The notes under the pieces are model-generated. The model was not told the origin of the DNA, ran no database searches, and saw only the letters and a program-made list of their open reading frames with translations. A stretch of DNA of 64,000 nucleotides, from NCBI RefSeq assembly GCF_964355755.1, contig NC_092673.1, forward strand, positions 14,542,948 through 14,606,947, given 5' to 3'. The DNA is from Antedon mediterranea (Eukaryota; Animalia; Echinodermata). Shown in pieces: positions 1-64,000 of this stretch (within the stretch, counting starts at the first letter, position 1; each line of letters opens with the position of its first letter). The position numbers and the translations under genes are program-made.

Positions 1-1200
1 CTGGTCCACGGTAGAAAGACCTGTCATACAAATGATACAAGAATAACGATCCGCATATAGAAGTGACCAATTATGTGGTGGTTAAACAATAGATACAATC
101 CTGAATGCAAAGAAATGTACTCACCTTATCACCGTAGTCATCAAATGTAAATGCATGATTGCTGGAAAGAGCATGGACAATAGCAGCTCCGTCAAACACC
201 TTTACATCAAAATCTGTAGGAGGTTCAGGCTGGCCTTCATTCTCCAAATGCTGTAGCAACTCAGACTTCTTAGTTGGTAGTCGAAGCTTTCCATTTACTG
301 CCAAAGAGGGTGGCCATGGCTGGTTTTCATGCATGAAGAAGTCTCTTAACTTGTTGCTTTGTTTTGGACACTGATTTTGACAGTGGTGTGTTGAACAACG
401 GCAGCTTATTCTGTTTGATGGCTTGTTGAATTGCAACACTTTTGTCGAGAATAACTTCCTTGAAATATTTTTGGTACTGGGTAGTACCTACATCCTGAAT
501 TGTACGAACTGTCACTACTGCACTTTCATTGGCACAATCTCGAGCATCCAAGACCAGAAGTTCTGAACAATTATCGAGGAATGGGTTGCCTGCATTTGAA
601 ATTGTTTCGTGTAGCCTGTTGACCTGAACTTTAAATGTTTAAATGTGTAGACAGTCCTTGTTCTCGTTGCTTAAAGTCATTCGGATCATAAACCATGAAC
701 TGACTCTCGAACTCTGTAATCAGTCTCGCTTGTTCTGGCCCCGCCACCATCCACCTCCTAAACGCTGTTGGATTTTCAGTAAGTCCGACTGCACCCCCAG
801 TTCCTTTTACTAATTCGTTCTGCTCATGAGATTGGTCAATGTCCCTAATGTGGATGGGAATCCATCGGGCATAGTTATTTTTTTTTTTTGTATTTTGTAT
901 TAATATTTTGTCCTCAGTGAGGAAATTCGGATTAGGCCCTCCACGGACCCACGGCAGCTACCAGATTAGGCAATGAGAGTAAAGATAACCTCGAACCCAT
1001 GCCTATCACATGCTAGTCCGATATTACCATTACACCATCACTCTAGGACGATCCATAGCAAAAAACCAGGGTACCAGAGCTTCCAGTGACTCTACATATA
1101 GCGTGAAGTCCCTTGTGCGGAGGGCACGAACGAACATCAGAACAGTTAATTCAAATTCTAGAATAATATCCCAGTACTGAAAGGTTGCATGCATTGGCTG
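1..1200 (-). pseudogene. Degraded Academ-like DNA transposase fragment (interrupted by a SINE)
   Basis: Minus-strand peptides LMFVRALRTRDFTLYVESLEALVPWFFAMDRP / NYARWIPIH / DQSHEQN-ELVKGTGGAVGLTENPTAFRRWMVAGPEQAR / HENQPWPPSLAVNGKLR..KSELL / VFDGAAIVHAL..TFDDY, broken by frameshifts. The motif set is recalled as Academ (transposase plus XPG/PIN-like domain). Confidence 0.6.
878..1043 (-). mobile_element. tRNA-derived SINE
   Basis: Minus strand shows an A-box-like TGGTGTAATGG, a B-box-like GGTTCGAG and an A-rich tail. It splits the Academ reading frame at the DRP/NYARW junction, with TA on both sides. Confidence 0.65.
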
Positions 1201-1339
1201 CTTATATTTTTTTAAGGATCATTTTTATAATTAGACAGCAGAATAGTTTTTTTATTCTCACAATATTTATGATAATTTGCAGAGATAAACCTGTCCATGT
1301 GAAGGTAAATGACATTTTTTCACATAAATTATGTAATAC

Positions 1340-2807
1340 TGTTAGAGCCCTACAGTTACTAGTCCTGTATATTACAATTACTACTGTATATAGATATATA
1401 ATACAACCTATAATCCTACTACCCTAGATATAGACATTCCTAACCTATTGATCTCAGCTCCGTTTCCATGGTAATTGATGAGTATAATATTAGTGTCCGT
1501 GTGACTACCTGCAGACGGAAGAGGACGAAGAAAATACCAGCTACAAACCATGTTCCAGAGAGGAAGCAGTGAACGGCTTCCAGCATTCTGATGATGAGTC
1601 CGATGTGGAAGATTATATATTTACAGAGGCAAGGCTTCCTCCAGATTATATTCCAAACTCAGACTTGAATGCGAGTGCCCAGTCGTTTGTGCCAGAACTT
1701 GTAAAAATATACCAGATGGAGACCAACACCCAGTAGTGTAAGACCAAAATGCTATGGATACTGTTCATGATACAGATACATTGGAGATACAATCAGACCT
1801 GACCACAGATGCAGATGATGTACATCAATTACCACCAAGGACCCGTAGGCCACCAACTAGACCAATTTGCTAACCTATATTCATCGACTGTGAACTCAAA
1901 TGGAAGGATCACCAATGGTTACCAACCTGCGATGTATTGGACCAATCCACAGATGATGTATGTATCGTTATTAACAGAATATTATAGCAACAATTAAGAT
2001 ATTGACACTAAATATTTTTTTTATTAAACATAACTGTGTATCTAGAGAACGAGATTTGGTTATATGGTCATTGAATTTAATTTATATATTATATTATTAG
2101 TACGATAGATAAAGTAGCAGCCAGCTTGGCAGCAGACATTATAAAGTTTAAAATGTTATACGGTCATTTGTTAAAATATTGAGATTTTCGATTGAGGCTT
2201 GTCCTATTTGAGTTTATGTTCTGTAGCACGCGTGTTTAAGCCCTTTTTAGGAAGCGTGTATGGTGTAATGCACCAAAGTTTTATTCATTTTAATTAAATT
2301 TTGTTTTGTTTTGGTGTGATACACCAAAGTCATATACATTTTAATTACATTTTGTTTGAGTACCGCCCTGTAGGTGTGATGCACCAACAATGTGTTGAAG
2401 ACATTGTGTCTTGATGTGGTGTGATCCACACACATTTTTTTTTTATATATATCTTTCTTTAAGTTACGACTTGAAAAAAGATTTTGATCCAGTTGATAGC
2501 CAGCCATTAGGTATGGACTGATTTGTATGTTTTCTTTTTATTTTAGAGTTTAGTGTTGAATGTCGGGACGACATTAATTGAAGTGGGGGGGAGGATGTTA
2601 GAGCCCTACAGTTACTAGTCCTGTACATTACAATTACTACTGTATATAGATATATAATACAACCTAACCTATTGATCTCAGCTCCGTTTCCATGGTAATT
2701 GATGAGTATAATATTAGTGTAAGGGGAGTTGGAATTATCAGATCTATATTCTGTTGTGAAATACTGAAACAGTGTACGAGTATTTATGTTTATACGACCC
2801 GGTAACA
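1340..2807 (+). mobile_element. Internally deleted LTR retrotransposon (Gypsy-like)
   Basis: Truncated 5' LTR at 1340-~1496 matches the full 3' LTR at 2596-2807 (TGTTA...TAACA). A polypurine tract (AAGT, G-run, AGGA) directly precedes 2596. The 4-bp TSD ATAC is at 1336-1339 and 2808-2811. Confidence 0.85.
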
Positions 2808-3961
2808 ATACTAAAAAAAGGGCGTGGTCCAAATGACGTCGTTAAATTGTTCCGATTTTTGGGCACCCCTTCTAGTAGGGATAACGATGTAAAATTAAAA
2901 ATTATACATTCCCTGTGATAGTACCGTACTTTAATATTTATTATATAAAAAAGTGTGTTTATTTAACCTCATTCGAAGAATTTCAATGCATTATTTTCCC
3001 GTGTAATTGGGACAGGCCTGACACCATGTGACTTCAAGGCACTAAAATACCATTGAGGCTCTCGGAATTTTCCAAAAATTATTTTTAAAATGGACAAAAC
3101 AGATATTTTTCATGGTATATGGGTTGTTACTATTAAATATTCGAATCATAAAGGCCTCATATCGGGATAGATAGAGTTTTTTTAGCACTTAAAATTAATA
3201 TTTTTCTTAGTAACAAGCACATGGTATGTGGAACTATATTATCTTGGTGTAGGAATAAAATACATTTTGAGATCATAAGAGGCTCAACTACAAAAATAAG
3301 GTTGAAAATGGTAGGTCATTGAGCCTTCCGAGGGTTTCGTAGTAAACAAAAGCTATACGCGCTAGGCAATAACGATCTTTTAACCACTATATTCACATTT
3401 TTGGTTGAATGAAATGGAAATAAAAAATACTTGATCTTATAGAATAATAGGTAAATGAATATTTACTCAAAAGGATATTTTTATAATTAATTTATTTTCA
3501 GAATAATTACCTAATAAAAAGTGTTTACCAAAGTAAAAATCTTCATAAAAAAATGGAAGTTAGCAACCCTGCTATTAGGAAAATCCTACAATTGACATGC
3601 TGAGACTACATCATCCAAGCAGAATTGTTTGTCTGGTAAAAAACTTTGCATATTCAGGTGTGTTTCATATATTTGAGCAAATTGATTAGCTGCAAAAAAT
3701 AATGTTTAATAGGAGTGCTTATCAATTCAGATACAGTATTACATTTTCTGCAAAGTAGAAACATTTCTTGAATTTGCGTTTTATTAATGTGTATCATTTC
3801 CATTTTGTAGTTTTGTAGAACTTTTGTGAACCACTTTGGAAATCAATATATTTGTATAAATAATAATTAATTATGCAAAAAGTGCTCAACAAATTTTCTG
3901 TTGAGCAAGAAAGTTTCCAATCGAATACGACAATTGTTTCCTTTTTTATAATCTGTTAACA

Positions 3962-6560
3962 GACATGACAATATTATTGGTACAGATATAAAGACTCGGA
4001 AAAAAAGAAGACCTGCTGCAAAGACAACTTGGTTCCAAGATGTCCTGGGTAGTCAGTGTGTTGCAAAGAAGTTGGGCCTTTGTGTCATCGATACAGGACA
4101 CACATCTACCAATACATGGTATCACTGTGTTTGTGCTGGTGTGGCCAGCAATGTTGTCAAGAAAGAAGTGGATTTTGTTTGTTGTCTATGTAGACAAGGA
4201 TTTTGAGAAGGTTTAAATTATATTCTTTCTTTTCAATAATTTATGTATGATTTTAAATTCTTTTTTCTGTAAAAATATTATTTTACATTTGTTTTCAGCT
4301 TCTTACAATGGCCTCCCTTTTCAAAAAGAAAAGAGTCAACTGCTAGAAGCAAATCTGTAAATCTAAAAATGACAGACATCAATTCAACAAACCTTAATGC
4401 TGGAATAAGCAGTGCCATTGTGGATTCTTATGTAAGGTAGGGAAGTGCTCATTTTCGAAACATGATCTCATTATCATGGTACTGAAAGTTTTTTGTTATT
4501 TGTTTTGTAAATGGTAATAAATGTGTCGTGTAGCACTATGTAAATTGTATATAACAATACTGTCAAATGATTAGTTAGCAAGAGTCCGAGATAATAGAAA
4601 ATGCGACTCTATGACACAAACGTGTTCGAACGTCGATGTTTTTGCATGACACAAACGCGCTACAACCGCTCCGGGTCCGTTTGGAAAGGCGTGTCGGGAA
4701 CGTGGTCTTTCTCATGAATATTAAATTAGATGCACTAATTAGAACGGTTGATTGTCAAACACGTGTCAACAACGGTCAAAATTGAAACACGTTCTTGTTG
4801 TTTGAAATAATTTACCGAAAGCTACGAAATCCAGCAGTTGTGTTAGCAAAAGAACCCTTAGTCGACGCACACATGAAACTTTAAAAAAAAAACAAACACA
4901 ACCTTTTTTTTTTTGTGTTTTTGCTGAATTAATTAAATTTCTTTAAGGAGCAAAAAAATCTGTCTCTTTTTTTTTGGAGACTACGAGTTTTTGTTACGGG
5001 TGTATAAGCTCAATGGATCAAATGGTAAGATACAGTATCTTTTTAATATGCATTTAAATGAGGCGATGTGCCAAAAGACCACAGGTCTATAAACACACTG
5101 TACGAATACTTTCAATTATTCGAAGCTTCTGGAATTGCAAACTCCAAGGAGTTAATCAGAAAAACAATGGTGCCATTTGACATCGATCATGTAGGAGATA
5201 TATATTTTTGGTTAAATATTGTTGTCATAGTTATGCACTGAGTTATCAATTGTATGACCTACCATATGAACACAGCCTTTGGGTGACCATGACACACAAT
5301 ATATCACAATACAGTCTGAAATGTATTAATAATAAAGTAATGCTAATTAGTACTAATATAAAATCTTGAGGTTACATTTGAAAATGTGTTATTATTGCAG
5401 GTAAATGTATCAAGCCTCTATATTTCTTTGGGAGAAAAAAAATTGTATGACCTCTTAGAAAATGAAATGCACTCATTGGATTCCGAGATCTTCAGGTTGC
5501 GGCGTCAAAAATGTTGACCAAATTATTGTAGAGCAGGCTGCAACAAATTCAGCGTTGATCAAACAGATATCGGATATGCAAGCACAAATTTCTCACAATG
5601 AAGATGAAATTTCACTGGTATGTTAAGTACTAATAATATTATACTTTTTCTGGATGCATAATTAATTATTCAAAAATAGTTTACACAGATTATGTATATT
5701 TTTTAGGAAACAAAATTGAACAAATACTTGAAATAGAGTTCTCCAACAAAACAACATTCCTCGTCAAGCCTATCATGGGAAGGCCTTTGTAGGCACCTAT
5801 GTACACAAGTGTTGCCAGGTGATTAAAAAAATAAACACTACACCATCTACTTAAGATAGTATACAGTAGCTTAATTCAAATTTAGTAATACTGTAATAAT
5901 AAAAAGTAAGTGTTGTATGTTGTAATGTTTTAATATTCGGAAAATATTGTTCACAGGTTGATATTATTCAACAACTAACAACTGCATCAAACCGGATTGT
6001 AGAGGAACAAATCTTAGATATCCAAATTGATCATCTTGGAAAATTACAAGCAAACCTTATGGAACTTTTTACATCTTCCAACAATTTTCAAAAATACACA
6101 AGGCAATAAACCATACCAATACAATGACTGAGAATGAAATTGATATTGTTGGTAAGAAAAAAATGTTAACTATAAAATATCTAGTTATAAAATCTGAATT
6201 GAGTTTCCATCACTCAGCTGCTTAAGTAATGGACTTATTGAAAAATTAATTAAATATTAATTTAATTACAGGTTCAAATATATCAGACAATTGCAGAAAA
6301 TTGGAGATAAACATACCTCCAAAATTGCATCGAATTTCATGTTGTGGAATTTTTAAAGCGATGGAATGTTGGAATCAGTTTGTTAAATAAGCAGGGGGTG
6401 AACTTATTCGCTTGTCATTCAACAAAAAAAGAAGTCTGTATGGTGTCAAGTCAGCTCTGGCAAAAACCATGTCAGTGATGAAGAATCAATTAATTCTTAC
6501 ACAAGCTGAAGTACATGAAGCAAAGATAAAACATGCTGTGAAAAGGAAGAGCAAGATACA
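3962..6560 (+). pseudogene. Decayed spliced RAG1-like/Chapaev-like transposase with partial PHD finger
   Basis: Exonic remnants TWYHCVCAGV..DFVCCLC (~4114-4190), FFGDYEFLLRVY (~4970-5010), CIKPLYISLG (~5406), NIPRQAYHGKAFVG (~5753) and IPPKLH..HVVEFLKRW..LLNKQG (~6314-6400). These are collinear with the ORF at 27765-29540; many stops and frameshifts. Confidence 0.75.
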
Positions 6561-6705
6561 AATTGTCACAAACTAGGTCACTGCAATCCCTGAAAAGAAA
6601 TATGGCAGATTTTGATGATGCAGGGGCTAAAAAAGATATGTAAATGGATGCGTCACAAAGTGTGATCAGGGAACCAATGATCGAAATTGACCAGGTTACT
6701 AATGC

Positions 6706-6740
<35 letters not shown>
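6706..6740. repeat. (AT)n microsatellite
   Basis: Perfect AT dinucleotide run. Confidence 0.95.
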
Positions 6741-6742
<2 letters not shown>

Positions 6743-7169
6743 TTAATGTAAGTTAAATTTAATTGTTTTATTGGGATTTTAGATGAAACGATCAAAAGCC
6801 TTTCCTATCAATACAAAATTGAAGAAAGAACGGCGTCACAAACTGAACTGAACTGAACTGAAGCCCTTACAATTGTCTTGAAAGATAGATATTTGAAGGT
6901 AAAAATAATGATTTTATAAATTTCATACAAAATGCTAATATTTTAATATCAACCTCATCCATGCTAAAATCTTTCTTCTCACTCTTTCGCAAGGATATCG
7001 ACGAGGCTAATCCCTCCAGTATTTCAATTTCCCAGATCTTCTCTTTGTTTACGAACGGAAATTTTTCTTTTCTTGGTTCGGGCTTTTGCGTTAGTTCAAA
7101 CAATCCAAACACTGATAGCTGAAGCTGAATGGAAGGACGTAGCAGCCAGCGAACAGTGGATCCGAATTT

Positions 7170-7671
7170 TTTAATTTTTAGCGTCATTTTACTAGCACTT
7201 TATGTAGACATAGGAGCCAGTGGAAGAACTGGGGAAGCTGGAGTGTTTTCAGCTTCTTCTCTAAAAGGATCATTGGATAAGGACAATTTAAATTTTCCAG
7301 GCGCCAAAGATATTAATGGTCCTGTACAGTATCACATAATTGGCGATGATGCATTTCCAATGTCTACTAGAATCATGAAACCTTTTCCTCACAGAAATCT
7401 GAACCATGATAAGCGCATATTTAATTATCGTTTGTCTAGAGCAGGATGCGTGGAAAAAATGCCTTTGGTATACTTGCCAACAGATTCAGAGTACAATTAA
7501 TTTAGTGTTAGGCATTACAGCTGATGAATCGCGACAAGAACCAGTTCTATAGGCCTTGCTCCAAATTGTCAAAAAAATACAAGTCAACAGGCTAAAGTCC
7601 AGAGACAAAATGTAGCTAATTTTTTTACTTCAAATAGGTCCTTGTCATGGCAAGAGAAGGCAATACACTAA
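7170..7671 (+). pseudogene. PIF/Harbinger transposase (HARBI1-like) C-terminal fragment
   Basis: YVDIGASGR..GVF, YHIIGDDAFPMSTRIMKPF, FNYRLSRA motifs, followed by a frameshift. Confidence 0.85.
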
Positions 7672-7674
7672 TCT

Positions 7675-8190
7675 TACCATTTCCAAATTTGACATTGTCT
7701 TTTAGCAACATATGGTGCCATGAATTTTAGCTTCTCCAACAGCCATTTTGAATGCTTTAGTGTTTTCCCGTTCAGATCCACTAGACAATTTGGTCGACTT
7801 TGTAAACGATTTCCTTAATTGTCTCATTTTTGTTTTCAGTCTCAACTGAAAAAAAAATTAATTTTAAACATTAATTGATTATTAATTGTATGTTAGTTTC
7901 AATGATATTCACCATTAAGTGTTTTTGTTGATTTACATTGTTTATATTTGTAAGTATACATTCCATTCCTACATGATCCATTTTGATGGAAAACCGGCAT
8001 CATAATTACCAGAAAAAGTTTGCGAATACTGTTACAATTTAACTGTGTCAATAGACTTTAAAACTATGAATTTGTATAATTACCAGATTTATTACATTTT
8101 TCCGCAATGAACTCCAATGTCTGCTGATGCTTGTACGCTGTTCTGAATTCAAAAACCATCGTTTTCAACAAAGTTACGTTTTCTCTGATG
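7675..8190 (-). pseudogene. Myb/SANT (MADF)-like accessory gene remnant of the same Harbinger element
   Basis: Minus-strand exon LKTKMRQLRKSF..SGS..KWLLEKLKFMAPYV bounded by ttttcag and gtaag, convergent with the transposase fragment. Confidence 0.5.
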
Positions 8191-10736
8191 ACCCGCTAAT
8201 CAGTCACATGTGAAGTGTCATCATGAAAAGACATGTAAAGAGGAGGAGTCAAGAGTTTGGCTTCACGCGCGCGTGCCATGCAAAGACACGCATATCATGC
8301 ATGCTTCAATTTTCATCATGCCATTCATTTTTATCCCGCGCGGACACTGTACTTTTTTGTCAAGGACACAACTTTCTTTTTTACTGCTGGGAAGACGTCA
8401 TTGAAGCAATAGCAATTCAAGTAGGCCTATCATTCATTTGTTTCTGCAAGTTAATTTGTTATGGAAAAAAGTCGATCTAATCATCCGTTTATACCTGCAG
8501 ATAGACATTACGATCTCAAACTTTCACGTAATTTTTGGTTTTGAATGTCTGAATAAAGTTCATATGAAAACCATTAATAACATTATAAATATTACTAAAC
8601 TAGGTATCTCTAAATTTGTATATGGTAATATTAACGATATCTCTCAGATTGTATACTTTGAACTAAGAATACGCAAATATCCAAGCGAAATAATGAATAG
8701 AATCTTCAATAAAAGATTACCTGACATTTTTGTTCGATGATATTTGTGTATAGCCTATTTCTTCATAAAACCTTAATTTGGTATGCTTATGTATGTATAC
8801 GCATGTGTATATGTGGGTATAGATATATATGTGTATAAGTGTTTGGTACGTTTGTATGTATGATGTACTTGTATATATATATACACATATGTATGTGTAT
8901 ATGTATATCGACCTATATGTGTTTATGTATGTCTAATTTAAAAAGAAATTATGAATGTAAACAAAGAAAGAAACACATTTTAATTTGTATTTATTTTCAA
9001 GCAAAGCAAGAATTAAAAAGAGAAAAACATTTTTGTTAATTGATAATGTATTTATAAAAAAAAAAAAGTATATTAAAGAAAGGAAATGAATTAATGATGA
9101 CATGTATAAAAATTAATTAAAGATAAAAACGCATCTTAGTTGTATTTATGAAAAAATTGTTCAAAGAGTAAAAAAAACTGTTAATTGATAACGCATTATA
9201 AAATGAAGAAAATGCATTAACGTTAACTTGTGTAAAAATTAATTAAAGATAAAAACGCAGTTAAGTTGTATTTACTTTCAAGAACAAACAAATAACAAAA
9301 TTGCAATTGCATAAATATATATTACAGTTTTTATATGATGTTTGTTTGAAATAAAAGTGGGATGGTCCCACAAAAAAAAAAAAAAAAAGTTAATTTGTTT
9401 AAAATTTACAATGTCGGTACTGGTCCATTGAACAGAAACGAATCAAACCAGCATATTACATGATTCAATGGTTCAGAAAAGACTGACAGATCCAACACAA
9501 CTTGGTTGGTGACCCACCCCAGATAGGTCTAGGCTAAGCATGGATGGAAGGCATCCTGCAAAGGTAGTCGCAATAAATGGTAGGTAAAATCTAAAAAATA
9601 CCCAAGGCCTATATATTTTAGAAATGTTAGGATTGAATTAATAGTTTTATTTGTAACATCTGTAGTTATTGTTATTATGAACTAACGTGAACATTGTTTT
9701 ATATTTTTCCTCCTTGTTTTTAGATATATATTATATATTTTGTTATTGTTAGAATGCTCTCACTAACTTTGATAATGACATTTTTATCTTTTTTTATGTC
9801 TTTTCAGATTTCGTTTGTAAACAATATACTAGTATGACGTCTTCAATGGTACGCAGCAAAATGACGCTTAAGTGCAAAGACACTAGACATAGTGTAAAAC
9901 GAATGGAACAAGAAATTTAAAACTATCATTGTTATTCTCGGGAATTTTAAAGGTTTTTCGCACCGCTTCTTGAGGCAGTTTCTTTATTATACGTATAAAC
10001 TTGAAAATGTCTGTTGTATTCTATATTTACTGCCAACGTGATGTTGAATGTGTATAGTATGTGATGTGACTTCTCTGTGAATATTCTGTGTTGACAGTGT
10101 GATCTTTTTGTGACCACTCTGTGCTGACAGTGTGATTACTCTGTGTTGACTGTGTACTGACAGTCATCACTGTGTGATCTTTTTGTGACCTCTCTGTGTA
10201 GACTGTATGCTAACCCTGTGTTGACAGTATATACACTCTGTGTTGAAACTGTGATGACTATGTGTTCCACTCAGTGCAAATATCACGAATTACTCTACTT
10301 ACCTACTACTACTACAGTACTAATACTACTAGGCATACTACTACTAGTAAATATTTACCTGTTTAAGTATTGAACTTGTTAACTTCCAAAAATGGTAAAC
10401 ATTTAGTGTTATGTTTCCGCGACCTTCCGTACCATTGTGTGTAAATATTTTTGAAAATTTTTGAAAATTTTTGTAGTTTTTAACATTTTTTAAATTTGTA
10501 AAAATTTTTTAAAACTTTTACATTTTTATAATGCAGGCCTATATCAATATTCTGATGTTTTCAGTTAAACTTGTTTTTAACATTTTAAATATATATTTAT
10601 TGTTCTTATAATAAGTGATATTTAATTGTAATTTTGTTTTAATATTTTGATTATTTTGAATTTCAATCTTTCGTTTGATTGCAATAAAGTTCTATTCGTA
10701 TCGTATTCGTAACTTGGCACGATCAACATATTCCGG

Positions 10737-11140
10737 AAGCAGAGTTTTGGGTGAAACTTGGAGGTGACAAGGGAGGCGGGTCATTCAAACAATGATCCAA
10801 ATCACACATGTTGCACACCCAAATTCACTCCAATATACAATTGTCAGTTGTTTTGAGGCAATGTACAATTCTCATAATCTCAATACGGGATTGATTCGTC
10901 TGCTGCCTCAGGTGGATAAACTCCAAAAGTCTGTCATCAGGTAAATATTTTTTATACTTCCCTATTAATATTCATAATTGCCTTAACAAAATTTAATAAA
11001 AAATAGAATGATTTTATTTTTTATTAAAATGGGTTTTTTCCCCCTTATACAACATTACAGAATTCAAGTCAGGAAAGTAGTCAGTCTCTTCATATCAGGT
11101 GACTATAAAATATATAGATATATGGATTGACCAGAGGACA
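10737..11140 (+). pseudogene. Second fragment of the RAG1-like/Chapaev-like transposase family (D1 and D2 exons)
   Basis: FWVKLGGDKGGGSFK..HPNS..CFEA..NL with a GT donor at ~10941, then VSLFISGDY at ~11080-11106. Matches WVKIGGDKGGPSTK..KPNS..VFLFGDY of the full element. Confidence 0.8.
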
Positions 11141-11927
11141 GCGATTGATGGATTTTGATGGATTGAGTATAATTTTGTTAAAAAATATTTCTTCTATATT
11201 AATTATGGATTCGGATCGCAAAGTGAATTTCAGACACTTATTTAGTGATGTAGAGAAAGTCGACTGTCCTTTATTTTTCGAAAATTGTGTTAATTGCAAG
11301 AGGGTTGACCGATAAGGTAAACAACATTTTTAAAATCAAACCATCTTATGGCAATTGGGCCCATATGTTGGTCCAAACACCCGCAAAGGGCCAATGGTCT
11401 GCAACACTGAAATCCGAAAAGTTAACAAGAACGACAATAATTTAAGTGAAGACTGTAGGGAGCTGACAGAAGAAAGGTTATTGGAAATGCTAGTTAAAAT
11501 ATGGGGATCTTCGAGCGAAATTTTGACAACACTGTACTCATGGTGTTTGTAGGGCATCAAGTTTGTCATTAGAGCAGAGAGCCCAAGAGACAAATTCAGT
11601 TCATGGAATACCAGCCTAATGTTGCTATGGATATGGCAAACATGAAAAAAAAATGTAATTTAAAGCCAGAGAATCGTTTTTGGATAAAATAATTCGTTTT
11701 CTACAGAAGTGAATAACTTTATTAAACCTACAAAATGGCATATTCAAAGTCTGAAAATACAATGTTTTTTATTTGAAAGAGGAATTAGAACCAGATCAGA
11801 AGGTGTTGCTGTGACATGATTTAACATTTGTTGCGCGTGTTTAGAATTGTCTTCTTGAATAAGGGCATAAGGAATTGTAATTTAATTAAGTATTTTAAAT
11901 GTTGTAACACCTACAATACCATTCTAT

Positions 11928-12045
11928 ATTAAAGCATCTAAATATCAAGAATGGCTAATTCATTTTTCCATTCCAGTATTACATGGAGTCATGCCTGAGG
12001 ACTTTTTTCAACATTATACATTGCTGGTTAATGGAATATGAAAAC
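11928..12045 (+). pseudogene. CACTA/EnSpm transposase fragment
   Basis: KASKYQEWLIHFSIPVLHGVMPEDFFQHYTLLVNGI resembles the WKA.E...LL.Y...L..H..LL motif. Confidence 0.55.
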
Positions 12046-13222
12046 GCTTTTGTAGTTTATTTCCTGATATATACTGTATATAAATTTTGAATTTAAAAGA
12101 ATCAAGTAGGCCTATCTCGTCTTCTGGATGGGACCTATTAAAAAAAGAGTAGGCGATCGTTTCCTGGTGTGCTGATCTGGTAGGCCCTGCCGTAGGTCCA
12201 TAGATGGCCTAATCCGATTTTGACACATCTCAGATGTTTGTGGAATATATGGCCCCTTATATGAGTGCTCATGCTTGGGGTTTTTAAATAAATGAATGCC
12301 AAATGTGATGATGTGCAGGTTGGGGAGGACAGGCAATATGGTCACGATTTTTCTCTTCCATGTGTAATCAACATTCAAACAGATCCTGTGGGCGATTCAC
12401 ATTATAACCCAGAACTAATTAATCTGGAACATACAGGTACTGGACACCATAGTAGTAGAGAGGCCATTGATGTTCAAGGCAAACTATCCACATTGTTTGA
12501 TTCAGAAGCTGAAAGAGTTACATGGCAAGACCATGTTTGTTTTGGCCATGCAAATTAAACAAACAAAATGAACATTTCATATAATACTAATAATTTTAAT
12601 CACTTTAAAATGTAAAGTAGAAGCATGCTATAGTCATGGATGTAGCATCTGCTTACATGTGTTGTGTCAACACCTCCAAGAAGCATCAAAAGCAAAGTAT
12701 ATCTTAACACATTACATAAGTTGTCCTTAATTTATCATCTGCTGGCACCTTTAAAGTATTCATCTACAGTTGACAGATGTAAGGTTCTTTTATTGAACTA
12801 TCTAAAGTGGATGAAACATTACCAGTAGCCTACTTTTAAAATGGGAGGTATATTCATATGTCAGTATATGACGGTGAACTCCAAGACTATGCAAAGTTCA
12901 AACGTGTTATTTGTACTGGAAACAAATTTGAAAGTAATTGATTGCAAATGGTGTAAATGGAAAATCTCCCGCATACACAAAGGTATGTGTCAAGAAAATG
13001 TAATCTGCAACAACATAGATGAACAGCATTCCAAGCAGTCAAAGGTAGAAGAGGGGGTTAAATGCTGTAGAAGTGTTTATTAAGAACCTCTCTTAGAAAA
13101 AGTACAAAATAAAAGTCATAAGATCTGGAAGACAGCATCATGTTGCTATTGGCAGCTTTGTAAACCAACTAAAAGACACTTTAAGAATACATGTGGAAAA
13201 TAATAATAAATCTTTTTTACAT

Positions 13223-14449
13223 TTTGGCAAAAAGAAGTTGAACATTGTAAATAAAGAAAAAATAAGCTATTCACATCAGTCAGAGAGTATCAACAATAAG
13301 TTAACTTGGGAAAAAGAAGCTGATCACTCTAAATAAAAAAAAAGATGCTTTTCAAATCATTCAGAGAGTATCAACAATAAGTTAACTTGGGAAAAGGAAG
13401 CTGAACACTGTAAATAAAGAAAAAAGATGCTATTCAAATCAGTCAAAGAGTATCAACAATAAGTTAACTTGGCAAAAAGAAGCTGAACATTGTAAATAAA
13501 GAAAAAAGATGCTATTCAAATCAGTCAGAGAGTATCAACAATAGGTTAACTTGGGAAAAAGAAGCTGATCATTGTAAATAAAGAAAAAAGATGCTATTCA
13601 AATCAGTCAGAGAGTATCAACAATATGTTAACTTGGGAAAAAGAAGCTGATCACTCTAAATAAAAAAAAAGATGCTTTTCAAATCATTCAGAGAGTATCA
13701 ACAATAAGTTAACTTGGGAAAAGGAAGCTGAACACTGTAAATAAAGAAAAAAGATGCTATTCAAATCAGTCAAAGAGTATCAACAATAAGTTAACTTGGC
13801 AAAAAGAAGCTGAACATTGTAAATAAAGAAAAAAGATGCTATTCAAATCAGTCAGAGAGTATCAACAATAGGTTAACTTGGGAAAAAGAAGCTGATCATT
13901 GTAAATAAAGAAAAAAGATGCTATTCAAATCAGTCAGAGAGTATCAACAATAAGTTAACTTGGCAAAAAGAATCTGAACACTGTAAATAAAGGAAAAAGA
14001 TGCTTTTCAAATCAGTCAGAGAGTATCAACAATAAGTTAACTTGGCAAAAAGAAGCTGATCATTGTAAATAAAGGAAAAAGATGCTATTCAAATCAGTCA
14101 AAGAGTATCAACAATAAGTTAACGTGGCAAAAAGAAGCTGATCATTGTAAATAAAGGAAAAAGATGCTATTCAAATCAGTCAAAGAGTATCAACAATAAG
14201 TTAACGTGGGAAAAAGAAGCTGATCATTGTAAATAAAGGAAAAAGATGCTATTCAAATCAGTCAAAGAGTATCAACAATAAGTTAACTTGGCAAAAAGAA
14301 GCTGATCATTGTAAATAAAGGAAAAAGATGCTATTCAAATCAGTCAAAGAGTATCAACAATAAAGTTAACTTGGCAAAAAGAAGCTGAACACTGTAAATA
14401 AAGAAAAAAGATGCTATTCAAATCAGTCAGAGAGTATCAACAATAAGTT
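13223..14449. repeat. 82-bp tandem satellite, about 15 copies
   Basis: GAGTATCAACAATA recurs at 13285, 13366, 13448, 13530 and onward (81-82 bp period). Confidence 0.97.
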
Positions 14450-15599
14450 GGAATTTGTTTGAGATTTGTGGGAAGAAATGAATCGCCAACAGCAAATTGA
14501 GGTGGGTTTAGTGATATTTGGGCACCAGTGATGAGTATGAACTAGCAGAGATAAGCTACCTTGCAGTGGAACCTTATCGATTATTGATAAGTTCAACAAG
14601 TTGTCAATTGAAGGTGTTACAAGTAAAATTTCCCAATGTTGAAGTCTGACTTAACTTGGTTAATCAAAAAAGGGTGGTGCAGCATCATACTTCAAGCTAC
14701 TGTAACTGGTATACTGTATCCATTGAATTGCATGATTTTCTTGATAACACAATTGAACAGATGATGTAAAAATTATCAATAATGTATTGAAATCAGTAAC
14801 GTATACAACAACTATTTTGTTGAGTACACCAGTGTGCTACTTAGTGATTCTACGGCTGCAAGAGATACTTCCTAACACCAGTTACACACAAGAATTCATA
14901 ACCACAATATAGTATAGATGGATGAACAATAAAAGGAAAAATGTTAAATTTAGTGTTTGATTTAAATTGAAATTGTCTATAACCTATTTTGTTTCAATTT
15001 AAAAATTAATTTATGTTAACGCAATAATAAAATTTAATGTTAAAAAGTATGAAAGAAATCTTATTTCAAATTTTCTTTAGCAGGTGATCATGTGTGTTGT
15101 GCGAGGACGAAATCCGATCATGGAAAACAAACATTGAACTGAAAGGATTTATTTGGTTGATACACTCGAATAAAGTCATAAATAGAGGTTCTTTAATGCG
15201 CACATTCAGGTTTAAAAGTTTAAATCTAAATTGCGGACATGGAGGCCGAAAGTCAGAAAAAAAGATCGGAGGATAAGGGAGGGAGAAACTACCAGAATTG
15301 GTAGAAGACCTCAAATGCGAGAACAATCAACAATCAGGCAAGGTGTTGTTAGCTTCTAGATTTAGACATGCGCTGATGAGCCAAATGTATTTTACAGCAT
15401 GTCATGAGATAAGATAACCTATCCGAAAATAATTAATTATGATTCTGAACAACCTGTAAGATCATCAACTGAAAGAGAACAAACAGAAAAGGTAAAAAGC
15501 TGAAAATTATCTGAAAGACATTCATTCTAGAGAAGGTACTGTTCCATGAAAAGAAATGAAAAGAAAGTTTGCCAGCCAGTTAAAGTGCTTTAATCATTG

Positions 15600-18500
15600 A
15601 ATTTGAAATATCTTGCCTTTAAACCGAGTTTGGTTAATCAATTTGTAGTGTAAATGTTTTAGCTTGGAAATTGGATATAAACATCTTCGTAGGATTTACA
15701 TCCAAGTCATAGATTTCCCCTAAATAATTCAATGAAATATGCATAATTATTTTATAGCATAATTGTATTGTGGCAAAGCCTTTTAAACCCCAATATCTCA
15801 TCCTGTTAACTTGTAAAAATTTTAATTTATGAGAGCAATGTATGTAGTTTTTCCACCAACTTGAAACTATTTTTATCAATTGTTTTTCGTTAATTCTGTA
15901 ACATAAGCAGTTCTGGATATTAATGGTAGCAATTCTTGATCTTGTCCAGTATATTTTGGCCATAAAAGTCAAATAGAATCGAATGCAGTATCTCCGACTG
16001 AAACTCTCAAGGTGGATACATTTTCTAAGTAAGTAAGTACTAAGTATCTGAATTCAAAATGTTCATTTTCTGATTTTAAAATCCATCAACCTTTGTCCAC
16101 GGCAATACGTTGATAGCCTGTCTGAAGGTTCTTGAAGGTTTTTCATATAAATGTTCCTGACCAGAAACAATATCACAAAAACAAACACATTTTCTTCTTA
16201 CTTTTCCTCATCTCAATTCGTTTAGTTGAAAGATTGCGTTATGAAACAACTATTCCTCATTTCACATATAATATTTTTCCAAATGTTTTTCTTTCACAGT
16301 TAGTTTCACTAGGTTATTCTCTTCTAATGCAATATTTGATCCTTGCTCTTGATAAAACTTGCTGTTTTTAAATTTTTTTTTTTCTTATAAAGCATTTTTC
16401 TTGCTCTCTTCCTTCAACATTGCTTCAAAGAAGTTTATTCATCTTCTTGTCTTCTTTGTTTGCTAAACTTCTGAAGCTCACATCAGAAGGTTCTTGGCCT
16501 TCACCTGAAGTTTATATTGTAGTAATTCTTCACTCTCTTTTCAATGTTTCTTTAATGTATCCTTCCTCAAGCTTTATTCTAACAAAGTCTGTCATCAATT
16601 TTAGCAGGTTCAGTTTTACATTGCTTAACTCACTCAGTGGGATTACTTGCTTTGTATATAGTTTTTGCCTTTTTATGAGATAATAGGGTTTAACAGCAAC
16701 ACCATCAAATAATAAATATTATTACTTTTCAAAATAATTTTCAAAAATCTAATCAAATTATAGAATATTTTCTAAATTTGGCCCTCCCTATATTATGAAA
16801 ATACCAATAACATTTACACTCCTTCCTTTATAAATTAGAACCAATAGTAATTTTAAAATAATGATTTAGCATAGTGATTCCCAAACGGCACTCTCATTGG
16901 CAATGCCCTTAGGACAATAACAATTTATGGGAGCTAAGAATACAGAAAAAATTGTAAATATACAGTCCATATGGAGGTACTGGTTCTTTTGTAGTCCTTT
17001 AGCAGAAAGGTTCTAATCAAGTATCACATGGGCAAAGCTACTGCACAGTAGTCAGCAGTGTAACTCGCAAAATGTGATGGTCTGATGTATTAAAGCTCAA
17101 TTGAAGAATATAATGATTATCTTACAAGAGAAGGTTTAACATAGAACCCTGATATATCATGGCTACCAGAACACACTGGAACACTGGGGCAATGTAGTGT
17201 TCCATCATGGCAACAAAGTTATTTAGAAAGGGATAGTTTTATTGGTCAATGGAAGAAACAAATCAAAAATTGGATGACCCGGAGAGAAATTAGGTTATTA
17301 GTTGAAGAGAAGGAGGTGTGAAAGAAGGCAACACTAAAGAGGAAATTTGACAAATGTGACACATAAAGTAGGTGAGGTGATGGATGGCTGCTGTGGCAAG
17401 TGATATTTTTGGGGCAAAACAAATCTAATTTAGCAAATTTCATCCAACTTGATTGCAAAATCTAAATAGATGAGAACGAAGGCAAAGTTGTGGATTGGAA
17501 AAAGAAAAATCAAATGTTAAGAGATGTAGGTGTAGGATTCGTGGAAGAAATGGTATTGGAACTGCGTAGTCTTTTCTAGATCCAAGATATTTTTCAAATA
17601 TTACCTTACCTGTTCAATTTTTTTTTTCCCCATCACATTGATGGCAAGTAATTGTCATCGATTTCGGTCAAATTTACAGTCAATTCACATGGCTCCTCCC
17701 AATACTAAAGAGTGGAAAGATATCGCTATCCAGTTTGAAAAAAAAAATGGAATTTTCAAAATTGTGTAGCAGCTATATGTGAATTGATAGTTGGAGATGA
17801 AGCATTTCTTTTCAGGCCTTTTTAAGGTAAATTAATATTTCAATATTGTTTAGTTAATATAGTATGGCAGAAAATGGTAGTGGATGACCATGTTTAAACC
17901 AGTTCATGCAAAGGAGATAGTGGGTGACCATAGGATAAATGATCATGGATTTATGGTTCAACGTTTTAGAGAAAAAAGACCAATGTATGAACACTAGAGC
18001 TTCATTTAGAAGAGGTAGCATTGACATCATAAAATACAATGAGGGGACAAATTGAAAAAAATAAATCAGCAATGCAAATGTTTTCGGTTTACTGGAAGTA
18101 GAAAATAATGACCTATTCCTGTGTGATGTAAGAAATCAGATTTACCATACACTTGAGAGTAAGCTATGGTTTTCAAGTTTACAAAATCATAGCAAAGTAG
18201 GCATATAATAAATAATAATTTACTATATAATAAAAAAAAACTAAGGAGAAAGATGATTGCACAAATGATAAAGAATATTCAAAGGCAGTGTATACAATTT
18301 TCGAATAGAATATTCAGAAAGGCTACCCTACTAAGTTTTTTGGACGCTGATAATATCGATCCTCACCAAGGTGGCCTAGAAATAAGATGAGCTGAACGGA
18401 TATTTTGAGATAGATGCAACCAGTTTGACTGCCTTGAAGCTACTTTCAGACATCTATACTGTTTGCCAAAGAGTTGTAGTCATAAAAATATGTTGTGAAA

Positions 18501-18760
18501 TTGGGCACTGCAGTTTGCGTACCACTTCAGGTTTGTCATTGACCATTAGAAAGTACTTTGAAATACGTTCTGGTTCTTTGTTTCAACAGTTTGTCTATCA
18601 ATCACCTAATGAGCTGTCGTCACATAATTTTTCCCCGGTGGACAGAGAAATACAAATTCCTATTCAGCAAAACTTTTTTGGGAAGTTTACACCACAAAAG
18701 AGAAAATATTTAGATAGCAATGGTCATTTAAGAATTATGGATCTTGATTCCTGATAGGAC
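15600..18760. mobile_element. Highly decayed probable LINE (L1/Tx1-like) remnants
   Basis: A- or T-skewed coding-like segments with only faint RT-region resemblance (e.g. IRYL on the minus strand at ~16040-16055). No intact motif. Confidence 0.25.
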
Positions 18761-20983
18761 AGAGAACATTTTAAAATTGGTTTGGTCAATGTACTTAAAA
18801 TATGAATTAAAATTGAATTTAATTATTTTGACCTTTGACCCATTCTTAAGTGGACTTGGCCTCGGATTTTAAACTTAGAACGATGAATCCTTAATAAGTA
18901 TGTTCATAAGTGTGATGCTAATTAAATTATTATTATTATTATTTATTGCCAAAAACCAGTTACAAACAAACAAAACACAGAAACTAAGGGAGTAGGCAGG
19001 AACCTAAAAGTGAACCTAATTTCAGGGGAAATTTGGGTGAATCCCCCCTTAAAATTGAACAGGACCAGTCACTTAAGAATTGACATTTCTGGGTCCCATA
19101 GACCATATCTATGTATGTAGGTATTAGTATGACGTCATCAGTTGGACGGGACGGCAGGACATATTAGAGTAGAGTATTTTGTATAAATAAGAAAAATATC
19201 AAGTGGCAGATTGGACACTAACATATTAAACCATAGAGAGTTTACTATATGTTCAGTATGTTAAGCAATGTATTATCAAGACGTCATATTGTGGACAGGA
19301 CGGTAGGACGGGTATACAAATTATTCTCATCTATTACTAACTACAAAGAAGGCGTATCGATTGATTGTGCCTAAACGGAGAATGTTGCAGCTGTCACAGT
19401 TATGCAAATGAGAAAGTTCTATTGTATAAAACAATAACACCACTACACTGTCACCATTATACTTGAAGTTTGTAGACCGACAAGGTAAATATGGCTGTCC
19501 ACCAGATTGCTGGTTTCCCAGATGTAATTGATAATGATATATATATATATGATTTAAAAGCATTTTTTCAAGTTGCGCAAATTATTTTTTTTTTAAAATG
19601 GTGAAAGGTTGGTGCTTCTGAGAAGAATTCAGTCGCTGAATGATGACGACTGGCTAAAACTATCTAAATTCAGCATCAACAAAGAAGAACTGTCCACTTT
19701 GGAGAGATCAAAGTGAATTAGCGATGCTGTAAGTAATACAACTGACTTTTCTAGTTACGCAATACTGGAGGTTTACATAAATTTATATTACTTAAGATAC
19801 TATCTTATATTATATATATCCGATAAAAGGGGATCTCCTTACTCAAGCTATAGATGCATCTTCTACAGAACAAGATATGTACCAAAGGACAATTTACCTT
19901 TAAATGTTGTAAGTAATCTCTCATCATCATGAGTTAAACATCTGCACGTCTAAACAAAATATTTATTGCAAGACAGTGCTTATTGGGTAACCACATTCAT
20001 AAAATGTATATGGTAAGCAATCTTCAACATTTATATTATTATTTAAAATTAATTACCTCATGAAAGGGATATGTGGTATTGTTCATAATTGATTCTAAAC
20101 ACGGATTAAAGATGCAGACGAAATTGCCTCCAGATACAATTCACCAACTTTGGCATACACAAGAAGTCAAAATGTTGAGTAGCTGTTGATGAAAGTCTGA
20201 GACATTCAGTTTCTTTTCAGCAGTCTGTGGACTGTATGTTTAATGTGCTAGTCATTTTACCATCCCATAAGGAGTTATATGTATTATTATAGGTACACAT
20301 TGGCCGTAGATTTGTTAGGCGATTAAGTAACAGGTATGTTACACCCCATAATATACCAATTTTAGCCATACTTATCTGCCCTTTCAACAAGTAATGCCTG
20401 GTTCACACTAGCAGACTGTAATCCAGATCGGGAGGTAATGTTAGCTTATCTCATCGCAGCCTGCTGCTCTCACATTCTCCATAAAGGGCATTGGAATACA
20501 CTAAATTTTTTTTGGAACTAAATCTGCCACATCATTGGTGAAATTACAGTAAACTTTTTTCAAACTTTAGTGATAATCTAGGCAAAGGCCACAAAAAATA
20601 ATATAATCTTGTACAGTCTTGAAAGTAGTCATATAGTAATCTTTCCATGTTGCTACCCATATTAAAAAATTAGTAAGCACTTGTAGCAACTATTAAGTGT
20701 CTGTCACATTTGTGAGGGAGAGTGTTTGGGTATGTACTGAAGAAGCTGTACACAATTATAGGAAATTAAAAAGAGCAGTGGTTGTGGCCGCCATCCACCC
20801 ATTTCCACCTATGTCGGAGACGGTGGGGGAACTGGTGACGCATTTCCTGCAAAGAGAAACAACCAAGACGACATTTGCGTGCCAGGACATTCGTTTGAAC
20901 GTCCCGGCTAACTCTGTACAAGACACCAGGGGGCGGCTAGTTGCTCGGGCGACAGGTTTGTCCCGGCCATCGGCAGGTTTACA

Positions 20984-21190
20984 GTGGAGGTGAACAGTGC
21001 TAATCTCTATAAGAGGAAAAAGCCATTAAATGAAGCAGCTGTTATTTTGCTTAATCAAGTTATAGACTTGGTGTTCAGTATGGAGGTATTAGCCAATTCA
21101 TGTGGGCTAGGTCTTCAGAAACAAAAAAATGAATCCAACAGAAGTGTATTGGACAAGTCATATGTTAATGGCAATAGATTTTTAGAGGTA
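20984..21190 (+). pseudogene. BEN-domain-like fragment
   Basis: LLNQVIDLVFSMEVLANSCGLG....SVLDK fits the BEN pattern L..vF..e.LA.s...G.....LD. Confidence 0.45.
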
Positions 21191-22329
21191 TAAAACTATA
21201 AATGTTTATAAGTCACTGTCACTGTGAATGCACTGTTTATTTTAAATACATTTTATTTATCGTAATTTTAGTCAATTCCAAATTGCCCCGTGAAATGGAA
21301 TCCGAAAAGCTTGACGTCCCAGTTATGCTTAAACCACAAAATTCCGATGGCGCGCCTGTCCACGGAATGTGCCCTTATAAAAAGGATAATCCTTTACCAA
21401 AGCGGACAAAACGTAATTCTACATACCAAAATGATGCCATTTACTTTAGATTCCTTAAAAAGAGTGCTATTCTTTCTCTGCAACATCAGTCCAGCAGACC
21501 AACTGACTAACATCAAATTAAATACCCTATTGCACTTGTTCTGCTAAGTACTCACCCACAGTCTGTCTTTCCCAGGAAGGCCTACGCCATCCTAGGAAAA
21601 GTAACTCGCCTTGTAAACAGAAAAGTATAATGTGTGCCACTTATCCATGTGACCTGTGTCAATGTGTACAGCACTGGGTCTCCCACCCCGCACAAACATG
21701 CCATCATCACCCAACTATTCTTAGCAAAGGGTAATTTGAAAAAGTAGGGAAGATACTTACTATTAAAAAAAATTAGTCTTGTGTCCTGTTTTGCATACCA
21801 ATATGATATTGCGAGTGACATGACATATCATGAGTGACACGACATTGTGAAACGACAGGACTTTAACTATACCTCTTACAAGTTGGACAAAGATTTTTCA
21901 TATAATAAGGTACAGGAAAACTATTTGCTTTGAGATCATTTCATTTTTTAAATATACAGCTCTTGAAAACTTCTCTTGAAAAATTGTTATGCTTAAATCG
22001 TCGGTGAGGCAACCATTTTTTAAATTTTAAAGTTCTCATTTATTTTAAATATTACTTCTGAGAATTAAGTATAATGCTAAGGTACTCTTCAAATACAAAT
22101 GGTGTACTATGCTTTGCCATATGAATCTTTTCAAAGACATTTAAAAAATAAACAACTAACCAACCAAGGCATCAACCTTTTCAAAGACATTAAAAAAAAC
22201 AAACAAGGCATGGACCTTTTAAAAGACATTAAAAAAAAAAACAAATAAATCTGAAAAATAATAACTATGGATCTTAGAAGACAAAATTTGGTCAGTTTTA
22301 TTTTAAAACGTTTTTTGAATTTTGTTTTA

Positions 22330-23992
22330 TTTAGAATTTTATGTTATAAGCTCTACAGACTTTTACAAATCCAAAACGTTTATAAACGTTTTGTTTGCTT
22401 GTTTGTACTTTGTAAAACTACCTCCTCTCCGACTCCTGTACATCCCCATGCTTTTTGTTTTGTTTTGGTTGTTCTGCCCACTAAGAGGCAAACCGAAAAG
22501 GCCAATTTGGTTAGACTTTGGAGTTCTCCAATGATTTGACATGGAATTACCTATGGAAATTGGTTATTAACCACTGGACAAATGCATGTAGAGTAGACTC
22601 TACCATTGTTAAAGTTCGTCTACTGGTGTTAGCGTTTGTCTACTGGTGTTAGCGTTTGTCTACTGATGTTATAGGGGATCTACTTCACACTCTTAATAGC
22701 GTTAGGCTAGCACTCTTGGTAGCGTTAGGCTCGCACTCATAATAGTGTTAAGCTTGCACTCTTACTAGTGTTAGATTCACACTCTTAATAGCATTAGGCT
22801 CGCACTCTTACTAGAGTTAGGCTTGCACTCTTTAATAGCAGTAGGCTCGCATTCTTAATAGCGTTAGGCTCGCATTCTTAACAGAGTTAGGCTCGCACTC
22901 TTTAGCAGCTGTAGGCTCGCACTCTTTAGCAGCTGTAGGCTTGTACTTTAGCAGTTGTAGGCTCGCACTCATAATAGCGTTAGGCTCGCACTCTTACTAG
23001 AGTTAGGTTCGCTCTCTTAATAGCCGTAGGCTCGCATTCTTACTAGTGTTAGACTTGCACTCTCATTAGCGTTAGGCTTGCACTCTTTAATAGCAGTAGG
23101 CTCGCATTCATAATAGCGTTAGGCTCGCATTCTTAATAGCGTTAGGCTCACATTCTTAATAGCGTTAGGCTCACACTCTTTAGCAGATGTAGGCTCCCAC
23201 TCTTTAGCAGCTGTAGGCTCCCACTCTTTAGCAGCTGTAGGCTCGCAATTAATAGCAGGTGTAGGCTTGTACTCTTTAGCAGCTCTAGGCTCGCACTCTT
23301 TAGCAGTGATAGGCTGGTACTATGTAGGCTGGTACTTCTGTAGCAGCTGTAGGCTCGTACTTCTCAGCTGCGGTTGGCTTGTACTTCTGAAGCAGCTGTA
23401 GGCTTGTACTTCTTAGCAGCTTCTTCAGCAGATGTAGGCTCGTACTCTTCGGTAGGCTCGCACTCTAATGTAGGCATGTCCTCTATGGTTCGATCGCACT
23501 CTTTGGTAGGATCGCACTCTTCGGTAGGATCGCACTCTTCCGTAGGCACGCACTCTTCCGTAGGCACGCACTCTTCCGTAGGCACGCACTCTTCCATAGG
23601 CACGCACTCTTCCATAGGCTCACACTCTTCAGTAGACTTGCTCTAACATTGGTAGGCGTGCTCTAACATCAGTAGGCGCACTTTAACATCGGTAGGCACA
23701 CTCTAGCAATGGTAGAGTCTACTCTACATGCATAGTCTGGTGGTTAGTATCCAATTTCTGTGGGTATTTTCATGTCAAATTGTTGGAGTACTTCATAGTA
23801 AAATCAAATTGACCTTTTTGGTTTGTCATCTTAGTTGGCAGAACAACCAAAACAACACTTAAGCATGAGGATGTACGGCTCTTGGAGAAGAGGTGGTTTT
23901 TGTTTTGATTGTATTCATTTTTTTTCTCTTTTTTTTTTCAAGTTTATAAACGTTTTGGTTTTTTAAAAGTCTGTAGATCTTTGTATTCTAAA
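22330..23992. repeat. Foldback: ~300-350-bp diverged inverted arms around an 18-21-bp minisatellite
   Basis: ATGCATGTAGAGTAGACTCTACCATTG (~22582) is reverse-complemented at ~23707. Arms 22330-22680 and 23640-23992 align in inverse. The interior consists of TAGGCTCGCACTCTT-type units. Confidence 0.9.
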
Positions 23993-24387
23993 TATTATGT
24001 TTTTATAATTTGTTTACTGGTATGTTGGCATCAGCTAATGTGCATCTATATGCAGATAACATATTTTATAGATTCTGTTATTTATTAGTAAAATATCATA
24101 CAGTAAAATATACTGCAGTATAACAAACCAGGACAAAACATCTGACCATAACGACCCATAATATTGCAATTTGTTACAATAGCTAATTCCATTTATTTAT
24201 ATATGTATTTTGACTATATTGCATTTTCAGTAACGTGTAGTACTGCAACTAGAAAACTTTACCATCTGTGTCTATGGCAGTTTTACAAACACTACTTTTC
24301 TGTCATAACAGCTTTTACTAATAAGATATTGGATCTGTAACAAGACCTGACCCTAAACCCAAGTCACAGCATTTACACTTCCGCTCT

Positions 24388-24560
24388 ACGCCCCGCCCAT
24401 TTTTCTTAATAAAAATACACGGCGCTGATTGGACTGTTCGATGACGTCACGCACACTTCAACTCGTGGCCTTGTGTTAAAGAGTTGCCGATTCGCTAATT
24501 TGTGATGCAAAATAGCATTTCGTAGCGCTTAAATATAAAGAAATTGTCCAATCAGATCTC
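24388..24560 (+). promoter_or_regulatory. Putative transposase promoter
   Basis: GC box CCCCGCCC (24391), inverted CCAAT GATTGG (24427), CRE palindrome TGACGTCA (24442) and CCAATC (24548), just inside the left TIR. A candidate splice donor TTG|GTAAG lies at ~24674. Confidence 0.5.
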
Positions 24561-25813
24561 TTCTTTGATAGAAGATTCGGATTAATCATATATTGAAACC
24601 CCTAGCAGACTATAAAATAATCATTCTGGAAAGTTCGCTAGTTGTCGGCGGGTGTCAGAATCAAAAGTTTTTGGTAAGTGAGGGTTATTTACCTTTATAA
24701 CTCGCTTATTTGAATATAAACATATTATTTTAAAGAGTCAGCTAGCTTCATTATTTATTTAGGATCATGTTGATATATAAAACCGTACTATTAAGCGAAT
24801 TTAAGTTATTTAAATATGAGCGCACGTCTAGGCCCTACAAACGGCTAGCTTGTTAAAACTCAACAAATGATTGTATGACGCGTCGTTGAGCTGATTGTGG
24901 CCGCGTACGTACAACATGCGCTGCGCAAGCCGGCTAGGCCTAAGCTGGTGGTGTGGCAAGCACGGTTGGTGTGGCCTAAAACTGGCATGGCCGAGTAGCT
25001 TTTTTAGGCCTGAACCTACAAAATGGTGCGTAAACAAGGCCTTGTTATTTTGGATAACAAATAATACTTTAAATTTAATACAGGTGGCCCGATATATTAA
25101 AGTTTAAAGAAAATGTTAATATTAATGAATAATAACTAATAGCCTATATTAATTTTTATTAGTCTTCATTAATTGTGGGTTTTTAAAGTAAAGTTTATGT
25201 GATTTAAATTAAGTAGTACCCCCCCCCCCCAAACTTCATCATATATATATTATTTTATTCTCTTTTGCTTGTAAACTCCTATATTAATAATTTATATTTT
25301 ATTCTGCAATGTGCGCTATACATTGATGTTTATAACTTTATACATTTTTATATTGTTTTTATTTATTTATATTTCAGATTAATTGGTGATTCTGTTTACA
25401 GACGTTATATGCATGGCATGACAGTCACTGATCTGGCTACTTACAGAACATTTTACTAACTACTGTATTCATAGGCCAACAACATAGATAAATAAACAAT
25501 TCAGAATATAAACAATTACAAAAAATATACCGTAGATTGACAGGCATTTCATCTAATATTGATTTGTATTATTTTAAAGCAATTATTTTGACTGTTTAGG
25601 CAATAATTTCTTTATATATTTTTACAGTTCTGTATTATTTTATAATTTAACTACAATTATTATTTTCATTTGTACTTATATTAAGTTGTGAATTAAAAAT
25701 CGTATATTACAAATATAATTTTGATTGATTCCTCTTTTTTGTTTATAATTTCTACATTTTCTTTGTAATAAGTGTGACTATTCAATACATTGTTATTTGG
25801 TAAACAATTCATA

Positions 25814-28800
25814 ATGGTTAAAAATACAACATGTAAATCCGGTGGAAAAAAAAAAAAAAAACGTTACCATGGGGGTATGTCTTCTTCCCAAAAGAAAAAA
25901 AGACGACAGGCATATCGGCGTAATATGGATGGAAAATCAACGGAGATGGAAAGTCAACAGTTTCAAGAACCATTGAAATCCCAATTACCCCCAAAACTGC
26001 AGGCAAAAGGACCAGGAACACAATTGGTACCAGAAACATTTCCAGCAGTACCATTACACGAAGCCGATGACATTCACACATTAAAGAATGAAATAATACA
26101 CTTAAAACAACATAATCAAAATCTAACGGATCAGTTGACTGCCATGACCCAGCAAAATGAATGTCTACAGAAGAATGCAAAAGATCAAACAACAAAACAT
26201 AACGCGACACTTTCTGTTTGTCTTGAAAAGGGTGAGGGTCCCCTGGTAAAAAAGGGACTTCTTTTGACTAAGCCATTTGGAAGTGATGAATGATAAAATT
26301 GTACCTGACTATTCCAAATAAAGATAATCCGAGTTCTGTTGCCAGTAGCAGAATTCTGAGGGCCAGGGCAATTGAATTGAAGCAGGTATTCATTCTTCTT
26401 TTTTCCTAAAATGTTTTATTACAGTACGCTGGAAATCGTAATTTCGATTTTAACTAAGATATAAATCATAAGTCTGATTTAAAATTGGAAATAGGCCTAT
26501 GTTACTCTCCTCCTCATGCATCAAGCAAATACGTAAATGCAAATAAAAAAGGAAAACAATAATTGTATGCAAATGAGACTGGTAACAATTTCCGTGAATT
26601 CGAATTGGAAGGCAAAACTTTCTCGATGGATGGTAAAAAATCAATAATAATCCATCCATCACTTTGTTGTGAAATAATATTCAGTTCATAATATGTAAAT
26701 CAAAATGTTTCATTATGCCCAATAATGTCAGGCTCTTGAAGTAATATCATCTAGGGAAGAATCAACAGATGAAGATCTAATTGCAACGCTAATGGTATTT
26801 GTTAAGCAAAATCCTCGTATTTCGTTGGAGGCATTCAAACGGGCTGGAATCAACTATATTAATAGTAAGTCGAAACATAGAAGGATTCGAATTGAAACAT
26901 TCCGGCCGAATTGCATACGTATTTCTTTATACTGTGAAACTATTTGTATATAAACCATATAAAAATAATTGGTAAATTAACGTGAATCTATTTCAAGCAT
27001 GCCCACATGGTTGAAATTACAGAAAAGCATGCGTATTTTGTTATGGTCGGCGCGTGTGTGTAAATGAATTAAATAAAATGAAAACGATTGACAGACACCA
27101 ATAAGCATATCATTTATTTGCAAGAAAGACACTGGTTAAGTAGCTCATACCATGTCTTGTAGAACTCAGCACAAGTGAAACTCTCGATCTGAAGCTATTG
27201 CTGCGTTTACCAATGCAGAAACTACGCCAGCTCCGCACTTTCCTGACAAACCATGGAATACCAGTACTTGCAAGCGATCGAAAACTGTACAAAGAATTGA
27301 AAGGTATTGCCCGAAAAATCGCATTATTAATTGATCCAATTGATGTTATCGCATATACCGTAATCTATCGCTCCACATAACATCACATTCTTTTAATAGG
27401 ACGGCGAAATTTGTCAGACATCAAGGTAGGTGAGATGGTAATGCAAAAAGCCGCAAATGCAAAGGAAAGCAAAATCGCATTTGTTCGTGTGAACAATATC
27501 CACGACTGGATCAAGGAAGTTGTTCACATTCACGAGCAAAACGATAATTTATGGGAACATCAATGTTTCCATAACGAAGCATGGGTTAAAATAGGTGTAA
27601 GTACATTAAATTATCGATTTTTTAAAGTAAAAGAGTATCATACGAAAAAGAAAATCATAAATCTTTTGTTAGGGTTATTCTATCATTTCTGGCGTAACAT
27701 TATTAATGAACGCTTACAATGCCGCACAAAGTTAACGAATTATATACTGGTTGTTCTGCAATAGGGTGATAAAGGCGGTCCGTCAACGAAATTGGTAGCA
27801 CAGATTGTCAATGTAAACAAACCAAACTCGGCAACAACAACAGAAATAATTTCGATGTATAACGCTTTTGACAACTATTCGAACATGAAAGCTATGTTTG
27901 ATGTGTACACTGAACAGTTCGTTCATTTGCAGAATGAGTCAACACTACAGATAGGGGGATGTGAAAAACCAGTCCGAGTATTTCTCTTCGGAGATTATGA
28001 GTGGCTCACGAAGATCCTGGGCCACCTCGGACCGGTATCTACCTTCCCCTGTCTGTGGTGTTATATCCATCGTGACGACTTGTACAGGCCTGCAAATGAA
28101 CGAACCATTCGTCCACATTCACCAATGATAACATCTGAAGATGGCAACTGGTGTGAAAACGCCTTGTGGTATGCCGAAGAAAGAACGCCAGGGCAAATGG
28201 CAACAGACCTCGCAAACTGCAAAGAAGACAAAAGAAATAAAGGAGACAGCAAGAAAAACAGCAAGTTCCATCACTCAATCTTCGAGGTACCAATACTGCC
28301 AATGGGAAGTGACATGGTGCATGTAGTGCCACCAGTACTACATATCATGTTAGGTCTCACGGTTCGTTTTTATAAGCAAATCGAAGACATTGCGAGAACA
28401 GCAGATGGTAGCAAAAATGTTGAAGAGAACGCAACGTTCGTAGAATGGAACATGAAAACAGAAGAGGTTAAGGAAATAGAAGAGAAGACAGAATTATCAA
28501 AAGCCGACTTAAGGTATCAAGTTTCGCTTCTGGAAGGATTCCGTAAGTGTATGAATGGTAATCGTGGAAATGGTCTTTCAGACAAATGTGCCCTAGCCAC
28601 TTGTGCCCTCGCAAGGAATAAAGTAGAAGGAGTAGTGGCGGGGGACATTTCCTGGATTAGATGTGACAGCTGTGATGAGGAGGTAGAGGAGGATAGGAAA
28701 TGGTTTCATGTAGATTGTGTGGGCTTGAAGGGTGAGGACTATGTGAATATGGAATTCCATTGTCCTCAATGTAGAAAGCAGCTTGAAACACCTGCTGATA

Positions 28801-29540
28801 TTATGGAATGGCAAACTGATAGAGTAGAAAGTTGTAAGGAAAGCTTAGAAAAGATGGAAAAGGAGAAGGGTGTAGCAGAGAAGGAATTGGCGGAAGTATA
28901 TGAAGAAGTGAAAGGGATAATTGGTCCAAGAGAAAAGTTGTTAAATTCAATTCTGGATGGCGAGCTGCACGTCAAAAAGCAAGCATACCATTCGCAATGT
29001 TTTGTTGGGAATCACTGCAAGAAGATTTTGCGTAATTCGGTGAGAGTCCTGGCATGCTTAGAGGGACTTCCCGATCACCAGAGGTATGTTGATTTGCTGG
29101 GTAGGTTGGACCATGTTTTTTCTTTCACAAGTGCAAGATTTTTATGCGACAACGAGGTTGAAGATGTTCGCCAAAGCTGTTGGGCATTGGGAATTTTCTT
29201 TTGCAGTATCTTTCCTGAGCAGAACATTCCGCCCAAACTGCACATCTTAATATCTCATGTTCCTGAATGCGCACTTTTGTTTAGAACTTTAGGTCTGTTG
29301 TCCGAACACGGCATCGAGTCACTCCACGCTCAAGTAAATGCAGACGCCAGGCAATATGCCCCAGTTCGCGATAATATTGAAAGGCTAAGGTTAGTATTTA
29401 ACCTACATAGTCAGAGAGCACTTGTTGGCACTGAAGGGTTGAACACGGGGAGAAGAAAGTGCCAATGTGGTGGATGGTTTTCGGCATAAAGTGACGGGGA
29501 AAAATATTGCAAGACATGTGGCGATCTTCAATCTCTGTAA
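25814..29540 (+). CDS. RAG1-core-like DDE transposase with inserted PHD finger (~940 aa, spliced, probably carrying 1-2 lesions)
   Basis: Phase-compatible GT-AG exons 25814-26385 (frame break near 26290), 26732-26864, 27163-27303, 27400-27596 and 27765-29540. D1 in KIGGDKGG (27768), D2 in LFGDYE (27993), E in SEHGIES (29316). PCLWC, LHIMLG, FVGNH and KLHILISHVPE parallel the RAG1 core motifs. In-frame TAA at 29487-29489. Confidence 0.88.
28587..28772 (+). other. PHD finger (C4HC3) coding segment
   Basis: C-x4-C...WIRCDSC...WFHVDC...FHCPQC, in frame within the transposase. Confidence 0.9.
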
Positions 29541-29550
29541 ATAGTAACCT

Positions 29551-29607
29551 GGCCCCGAAACCGCGACATAGAAATACCGGATTGGTGTCCGGCGGGAAAT
29601 AGTTTAC

Positions 29608-29642
<35 letters not shown>

Positions 29643-30478
29643 GTGTATAGAGAGAGAGAGCACAGCTTTTGTTCTTGTAAGCCTGTATAAATAATGGCCC
29701 CGAAACCGCGACTCAGAAATACCGGGTTGGTGTCCGGCGGGGGATAAAAAAAAAATGTATATAGAGAGAAAGCACAGGCTTATTTATGTTAACATTTTCT
29801 ATCGTACGTTATTTGTAATTTTTTTTTGTTCTTCTAGGCCTATATAAATAATGGCCCCGAAACCGCGACTCATAAATACCGGGTTGGTGTCCGGCGGGGG
29901 ATAGTTTTACTATTAAAAAAAAAAAAAAAAAAACACTGTATATAGAGAGGAATCACAGGCCTATTTATGTTAACATTTTGTATCATACGTTATTTGTAAT
30001 TTGTTTTTGTTCTTGTAGGCCTATATTTAATCATGGCCCCGAAACCGCGACTCAGAAATACCGGGTTGGTGTCCGGCGGGGAATAGTTTACCATAAAAAA
30101 AAAACCACTGTATATAGTTTAGAGAGAAAGCACATGCCTATTAGTATTTATGTTAACATTTTGTCTATCATACGTTATTTGTAATTTGTTTTTGTTCTTG
30201 TAGGTCTATATATAAATAATTGTATAAATTGTGTAAATTATATAAAATCATGGCCCCGAAACCGTGACTCAGAAATACCGGGTTGGTGTCCGGCGGGGGA
30301 TAGTTTCACCAAAAAACACTAAATGTATCAATGATTTTTTTTTTTAAAGCATATGCCTGTTTATGTTAAAATAATTTGTATTTAGTTTAGTTGTATTATA
30401 CACTTTATATATACAATAATGGCCTCGAAACCGCGACTCAGAAATACCGGGTTGGTGTCCGGCGGGGGATAGTTTCAC
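29551..30478 (+). repeat. Six spaced copies of a ~55-bp GC-rich motif inside the transposon 3' region
   Basis: GGCCCCGAAACCGCGACTCAGAAATACCGGGTTGGTGTCCGGCGGGG (with few variants) starts at 29551, 29696, 29853, 30035, 30252 and 30421. Confidence 0.95.
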
Positions 30479-31352
30479 CATAAAAAAAACTAAATAAATT
30501 GATATAATAAACAAAATATACCGTTATGTTTATTAAAACAAAGCACGTACCGTACCAAACAAACAATAGTTTGTGTGTATTTTGTTTCAGTCATGATCGG
30601 ATTAGACCACCTACAAAATAGTTATGTTAAAATGTTATGCCCTTACTAAAATCAATCATATCAATTCAGTAAATAAACAAGTACATAAAAAGATATCAAA
30701 TGAAAAGACAGGTAGGTATATTTTCAACTTTATTCAGTTTTTCAACAGTTGCTAGCTGCACATAATATTTAACACATAACAGCACAGTCTGAGCTGTTGA
30801 ATTGTCTGTGCCGCTGGCCGTGTGCATGTCGTTGCAAAACTACCATGTCACAAATGCTAAACGATGGTTTTTGAAACCGCTGTAAAATAATTAAAAAGAC
30901 ATTAAATAACAATATGAAGTAGATATGTACACATTTATATTATTCAAGATATTAACTGTACTTTTCAAAAATTGTTGAAATTAAATTAAATATGTTTAAT
31001 AGCTTTACAAAGTCCGATCAAATTTCATAACATCTACAGCTTCTGAATTGTTGACGCGCGTATCGAACGCGTTTTCGTGTGTAAAAGTTCAGTGCACTTT
31101 GTTTGGTCGCGTAGCAGTGCTATGATTGGCTAGAATTACCTGTCATTTAAGGTCCGCACATACACGCGCCAGGTACGCGCATATACCATACCGCTAGGCG
31201 GCGGTACAATTTATAACACAGTGTAAATGCTGTGAAGTATGCTGGCTTCACATACTGTTTGTATGTGGTCAAAATGTGGCATCTTGACTTGCCACTATCT
31301 TTGTTTGCATGGGCCAATGTGTTGTCAAATCGTGGCAGCTTGGCCTGCTAAA

Positions 31353-31568
31353 TCATTAGGCTAGCTGCACACTCTTGCAGCATTAGGCTAGCTGCACACT
31401 CTTGCAGCATTAGGCTAGCTGCACACTCTTGCAGCATTAGGCTAGCTGCACACTCTTGCAGCATTAGGCTAGCTGGACACTCTTGCAGCATTAGGCTAGC
31501 TGCACACTCTTGCAGCATTAGGCTAGCTGCACACTCCGGCAGCATTAGGCTGGCTGCACACTCCTGTA
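31353..31568. repeat. 27-bp minisatellite, about 8 copies
   Basis: CATTAGGCTAGCTGCACACTCTTGCAG repeated. Confidence 0.95.
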
Positions 31569-31574
31569 GCTTTT

Positions 31575-32885
31575 TGATCATTCAGTGCAGTAATCATTCT
31601 CGTCATTTCCTTATGGTTCACACCAGAAACCTAATAAATTGAAGTCCATAGAATGAATTCAAAATATTAAATCAACTATTACTTTTATTATTTCAATGCT
31701 ATATGTCTTTACCTAATCTTTAAAAATTCTTAAACCTTTGCTTGGTATAGATTGTTGTATAGTGCTGTTATATGCAGCACTAGGTCTTAAAAACAATCTT
31801 TTTTTTTAAACCTGCCCATTCCCATTCTTGGTGCTATAAGCTTCTTGCTTAAATACATTTGTACCAATATTAGGTATACTGTGTTTCCTTTTTCTTTCCT
31901 TTTTAATTGCTATCGACCATTGATCGTAGATTGTTGTATTGTGCTCTTATATGCAGCACTAGGTTTTAAAAACAATCTTTTTTTAAAGCACTGTTCCTTT
32001 TCTTACAACCCGTAAGGCCTAGCTTGTATAGTGTTTATGAATTGCCTTTATGCAATATAATCAGGCATAGTTCTAATTGAAATCTTTAAAAAAATATCTC
32101 CATCAAAAATATCTTTATCAAAGCCATGTACATTTTCAAAATGGCCAATTCTGTGGATGACTTGTATCCCTTTATTTTCAACTATATCCCTGCATCCTTT
32201 TGAACATTCAGTGTAATGATCTCGTCCTTTCCTTATGGTTTAGTCACTGCTCTGTTGACATGACCAGAAATTTTCATTTACCTTGATTATTTCAATGTTG
32301 TTGACTAAACAAAAATCCATACTGTTCTTAAACCTTTACTTGGTATAAGACATAATGGTGATATTGTTTCACCTGTACCAAAACATCACTTTTTCAAAAA
32401 GCAACCATTCTGCATGCTTTAAGAGCTTTGCACACTACCCTCTTGCATCTACACTTTGATTATTTCAATGCTATATGTCTTTACCTAACCTTTAAAGATT
32501 CTTAAACCTTTACTTGGTATAAGACATAATGGTGATATATTGTTTCCCCTGTGCCCAAACGTCACTCCTTTTGTAGTCCTATTACCTAGAACGCTAATAA
32601 CCACTTTTGCATGCTCTAAGAGCTTTGCATCTACATCTTTTTCTCATTTCCATTTTAATGCTATAAGCTTCTTGCTTAAATACACTTGTACCAATATTAG
32701 GTATACTGTGTCTCTTCCTTTTCAATTGCCATCAACCATTGATTGTAGATTGTTGTATATAGTGCTGTTATATGCAGAAAAATAATCTTGTTTTCAAAAC
32801 CTTATTCCTTTTCTTACAAGCAGTAAGACCTAGCTTGTATAGTGTTTATGTATTGCCATTATGCAATATAATTGGGCATAGTTAA
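31575..32885. repeat. Local direct segmental duplications
   Basis: Blocks such as GCTATAAGCTTCTTGCTTAAATACA (31832, 32660) and CCTAGCTTGTATAGTGTTTATG (32018, 32829) recur. Confidence 0.75.
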
Positions 32886-33282
32886 CATTAGGGTTTTAAA
32901 CTTCGTTTTGTTTTCCAAAAGAATTCCAAAATTAAACAGAATCTGCAGTTCACCATTTGGTAAAAATTAAATTTAAATTTACTATTTGCTAATTGTCTTA
33001 TATCTTTTGAGATTTGTACAAAGAGAAACAAATTTAACTACCATTTATTTAGTACATATTATGGAAAATTGAAATAATTTATGACAAGATACTGTACATT
33101 TTTCAATGCCCTTGTGTTTTTTAAATGACATATTGGCAACCAGGGATATTTAGACTGCACCTTACTATGCAGGAATTTAAGTATAGTATAAATGAGTTGT
33201 TTCCTATTACTGATCAGGAGGCAAAGTAGCCTATGTTATATATATCCACATCCAATAAGTTTGAATCATCATAAAGAACAAC

Positions 33283-33875
33283 AACAAGAATATGGTTTGG
33301 TAACATTGTTGGCCAGTTCACAAAATAGCTGTACCAAACACTACAACGTACCAGTTAGAGGAAATGGAATGGTTTCACAGGAAAACCATATATTTTTAAA
33401 TGTTGCACGCAGAGGATAAAAAAGAAAAAACATGAAAACCAGAATATGTGTAAATTAACAACTCTGGTTGATGGGACAAAGAAGAAATACGAACTAATTG
33501 GTATTGACAGAAATCATTGTTGGATGAACTAATTGGTATTGGTAGAAATCATTGTTGATCAGTTCACAAAATAGTTGTACCGGAAACTACAATGTACCAG
33601 TTAGAGGAAATGGAATGGTTTCACAAGAAAACTGTATGCTTTTGAATGTTGCATGCAGAGAGCATAAAAAGAAAGAAAACCTGAAAACCAGACTACTCTG
33701 GTTGATGGGACAAAGAAGAAATACAAACTAATTGGTATTGACAGAAATAGTTTGTTGACCAGTTCACAAAATAGCTGTACCGGAAACTACAATGTACCAG
33801 TTAGAGGAAATGGAATGGGAAAAAAACAAGAAAACAAAAGGCTTCTAAATGTTACACGCAGAGAGCATAAAGAAT
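33283..33875. repeat. Three diverged tandem copies of a ~200-240-bp unit
   Basis: CAGTTCACAAAATAG..GTACCAGTTAGAGGAAATGGAATGG at ~33314, ~33560 and ~33760. Confidence 0.85.
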
Positions 33876-34714
33876 AAAAACTGTCTGTGAAAAACACTGA
33901 ACACAAGTAAATGGATGGTTAAATTTTAAAAGCATCTCATACAATCCTCAAACGATCTTGGCATTTCTTCAAACACGCAACGAGATCTATAATACCATTA
34001 GTAATGGTGAATTGTGGGGTCAATTTGAAATTTTAACAACAATGATATCGCATTTATTTTTTGAAACAAAGTTTTCAATCCAAGCGTGTATTTTTCTAAT
34101 ACATAACCTATAAGAATGTTTCTCATAATATTTAAAAATCTTCAACCATTTGCTATAAAAGGAACCATTTCCTTATATTGGCAACAGCAGTTTATTTAGT
34201 TTATACCTTTATGTATGCAACTAAAGTTGTTTTAAAAAGAGCCTTTTATAAATCCTATTTCTGTATTTTGTTGATAGTAGACCTACCCCCCCATATATTG
34301 AAATTGACAGGTGTAGAAAATCCATAAACTGCCCATTGATTTTTCATATCAGTATGGTACAACAACATTGAAAAAGTATAACAAATATTTATTACAAAAT
34401 ATTGTTTAATTTATGGTTTAAAGTGCTCATCATATCCACTGGTCCATGTTTATTTTCTATTCCTTTTCTCGGAGCCGTACATTTGTACTGTCCATCTCTA
34501 GATAGAGTTGTGTTCCGCCCTTAGTAATTTTCAATAACACGTTGGCTGAACATGAAATTCCCAAAAATTAATTTGTCAATTTCTCTATTCATTTTAAATA
34601 CTTGAATAAGGTCAGCTTTTTTTCTAATATCTTCTAGTGTCAGTAAGTTTAGTTTTTTTATTCTTGTTTCATATGAATTTTCTTTAATCTCTAATATAAT
34701 TGTTGTTGTTCTAC

Positions 34715-34907
34715 GTTGGATTGCAGGCTTGTGTCAGTAATCCAGGCGAGGTATTCAGGGCCGTTGGATTGCAGGCTTGTGTCAGTAATCCAGGCGAGGT
34801 ATTCAGGGCCGTTGGATTGCAGGCTTGTGTCAGTAATCCAGGCGAGGTATTCAGGGCCGTTGGATTGCAGGCTTGTGTCAGTAATCCAGATGAGGTATTC
34901 AGGGCCG
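34715..34907. repeat. 48-bp tandem repeat, 4 copies
   Basis: GTTGGATTGCAGGCTTGTGTCAGTAATCCAGGCGAGGTATTCAGGGCC repeated (16-codon period in the ORF track). Confidence 0.95.
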
Positions 34908-37900
34908 TAGCCAGTCTGAAATGTTCAACTTTCACCACCCACCCCAATTTCCCAGCACAGATCGTCGTATTTTATAACAATAATTATATTTAAAGCATCT
35001 TTACCTCATATTAATATAGATCAATATTTAGAATGCATCTTTGCCTTATCTGTTTTTTACTTCTCGCTACGGCCTTCTTATTTCTTTACTCCTGTTTATT
35101 TCTCAATAATTAAAATCTCCCCTCACCATTATTTCTCGCTTACCAACTTTCTGTAGGTCTATACATTTTGCATAATTGGTGTTTTATAAATTACTCCAGT
35201 TAATATTGTATTAGGCCTACTGTTCTTGTTCTTTTTTGTAAGTGCATCACCTGTCTCTATATTGTGTAGCTCACACTATACCGATTCTTGAAATTCAAAA
35301 TCTTCTCTTTAAATCATCTCAAGGTGGGAACTGCATCTTACAGTTGTTTCCTTTCATATCTGTTCTAAATACTTTGTCTTGGTATACGTCATTTAGGCCA
35401 AATTACTCTTGTCTCTTGAGAGAATTGAATGTCTCAAAACAAGATGCTAAAATATGGCCAAATTAAGAAGTTTTACTATTAATTTACTGTACTTTATTTA
35501 TTGTGTGGCTCTATGAAGCCAAGTTAGCTCATTGTTCCACTTGAGTGACTCTTTGCTGATTGGCTAGTTAGTAGTGCTCACAGGTGGCATTATTATGCAA
35601 ATTAGCTCACTGTGTTCTGTGGCCAAGGTCAGTCAGTTAGTACAAGACAATGGTGGTTAATGGACACATCAGTGAGATGCTAGTGTATTACTTTGGTTGC
35701 TTAGGCCTACTTTCGGTAAGCGTATACTTATATACACATAAGATTAGGAGGCAGGCATATCATCTTAATGAAACTATTGTAGTAACTATTGAGTCTTTAC
35801 TTTATAGATGTTTTGTTAAACTTTCAGTTAATCGTGATATGTGAACTTGGGCGTGGCGGAGAATTCCTAGAAAGAAGTAATTATATAGGAACATTGTAAC
35901 CGTCACGTTAGATTATCGTCACGCATTAGCAAGCCTATGTCAAATAAATACAGTACTCATGTGGATGCAACAATTGGCAGAACTTGTGTATTTTGTTCTG
36001 AATAATCTCCATCACCATTATTTATTGCTTACCAGCTTCTGGCTGCTAATCAATATTTAGGATCTGCAGTTAATGAAAATGCAATGTCAAAAAAAAAAAA
36101 ATAGATAAGATATAAAATAACATCTGGTTTACGAGAGTAGCCTAAGTTGATTATTAAGAAACCCCTATCTGGTTTAATGGAATAGCCTAAGTTAATTATC
36201 AAATAATAAGAAACCCCTATCTGGTTATGCAGTATAGCCTAAGTAATTTACTTATACAAACAAATAACAAAATCATCTGTGGGTTAATTTTCCGCTCATT
36301 TACTTTTCATTTTCCGTAGGCCAAATTTTGTGCATCTTTTTTTAATTATTTTTATTATTATTGTTTGTTATAATTTATTTATATTATTTTTATTTATTTA
36401 TATTAATTTTTTTATTATTTATTTTTTTTATATTTAATTCAATATTTATTTTATTTTTATTTATTATTTTTATTTATTATTATTTATTGGTGAATATTGG
36501 TAGCTGACGACTTTCTTCCCATTTAACATCTGATCTTGTTCGTACACATACCCACTGATGATTCGGATGGATTGAATGCCCGGCTATCTGTGTCCTGCTA
36601 GCCCCACTCTGTTCCTTTTCATGCCGTTGCCTGAACTTTTTCTTTCTCTTCATTGCTTTTTATTTTTCTTCTTTTTATCTTCTTTACTTCTTTTATTTTA
36701 CTTCCTGTGGCCACCATGCTTTGTATTTACTACTGTTTATATCATGGACAGAGATAAAACACTCTCTGTAATCAATGCAGACAAGATAATGCCATGTCTG
36801 CATCAAGTATATCATGGACAGAGATAAAACACTCTGTAATCAATGCAGACAAGAAAATGCCAAGACAACATGTCATTCGAATCTGCTTTTTTCTGGTTCT
36901 CATGGGGAAAAAATAAAATGCAAAAAAAAAATAAAAAAAATAAAATACAAAAAAAATTATTTTGAAAAAGAATTTCTAGAAGGTATTTTCGCTTTTGAGA
37001 ACTGAGTTTCTGTGCAGTTTAAAAAAAAAATACAAAAAAAAAATACCAAAAAAAATACAAAAAATAAAATACAAACAAATTGTTTTGAAAAATATTTCTG
37101 TAAAAATGTTTCTGAAGTCAAAGATATCTGGTACCTAACCTGGCCACAGGCATGTTTTTCTTTTTTATCTTTTTGTTTAATTTCTATTTTTGTCATTCTT
37201 CTGTTTATTTTCAATTACAAAAGACATCAAAGCCCCACAGTGCACAACATTTTTGCACAAACAGGTATTATTCCCCAAGATGACCTAAAATCCAGCCAAC
37301 ACTCACCAGTTGGATATTTCGTAACTAAAAATATAAAAGAAATTATACACACACATCCGAAACATGCAGTGCCGGGTACTTGTTGGGCGACTCTGGATAT
37401 GCCTTAAGACCGTACTTAAAATCCTATAACACCTGAAGAAAGAAGGTACAACAGTGCACATTCTGTATCAAGAAGCATAGTGGAAAGAACAATTGGTGCA
37501 TGGAAGTGAGGCTTTTGTTGTATGCATTAAGAAAATCACATGCAACCAAATCGAGCATGCCTTTCGGTGGCTGCAACCAACATTTTGTGTATGTAAGTAT
37601 ATTGGACAAGTCATCTGTTGGCGCCAATAGATTTTTAGAGGTATTAAGCTATAAATTCAAAGTTTATTTTTTAACATGGTCAATTTTGTATCTTTTATAA
37701 TTAGCGTTTATGTATCTTGAAGTATTATACTTTCTTTCCATATTGTTTAGCAGTCGTTTCAACACTAAATGTGGTTCCGGACATTTCTATCAGAAAATCT
37801 TTAAAAATATTACGGTACATGTGACTGCAGTAATTATGACATCACAAAAAAAAATGTAGATAGATAAATATAGAAATGTTAAAATCCAAAATCCCCTTCT

Positions 37901-38039
37901 GCTAGAGTAGGGTCAAAGTTGATTTCAGCTGCCTGTACACGACTATATAATAGTCTATACTAGAATTGGTAGCTTGAAGGTAGGTTTCATTTCCCTATAT
38001 TGATCATAAGCTATCAGCTTAGTACAGTACTTAATGGTC

Positions 38040-38250
38040 ATTTATGATGACAAATACTTTTTTGTATGAATGAACAAGCATTGGTTAGTATGGGCAAGTA
38101 AATGATGCTGCTATTTTTGGGGATCCTCATTTTATTAAAGTATGGAACACTGAATCTGCCACCCATCTGTTGTAGGTGGTCAACAACTACCATTTCATAT
38201 TAGGAGATGACACATTTTCACTTAAAACATGGTTTATAAAACCGATGTGA
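38040..38250 (+). pseudogene. PIF/Harbinger transposase fragment
   Basis: NDAAIF.. and FHILGDDTFSLKTWFIKP motifs. Confidence 0.6.
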
Positions 38251-38909
38251 TGATAATTGCAAACCGAGAACTTAGGAAAGTTAATTTTCTGAAACAACTC
38301 CATCCATCCATCATAATAGGGCAGTTAGGTCTAGGCTGGGAGAGAGAGATATCTATTCATGATGCCGACAAGAAGATTTAACCCATCATTGCAAAATAAA
38401 CATTGACAGATCATATGCAAGACTTTAAAAAGAGCGAGTGTTCAGAGTTAGGTAGGAGCCTATAATTTTGGCTATATAGCATCCTCAATTTAATAATTTC
38501 ACTAGAGATTGATTGATATCAACTTGGCTTGAGCCATGGCATTAGTTGACCAAAGTGTTTTTACTTTCAATGCCACTGCTTGGATATTTGCTCTCATCGT
38601 AATGAATTTCTTCACCATCGAGGGAAGTCAGGAGCTCTCGGATTAGGTTGGCAGTCTTGCGAGTCTGTCACAGTCAAAAGTGACAGATATTTAAAGTTAA
38701 ACGCAAAGGGTAATTTGCATAGAACTAGTCAGGTGTATTACTGTATAAAAGAATTGCGGAGGAATGTAGTAATTACACCTCACATCAACCTTGTAGAGAA
38801 GGGAGGTGTCGCACCTCAGCAATAATACAGATTGACCATTGTAAGTAAGATACTCATTTATTGTAAGATTATATACTTGTAATATACCATATACTTGTAA
38901 TAACGTTAA

Positions 38910-41900
38910 GGTGTCATCTACAAATTATTTCAGACCACAGAGACGCGTCTGAAAACTTGCAACCCATCAGACGCGTCTGTCCAATGCTGAACCTCATTAA
39001 CGATCTATTATGAATATTCATGAGCTACCCAATCGCGGCGAAGACGCGTCTGTGTGATTAAAACCCGTCTTCGTTGTTTAGTAGGTAAAACAATAGAAAA
39101 CGCGTCTGAGTGATTAAAACCCGTCTGTATTGCTTTTATGGTGAAACAACATTGGTATCATTTCACAGAACCAACAAATCTGAGACTGGCGAATCAAACT
39201 GATTTTTTAGTCGAGAATCATAGTTTACTATCGTATTTTTTGCTACACAATTGTAGAAATGTGTAGCAAGAAGGTTGTTTTGTATAGCTTTTTGCTATGC
39301 TACACTGGCGAAATTATTCCCTGGACTAGGCCTAAGTTATCCTAATTTGGACGGAAATTCGTCTCATCGGGCCTCTGGACTTCAGCTCATGCAGAGAGAA
39401 AGAAAGTCTAGGCTAGCCTAGTTTCGGCGGCCTACACTAGGCCTATAAATTATTTAACGCTCCTACCTTGGGTTAGCGAATTATAAAAACAACGACACCT
39501 AGACCTAGGCTAGGATATGAAAAATAAATATATATTCCATATTAAGATTTAACATAGGCCTAGGGCCTAGGCCTTTTAAAATGATTACGACATGTGTAAA
39601 GAAAAAGGCTCGACCAGAATAATAATATTTTTTAATTGTAATCGTTTCCTTCATGCGTGTTTACCTACTCAACGGCGAATATAAATATAAATTTCCCACG
39701 ATGTAAACGTAGAGACACGCGATCCAACACAGGTGAACCTCAACGAACAGGCCAACTAATAAACATATTAGGCGTCATGTCCAAATGTTTCCAAACGTAC
39801 AAACCGCGTCAAACGGTCACCGTTGATAGCTTGATCGTTTAACGCGTGCAACGATCGTAAAAGAGCTAATTAATTTATGCATTTAGTATTGTACCGCCCA
39901 CCGCCCACTGTAATTGTTTAGCCGTTAGACGCGCGTTTAGCGTTAAACGTCGTTTGTTTTAAAATGTCTATGTGTCATCGCCTTTAGAAGCATGGACAAT
40001 ACACACAAACAATGTATTGTTCGCTAATTAAAATCCTATTTAAAGCTGGAAGACGTCAATTTTTGTAGCCGCCCTACGCATCAGTTATCCTAATTTGGCC
40101 GGAAACATCAGCCGACGAGACGACATCGGGCCCGTGGACCTCAGCTCACACAGAGAGAGTTCAGGCTAGCCTAGTTTCGGCGGCCTATACTATAAATTAT
40201 TTAATCCTACCTTGGGTTCAATAACAAATTATAAAAACAACGACACCTAGGCTAGGACACCAACAAAATATATGCAAAATAAATATATATTCCATGTTAA
40301 GATTTTCCAGTCATAGGCCTTTTAAATGATTAAGATATTGTGTAAAGAAAAAGGCCCGACCAGAATTTGGAGTGGGAAAACATGCGAGTGGATCAGAGTC
40401 TGGGAACAGTTTAGATATAAATAGAGGAAATCCAGGTGCACGATCTTAATTACTGTTTTATTGTCGTCAGCACAGCATCCACCACCCTCTAATGGACGGC
40501 CGGCCGTACTGAGTTAAATAATATCATGTTAGAGGTTGAGGTAAAACATCGAGTAGTATCACGTTTCATGCCAAAAAACCCAGGTCTGTATTAATTACGG
40601 TCTTCTCTGTCGGCAATCTTTTTGAGCGACTTGAACGTTTTGATACCATATTTAGAATGAATGTTTTACCATCTTTTTTGTGGGCATCGTTTCTGGATCG
40701 ACGGATGTTCGATATATACGAAGATCGCATCCACAATGGTTTTTTTTTTTTTCAAATTTGCAAAAGTTTTATGTCACAAAAGTGTCTGGTTTTACAGTAT
40801 TATATTATGCTAGTAAATTCTAACTTAGTTAACAAATTAAAAAATACAGAGCGACGACAAAGCTCAAAAGCCTTCACATTCCTTGTTTAATAACTATAAT
40901 AATAATTATTATTAATACAACTAGGCCCTTGTGCAACGGAAAAATAGCCAATGATTTTTATATTTATTTTCAAGAATATTTTACGAGGGTGGTCCATCCA
41001 GCCGAAGCTGATCATTAGGGACCCTCACAAAATTACAATATGACGAGACATTATATAACAATAAAAATTTAATGAAAATAAATCAAATTTATAAAGATAA
41101 ACAAAATAAAATAAAGCACAAAAATAGAATCAAACATTAAATGAATTAAATTAATGATCAGTCATCTTTTCAACGATCTAAATAAGATTACCGACCGGCA
41201 GAATTTGAAGTAAAAACATGTGAGCGCTGTGAACAGGAGGAGAAAGGGGATATCGCGTGACCAACATCTAGGTACTTGTTTACCTTTCTTATGTTATCGG
41301 CCTGCAATCTATGAGCGAGCGAACACCGACGGTCGGCCGAGCATTCACTGCTGCTATTTTTAGAAAACCTTTTTTTTTTATCGATCGGCTACTGTAGACG
41401 TTCGCTAATGCATTTAGAAGTGAGATGTGAATAGTTCACCGGTGGCGTGGCACATCGTGTTGCTTATTATAGGTGCTTAGTTCATCGTATGAACTTCCTA
41501 ATGATATTTTCAGTCGGCTATGTAAAAGAAAGCGACTAAAAAACATTCCAGGCCCCTGTTTATTAATATTAAATTATTTATTGAGGTTACAAACTTATAA
41601 ACATTTTAGAATGATGTTTGAGATCGGCACCCCTGGAATACAATTCAGCTACAAACTCTCTTAATTAAAAGGCAAACTGAAACAGGAATTGTTTGGGCCT
41701 GTTTGTGATGACTCATCGTTAAACGACGTTCACGAAGCGATTCGCAACGACGTTAAACAATTCGTAAAAATCAGTCAAGCATGTTAGTGGGCGGAACTAT
41801 TACAAGCTATGCATATTGTCCATTTTCCAAACGGTCTGACGATTTTAGAATTTTCACGCTAACGCTAAAACAAAAGAAAACGCGATTAACGCGCTTTGTC

Positions 41901-42728
41901 AGTTTGAAAACATTTGGACATGACGCCTTATAGCGAACGTCCAGTCCATCCAGAACGATGCCGAGAACAAAAGATCGTAAACAATTCATTCTAAATATAG
42001 TATCAGAACGTTTTCAGTCGGTAGCTCAAAAAGACTGCCGACGGAAGACCGTAATAAATACAGACCTAGTTTTTTTGGTCACATGGCATGAAACGCGATA
42101 CTCTGGCGGCTGCCGTCTGACGATGATAAAACAGTAATTAAGATCGTGTACCTGGATTTTGTGTCACATGACATGAAACATAATACTCTCTCTCTCTAGC
42201 TCTAAACTGCTCACATGTTTTATCTTAATATTGAATATATATTTATTTTTCATATCCTAGCCTAGGCCTAGGTGTCGTTGTTTTTATAATTCACTAACCC
42301 AAGGTAGGAGCGTTAAATAATTTATAGGCCTAGTGTAGGCCGCCGAAACTAGGCTAGCCTAGACTTTCTTTCTCTCTGCATGAGCTGAGGTCCACAGGCC
42401 CGATGTCGTCTCATCGGCGATGTCCGTCCAAATTAGGATAACCTAGGCCTAGTCTCAGATTTGGTGGTTCTGTGAAATGATACCAATTTTGTTTCACCAT
42501 ACAAGCAATACAGACGGGTTTTAATCACTCAGACGCGTTTTCTATTGTTTTACCTACTAAACAGCGAAGACGGGTTTTAATCACACAGACGCGTCTTCGC
42601 CGTGATTGGGTAGCTCATGAATATTCATAATAGATCGTTAATGAGGTTCAGCATTGGACAGACGCGTCTGATGGGTTGTAAGTTTTCAGACGCGTCTCTG
42701 TGGTCTGAAATAATTTGTAGATGACGCC
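38910..42728. mobile_element. 3.8-kb non-autonomous DNA transposon with very long inverted arms
   Basis: GGTGTCATCTACAAATTATTTCAGACCACAGAGACGCGTCTG at the left end and its near-perfect reverse complement ending at 42728. Arms match over several hundred bp. Flanks are TTAA and TTAT. No ORF. Confidence 0.9.
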
Positions 42729-43159
42729 TTATGTGAAGGTGATATGTGTCATTTTATTATATTTGAATCTTGATAAATTGTAATTCATTTTATACACATG
42801 TTCTGTGCACTGCATTTCTCATCCACTCCGTACATCCTTCATGTTCAATCGTACTCAGGGTATAAATTAAGAGTACCATCAAGGTTACGAAATTTGTAAA
42901 ATAAATAATTATAGGAAATTAAAAGGAGCAATTTGCTTTGCTGCGCCAGCAAGCTACTCAGCATACTCAGATTTACTCCCCCACAGGATAGAAACTAATG
43001 ATAAGCTCATTGAATTGGAGGATGATGATTTCAGAAAGAACACAAGAAATAAAGAAGTATATATAATTATTGATTATGGGTAGTTTGTACATGCACGTTC
43101 AGATTGAACATTATAAACCCACAGGATTTAGTTTTTATAGATAATGGTTTGACCACACA

Positions 43160-43500
43160 AGAGGGCAGCCGAGATTTTATAATTTAGGAAGTTTTTGCTA
43201 TATTATGATGTGGTTGTTTTGAAAGACGTCTTGCCAGATGACTACTTCGCTCATTTTTCAATGATGTCAATTGCAATACTTAGAAGAACCAAGCATTTTG
43301 TTAAACAGGTTTTATTGACTTTTTGCAATTTAAACCTTCACAACAGTGCAAGCATCTTGTAGAATGTGTTCGGTTAGGTGGACCACTGTGAGCCTTCAGC
43401 TATTTTACTTTTAAAAGTAATTGTTGCCAAATGACAATGTTTGTTAGAGGCAAACATGATGTAGGAATGCAGGTAATGAAACACACCCGAAAATGATGAC
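43160..43500 (+). pseudogene. CACTA/EnSpm transposase fragment
   Basis: FRKFLLYYDVVVLKDVLPDDYFAHFSMMSIAI. Confidence 0.6.
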
Positions 43501-44299
43501 AAGGGTGAGAAAAACAAAGATAAAAGACAAGTCTATTCACATTGGGGATTGGGAAAAAAATAAATGAGGTAAGTAAACAGACGATAAAGATGTGCAGCGT
43601 ATTATAAGCACAACACTTGCACAGCGTGCGCCCCTATCTCGCACATTAATCAACTCTTTTTGATTTTATTTTTAAACAAATATTTTGCATGTGACAGCAG
43701 GAAAGAGAAATGAAACACTCGAAAATGATGACAGAGGGTGTGACACTGACAGACACCAAAGATAAAGACAAGTTGATTCAGGACAACATATTGAATACTG
43801 CAACACTATCAACACTTCGAAGACTGCAATTGTTAAACTGATGTTTTAACTCCAGAGGAGTTTAATTGTTTAAATCACTGTTATATAGGCAGGGTTGACC
43901 AGCAAACCAATGAAGAAGTAACATAACATTTCAGAAATAACATAACATTTCAGAAATATATGTGCATGGGTCTTGGTTTGGAGCTTACCACTTTAACAAT
44001 CTTTTTGGTTCCAGCAATTCTATCTATTTTTAATTTCTTCACGATTCCTGACCACGTGATCTGCGCAGCTGTCATTTCCTTTGGTTGTTTTTTCTTTGCA
44101 GAAGTTACTTCCTTAGACAGAGTTCACTGTAAATTACATCAAATGCGAGCAATCCTGGCTGTGTGTGCTATTCGTTTTCCTTGTCGCAGTGGATGTAACT
44201 TTGCTGAGGCAGTAGAATTCTGTTGACCTTGGTCACCATGCATCTTAAGTGATGTATGTCGTTCTCCGCTTCTGGGTCTCTTTCGTTTTTCCACTGAAT

Positions 44300-44460
44300 T
44301 AAATGTTACTTTACAAACATGTAACTTTAATCCTGAAATTCTAATCCTAGATATAGGAACTAATGACCTGTGTTCAGTTAATTTATAAATGTAATTAACA
44401 AACTCACTAAATTCATTAACTGGCATTGAATCTTCTCAAATAGTGATTCTTCTTATACTT
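44300..44460 (+). pseudogene. SGNH/GDSL esterase-like fragment (retroelement accessory ORF-like)
   Basis: NPEILILDIGTNDLCS matches SGNH block III (G.ND). Confidence 0.4.
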
Positions 44461-44954
44461 GACTTGACAGGAAAGGAGGGATGCAGAATGGCCAGATTCC
44501 GTTACAAACATTGAAACTGTTGGAACAGGTTTCATTTAAATCTGACAACATATGTATTTATGAATTTAGAGGAGGAAAGAGGATGGCAATTCATGGGGAA
44601 GGCAGGTTTGGGAATGTACTGAAGAAGCTGCACACAATTATAGGAAATTAAAAAGAGCAATTTGATTTGCTGCCCCAGCAAGCTACTCAGCATACTCAGA
44701 TTTACTCCCCCACAGGATATGATAAGCTCATTGAATTGGAGGGCAAGTTGAAAGACGCTAGTTTGTAGAATAGGTTGAGAAACGTGACACTGACAGACAG
44801 TGCAGCCAGGCTAAAAACCTCATTATCTTTGCTTTGTTCTCCGATTGAGCCTAAAGTGCTAAAAGTGAGCCAAGTTTCAATAAAGTGTTTGGTACCATTG
44901 GAAAGTTTATTTCTATCTCATTATTTGAGTGTATATTGCATGTTATTCTGATTA

Positions 44955-45871
44955 CCGTATATTTCGGTGTATAAGTCGCACTTTTGACACGCAAATTTGA
45001 CCTCTAAATTAAAGATGCGTCTTATACACCGAACATATGCCTCACCACACAGATTGTACATAGTAGGCCTAGCTAGGCCTTAGGCTATCGTCACCTCATT
45101 TGCTAGGTTAGGCCTAGCTACAGTAACTAACTAACGTAACGGCAACCTGCTTCTGCCTAGTTTTCAAGGCATTTTAGCATGATGTTATACTAAATATGAT
45201 GAAAAGATTTGTTCATTATGGCGCTCCGATAAAATTTCATTTGTAAACGTTTACGTACGATTGGAATAGTATTTATTTATACAGTAGTTATACGCACGAT
45301 CGCCGTACCCCCAGCGCAAGCCCTTTCTTGGCGGCCACATGGTGTATTTATAGTTATACGCACGACCGCCGTACCCCTAGCCTAGCGCAAGCTCTTCTTG
45401 GCGGCCACATGGTGTACGGTATTCGATTAGTATATTCTCCAGTTGATTATAGCATGGACCTAGCGTATACACTTCTCGGATACATAGATACTAATCGAAT
45501 ACGATTGTCCGTGAAAACGTGCGCCCTCTCGAAATGATCGAGCGAGGCTAGCCCACACACGTACGTGTTACACACACGGTCATGCACTCGATGTTGCGGC
45601 GAAACTCATGAATAACAAGTTAGAAAGAACTTGTTGAGGCTGGGTGCGGCCGAGCCTAGGTATGAAAAAACCTAAATAAAGGACGCCGTTCCGTTGTAGA
45701 TATAACAAAATATATTATTACAATAATATTGATTACAATTTAAAAAAACATTGTTTTGATGAAAAATAAGGTGCGTCTTATACATGGACGATATAAAAAA
45801 TACCGATATTTTACTCTCAGTTAGGGGGTGCGTCTTATACACAGGTGCGACTTATACACCGAAATATACGG
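44955..45871. mobile_element. Tc1/mariner (pogo-like) MITE
   Basis: Perfect 27-bp TIR CCGTATATTTCGGTGTATAAGTCGCAC, TA on both flanks, subterminal TGCGTCTTATAC repeats. Confidence 0.92.
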
Positions 45872-46168
45872 TACAAACACCTTTGCTATGAAAAACAGGT
45901 AAATTTATCTAAAATGGCTGGCGGTGAGGGGTACTTCCTTTATTGAATGCCTGGCGGTGAAAGTGTTAATTGGAAGAGGACCAGTACAATTACTTGTTTT
46001 TTGTCACATGATTATAAACTATTTATTCTTCTTGTCTTTACTCATACAAAATAATACAACAGTCGCTAATTGGAAGTGTCTTATTCCTATGAGCGTTACA
46101 GTATACTGTTAACTAGAATAATACCATAATACTGTACAAGTATGCTATAAGGCACGGCAGTCACAAAC

Positions 46169-46333
46169 CATTTCTCCTTGTTTTGCCATCTTTATATCTG
46201 CAATAACTTTTTTTTGTAGTTGTTCCATCTTTGACCTCTCTTTATCTAGATCTGTCAAAGCCTTGTTTAACGCCCGTTGATTTTGACGCAACATCTGGTC
46301 TGGTGTTTTGCGTTTACCAAATAGAAAATCCAT
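46169..46333 (-). pseudogene. CHMP2A: Orphan first coding exon of CHMP2A/Vps2 (ESCRT-III)
   Basis: MDFLFGKRKTPDQMLRQNQRALNKALTDLDKERSKMEQLQKKVIADIKMAKQGEM closely resembles the CHMP2A N-terminus and is followed by a GT donor at 46168. No downstream exons recognised. Confidence 0.85.
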
Positions 46334-46349
46334 GATTTTTGTTTAACTA

Positions 46350-47008
46350 CCGTACTGACGCGGGTATAAGCCCATACTCGGGTATAAGCCCACCCCCGAC
46401 TTTTGACTAATTTTCATGAAAAATGAGGCACTCGGGTATAAGCCCACCCATTAATTCGAAGATCTACAGTGTGTGTCGTAATACATTATTTTGCATTTGG
46501 CGACGTCCATACACCGAATATACCTACCTTTGATCATAACCAAGCTAGGCTAATATACGCTAGGCCATATGAGGCCTAGCGATCCTGTTTTGTTTACACT
46601 CCATCGCGGTCAAAGATCGCTTCACACACGACGCTACAAGTTGCCAAAACGGAAAACCACTATTTGGTATCGGCTGCCATAAACAAGCTTATTAAATTTC
46701 TTTGGTACATTTCTATTTAACGAACATTGTATACTTGCTTTTCTGCTTGATAAATTCTTGTTAAATTGATGTTTAAAATAAGATATTCTACGATAAATTA
46801 CACGAACTAATTTTCCGACACTCTACACCTCGTGTATTTAGAGGCAACGTCGTACACGTGAGGGCGCTCGCTCGCATGGTGGAATACACAGTGTACATAT
46901 GCTGTTTTTGACGATCTGCATTTTTGGATCCTCGGGTATAAGCCCACCCCCCAAACTTGACGTGATTTCATGTTCGAGGGGGGTGGGCTTATACCCGCGT
47001 CAGTACGG
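46350..47008. mobile_element. Second Tc1/mariner (pogo-like) MITE
   Basis: 25-bp TIR CCGTACTGACGCGGGTATAAGCCCA, TA flanks, internal CTCGGGTATAAGCCCACC repeats. Confidence 0.92.
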
Positions 47009-47221
47009 TACTTAATATGGCTGGAAAATTAACGAAACAAAAAAGATGGTCGAATCGAGTGTAAGGGGCAGATGATAGATCTACTTTACTTTTGTGCGGA
47101 ATGTTCAACATTCCACCAACTTTTTGGGAGAATTCTCGAACCAAAAAGTCTTTAGTGTTCAAAGTTTGCCTTTTCTTTACCGCTTTCTTTCCGTTTTCGT
47201 TAATTGAATTTATTCCTGAAT

Positions 47222-48194
47222 ATGGCTCAAGCAGGTCCCGCTGTACGGCCATTGCCGGATAGAGCCGAGTTTGAATCCATCAGATATGCCACAATTGCTT
47301 TCCGATTCATGGAAAACATTCCCGCTACTATAGCGTGGTGCAGACGGTATGGTTTGTTACCAGTGACGATGGTTTGTCCTACATGCAATGTTATCTGCCA
47401 AGAAGGGATCGACAACAGATGTAGCGACGGTCGAGTTTTTCGCTGCCCCACCCGGAACTGCAGAAAAACAGTAAGTATTTGAAAGGGAAGTTTTTTTGAG
47501 AAGTCGCACCTCGTCTTGTGGAAGATTATTGCGTTTACTTTTTTGTGGTCTGGTCAACCAACTGTGGACGATCCAGAGGATCTTCATACGAAACGGTAAG
47601 GGGAGAACTTTGAAGAAGATTGGGTCAGATCATACTGTAGTGGACTGGATGCAATTCTGCAGAGACGTTGCTGCAAACTACCTCGTAAACCATCCACAAC
47701 AGCTCGGAGGTCCGGGAATATTGGTTGAGATAGACGAATCTCTTTTTGCAAAAAGGAAAAACCATGCAGGAAGGATTGTACCAGAGCAGTGGATTTTTGG
47801 AGCATATGAACCGGCCACCCATCTTGGTCTACTGGTACCAGTGCCACGAAGAAACGCCGCAACTTTGATTCCGATAATCACGCAGTGGATACGTCCGGGA
47901 TCAATAATTTGGTCAGACATGTGGGCCGCATATGGTCAACTTGCCAATCATGGTTACGTCCATGGGACGGTGAACCATACGAGAAACTTTGTCGATCCTC
48001 AAACGGGAGTTACCACCAATCGGGTGGAATCTATGTGGAAGAGGGCAAAAAGCAAGATGAAGGCTATGCACGGACCAACGAACAGAGCAATGATAGCTGA
48101 TTACCTCGCAGAAATCATGTGGTATCAGCGATTTAGCGATGCGCCTTTTTTTCATTTATGGAATCAGATAGCCACGGAACTCTATCCTCTGTAA
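47222..48194 (+). pseudogene. Merlin (IS1595/ISXO2-like) transposase, disrupted
   Basis: N-terminal CxxC..CxxxxC zinc ribbon, TGA at 47480, KGSFFEKSHL, a frameshift, then VEIDES..RK..GR, WIFG, IWSDMWAAY, HGTVNH..FVDP.TG..TN.VESMW. Confidence 0.92.
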
Positions 48195-49265
48195 CATTAT
48201 CTGCTGACAAAAGCCTGAACTTTAAAAACTTAAAACAATGCTGTTGTTTGTTATTCTTATCTAGTTGTTAGAAAGATTTGAATTTTCAAATAATATAATA
48301 AACAATATGCAACCGTTATAGTTGAGTTATTTATCACGACCATAAAATCATAGCTGTTAATCTCACCATATTCTGACCAAAGACATTCAATTTTTTTAAT
48401 GTTTATATATAAACCATTCTAGTTCAGCTGCGACAAACTTTAATATTTTAACATAATATGTTGTGACGTATGTACGTACGTATATTAGTATTAAAAGTTA
48501 TAGAAAATATCTTTTTGTTTGCGATATTAGTGCATTTTCATGTCATTGAATTACAACTACTGTACTGGGATGTTATCGTCACCAAAGTCTAACTAGATTT
48601 TATAACTCTGCCCTCTATAGTTTGTATAGTTATAAATTTTTGGGCAAATGAAACATTCTGGCAATTAGTTGTTGAACGAAAATGGCGAGCAATTGTCGCG
48701 TTGATGACAGCGAGCCAATTATCGTTGAAATGCGTTGATAATTATATTATTTTTTGGGAAATTTACATCGTAAGTGGTCAAATCGTATAGACTTGTTACA
48801 TAATATTATGTTGTGAGTGTGAAAAAAGAAAATTTTGGTAAGAAATCGAAGATATAAAGGTGTGGTGCGAAACTGCAGTAGCGCCTAATATTAATAGGTA
48901 AGTACCTTTACCTTTTTATTTTTTTTATCATTGCAACTGCAATATTCTATCATACTGCTAGGCCTATTATATTAGTTGTAGGCCTAGGCTAGGCTTAGTA
49001 TTAGTGTACTGTATTATGTAGTGCCTTACATGAACTCGTTTGTTTGGGACAGTAAAAAGAAAAAATGGAAGTAAATGGGTTGTCACATTTGATGTTGACG
49101 CTGAAGAACTTCCATTTGACTCAGATCATTTACTTTATGAATCACCAGATAGTCCATTTCAAGATATTCCTATTAAAGGTAATGTGTGGAAAGAATGAGA
49201 ATGCATTACAGCACTACTTGCCTCGACTAATGATAAATAAACAACTTTTATTTTTTTATTTTACA

Positions 49266-49725
49266 ACTATTCCAAATACTGAAGTCAGTGAATCTATTCC
49301 AAATACTGAAGTCAGTGAATCTATTGCGAATACTGAAGGCAGTGAATCTATTCCGAATACTGAAGTTAGTGATTTTATTGTGAATACTGAAGTCAGTGAA
49401 TCTATTCCGAATACTGAAGTCAGTGAATCTATTGCGAATATTGAAGTCAGTGAATCTATTGCGAATATTGAAGTCAGTGAATCTATTGCGAATATTGAAG
49501 TCAGTGAATCTATTCCGAATACTGAAGTCATTGAATCTATTCTGAATACCGAAGTCAGTGAATCTATTCCGAATACCGAAGTCGGTGAATCTATTCCGAA
49601 TACCGAAGTCGGTGAATCTATTCCGAATACTGAAGTCGGTGAATCTATTCCGAATACTGAAGTCGGTGAATCTATTCCGAATACTGAAGTCAGTTAATCT
49701 ATTCCGAATACCGAATTAGATGAGT
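49266..49725. repeat. 27-bp minisatellite, about 17 copies
   Basis: TCTATTCCGAATACTGAAGTCAGTGAA units (translate as ESIPNTEVS). Confidence 0.95.
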
Positions 49726-50974
49726 CTCTGAATATTGGCGCGAATGAATCTATTTTCAATATTGAAATTAATGCAAGTATTCTTGATTTTATGATAGTCT
49801 AATCTATACCTTACCAATTCTCTAAGTGATTATGTTGAATTTGAACTATTATTTACTTTACTATTATGTTATGTCATGTAAAAAATGTTGCAAATTTAGA
49901 TTTCGTTGCCTTTTTTCATATAGACATATCACTAGTGTCTAGTGTGTAATTAAAACAATATTTAAATCGAGTTATAATAATAATGCACAATAATCGGTAC
50001 CGGTGTCGATCATTATGAGTGTAATTATTAATTAGTTTATCTGTAAAATATTCTTAAATTATATTATTTTGTGTTGTGAAATAATGATTTTGATATAATA
50101 TTGATTGTTCAAAATGATACCCTAAAATACAAATCTGCTGTTGGTTATTTTAAGTGTTTTTGTTGGTGTTATTTATTATTCCAAAATAAAGATATATTTC
50201 AATTATAAAATAAAAGTCACTCGTTATCGTGAATGTGTTTGTATTATCGACATTGTTGATCACGAATGGAGCCTCGGGTATTTGAGCTGCTTAAAAATGA
50301 TTACACACTTCATGGATAAACCCATTTTGGGCGAGTTCCTAAGAGTTTGATGTTTGATGATTTGGTACAGGAAGCAATCAAACTGCTCTCTTTATTTATT
50401 GTTTTATCATTCTACTGTGTATTTATTGTCAGTCCGAGTCCGTATCACGTATTTCTAACTCAGCTGAACGCCATTAGACGACATACGCGCCGAGTATATA
50501 GCCGAATAGGGAAAACTGCGGACCTTTAGGGCTGCTGTCTGAGCTTATGTACAGGATAAAGTTGCTGTCATTGGTGTTTTTGTCATCCCCAATATATACT
50601 GCTGCCATTAAAAAAAGATTCAACCTTGTATTGCTTCACATGAATAAACCCATTTGGGCGTGGCCCTAAAATGTTGCTGTTTGGCGCCACGTACAAGATA
50701 AAGTTGCTGTCATTGGTGATGTAATCATTAGTAGCCCACTGCGAATGATATCCAAAAAAGTTTATCCTTGTATCGCTTCACATAAATAAATGCATTTTTA
50801 CCCCCCTATGTTATGATCCCCACAGGCCCTATGTACAGGCTGTGACCCGGCAGCAATGTCGAATATTGCATCTCGCCCTAATACGCACCTAACTACATCA
50901 TCAAACCTTTTGTATCTTTTCACATGAATAAATCTTCCGGGCGCCCGGTCTAATTGGTCTCAGCATTGGTTTTT

Positions 50975-51072
50975 AGATCAGAGAGGTTTTAGGACGATTA
51001 TGTCGAGGAACCAGTTCATGCTGATGCTACAATGTCTCCACATTTGTAATGATGACGACGCTCTACCACGTG
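50975..51072 (+). pseudogene. piggyBac transposase fragment
   Basis: FRTIMSRNQFMLMLQCLHICNDD matches the MSRNRF..i...LH..dn motif; ends at GTAAG. Confidence 0.6.
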
Positions 51073-51439
51073 GTAAGTTATGACAGTTTGGGGTTTTTAT
51101 TCACTTTTTAGTCTACACCCTAACTAGACCTAGCCTATAAATGTACACTGACAGTACTAGTAGGTATGTATGTGCTTATTTGACAATGATAAATAAAATA
51201 ATATTACACAATATCGATGAAATACTGTATATATACAACTAGGCCAACAGTAAATACATAATAATATAATAGCAGTCCACTACATCACATGGCTACTTAC
51301 TACGGTACCAGTATTGGCCCAAGTTCGAACCGCTGTCTAATCAAACCTAACTATACCTATATACATAACGCAGTAAGATAGTTTCTGTATTAAAAAAAAA
51401 ATGTTGTGTTATTTCTTTCACGTAGAATAAATACGCAAA

Positions 51440-52345
51440 GAAGGATAACATATCAGCAAGTAGTGGGGCTAGAAGAGAGAATGTACGAGTCATTTCGAAA
51501 CCAATCTGATGAACTCCTTTCATACAGCTCCCTGATTAAGTCATTCCCCGTCAATTATATGCACCAAAGTTGTTTAGGTGTTAAATGAGGAAACTTATAC
51601 AAATCTAGATGAGAGGAAAGGGTAACTTGATAAGAGTATGAATGTCTGCCGCTCAAATTAGTAACGTTAGTGATAAGTTGATTGCTTTACGTGGATCTAT
51701 CAGAAACGACTTTCAAAGGAAACCGAGAAGTCTGTTTGAAGTTGACCGATGGAAAGCAACTGAATTCTTCAGACAATTTCTTCTTTACACTGGTAAAATT
51801 GTCCTCAATGGAATACTCTTAGTGTGGCCACTTGCATCCTTGTAAGCCCAAATACGCCAGCCAATTATTAGTTTACTTTGTTGAACAGGGCAGAGTCTTG
51901 TACGGAGAAGAATTTCTAGTATACAATGTACACAGTATGTTACACTTAGCGAAAGTGGCAAAAGAATTTGGAAATCTGGATAACTGTTCCGCATTTCCTT
52001 TTGAGAATTATTTGCCGATCAGGAAAACGACCAATTGTTCAAATAGCTAAGAGGCTCAGTGAAGAAACTGCGAGAACAATTATGAATCAAAGAACCAAAG
52101 AACTGCTATGTTATAAGTGACTTAATTTACTGTGAGGTGCAGGGTAAAACAAACGAAAATGATGACAATAACAAAACACTTTTTCTGTAGTGCACATCTA
52201 TTTTTCACACCTTGTGTTTCCAGTCTCATTAACGTCTACAAAATGGACAATAGGAATACGTGTATAAAAATCTTACCTGGAAGACGGATGAAGACTATTA
52301 AGCCATGAAGTTTTACATTGACTGTGGTAGCGCTGTATTTATGGC
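51440..52345 (+). pseudogene. CACTA/EnSpm transposase, frameshifted
   Basis: [63 protein letters not shown]. Confidence 0.88.
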
Positions 52346-53049
52346 TTTGCTACATTGTTGTTAAAACACACGATAACAATGGACCCTTCAAATACATTAT
52401 CCTCACGCACTGAACAACCTTAACCTCCTAACCCTATCTGAACATAGAACAAAGCTGTGCCTTAAACTTGCGCAAAAGACGATCGCTTTTCATGGTGGTT
52501 CAATAGAAATAACACAGCTCACAATATGGTTCTTCGCAATCCAAAAAAATATGTTGAGCCATTAGCCAAAGTCAGCCGTTCATAATAGTGCAATCCCATA
52601 TTTTACCAGAACTTTTAAATAAAAATTATATTAATAATATATAATGATTTAACAATAACAGCGTGCAACATCTGTTGACCCCCTTGTGTATTTTTTTCCC
52701 ATTTTAATGAATTTTTTTATATATTATTATATATAAGTGCATATCCGTACCAAAATTTTTATAATTAGTAATTTAAAGAAAATTCTTCAACCATATATTT
52801 TTGATATCTAATTGGTAAATTGTAAAAAAACAAATTGAAGTATAAATTAATGATTAACTCAATAGTGGCCCAAAATGTTATTCAATTTAATTATCTATTT
52901 TACAATATAAAAATGTAAAATCTATAAAAATGTAAAATTATTTAAATACAAAATGATATTAATAAACAATTTATAATAATTAAAAAATGAAAATTCACAT
53001 GCGTTGCGAGGCCTTCACAAAAAAATTCCCTATATAATTTGTTTCATTT

Positions 53050-54433
53050 TTTAGTCTTTTCATGGAGATGAAGAGACAGTAGAGATAGTTTCAGAATCGT
53101 GGCTTGATTCAACAAAAGCATTATGAATAAGTCAACATTTAATGCTAATTCTTTAATCACCATATATTGATTAATAATATTAATAATAATATCCAACACT
53201 TTATTAATTATTAATCAAGTTTGTGAATTTCCTTGTTTTTTCCCAAAGGATGATACATATTGCTACTGGTCGACGCAAAACCAAACCAATAAGGCTAAAA
53301 GACACCAGGCACCAGATAAAGAGCGACGGAAAAAATTTAAAACTTGTCAGGTTTGGCTTGTGGGTAAGTGAAAGTTCAGTTGTGGCATAATAATATTAGG
53401 GCTGATGCTTGGGGTGATGCACTTTTGTTTTAAATCAGACTTGATTTAAACTCTTTTTACACAGATGATTTTCAGTGTGCCAAAAAAAGCATTGGTGTTG
53501 ATGAAAGCCTTGGTAAGATATTTATTATTTATAAATACAATTCAGGTTTATTTCTTAATTATTAGGAAGTATCTTTCTTTCAGTTTTTGTATTGCGATTT
53601 TATTTTTAGAATATTTTACTTAGAAATTAGCATTGAAAAATCGACAAATTCAGTAGATGGTGATGCTGTAGAATTGGACACCGCCGAGGAGAGCCAGAAG
53701 AAGAGCAAGCAGAAGTGCCAGAAGCTGTCGGTAAGTGTCACTTTAGAAATGAGTGTAGTGTTTTGAAATGCAGTTTTTGGCAGCACATCATATCACCATA
53801 TTCAATTTTGGCTGATTTTGACAATTTATTTGTTTTTCAGTTGTGCAACCAACCTCAAAAAGATGAAGAAAACTAAACTGGAGAGTTTTAAAAACATTCC
53901 CAACAGAAATGGCAAGGCAAGATAGGGAAACTGAGGAATGTTTTCTCCGCCATTCAGAGAGAATGGCTGTCCAACAACACCAGAGAGCAACAGAAATGGC
54001 GGAGCAAAATAATAAGCAGATGATGGACCTATTTAAATTAATATTACAACCACATCATAATACCTACAACATCAACCAACACAACCGCAACCAACACAAC
54101 CGCAACCAACACAACATCGACCAACACAACATCGACCAACACAACATCGACCAACACAACATCGACCAACACAACATCGACCAACACAACAGCAACCAAC
54201 ACAACCGCAACCAACACAACCGCAACAGCAACCAAGACCACAGCAACCAACACAACATCAACAAAGACCACATCCACCAACAAATTCTTCGTCAAATTAT
54301 CAACCATATCATCTTCACAACATGTTGCCCAAGCACCATCAATCCATCCATCATCATCTAGCACAACAGAATGTTTACCACCAAGCCAGTTACAAACATC
54401 AACTGAAGAAACACCAACATATTTTTCATTATA
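53050..54433 (+). pseudogene. Spliced transposon accessory-gene remnants (EnSpm ORF2-like 5' exons; low-complexity 3' exon)
   Basis: Exon-like VFFM..ETVEIVSESW and DDTYCYW..APDK with GT/AG boundaries, downstream of the EnSpm transposase. The final exon ends ETPTYFSL*. Confidence 0.4.
54064..54290. repeat. 15-bp tandem repeat
   Basis: CCAACACAACATCGA / CCAACACAACCGCAA units. Confidence 0.9.
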
Positions 54434-55073
54434 AAGTCTGTTTATATCACACAGTATGTTTATAGAAGGGCCTAATCCAAAACTTGTCACATGAAAAATC
54501 AAAATGTCAATGTAAAATTCAGTAAAAAATATGTGTGTAACATTTAAGTACAATAACTGAAGTATATAAAAACATAATTTTTTTTTCATCGGAAAGCATA
54601 TTTTTTACGTGTCATGTGATCAAATATAAATTAGCATATTTTTTGCGTGGCTTGTTTTCTAATATTGTGAGGATTTATTGTTTAATTAAACATGTTTTTA
54701 TTTTATTTATACTATAGATGACATTAAATTTGTCACTTTTTTCGGGGCTTCCCCTAGATATACGTTCCATTGAACTTGAACGCAATCAAACTAAATACTG
54801 AGTGAATGAAATCGGCAATAAAATGTTATATCGTGTGTTTATTGGAGGAAAAAAAGTATGATCGTTTTACTCATTGGTAGCATGCTACATATGAGAGTGT
54901 CTTTTCCTGCAAATTAGAGGTGCCATTTATCATGAATTTTATTTGCGAGAGTACCATTTCTGGACATCTGGGGCATCATTTAACAAAGTTTGCTTCGCCA
55001 CAGGTCCTGTCGACGGCCCTGGAAAAGCACCTTTTTCTGCCATGTGCAAACACTTCCTTGGGTGAGGCGCTCT

Positions 55074-56398
55074 CAGGGGCGCAGCCAGTGGGGGGGTCAC
55101 GGGGGTCCTGACCCCCCCTTTTTTTTTAGAAAAAATCAATAAAAACATGAGACAACAATACAGATCAAATCATCCTGGAGATACTGTGAAAGATTACTAC
55201 CGAGCAGTATTACCAAATCAACTTCTTGATTACAAACCGAGTTAAAAACCCGTTTTTCTGCCGATAACAGGCCATGCTTTAAAATATTTGGCGTAGCACC
55301 CGAGTCTATCATGAAGTGTAATGTTGAAGAAGTCTTCAAGGAACTTGAATTTGGTACGATGATCTGCCAAGACACGAACATCTTCATTCCGAGCTTCAGT
55401 GATGGAAGCGACTGTGTAAAATTAGCGGATCCAGATGTGTTCCCGAATGTGTGTGCACTTCTTCTAATCGCGTAGGCCTATGCCCGTAACGTCTGCTTAA
55501 ACTGAGCGGAGTTTTTCGACTTTATGGAGAACGAAAACCTGTTTGGGAAATCACATGTCTTATGAGCAGCTTTCGGGATTGTGCCTCATGAACATACACT
55601 TTAACATGAACATTAATACAGAGAATGTCATTCGCGAATTCTGTCTCCAAGCCAAGAAGAATGTTCCAAACTTATGTTTAAAGATGCATCACGCGATATC
55701 AAGAGCGCCCTTATAGTAACTAACGTAAAATGTATGATAATAATTTAGAAGTTAGTTATTACAATTATGTATAAGCTATCACCTATACTATACATTCGAA
55801 CAAAATAGGTATATTTTTAAACAAAATATTGTATGTACTGGGTATGATAAGCGTCTCACATACACACGGAGCCAAGATAGCTTCTTGGACTTGCATAGTG
55901 TATGAACTCTAACATTACGGTTCTCATTTAATAATATCACTCCCTCCATGCTATCATTCTAATTTCTTTTTTCAAACTGTTGCATCTCTACGTTCATTTC
56001 ATGCAACTTTTGTATTGGTGAAAAGGGAGGAATTCAAATAATTCCTCCTCTGAGTTTACAGCCTCTCTACACAAATCAACAAACAAGCAAGAAAAAAAGT
56101 GTTTGTCTGTGGCAGCCTGGAATATAAAAATGTTCTGTAATGAAAATGAGAGTTGTTTTTTGTTTTCTTTGTTTCAGTTTATTAGTGTTAACATTGTCAT
56201 ATTTGTGTGTGCGTAAACCGATTCAAATGATCTAGATTGCCCTAGACCGCCAAAGCTTCCAGGGGGCGAAGCCCCCTGGACCCCAACCGGGGGCCCTTGG
56301 CGGCCCCCTGGCCCCCAGCCCATGGTTGCTCGCTTCGCTCGCAAAATACTCACATATTGGTTGACCCCCCCTTTAATTCTTTGCTGGCTGCGCCCCTG
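55074..56398 (+). mobile_element. Internally deleted hAT element
   Basis: TIR CAGGGGCGCAGCCAG / CTGGCTGCGCCCCTG, with GCTCT on both flanks. Internal remnant FPNV..LL..PVTSA.TERSFSTL..KT.L..M..L.GL.LMNIH (hAT C-terminal dimerisation domain). Confidence 0.9.
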
Positions 56399-56842
56399 GC
56401 TCTGTTGTCACGCTTTTACTCAAAATATGGGGAAAATGTCACCATTTAATAGGCTAGTACCGCAGTTTTTTTAATACACATTATAATAATGCGAGAGTGC
56501 CATTTCAGACCATCTAAACAATTTGGCACCCCAGGAATGACAAACCTATTCACTCCATGGCCTCAAACTCATGAAATAATAAGAAAACTGAGGGAAGAGG
56601 AAGAATCTAAGAGACAAAAGGAAAGGGAATCGCCAAGGAGAGAGGCCCGCCTTGCAACTGTGACAGATGTCGAGTCAGGGAAGAACATTAAATTCCAGTT
56701 TAAGAACGCACAGGCAACACAAAAAAATGCATTACATAAACTAGGATCATAAGCAATGACACTCATGTGTTTGTAATGTAACCCTCTGACTGACAGACTG
56801 GTCGAGGTAAATGTTTCCTAAATTTTTCCACCTTTCGTTGCA

Positions 56843-58310
56843 GGATTTATTAAATTACATAATGGCCCAGCCATCACTGGACATCATTAACAAACAAGAC
56901 TGATGTTTCTTTAGAAAAACCACTTCCATCGTCATTATTTGGCACAATTTTGAATGTTCAGTGGCTTGGGGATGGGTACGACGAGTCTGAAGGCCTGACC
57001 ACGCAAGAAATACATTGAGTCTTGTTAAAAATTGTATTATAGAAACGGTTCACAAAATGTTCCTGTAAAACATAGCAATTCATTTTGACAGAAAATAAAG
57101 CATATACACCAACAAATTCAGTAAATTTTAAATCTTTTTCAGATATATGGATATGGATGACAAACCATACCAACATTTTAGTCAACAAATAGTGATGGAT
57201 AATTGCGCAGAAACTGAACATTTAACATTAAATAGACAAGTAAGTTTATTATTACGTAATATTACGATTATAATTTAGTATGATTATGGACTTAATAGAA
57301 TTAACAAATGAAAACACTTTAGGTAAAAACTTGAATCTTACTTTTTTTTTTTAAGTGCTGCAAGAGGTCATCTGAATTGAATAGAATTGATAATTAGGTA
57401 TATAAATGCTCAGAGAGGGTTTACGAAACCTAAACTTGTTATGTGTCGACATAATGAACCATTTTCGGTTTCATTTAAACATCGATCCTAGTGGCAAATG
57501 GCTAGAACAGCCTTACAGAGTAAAATTTATTGGTTAGTTACAAGTTGTACGTGTGTTTCACTATCATAGATTTTTGTAAAGTCGCTAAATATGATTCTTC
57601 GATTTTTAAAACATAACCTACAAATGTTTAACTAATTTAAAACATTTTATCATGTTCTTTATGCACGACCAATGCATTTCTTTCTTCTTTTTTTTGTAAA
57701 TGAGATCGTGTTATTGATTTAGGTGAATCTGGAATTGATCTTACTGGTCTCAGAAGGGAGATGGCCACATTATTTTTTAATGGTCTTACCAAATCCCACT
57801 ACATCAATGATTCGACTTTAGGAAAGAGTCAAGATTTGATTGAAAGCAGAGTCCTTGGCAATGTTATTGCAAATCTGGCAATCAACCATGGTGTTTGCCC
57901 CGGGATCTTCGGTAAACCAGTAATAGCCCATCTTCTGGGTCTGCAATACCAATCAAACGACCCCAATGATGTACCGTGTATGGAGTCAAGACAGCATCTA
58001 ATTAAGGTAGTTTTTGTGCACTAACATCTTATGCAAACATGGGCCCACAACCATTGATAAAACTTAATGGCAAACGTTATTTGCTGATCTAAAACCTTGC
58101 ACATTATTACTTTCAAGCAGCTAGCCTACTATGAGCGCATTATATCACAATTTTAAAATATATATAGCTCTCCTAATAAGCTCGATACCTGTCAAATATC
58201 AAATTTTTTCAGATGTGTGCAGCTAGCACGGATGAGGAAATTATGAAACTGTCAAATAGTCTACAACTGGATGACTGGGGCATCATAGTTTATGAAAAGC
58301 AGTCCCTTAT
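56843..58310 (+). pseudogene. HECT-like (G2E3-like) spliced gene fragment
   Basis: Exons YRVKFI|GESGIDLTGLRREMATLFF..GNVIANLAINHGVCPGIF resemble the HECT N-lobe (V.F.GE.g.D.GG.rRE.f); AG/GT at 57722/58007. Confidence 0.5.
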
Positions 58311-59194
58311 GCGAAGAGGTTACCCCTTCAGGAAGTTGTCCATTGTGAGAAGTGGTCCCTTAACAGAGGTAGTCCCTTCAAAATATCAAAGGTGGTTTCT
58401 TAACAGAGGTGGTCGCTAAACAAGGGTGGTTGCTTCGGATATATGGTCGTTCTACTAGGTGGTCACTTACGAGATTGCTACGTTTTGAAAGTCGAATCAC
58501 TTACGAGAGGTGGATAGACGGACAGCTGAGTAAAGAAATGCATTTGTACATGATTTAGACATTTAGGTTTGTAAAATATATGTAGCAGGTCACTCACTCT
58601 CCTGGAATTCATGTGGTTGGCCATATTAACTAATGTAGACTATAGACCTGGGCTGTAACCACTAAGGTGTCAACTCCTAATAATTAATTGCCTTATTCTG
58701 TGGAATTGGTATCTACTTGGGTGTGACCTTAATGGATATACCAGCTCTTGGGAGGGGACAAGGAGGGTCACCTCACTGGGCTACTCCTTAAATAGTCATG
58801 TACATTCTGTAATTAACACTTGTAGATTAACACAATTTGGAAATAACTTGTACTGATAGCTACAACTTTAATCACTCTCTGTGTACCTGTATATAGTGTA
58901 AATAAAGTACCATTGAGAGAATTTAACAACAATCTGTGTCAGACCTTGATTTATAAATATAAGAGGAGTGCTCCTAATGGCTCTCCTCAATATGTTGAGG
59001 AGAGCCATTATTTTGATTAAGTATTCGAGGCACAGGCCCACCATGGTTGGGCCTGTGGCGAGCCGAATTTTGATAAATGACACCTCTAGATGGCCGGAAA
59101 TGGTCATTGTTCTCTGAACGTAGTCTACGATGTATTGCATGTTATGATAATTATCTACGCGTCGATCGTAGGGTGGTTCGTAGGGTTAGTAAAC

Positions 59195-59905
59195 ACCATT
59201 GTCATCGCCTTTACTTTAGAAGCATGGACAATGCAAACAAACAATGTATTGTTTGCTAATTAAAATCCTATCTAAAGATAGTAGACGTCAATTTTTGTAG
59301 CCACCCTAGCTAGGCCTACGCATCGGTTATCCTAATTTGGACGGAAATCCGCCGCCGACGAGACGACATCGGGTCCGTGGACCTCTCAGCTCACGCAGAG
59401 AGAGAGAGTCGAGGCTATCTATCTAGTCTAGTTTCGGCGGCCTACACTATACATTATTTAATCCTACCTTGGGTTAGCGAATTATAAAAACAACGACACC
59501 TAGGCTAGGACACCAACAAAATATATGCAAAATAAATATATATTCCATATTAATTACTATAAGATTTAACATAAAGGCGACATGTGTATAAGAAAAGGCC
59601 CGACCAGAATTTGGAGGGGAAAACATGTGAGCAGTTATTAAGATCAGAGAGAGTGTTTCATGTCATGTGACACAAAATCCAGGTACACGATCTTAATTAC
59701 TGTTTATCGTCGGCAGCCACCCTCACATACTGAGTTAAAAAAAAAACATGTGAGATGTTGCGGTAAAGCAGAGAGTATCGCGTTTCATGCCATGTGACCA
59801 AAAAAACTAGGTCTGTATAATTACGGTCTTCTGACGGCAGTCTTTTTGAGCTACCGATTGAACGTTCTGATACTATATTTAGAATGAATTGTTTACGATA
59901 TTTTT
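59195..59905 (+). repeat. Additional copy of the inner arm of the 38.9-42.7 kb element
   Basis: TGTCATCGCCTT..GCATGGACAAT..AGACGTCAATTTTTGTAGCC..TTATCCTAATTTGG..AACGACACCTAGGCTAGGA, as at 39973-40660. Confidence 0.85.
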
Positions 59906-60169
59906 CTCGCAACATCAAAGATCGTAGGCGCGCCTAGCCTATCGGGGGTAGCCATAACAAAGATCGTTTGCGCGACTATATATAGACTGTGTGTTGTATT
60001 CGGGGTTAATATTCTTATCATTATATATATTTTTATGACGCACTGTAACAGGTTGGGGAGCGCTATTTTAGGCGCTCCTTTGATCGTTTTCAAGAGCGCC
60101 AAGGAGCGTCAGCGCCATGGCGCTCCTTTTAAATCAAGGTCTGCTGTGTCATTTATATAAAGAAGTTGG

Positions 60170-61104
60170 GTTCATATCGAACTTAGGGCGAGATAAGTAC
60201 TGATCTAGTTAAATTTTACGAGAGCGGTAATTCGATTAAATTCATTAAATTGCGTTCGACGGCTCATGTTAGGGCGAGATAACTTAAGCATCACGTGCTC
60301 GCGACCCCGCCGACACAAACAGGAAGTACAGTTGAACAGGTTAGGGCACTTTATTGTGGGCTATTTCTTGTGTGTATACGCACCCATTCTACCACCTTCT
60401 TCTTCTTTTTCGAGTACTGCTTAACGATCCGTCGACACAATGCTTCCTCAGTTATTATTATTATCGGGGTTTTTACCTATATTTTTACAATGATTAATGA
60501 CGACACGACACTGAACTAGATGAAGGTACTGCTTTGCTGCTGTTTGCGTTAGTTGAGTTCCTTTCTAGCTGAATGGAATCCCAGCGAATGATGCGACAAC
60601 AACGACGGCTCAGATACCTAGGAACAGCGCGAACTTGGGGAGATTATGTTTCTTTTACATATATACTGTACAAGCCTAGATGTAACATTTTTTGTCTTCG
60701 CTTTTACTTTTTCGGACATGATGAATGCGGTACGGACGTATGGTACAGATGTATTGAAATAAGTTTTAAAATAGTAATATGACAGATCGTCGCTCTCGGT
60801 TAACATGTGGTTCAGATATAAAGCTAATTTATTGATGTTTATATGTCAAAGTTGAAATTTGCTTTAATCTGATTGGTGTATTGGTGACCTCCAATTCTGA
60901 ATGCCTCATGCTGTGTTAATTACCTTAATCGTTTTCTAGCTTTACCAGTGGATTTACTATTCCGTCGAGGCGATGGCCTTGACTGACCGTAGTCGAGGAA
61001 ATTCCTTCATCTCGCCCTAATAATTCGTTCACATCGAAGTTATGGCGACATCATCTCGTTAATCTAGTAAATTTATCTCGCCCTAAGTTCGATATGAACA
61101 GGCC
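60170..61104. mobile_element. Non-autonomous TIR element (Harbinger-like end)
   Basis: GTTCATATCGAACTTAGGGCGAGATA at 60170 is reverse-complemented ending at 61099, then AGGCC-TAG. The left outermost bases are missing. Confidence 0.75.
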
Positions 61105-64000
61105 TAGAGTGCTACATATATAATATTTTATTAGCTGGCGATATTCAATTTTCGTTCATTCTTCTTGTATTGATTGATAGGACGTCAGGAGAAGAGTGTT
61201 GCAATCCCAGTCATTTCTTCACTTGGTCACTAATGACCTACTTTTTGAATAGAATGTCATAAGCTTGCAATTTAGGGACAATCTTTGTATATTGTAGGTA
61301 TTCAAGGATTGACCTTGTCAACCATTGTGTAAATACTTTCTTTGCTCTCTGCTTTGCTATTCTATTTATCATTTAGAATTCAATTGTGATATTGTACTGT
61401 ATATTCTTAATACAAATCGAAATGGATTTAGTGTTACTTTCGAAAGTTTTGATCATTTTGTATATGGTAAGAGAACTAAATAAACGCAAGCAGAAGAAAA
61501 AAACGATTGCAAAAGAAACGCAGTGTGTGGGTGAAACCATGGATATAGCGGCGAAAATCCCATGGAGCATACCATGATTTAATAAAGGAACTGGAAGTAG
61601 AAGACATAGAAAAATATAATAATTTTATCTATAATTATATATAAATATATAAATATATAATATATTATGACTTTTAATAACACTTTATAATCTTTGTATT
61701 CCATTCAACTCCTAACTAAAGTTATTTCAGGTATCTATAATCAAAAGATATATAGTGAACTATATTATATCTCTCTGCTACAATATTCAGATGTTGATCC
61801 CTACCAAGCCAAATTCCTGCCCATCTGATTGGCTATTGGTGTAAAAAACTGGTGTCAGTTTCGTTAATAATAGGACATGCACTAAAACTTATAAGTCACT
61901 ATTTTCTCTCTTTTATACACAAGGGAGCAGTTAAAATAATAGATTTGACCCTAAAGGTGACTGGAAACAGGCACTTTCCATCAATCAATACAGTGTCCCT
62001 TTGGAAGACGGAAGAAAAACCTGGTCGTGGGACTGGAGCTTTAGTCTAAAGGGAATGCCACAAGTTCTATTATTTTTTTAATGTATAGTTTTGTGTACTG
62101 GCAGCATAATCAGCATTTATTTTTACCAGATGTCCAGCAAGGGTAATGTCCCATAACTCAGGCCACAATTGTCAGGTCAACCACAAAACAGCCACTCTCC
62201 GGAGATATTTCACCTTTTTTATAATATTCATTCCAGTCGTGTTAATGGTCATCTGTTATTTTTCAGCACCACCATTATAGGAGAAGGGGTGCGGTCACCT
62301 AGACTTGCTCAGGGTTAGTCATATCTCAAATTAAGATTAGGCTTACCATGAATATGATATGAATTATATAACACAATATGCTACGTACTTCTATAATTTA
62401 ATTCTCTTATTTTAGACAATAACTAAATTAATTAGTACATGATTCTAGTTATTGTTATTATTATTTCATTTGTACAGTTCGGGTGTTGTACATCTCATCA
62501 TGACATATTTTTACTGCTACACTGTTATTTGACTGTGTTTCAGGTAATCCATACTTGCTTGTATTACAGTAGGTATCCCAATGAAAGCGCACAGAGGGGT
62601 ATCACTTTTGAAATATTGACGAAATTCGAAAATGTAGTATGACTTTGATGTTAAATAAATCGTATTCAATCTTAATTAATACTTACAAAATTTATATTGT
62701 TTGAAAGTACTTGTTTTAATCTAGTGTGTTTATAATTAAAATTAATGAATTAGTTGCCGAGAAAATGCGATTTTAAAACGGTTCTAAAATCCCGTCGAGC
62801 CGATTTCCGCGCGTTGAAAACCTCATCGGAAAATCCCCATCAGTTTTCAAAACACGATCGCACGATTACCATTGGAGCTAGCGGATTAATTTTTGTTGTA
62901 TGTTATCAGGCTTTAAATAAGCTTTAATTTGATACAAAAATCGTCTTCTATAAATAGGTTTTTCGTAACGAAAAGTCAATTTTTGTGACAAAAATCCAAT
63001 TTTGATTCACCGTTTATGGAAAAATATTATGGATTTTGGTATTAAATTATAGCTAAATCTACATTGAAATCGATAAAACGTAGTTTACAAACGTATTGTG
63101 CATGGTAATTGTGCGAACTACATTTTAAAATGGTGCATGAGGCGTAAATCCCGTTCAAAATTTTAAAGATCCAACCATTATAATCCGGTGAATATTGTAG
63201 TGAGTAAAATATTGTACTCTAAAATACGCGCGTGTTTGTTGTGGCGTTTTCCGTTAAATACATTAATGCACCCTATCAGCGAATGGTACGTTCCATATTT
63301 TGAACACGTTGTTTAGTTTTTCCTCGCTCGAGTTCGACCGGCTCGACGCGAGATGTGTGACAGCAGCGATGTCGGAGATTGACATGTCCTTTTCCGTCGT
63401 AGAATATCTGGTTTTACACATTAATTTAACAACTTAAAATTGATGTAATGTGCGGAAGATTTATTATGCAAGTATACAATGCAAATGCGTTAGGTTAAAA
63501 TGTACCGAGGAAATTTATTAAGCTAATTTACCAACGTTACACTTGACTCTGTATACGGCGGCCGAAAGTCATTAACTGCGACCGAAATACTTTAACGGGA
63601 GCGACTACTGATCGCGAGTAAGCCGTGATTTGGCCTAAACTTTAGCTCCGTATTTCAATTAATAACGTAATAATACGAAAAGAAAACAATTTTTATAATG
63701 TTATATATACTATTCAGGTAAACAATTAATTGTTTTAATTAACATTGATTATTTTAAATGAGTTTATTTTGACCCATATTGTGCGTTTGCCTTAAAAGAG
63801 CATATCTTACTTAGCAGCCCGGCTTAGATTTGGTGTCATAATCATATGGGCCTAAAATCTTGTTTTACGTATTCAAAAGTTATATATAATAGTATTTATG
63901 ATTGAAATTATAAATATAAAGTATATTAAAATATTCTAATAATTATATTTACCGAAAATTAGTGTAAAAGAAAGGAAACAGTACACACCGTTTTTAACAT

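Follow-up and report, generated by a model that had tools for sequence, protein, structure and literature searches.

What kind of element occupies positions 24361 to 31238 of this window (the whole 64-kb stretch of Antedon mediterranea DNA that was analysed), and is the zinc finger inside its transposase a peculiarity of one copy or the mark of a lineage? The first-pass annotation had described a complete RAG1-like transposon with a built-in PHD finger. Chapaev transposons, reportedly described by Kapitonov and Jurka in 2007, belong to the CMC/CMCT clade, and their transposases, an outgroup of RAG1 and Transib that has received little study, are discussed mostly for the Chapa/RING N-terminus that they have in common with RAG1. 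We consider it fairly probable that the locus is a broken, single-gene transposon of the Chapaev group, whose transposase combines a predicted RAG1/Transib fold with an internal PHD finger likely to bind histone H3 tails.

The limits of the element are defined by four features.

24361 to 24364, no strand: left target site duplication (TSD), AAGT (sequence; single AAGT at the empty site)
24365 to 24379, plus strand: left terminal inverted repeat (TIR), 15 bp, CACAGCATTTACACT (sequence)
31220 to 31234, minus strand: right TIR, 15 bp (sequence)
31235 to 31238, no strand: right TSD, AAGT (sequence; empty site)

The TIR is perfect between both ends, and the match stops at 15 bp; no further copy with fewer than 3 mismatches was found in the 64-kb window, where a partner would arise by chance anywhere with a probability of about 8e-5. 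The empty site that the earlier annotation proposed to look for was found in contigs from public runs (X1 to X4): in X1 and X3, position 24360 is joined to 31235, so that 6874 bases are left out and 4 letters fit either side, and contigs of X2, X3 and X4 exit the flank at 24364 and resume with sequence from 31239. Because this empty site has a single AAGT, the TSD is 4 bp long, as read from one insertion, and the perfect TIRs and AAGT duplication claimed earlier both hold. Internal-deletion joints in the run contigs point to a family with derivatives. The flanks are repetitive DNA with no visible promoter, a single site that says little about targeting. Among metagenome contigs, 150 pattern matches yielded 12 loci, none with both TIRs and a TSD, so that no TSD from another species was obtained, and 36 pattern matches in viral contigs included no relatives. 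The element is a genuine cut-and-paste transposon of this feather star, present as a broken copy of 6.87 kb; an identical NCBI protein agrees with Antedon mediterranea as the host.

Its single gene is made up as follows.

24393 to 24552, plus strand: probable promoter with a GC box, CCAAT boxes and a CRE-like TGACGTCA (motif scan; function presumed)
25814 to 26385, plus strand: coding exon 1, with a basic stretch, a coiled coil (model helix 48-88) and a conserved segment before the core; start codon uncertain; frameshifted
26281 to 26304, plus strand: frameshift region (run contigs)
26732 to 26864, plus strand: coding exon 2 (GT-AG, in frame; part of NCBI model P0001)
27163 to 27303, plus strand: coding exon 3, where DUF1280 and the match to the RAG1-core fold begin (Pfam, fold match, splicing)
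27400 to 27596, plus strand: coding exon 4, ending WVKIG ahead of the first catalytic Asp (splicing; P0001)
27765 to 29489, plus strand: coding exon 5, RNase H-like core, ZnC2 and ZnH2 (motifs, fold match, P0001)
29460 to 29540, plus strand: C-terminal four-cysteine motif, interrupted by a premature TAA at 29487-29489 (homolog tails)

The exons are joined across four GT-AG introns, all in frame, on the basis of sequence, homology and the NCBI model P0001 (838 aa), the last four exons of which are identical to those found here and are spliced in that model to 25925-26245. A contig of run X5 also crosses the introns; its RNA nature is a guess, and it was excluded from the splicing evidence. As spliced in the window, the transposase stops after 159 codons, and 942 aa are obtained only by placing X at two breaks, the frameshift and the premature stop. 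The earlier description of a complete transposon is therefore right for the ends and wrong for the frame, and its spliced transposase of about 940 residues is a conceptual reconstruction of a copy without an intact frame. The frameshift region has 34 letters in contigs of X3 and X4 against 24 in the window, which X2, from the same sample, matches. The exon 1 segment 3' of this break matches P0025, P0024 and P0004, brittle-star models of relatives with naturally open frames. Splicing out 26232-26323 as an intron would remove the frameshift, but homologs align within this segment, and the intron was therefore rejected. The premature TAA sits within the four-cysteine motif that homologs keep, and run X6 has a sense codon at its position.

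All of the motifs named earlier are present and in order. In P0001 numbering, D266 (at 27768) and D341 (at 27993) are separated by 74 residues as claimed, followed by ZnC2 (28050-28061, C360/C363), ZnH2 (29241-29258, H757/H762) and E778/E782, of which E782 (at 29316) is likely to be the catalytic residue; the LHIMLG and VGNH motifs keep their order with the Asp, Cys, His and Glu motifs. In a DDE transposase, the motifs C(2)C, LH and H(4)H are the Chapaev set, and the CAC..GTG ends of the element, with a TSD of 3-4 bp, are Chapaev hallmarks (PMC4079192). Furthermore, P0001 matches DUF1280 (PF06918) at 84.7 bits (cut-off 25, E 9e-24), a family equated with Chapaev (PMC3985635). By its sequence the transposase is a Chapaev, which upholds the earlier assignment, and the likeness extends to the single transposase and the GDxGG and GD aspartates.

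The predicted fold places it near RAG1. The AlphaFold2 model (mean pLDDT 88.5) matched RAG1 with a Z of 26.7 (462 aligned, rmsd 3.9), HzTransib with 24.9 and BbRAG1L with 24.5, the three comparisons that had been proposed, and the next family, the P element, followed at 13.9. Residues 150-826 of the model superpose on mouse RAG1 459-1007, covering the whole catalytic core in the same order. Identity over these structural alignments is 12-14% for all three proteins, compared with 26-32% between the core and Chapa-bearing Chapaev proteins, and PDB sequence searches returned no RAG1 or Transib chain. The matches included no Chapaev structure, which leaves RAG1 and Transib as no more than the closest proteins of solved structure. 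The earlier term RAG1-like is thus apt for the modelled fold and not for the sequence, as for the Chapaev group in general.

Homologs were sampled with a profile seeded on this transposase, and an internal PHD finger was recognised in 46 of 120 that were core-complete, all on one side of a single branch of 0.4 substitutions. This branch had a support of 99 on a tree built without the insert columns and of 100/99 on 62 of the 120; the trees are unrooted, and RAG1, Transib and named Repbase sequences are absent from them. In four PHD-side proteins no finger was recognised. A profile of Chapa, the N-terminal NZD-like zinc finger that classical Chapaev carry with or without RING, matched none of 17 long PHD-side proteins and 29 of 36 from across the branch, with Pfam in agreement, and had no match in the six frames of the element, which is accordingly not filed as a classical Chapa-bearing Chapaev. 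RING is likewise absent on the PHD side, and the N-terminus of the present transposase is instead a coiled coil. The insert has a median of 211 residues on the PHD side versus 124 on the other, and the C-terminal four-cysteine motif, a further difference from Chapa-bearing Chapaev together with the internal PHD on its stalk, occurs in 24 of 37 versus 2 of 13 proteins. The PHD lineage has itself diverged, with the two ZnC2 cysteines kept in just 33/46 and 32/46. Its hosts are echinoderms, a hemichordate and a cnidarian, and probably also nematodes. Chapaev3 has CAC termini and CMC motifs in common with the element and differs in its 3-bp TWA TSD, where the present one is 4-bp AAGT, and in its Chapa domain. 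Judged from these sequences, the finger is a lineage trait that marks a branch of known Chapaev without Chapa and RING, a branch that is deep and widespread and apparently has not been described, more than the first-pass annotation had claimed.

We lean towards the view that this lineage is already catalogued, with C. elegans Chapaev families in Repbase/Dfam as members and only the remark on the PHD finger new. The top Atlas clusters, with scores of 0.96 and 0.90, have 91 and 94 members, chiefly from nematodes; they consist of DUF1280 proteins with the auto-name 'Zinc finger PHD-type domain-containing protein', which were the top match for the brittle-star relative P0004 by features (0.96) and by structure. 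These proteins share DUF1280 with the element, are named for a PHD, and are probably C. elegans-type Chapaev elements. Consistent with this, the best DUF1280 scores among 42 scanned proteins fell on the PHD side (P0155, 127 bits; P0037, 104), and page 1 of a Chapa alignment has no C. elegans row though CE is among the tree species, with a legend that mentions Chapa losses (PMC4411706). However, searches aimed at named nematode members yielded unnamed proteins alone, and a literature search, with Repbase outside its coverage, found no paper describing PHD in Chapaev transposases, and 'Chapaev' is absent from the text of the PMC12730594 supplement. The architecture is not peculiar to this element: relatives share it, automatic annotation already records it in nematode proteins, and Rehavkus, another PHD-bearing DNA transposase, is a precedent (PMC6446971).

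The finger lies within an insertion in exon 5.

28431 to 28919, plus strand: inserted stalk, formed by two long helices (residues 487-527 and 607-649) that flank the PHD finger (AlphaFold2, pLDDT about 87-97)
28587 to 28772, plus strand: PHD finger, Cys4-His-Cys3 (C539, C544, C564, C567, H579, C582, C597, C600), with W561 and W577 (profile and structure matches, ligand pattern)

The ligand pattern and the solved matches bear out the built-in finger: it is real, and in the model it caps a predicted coiled coil that lies between ZnC2 and ZnH2. Its best solved matches were ING2 (E 1.4e-5), PHF2 and PHF8 in one search and PHF2 and KDM5B in another; nearly all were PHD fingers, many of which we take to be H3K4me3 readers. 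Atlas structure rows were nearly all PHD clusters (TM about 0.5); an Atlas feature search with the PHD alone gave no usable match, and a single-sequence fold of stalk and PHD was poor (pLDDT 45.9). The window's own finger falls under the Pfam PHD cut-off (20.4 vs 24 bits), which two relatives, P0036 and P0046, reach. The zinc ligands are conserved in 44-46 of the 46 PHD-side homologs, a figure that is partly circular because the PHD labels came from a profile and a pattern built on these proteins. W561 and W577 occupy methyl-lysine cage positions, which we assume from KDM5 PHD3 and ING fingers, and the residue directly preceding the first cysteine is not aromatic. Both tryptophans occur in 23 of 44 parsed PHDs; one or both are missing in the other 21, so that H3K4me3 reading is not general to the lineage. 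Overall, the sequence of this finger suggests that it likely binds H3 tails.

A finger that reads no histone and acts instead as a structural zinc module, as a tip that binds DNA or a host protein, or as a plug for autoinhibition, appears less probable, yet it deserves serious consideration. It would suit the loss of cage tryptophans while the zinc ligands stay and the four proteins without a recognised finger, as well as a report that the RAG2 PHD keeps the signal-end complex from capturing targets (PMC12337333). Against it stand the solved matches, the retention of both tryptophans in the close echinoderm-type group, and the modelled position of the finger between two long helices, apart from the core helices in sequence.

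A mechanism can be outlined. By analogy with RAG and Transib, a transposase dimer would bind the CAC-tipped TIRs, nick, and close a hairpin on flanking DNA, and the ends would be joined to the target with a 4-bp stagger. In the model, the PHD finger would be held out on a coiled-coil stalk of about 40 residues leaving the zinc-binding insertion domain, from where it could reach a nucleosome beside target or donor DNA. Its most likely role, which we put forward tentatively, would be to tether the enzyme to H3K4-methylated open chromatin; this would parallel the RAG2 PHD, yet the finger here was gained independently and is part of the same polypeptide. A broader proposal, unlikely in its full form, is that an old and undescribed third design exists among RAG1-fold transposases, a single chain in which the Chapa/RING N-terminus was traded for a histone-reading PHD on a coiled-coil boom from the zinc domain. 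This enzyme would steer or gate integration according to H3K4 methylation, a task that fell to RAG2 in the later RAG of vertebrates, and would have reached cnidarians, nematodes, hemichordates and echinoderms.

A deep branch without Chapa/RING, whose catalytic insertion bears a PHD finger, revises the view of domain gain and loss around the origin of RAG, and suggests that RAG1-fold enzymes were coupled to a histone reader on two separate occasions. This copy is dead and its superfamily already known, and the open-frame relatives P0004, P0024 and P0025 would allow a direct test of chromatin-mark targeting by one protein, of interest to builders of integration tools.

A reading of the element as forerunner or near kin of the RAG transposon, in which a single gene would unite RAG1 catalysis with a RAG2-like PHD, is very improbable. 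RAG1 was the best structural match, slightly over HzTransib, the TIR begins with CACAG like the RSS heptamer, and the element shares the whole core fold, CAC-tipped ends and a C2H2 zinc site with RAG1, ProtoRAG/RAGL and Transib. However, this likeness is offset by the identities given above, with that to RAG1 not >30%, and by the default nature of the structural match. The PHD lies within the catalytic chain and resembles ING, PHF2 and KDM5 fingers, with no RAG2 chain among 59 and 38 solved matches. The element has no NZD, no RING and no second, convergent RAG2-like gene, for which there is no room (open stretches outside the gene reach at most 91 and 102 codons). Its 4-bp TSD also departs from the 5 bp usual in RAGL and Transib (PMC7204232), from which some Transibs depart as well (bioRxiv 10.64898/2026.08.26.747230). 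The forerunner reading is already largely refuted, and RAG probably does not descend directly from this element.

A domesticated host gene, making the 838-aa protein by splicing around the frameshift with its catalytic residues intact, is likewise barely credible given the perfect TIRs, the TSD, the deletion derivatives and the sites found empty in both organism A and organism B, and given a P0001 splice that omits a segment conserved in homologs and leaves the C-terminal motif truncated.

Rehavkus, a MULE-related element, likewise has a PHD finger in its single DNA transposase, and a minisatellite precedes its 3' TIR (PMC6446971), but it belongs to an unrelated superfamily with a 9-bp TSD and longer TIRs, and the resemblance is convergent. 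The corresponding tract here is the last feature of the element.

29550 to 30480, plus strand: six repeats of 145-217 bp with a GC-rich core of ~52 bp (sequence)

The repeat core was considered as a structured RNA or a Helitron-end hairpin, and both were dropped (folding against shuffles, z -0.2 to -0.4), with no Rfam match within the element; the same GC-rich core is abundant elsewhere in the genome.

The ends of the element are observed directly in the window: its two 15-bp terminal inverted repeats (TIRs) match without mismatch, stop sharply at 15 bp and are flanked on either side by AAGT, and the probability of a partner TIR occurring by chance within the 64-kb window is ~8e-5.

24365-31234, element (6870 bp)
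25814-26385, coding exon 1
26732-26864, coding exon 2
27163-27303, coding exon 3
27400-27596, coding exon 4
27765-29489, coding exon 5
28587-28772, PHD finger, Cys4-His-Cys3 (residues 539-600)
29550-30480, internal repeat, GC-rich ~52-bp core in six copies

The perfect 15-bp TIRs and 4-bp AAGT target-site duplication (TSD) of the first-pass annotation were borne out by the window sequence and by an empty site in public sequencing runs (n = 8 compared with the window, two organism codes; X1-X4 are one sample, which may be the window's own source). A contig in X1 and X3 runs from 24360 straight to 31235, 4 letters at the joint being compatible with both sides, and contigs of X2, X3, and X4 follow the flank to 24364 and then pass directly to sequence from 31239; the empty site holds a single AAGT, so the TSD is 4 bp. 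An empty site was also present in organism B (X6, X7). Read coverage of the flank was several-fold deeper than that of the element, depth not being equal to copy number, and the empty sites are therefore probably paralogous, within a host repeat. Other joints in run contigs, for example 24652-27122 and 27763-29173, represent internally deleted relatives. The host site is repetitive, its flank being multi-copy in the reads, with minisatellites of 18-27 bp at 22400-24360 and 31239-33000, both sides sharing a GCACACTCT-like unit; the element probably interrupts a larger repeat or transposon here.

The 838-aa NCBI model of Antedon mediterranea at the element (P0001, whose residue numbers are used here) matched DUF1280 with 84.7 bits (cut-off 25), a family identified with Chapaev transposases, and grouped in a single clade with RAG1, in the accessible text of PMC3985635. 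Chapaev hallmarks, in the available sections of PMC4079192, are CAC..GTG ends, 3-4-bp TSDs, and C(2)C, LH, and H(4)H motifs; the excerpted text of PMC7204232 gives RAGL TSDs as 5 bp. The DUF1280 match together with the 4-bp TSD indicates that the initial Chapaev-type assignment was right. An AlphaFold2 model built with 114 sequences had a mean pLDDT of 88.5, and the RAG1/Transib-like fold proposed earlier was confirmed on this predicted structure (Z 24.5-26.7): RAG1, BbRAG1L, and HzTransib alone reached E < 0.001 among the Foldseek matches listed, and VIA-align placed RAG1 first (Z 26.7; 13% identity over 462 aligned residues, rmsd 3.9), followed by HzTransib (Z 24.9), BbRAG1L (Z 24.5), and next the P element (Z 13.9). 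Sequence searches of the PDB returned no RAG1 or Transib chains. Catalytic and zinc motifs are directly visible in the protein, and D266, D341, E778, and E782 are conserved in most homologs on either side of the tree. The predicted fold puts the transposase into the CMCT group, which contains Chapaev and Transib (defined in the accessible part of PMC12730594), without specific adjacency to RAG; a RAG precursor was rejected.

The element had been described as complete, but this copy is not intact, carrying a frameshift and a premature TAA. The introns between the five coding exons are all GT-AG, and P0001, which comprises 25925-26245 plus exons 2-5, is identical to exon 5. The frame opened at 25814 meets a stop after 159 codons. 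The 30 residues past this break resemble the brittle-star models P0025, P0024, and P0004 (41-44% identity, E 0.002-0.009, small database); an intron at the exon 1 break was ruled out since homologs match the sequence after it, and the break is therefore a frameshift. This region has 34 letters in X3 and X4 contigs versus 24 in the window, and X2 agrees with the window. The TAA at 29487 truncates a C-terminal four-cysteine motif that homologs keep, and run X6 has a sense codon at this position. With X at both breaks the conceptual product is 942 aa and aligns at full length to P0004 (35%); the claim of one spliced ~940-aa transposase thus holds for length, but the frame as it stands is broken twice. 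This copy is unable to encode the full protein, but its ends are intact and it could be mobilised in trans. The start codon is uncertain; the A run at 25845 is shorter by 2 bases in two sequencing runs. At 24674-25377, a GTAAGT donor, a long tract of pyrimidines and an AG mark a probable intron in the 5' untranslated region.

The built-in PHD finger noted at the outset was upheld by its Cys4-His-Cys3 pattern, a directly observed motif, and by solved PHD matches, led by ING2 (E 1.4e-5), PHF2, and PHF8; a family-profile search of solved structures gave PHF2 and KDM5B, and no RAG2 chain was among the 38 and 59 solved matches of these searches. The window's finger scored 20.4 bits on Pfam PHD, below the cut-off of 24, which two relatives attained. 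The predicted structure sets it between two long helices (residues 487-527 and 607-649), an insertion placed between the RAG1-type zinc sites ZnC2 and ZnH2.

Homologs were collected by profile search at E up to 1e-30 (best 150 of 626 representatives), and the tree set comprised 120 of 165 proteins, each at least 480 aa and spanning both core halves; 46 carry an internal PHD and 74 do not. Without insert columns, 50 rows, the 46 with PHD and four without, fall on one side of a branch (support 99, length 0.44) and 70 PHD-less rows on the other; in one of these four, a long insert rich in cysteines may represent a finger that has decayed. An IQ-TREE analysis restricted to 62 of the 120 rows recovered the identical split at 100/99, with a bootstrap incompletely settled; this set left out 15 PHD-side rows and sampled 10 of 53 other-side rows lacking the Chapa pattern, the four PHD-less rows having been placed on the PHD side only after the first tree was seen. 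The domain swap is observed lineage-wide: the profile of Chapa, an NZD-like N-terminal zinc finger, matched 29/36 long other-side proteins versus 0/17 long PHD-side proteins and gave no match on the element, while among 42 chosen proteins Pfam found RAG1_imp_bd or RING in 14/20 without an internal PHD and 0/22 with one. Named PHD-side members include Antedon, Amphiura, Saccoglossus, and Clytia. Judged from these sequences, the PHD was likely gained once, a reading held at this strength because the sample leans toward the query and the tree lacks a root. In another DUF1280 transposase (P0075) the PHD finger is N-terminal (113-162) rather than within the core, possibly a second, independent capture. 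Two PHD-side transposases carry extra N-terminal domains, an Ulp1-type protease (P0157, E 1.2e-6) and a weakly matched MYND finger (P0144).

Chapaev transposases are characterised via a Chapa domain with or without RING in the accessible portions of PMC4411706 and bioRxiv 10.64898/2026.01.24.700457, and the same portions (among them the first of two parts of the former's supplement 5) do not tie PHD to them; nor does a PHD link appear in the available text of PMC3014272, PMC7917558, PMC11662393, bioRxiv 2021.09.26.461848, or bioRxiv 2026.08.26.747230. No description of PHD in Chapaev transposases was found in the searchable literature; one could stand in Repbase Reports, in Yuan and Wessler 2011, in bioRxiv supplements, or in subscription journals, most of which lie outside this scope. 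The two highest-ranking ESM Atlas clusters for P0004 consist of DUF1280 proteins, mostly of nematodes, auto-named 'Zinc finger PHD-type domain-containing protein', which counts against novelty of the lineage, to which Chapaev families of C. elegans may well belong. The finding of note is the lineage as such, Chapaev-group transposases with an internal PHD and without Chapa/RING, widespread in invertebrates, which is auto-annotated and not described in the searchable literature.

Tryptophans occupy positions 3 residues ahead of the third cysteine and 2 ahead of the histidine, as in the aligned KDM5B finger; these would be the positions of the methyl-lysine cage. Both are present in 23/44 parsed relatives and at least one is missing in 21/44 (44 of 46 PHD fingers parsed). 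By analogy with RAG and Transib, a dimer would bind the TIRs, nick, hairpin the flanks, and transfer strands with a 4-bp stagger, and in the model a stalk would keep the PHD away from the core, within possible reach of a nucleosome. Tethering to H3K4-methylated chromatin is a plausible but tentative role for the finger; a structural, protein-binding, or autoinhibitory role is less favoured. The RAG2 PHD, in the accessible part of PMC12337333, acts in H3K4me3 recruitment and in blocking target capture. Rehavkus transposases also have a PHD finger (PMC6446971, available sections), and Rehavkus resembles the element in having a minisatellite ahead of the 3' TIR.

The ~52-bp core inside the element is a genome-wide repeat, because its coverage is ~100-fold deeper than that of the unique part and its loose ends run into many other contexts; it showed no Rfam match and no unusual folding. 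Elsewhere in the window, a 239-codon ORF (47475-48194) matches DDE_Tnp_IS1595 (E 1.8e-20), a Merlin-type transposase with no relation to the element. Inverted repeats of ~280 and ~240 bp (38907-39187/42451-42731, 97.5%; 39324-39555/42215-42454, 91%) make 38907-42731 a likely further TIR element, ~3.8 kb long, and 59200-59905 holds a stretch related to it. Tandem arrays occur at 13224-14449 (82 bp x15) and 49267-49715 (27 bp x16.6).

Follow-up and report, generated by a model that had tools for sequence, protein, structure and literature searches.

A Chapaev-type transposon of Antedon mediterranea with a PHD finger inside its RAG1-like catalytic domain, a candidate reader of methylated histone H3

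Structure and copy state of the element

The window, i.e. the whole stretch of 64,000 nucleotides from Antedon mediterranea that was analysed (GCF_964355755.1 NC_092673.1:14542948-14606947), contains an element of 6,870 bp (24365-31234; positions are those of the window, and features lie on the plus strand unless stated). Its 15-bp terminal inverted repeats match perfectly, the left one beginning with CAC (24365..24379) and the right one, on the minus strand, ending with GTG (31220..31234). The 4-bp sequence AAGT, the target-site duplication (TSD; no strand assigned), flanks the element on both sides (24361..24364 and 31235..31238), and the fifth base differs. We compared contigs from public sequencing runs with positions 23500-31500 and found empty-site joints. 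In contigs of runs X1 and X2, position 24360 is joined to 31235, skipping about 6.9 kb, and four letters fit either side; the short side of this joint has 26 letters, and the two runs represent one sample, possibly the same as the window's own. In contigs of run X6, from another organism, the joint runs from 24362 to 31238. The flanking DNA is itself repeated, and therefore the empty sites may be paralogous. Other contigs have internal gaps (e.g. 24652 to 27122 and 27763 to 29173), whose junctions are not GT-AG and which show deleted derivatives of the element.

The 5' region (24365..25000; no strand assigned) is rich in CpG, with an observed/expected ratio of 1.28 against 0.76 for the whole window, and is likely the promoter of the element. 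The 3' subterminal region contains a sixfold repeat of a GC-rich unit, about 52 bp long (29550..30475, repeat family D6); Rfam gave no match in 22000-34000, these repeats included. The insertion at this one locus lies inside a repeat, the CpG ratios of the flanks are 0.63 and 0.20, and the one site examined does not look promoter-like. The four frames of at least 120 aa within 24365-31234 are all transposase exons or antisense of them, and a RAG2-like Kelch-PHD frame was not found among them; a gene with many small exons would escape this search.

Gene structure and classification of the transposase

The frame at 27765-29489 (574 aa) corresponds to the final exon in a five-exon NCBI gene model of A. 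mediterranea, which encodes 838 aa; the two are 100% identical over the ORF. Exon 1 (25925..26245, aa 1-107) encodes an N-terminal coiled coil and no Chapa domain, and upstream of it, at 25814, there is an in-frame ATG with a basic, NLS-like run. Exon 1 probably continues at 26311..26385 in a different frame, in a segment that the gene model omits and whose three-frame translation resembles the Amphiura homologue by eye; tblastn gave no match for this segment, and its assignment is weak. Exon 2 (26732..26863, aa 108-151), exon 3 (27165..27305, aa 153-199), and exon 4 (27402..27596, aa 200-264), which ends at the first RNase H strand, are followed by a GT-AG intron (27597-27764) and by exon 5 (27765..29489, aa 265-838), the DDE core as judged by RAG1 homology. 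Exon 5 contains the catalytic triad (D at 27768, D at 27993, and E at 29304) and the zinc motifs C(2)C (28050-28061), LH (28338-28343), and H(4)H (29241-29258). A contig of run X5, which we guessed to be RNA, extends through the introns and is uninformative on splicing.

Exon 5 ends at a premature stop (29487-29489), behind which the frame resumes (29487..29540). Judging from the C-termini of homologues, this stop cuts off the final two Cys in the C-terminal zinc motif; run X6 contigs carry a sense codon at the same place. Inspection by eye also suggests a frameshift lesion near 26290. This copy is probably no longer autonomous.

The transposase matched DUF1280 with 84.7 bits (cut-off 25; E 9e-24), a family equated with Chapaev transposases in the available text of PMC3985635. 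The accessible part of PMC4079192 gives as hallmarks of Chapaev the CAC/GTG ends, a TSD of 3 to 4 bp, and the C(2)C, LH, and H(4)H motifs; the Antedon element has all of these, with a 4-bp TSD, a DDE triad, and DUF1280. Because of the 4-bp duplication and DUF1280, the element is a Chapaev-type cut-and-paste transposon. Its transposase gave no RAG1_imp_bd or zf-AD match, which would indicate a Chapa finger, and it was therefore filed in a Chapa-less branch. The Chapa finger is common yet outside the hallmarks in the accessible part of PMC4079192, and its loss was inferred in some clades of the wider superfamily according to the available text of PMC4411706. Among proteins with long N-termini, we found the Chapa pattern in 0 of 24 with a PHD finger versus 5 of 22 without. 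Antedon also carries a PHD-less transposase of the Chapa/RING type (P0160), with 28% identity over 334 aligned columns to the present one. The present transposase differs from Chapaev in that it lacks both the Chapa and the RING domain, has a coiled coil at its N-terminus, and bears a PHD finger on the tip of its helical insert.

The preliminary description had compared the enzyme with RAG1, and this stood as far as the predicted fold is concerned: the AlphaFold model matched RAG1 with Z 26.6 (rmsd 4.3, 471 residues) and HzTransib with Z 24.7 over 408 residues, versus Z 14.2 for the P element. No RAG1 chain was among the 20 matches obtained by sequence with the single ORF, and profiles of the family matched ProtoRAG and RAG1 (E 3e-11 and 4e-12, respectively). 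Membership in RAG1L or Transib, on the other hand, was rejected from the 4-bp TSD, DUF1280, and the lack of a RAG2-like ORF of at least 120 aa. The TSD of Transib is canonically 5 bp in the available texts of bioRxiv 2026.08.26.747230 and PMC4411706, and the former also records shorter TSDs in some Transibs, so TSD length alone is not decisive. Transib (HzTransib) has a single-protein RAG1-like transposase, as does the Antedon element, but it has canonically a 5-bp TSD and, in the accessible part of PMC4411706, no extra domains, whereas the Antedon transposase has a PHD finger and a 4-bp TSD. RAG1-RAG2 and ProtoRAG/RAGL share the transposase fold with the Antedon model (Z 24-27) and differ in that the Antedon element has one protein, no Kelch subunit, a 4-bp rather than 5-bp TSD, and a C4HC3 PHD finger in cis. 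So, by the model, the enzyme would work like RAG1 and Transib, but it is a Chapa-less Chapaev.

A PHD finger on a predicted helical arm

Within exon 5, a C4HC3 PHD finger (28587..28772, aa 539-600) lies between an outgoing helix of 41 residues (28431..28553, aa 487-527) and a returning helix of 43 residues (28791..28919, aa 607-649), both taken from the AlphaFold secondary structure. The preliminary description had placed a PHD finger on a two-helix stalk within the catalytic insertion, with a spacing of 440 residues between the second Asp and the Glu of the triad. All of its motifs were found where described and in one open frame, namely charged stretches at 28443-28511 and 28827-28910 and, in the finger, Cys1/Cys2 at 28587-28604, WIRCDSC at 28653-28673, WFHVDC at 28701-28718, and FHCPQC at 28755-28772; the predicted arrangement was borne out, and the spacing was computed as 437 residues (27993 to 29304). 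In RAG1, the same spacing is about 254 residues (D708 to E962). The x4 spacing between Cys1 and Cys2 had been overlooked.

We rejected the idea of a chance motif: shuffling of the 574-aa ORF gave a PHD-like Cys/His pattern in 4 of 20,000 trials and, with both Trp residues, in 0 of 20,000, and the pattern occurs once across the six frames of the window. The Pfam PHD score of the Antedon finger is 20.3 bits, below the cut-off of 24, and 29 of 43 family members matched Pfam PHD; RAG2_PHD was absent from the best 25 of 115 Pfam families for these 43 members. Searches with the insert alone (aa 470-670) found only its own protein, 1 of 1,069 candidates, the word index being too strict; the finger led only to generic PHD clusters in the ESM Atlas (at most 0.80), which serve as a lead only, and a scan of the locus using the alignment gave no conserved seed. 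That a real, conserved PHD finger is present within a transposase is nearly certain. Alternative splicing that removes the finger is unsupported, as a donor-like GTAAGT at 28543 and a second candidate donor at 28549 would each break the frame if joined to a site at 28774 that resembles an acceptor, and it is also disfavoured by the conservation of the codons in homologues.

The mean pLDDT of the AlphaFold model is 87.2, and that of the blocks of the insert 84-97. In this model, the two helices are about 62 and 64 A long, and their matched lengths, together with coiled-coil matches spanning 482-650, suggest that they are antiparallel. The hydrophobic period is 3.5 residues in the returning arm and 3.0 in the outgoing arm, with only one clean heptad. 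In the 56 proteins with at least seven zinc ligands, 69-78 residues (SD 2.3) separate the last PHD Cys from the core GN motif, and the outgoing side of the arm is 66 to 199 residues long. PHD-less Chapaevs have an insert of median 123 residues at the same place, which in these sequences makes the arm older than the finger.

The returning helix runs into the equivalent of RAG1 helix O: in the alignment with ProtoRAG, the helix after the arm corresponds to the ProtoRAG helix before the GN motif. The GN motif fell on position 460 of the mouse RAG1 chain (618 residues), i.e. residue 850 if the chain ends at 1008. Counting back from this motif, we infer that the arm sits in RAG1 loop N-O and that the following helix is helix O. 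When the RAG2 PHD docks on RAG1, it opens loop N-O together with helix O (aa 816-832; PMC11844651), and the alignment would thus place the arm where the RAG2 PHD opens RAG1.

Distribution and conservation of the finger

The best 150 of 1,151 relatives at E 0.001 in a search of representatives, together with the first search, gave 166 proteins, of which 115 have at least 400 aa; 102 of these cover both halves of the core, and 13 were dropped. Among the matches listed, 52 of the 102 relatives have the finger and 50 do not, a ratio that should not be read as the frequency in the family, as the query contained the finger. Carriers include Antedon, Amphiura filiformis, Clytia hemisphaerica, and Caenorhabditis species. 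Absence of the finger from relatives, which the preliminary description had named as a ground for refutation, was thus not found at the level of the clade. One C. angaria member has already been named automatically in UniProt, as 'Zinc finger PHD-type domain-containing protein'.

A FastTree phylogeny, unrooted and built from the database relatives without the columns of the insert, placed 40 PHD-less proteins, among them the Chapa- and RING-bearing members, in one branch (support 99). The other side (60 rows; weak support of 50) contains all 52 fingers and eight finger-less proteins, and the presence of the finger requires six changes on this tree, at least four of them forced. With IQ-TREE and 42 proteins, 15 PHD proteins and one without the finger were split from 26 PHD-less ones (100/100). 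As judged by these sequences, the finger is a clade trait, and, on these unrooted trees, one gain with several losses is likely. Two sister proteins lack both arm and finger and three have the arm and no finger; therefore, by sequence comparison, the finger appears dispensable in some lineages.

In a 70-row alignment, with rows chosen for coverage of the finger region, 66-68 rows cover the position of any one of the eight zinc ligands, and 64-68 of them have the ligand. The two cage positions are both Trp in 23 of the 52 fingers among the matches listed, and 29 lack one or both, with losses in several branches. The Trp/Trp pair is found in 16 of 17 members of the clade of the Antedon protein (the other has Y/W) and in seven proteins of other branches, including Clytia; the three finger-bearing Caenorhabditis members have neither Trp. 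In another selection, a pattern count gave both Trp in 32 of 62.

This conservation bears on two alternative explanations of the finger. One is that it is a captured passenger without a function in transposition, or that the gene is a domesticated host gene. The repeated loss of the finger and the premature stop in the present copy fit a passenger, whereas all the ligands and a nearly fixed arm length are retained across echinoderm, cnidarian, and nematode elements; domestication was rejected, as the intact inverted repeats, the TSD, the empty sites, and the internally deleted derivatives mark a transposon. We give this alternative hardly any probability. The other is that the finger is a structural or a protein- or DNA-binding zinc module, which would cap the arm, bridge protomers in place of RAG2, or touch the target DNA, histone reading being absent or secondary. 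The zinc ligands are kept in 96-100% of the 56 proteins with at least seven ligands and the Trp residues in less than 60% (they are modal in 59% and 55%, the median being 27% for the columns of the insert other than Cys and His), and the arm occurs without the finger in the group of 40 Chapa/RING proteins. In RAG, moreover, the complex is closed by contacts that helix O makes in trans with RAG2, and a RAG2-like ORF was not found among the frames of at least 120 aa in the element. However, the two Trp are the best conserved residues of the finger besides the ligands after one Gly, they occur together in several separate branches, and the finger is acidic (13 D/E versus 6 K/R), which suits a basic peptide more than DNA. 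A mainly structural or generic binding role seems rather unlikely to us.

Relationship to known PHD readers

Both cage positions of the Antedon finger are Trp, Trp561 (three residues before Cys3; 28653) and Trp577 (two before the His; 28701). The solved PHDs that match it best by sequence are those of ING, PHF2/PHF8, KDM7, TAF3, BPTF, and CXXC1, and PHD3 of KDM5, which are K4-methyl readers, in part according to the titles of their structure entries. A deeper profile also brought the fingers of KMT2D, DPF, and KAT6A, not all of which are K4me3 readers. The signature of a K4-methyl reader that had been claimed for the finger stood as regards the two Trp and the nearest solved PHDs. The third aromatic residue of the ING/BPTF type, which sits just before Cys1, is absent, a point overlooked in the preliminary description; its place is filled by Lys538, in a variable column of the alignment. 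Arg563 occupies a position that is mostly Gln or Glu in relatives.

The finger alone was modelled with a pLDDT of 72.5, and its fold was compared with candidates from Foldseek, whose E values were 0.02 or worse; low scores are usual with small domains such as PHDs. Every chain among the 50 matches listed contains a PHD, and the best among Foldseek's candidates was the PHD of AL1 in complex with H3K4me3 (Z 5.1, rmsd 2.2, 50 residues). The RAG2 PHD (Z 4.6-4.7 over 61-66 residues) tied with canonical PHDs by fold, identity to it was 15-18% versus 28-35% to most canonical PHDs, and no RAG2 chain was listed in sequence searches with the finger. Convergence with RAG2 is likely, though the tie in fold tempers this. 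The likeness to the RAG system consists of a PHD with Trp two residues before the His and Met or Trp three before Cys3, near RAG1 helix O.

KDM5A PHD3 binds with just two Trp, 18 and 28, in the available text of PMC9814790. Our match aligned query 24-68 with chain 13-51, and Trp561 and Trp577 would fall on these two Trp if six extra residues lie between them. Since a two-Trp cage suffices there, Lys538 in place of the third aromatic residue does not exclude binding. The same two Trp are shared with Alfin-like PHDs, and AL1, compared with a relative, has the W-x-x-C and W-x-H pattern. The loops of the Antedon finger are longer than those of KDM5A PHD3 and the Alfin-like PHDs, which are host chromatin proteins with measured binding, whereas the Antedon finger is known from its sequence and a model. 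According to the accessible part of bioRxiv 2023.08.20.553239, both cage positions are Trp in invertebrate RAG2L fingers, and K4me2 is the preferred ligand of the RAG2L PHD from sea urchin; thus trimethylation is not assured, and methylated K4, with the degree of methylation left free, would be the safe prediction of the ligand. We consider it rather probable that the two-Trp fingers of the clade bind methylated H3K4. As invertebrate RAG2L fingers share the Trp/Trp pair, descent of the RAG2 PHD from such a transposase-borne finger may be imagined, and we regard it as very improbable.

Possible function of the finger

The best explanation overall, on which our judgement is nearly evenly balanced, is that the PHD finger acts as a reader of methyl-H3K4 and thereby guides the complex to its target. 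The finger, at the tip of the predicted two-helix arm in the zinc/helical insertion of the RAG1-fold catalytic domain, would bind histone H3 methylated at lysine 4 through the two Trp and would tether the transposase-end complex to open-chromatin nucleosomes adjoining the target DNA. The arm would leave the enzyme where, in RAG1, a loop and a helix border the channel for flank/target DNA. That histone reading by the finger steers target choice is plausible, if slightly more doubtful. The single insertion site, in a repeat with low-CpG flanks, is against targeting, and the 29 of 52 fingers without one or both Trp, together with the eight proteins on the PHD side without a finger, argue against a reader role in all members.

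Another possibility is that binding to methylated H3K4 serves as a gate, in which the finger would fold into the target channel or hold the enzyme shut until a histone tail frees it, in the manner of the RAG2 PHD within the RAG signal-end complex, or would sense donor chromatin before excision. The flank site next to loop N-O and helix O is taken up by the RAG2 PHD, and RAG transposition rose 22-fold with a long H3K4me3 peptide (PMC11844651), which would suit such a gate, as would the acidity of the finger, comparable to that of the RAG2 PHD and hinge, and its attachment at the same place. However, the two long continuous helices of the model hold the finger about 60 A from the root, which would hinder folding back, and autoinhibition may be less expected in a selfish element. 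Gating is, in our view, quite improbable.

PHD fingers in DDE transposases have been found before. The Ginger1 transposase has a C-terminal PHD beside Ulp1 in the available text of PMC2836005, and the transposase of Mutator/Rehavkus has one at its C-terminus in that of PMC6446971, which also describes a minisatellite before the 3' inverted repeat, a likeness to the Antedon element. In all three, the PHD is part of a DDE transposase, but Ginger1 and Rehavkus belong to other superfamilies, and in the accessible description the PHD of Ginger1 is a C-terminal add-on, whereas that of Antedon is inside the catalytic domain. In the texts searched, no PHD is mentioned for Chapaev and none is described inside a RAG1-type catalytic domain; the original Chapaev entries in Repbase Reports or the 2011 paper by Yuan and Wessler could mention the finger. 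The word 'PHD' occurs 0 times in the available texts of PMC4079192, PMC12730594, and bioRxiv 2026.08.26.747230 (for the last, the main text), and in that of PMC4411706 it is used for RAG2 only, with 0 occurrences in its five supplements. Thus, PHDs at the C-termini of transposases are known, and their presence within a RAG1-type catalytic domain is apparently new; the Antedon finger is real and conserved and marks an apparently undescribed form within a known superfamily, its function being predicted.

Chromatin choice by cut-and-paste transposons is poorly understood, and the role of the RAG2 PHD, whether to recruit, to stimulate, or to block transposition, is central to the taming of V(D)J recombination. 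We tentatively propose, with somewhat less than even confidence, that a whole branch of Chapaev has single-protein chromatin targeting, i.e. a methyl-H3K4 reader on an arm of fixed length at the loop where RAG2 places its PHD, as a counterpart of RAG1 plus the RAG2 PHD. The insertion loop also looks like a tolerant place at which a RAG-type transposase might be fused with targeting domains. The finding gives a testable link to RAG biology, and the family offers a natural comparison series (arm with intact cage, arm with degenerate finger, arm only, and neither), which would show whether the reading of histone marks in this enzyme family predates RAG2 or arose apart from it.

Repeats and other mobile-element fragments around the element

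The 3' subterminal region of the Chapaev-type element carries six copies of a GC-rich 52-bp unit (window 29550-30475). In contigs of sequencing runs, depth over these units was far higher than over the remainder of the element, and the number of units differed among the contigs of run X6, a public run from another organism; thus, the unit is also present elsewhere in these genomes. The units could be binding sites of the transposase or a satellite that was carried along. Long imperfect inverted arms flanking 18- to 24-bp tandem arrays (window 22348-23981) are another foldback-like repeat, which adjoins the insertion site of the element. These arrays resemble the 27-bp array at 31300-31596.

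Two further transposase fragments lie on the plus strand of the window, one ISXO2/IS1595-like (Merlin-type; 47475-48194, Pfam E = 2e-20) and one of the Harbinger type (DDE_Tnp_4; 7129-7500, Pfam E = 2e-5). A 138-aa frame on the minus strand (71-487), which has no match in Pfam, resembles a fragment of another mobile-element protein. On the plus strand, 10712-10789 weakly matches a Chapaev protein from Amphiura in the region of its first RNase H strand (tblastn, E = 0.003), and may be an old fragment.

Gatekeeper position and relatives with an altered finger or arm

In the ProtoRAG alignment, the site of the RAG1 "gatekeeper" R848 is occupied by Cys in the Antedon transposase (window 28998-29009, aa 676-679) and by Met in ProtoRAG, in line with expectation for a transposase.

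Among the relatives of the transposase, PHD-bearing P0140 has an N-terminal Ulp1/SUMO-protease domain (aa 2-113, E = 1e-6), the same partner that accompanies the PHD in Ginger1 and Mutator transposases. P0075 retains the arm and has lost the internal finger; a different PHD is located near its N-terminus (aa 113-162, Pfam E = 6e-5), by relocation, new capture, or gene-model fusion. The sister transposases P0019 and P0042, nested among PHD-bearing proteins, have neither arm nor finger, and their insert is as short as that of RAG1. These two are natural minimal Chapaev enzymes.
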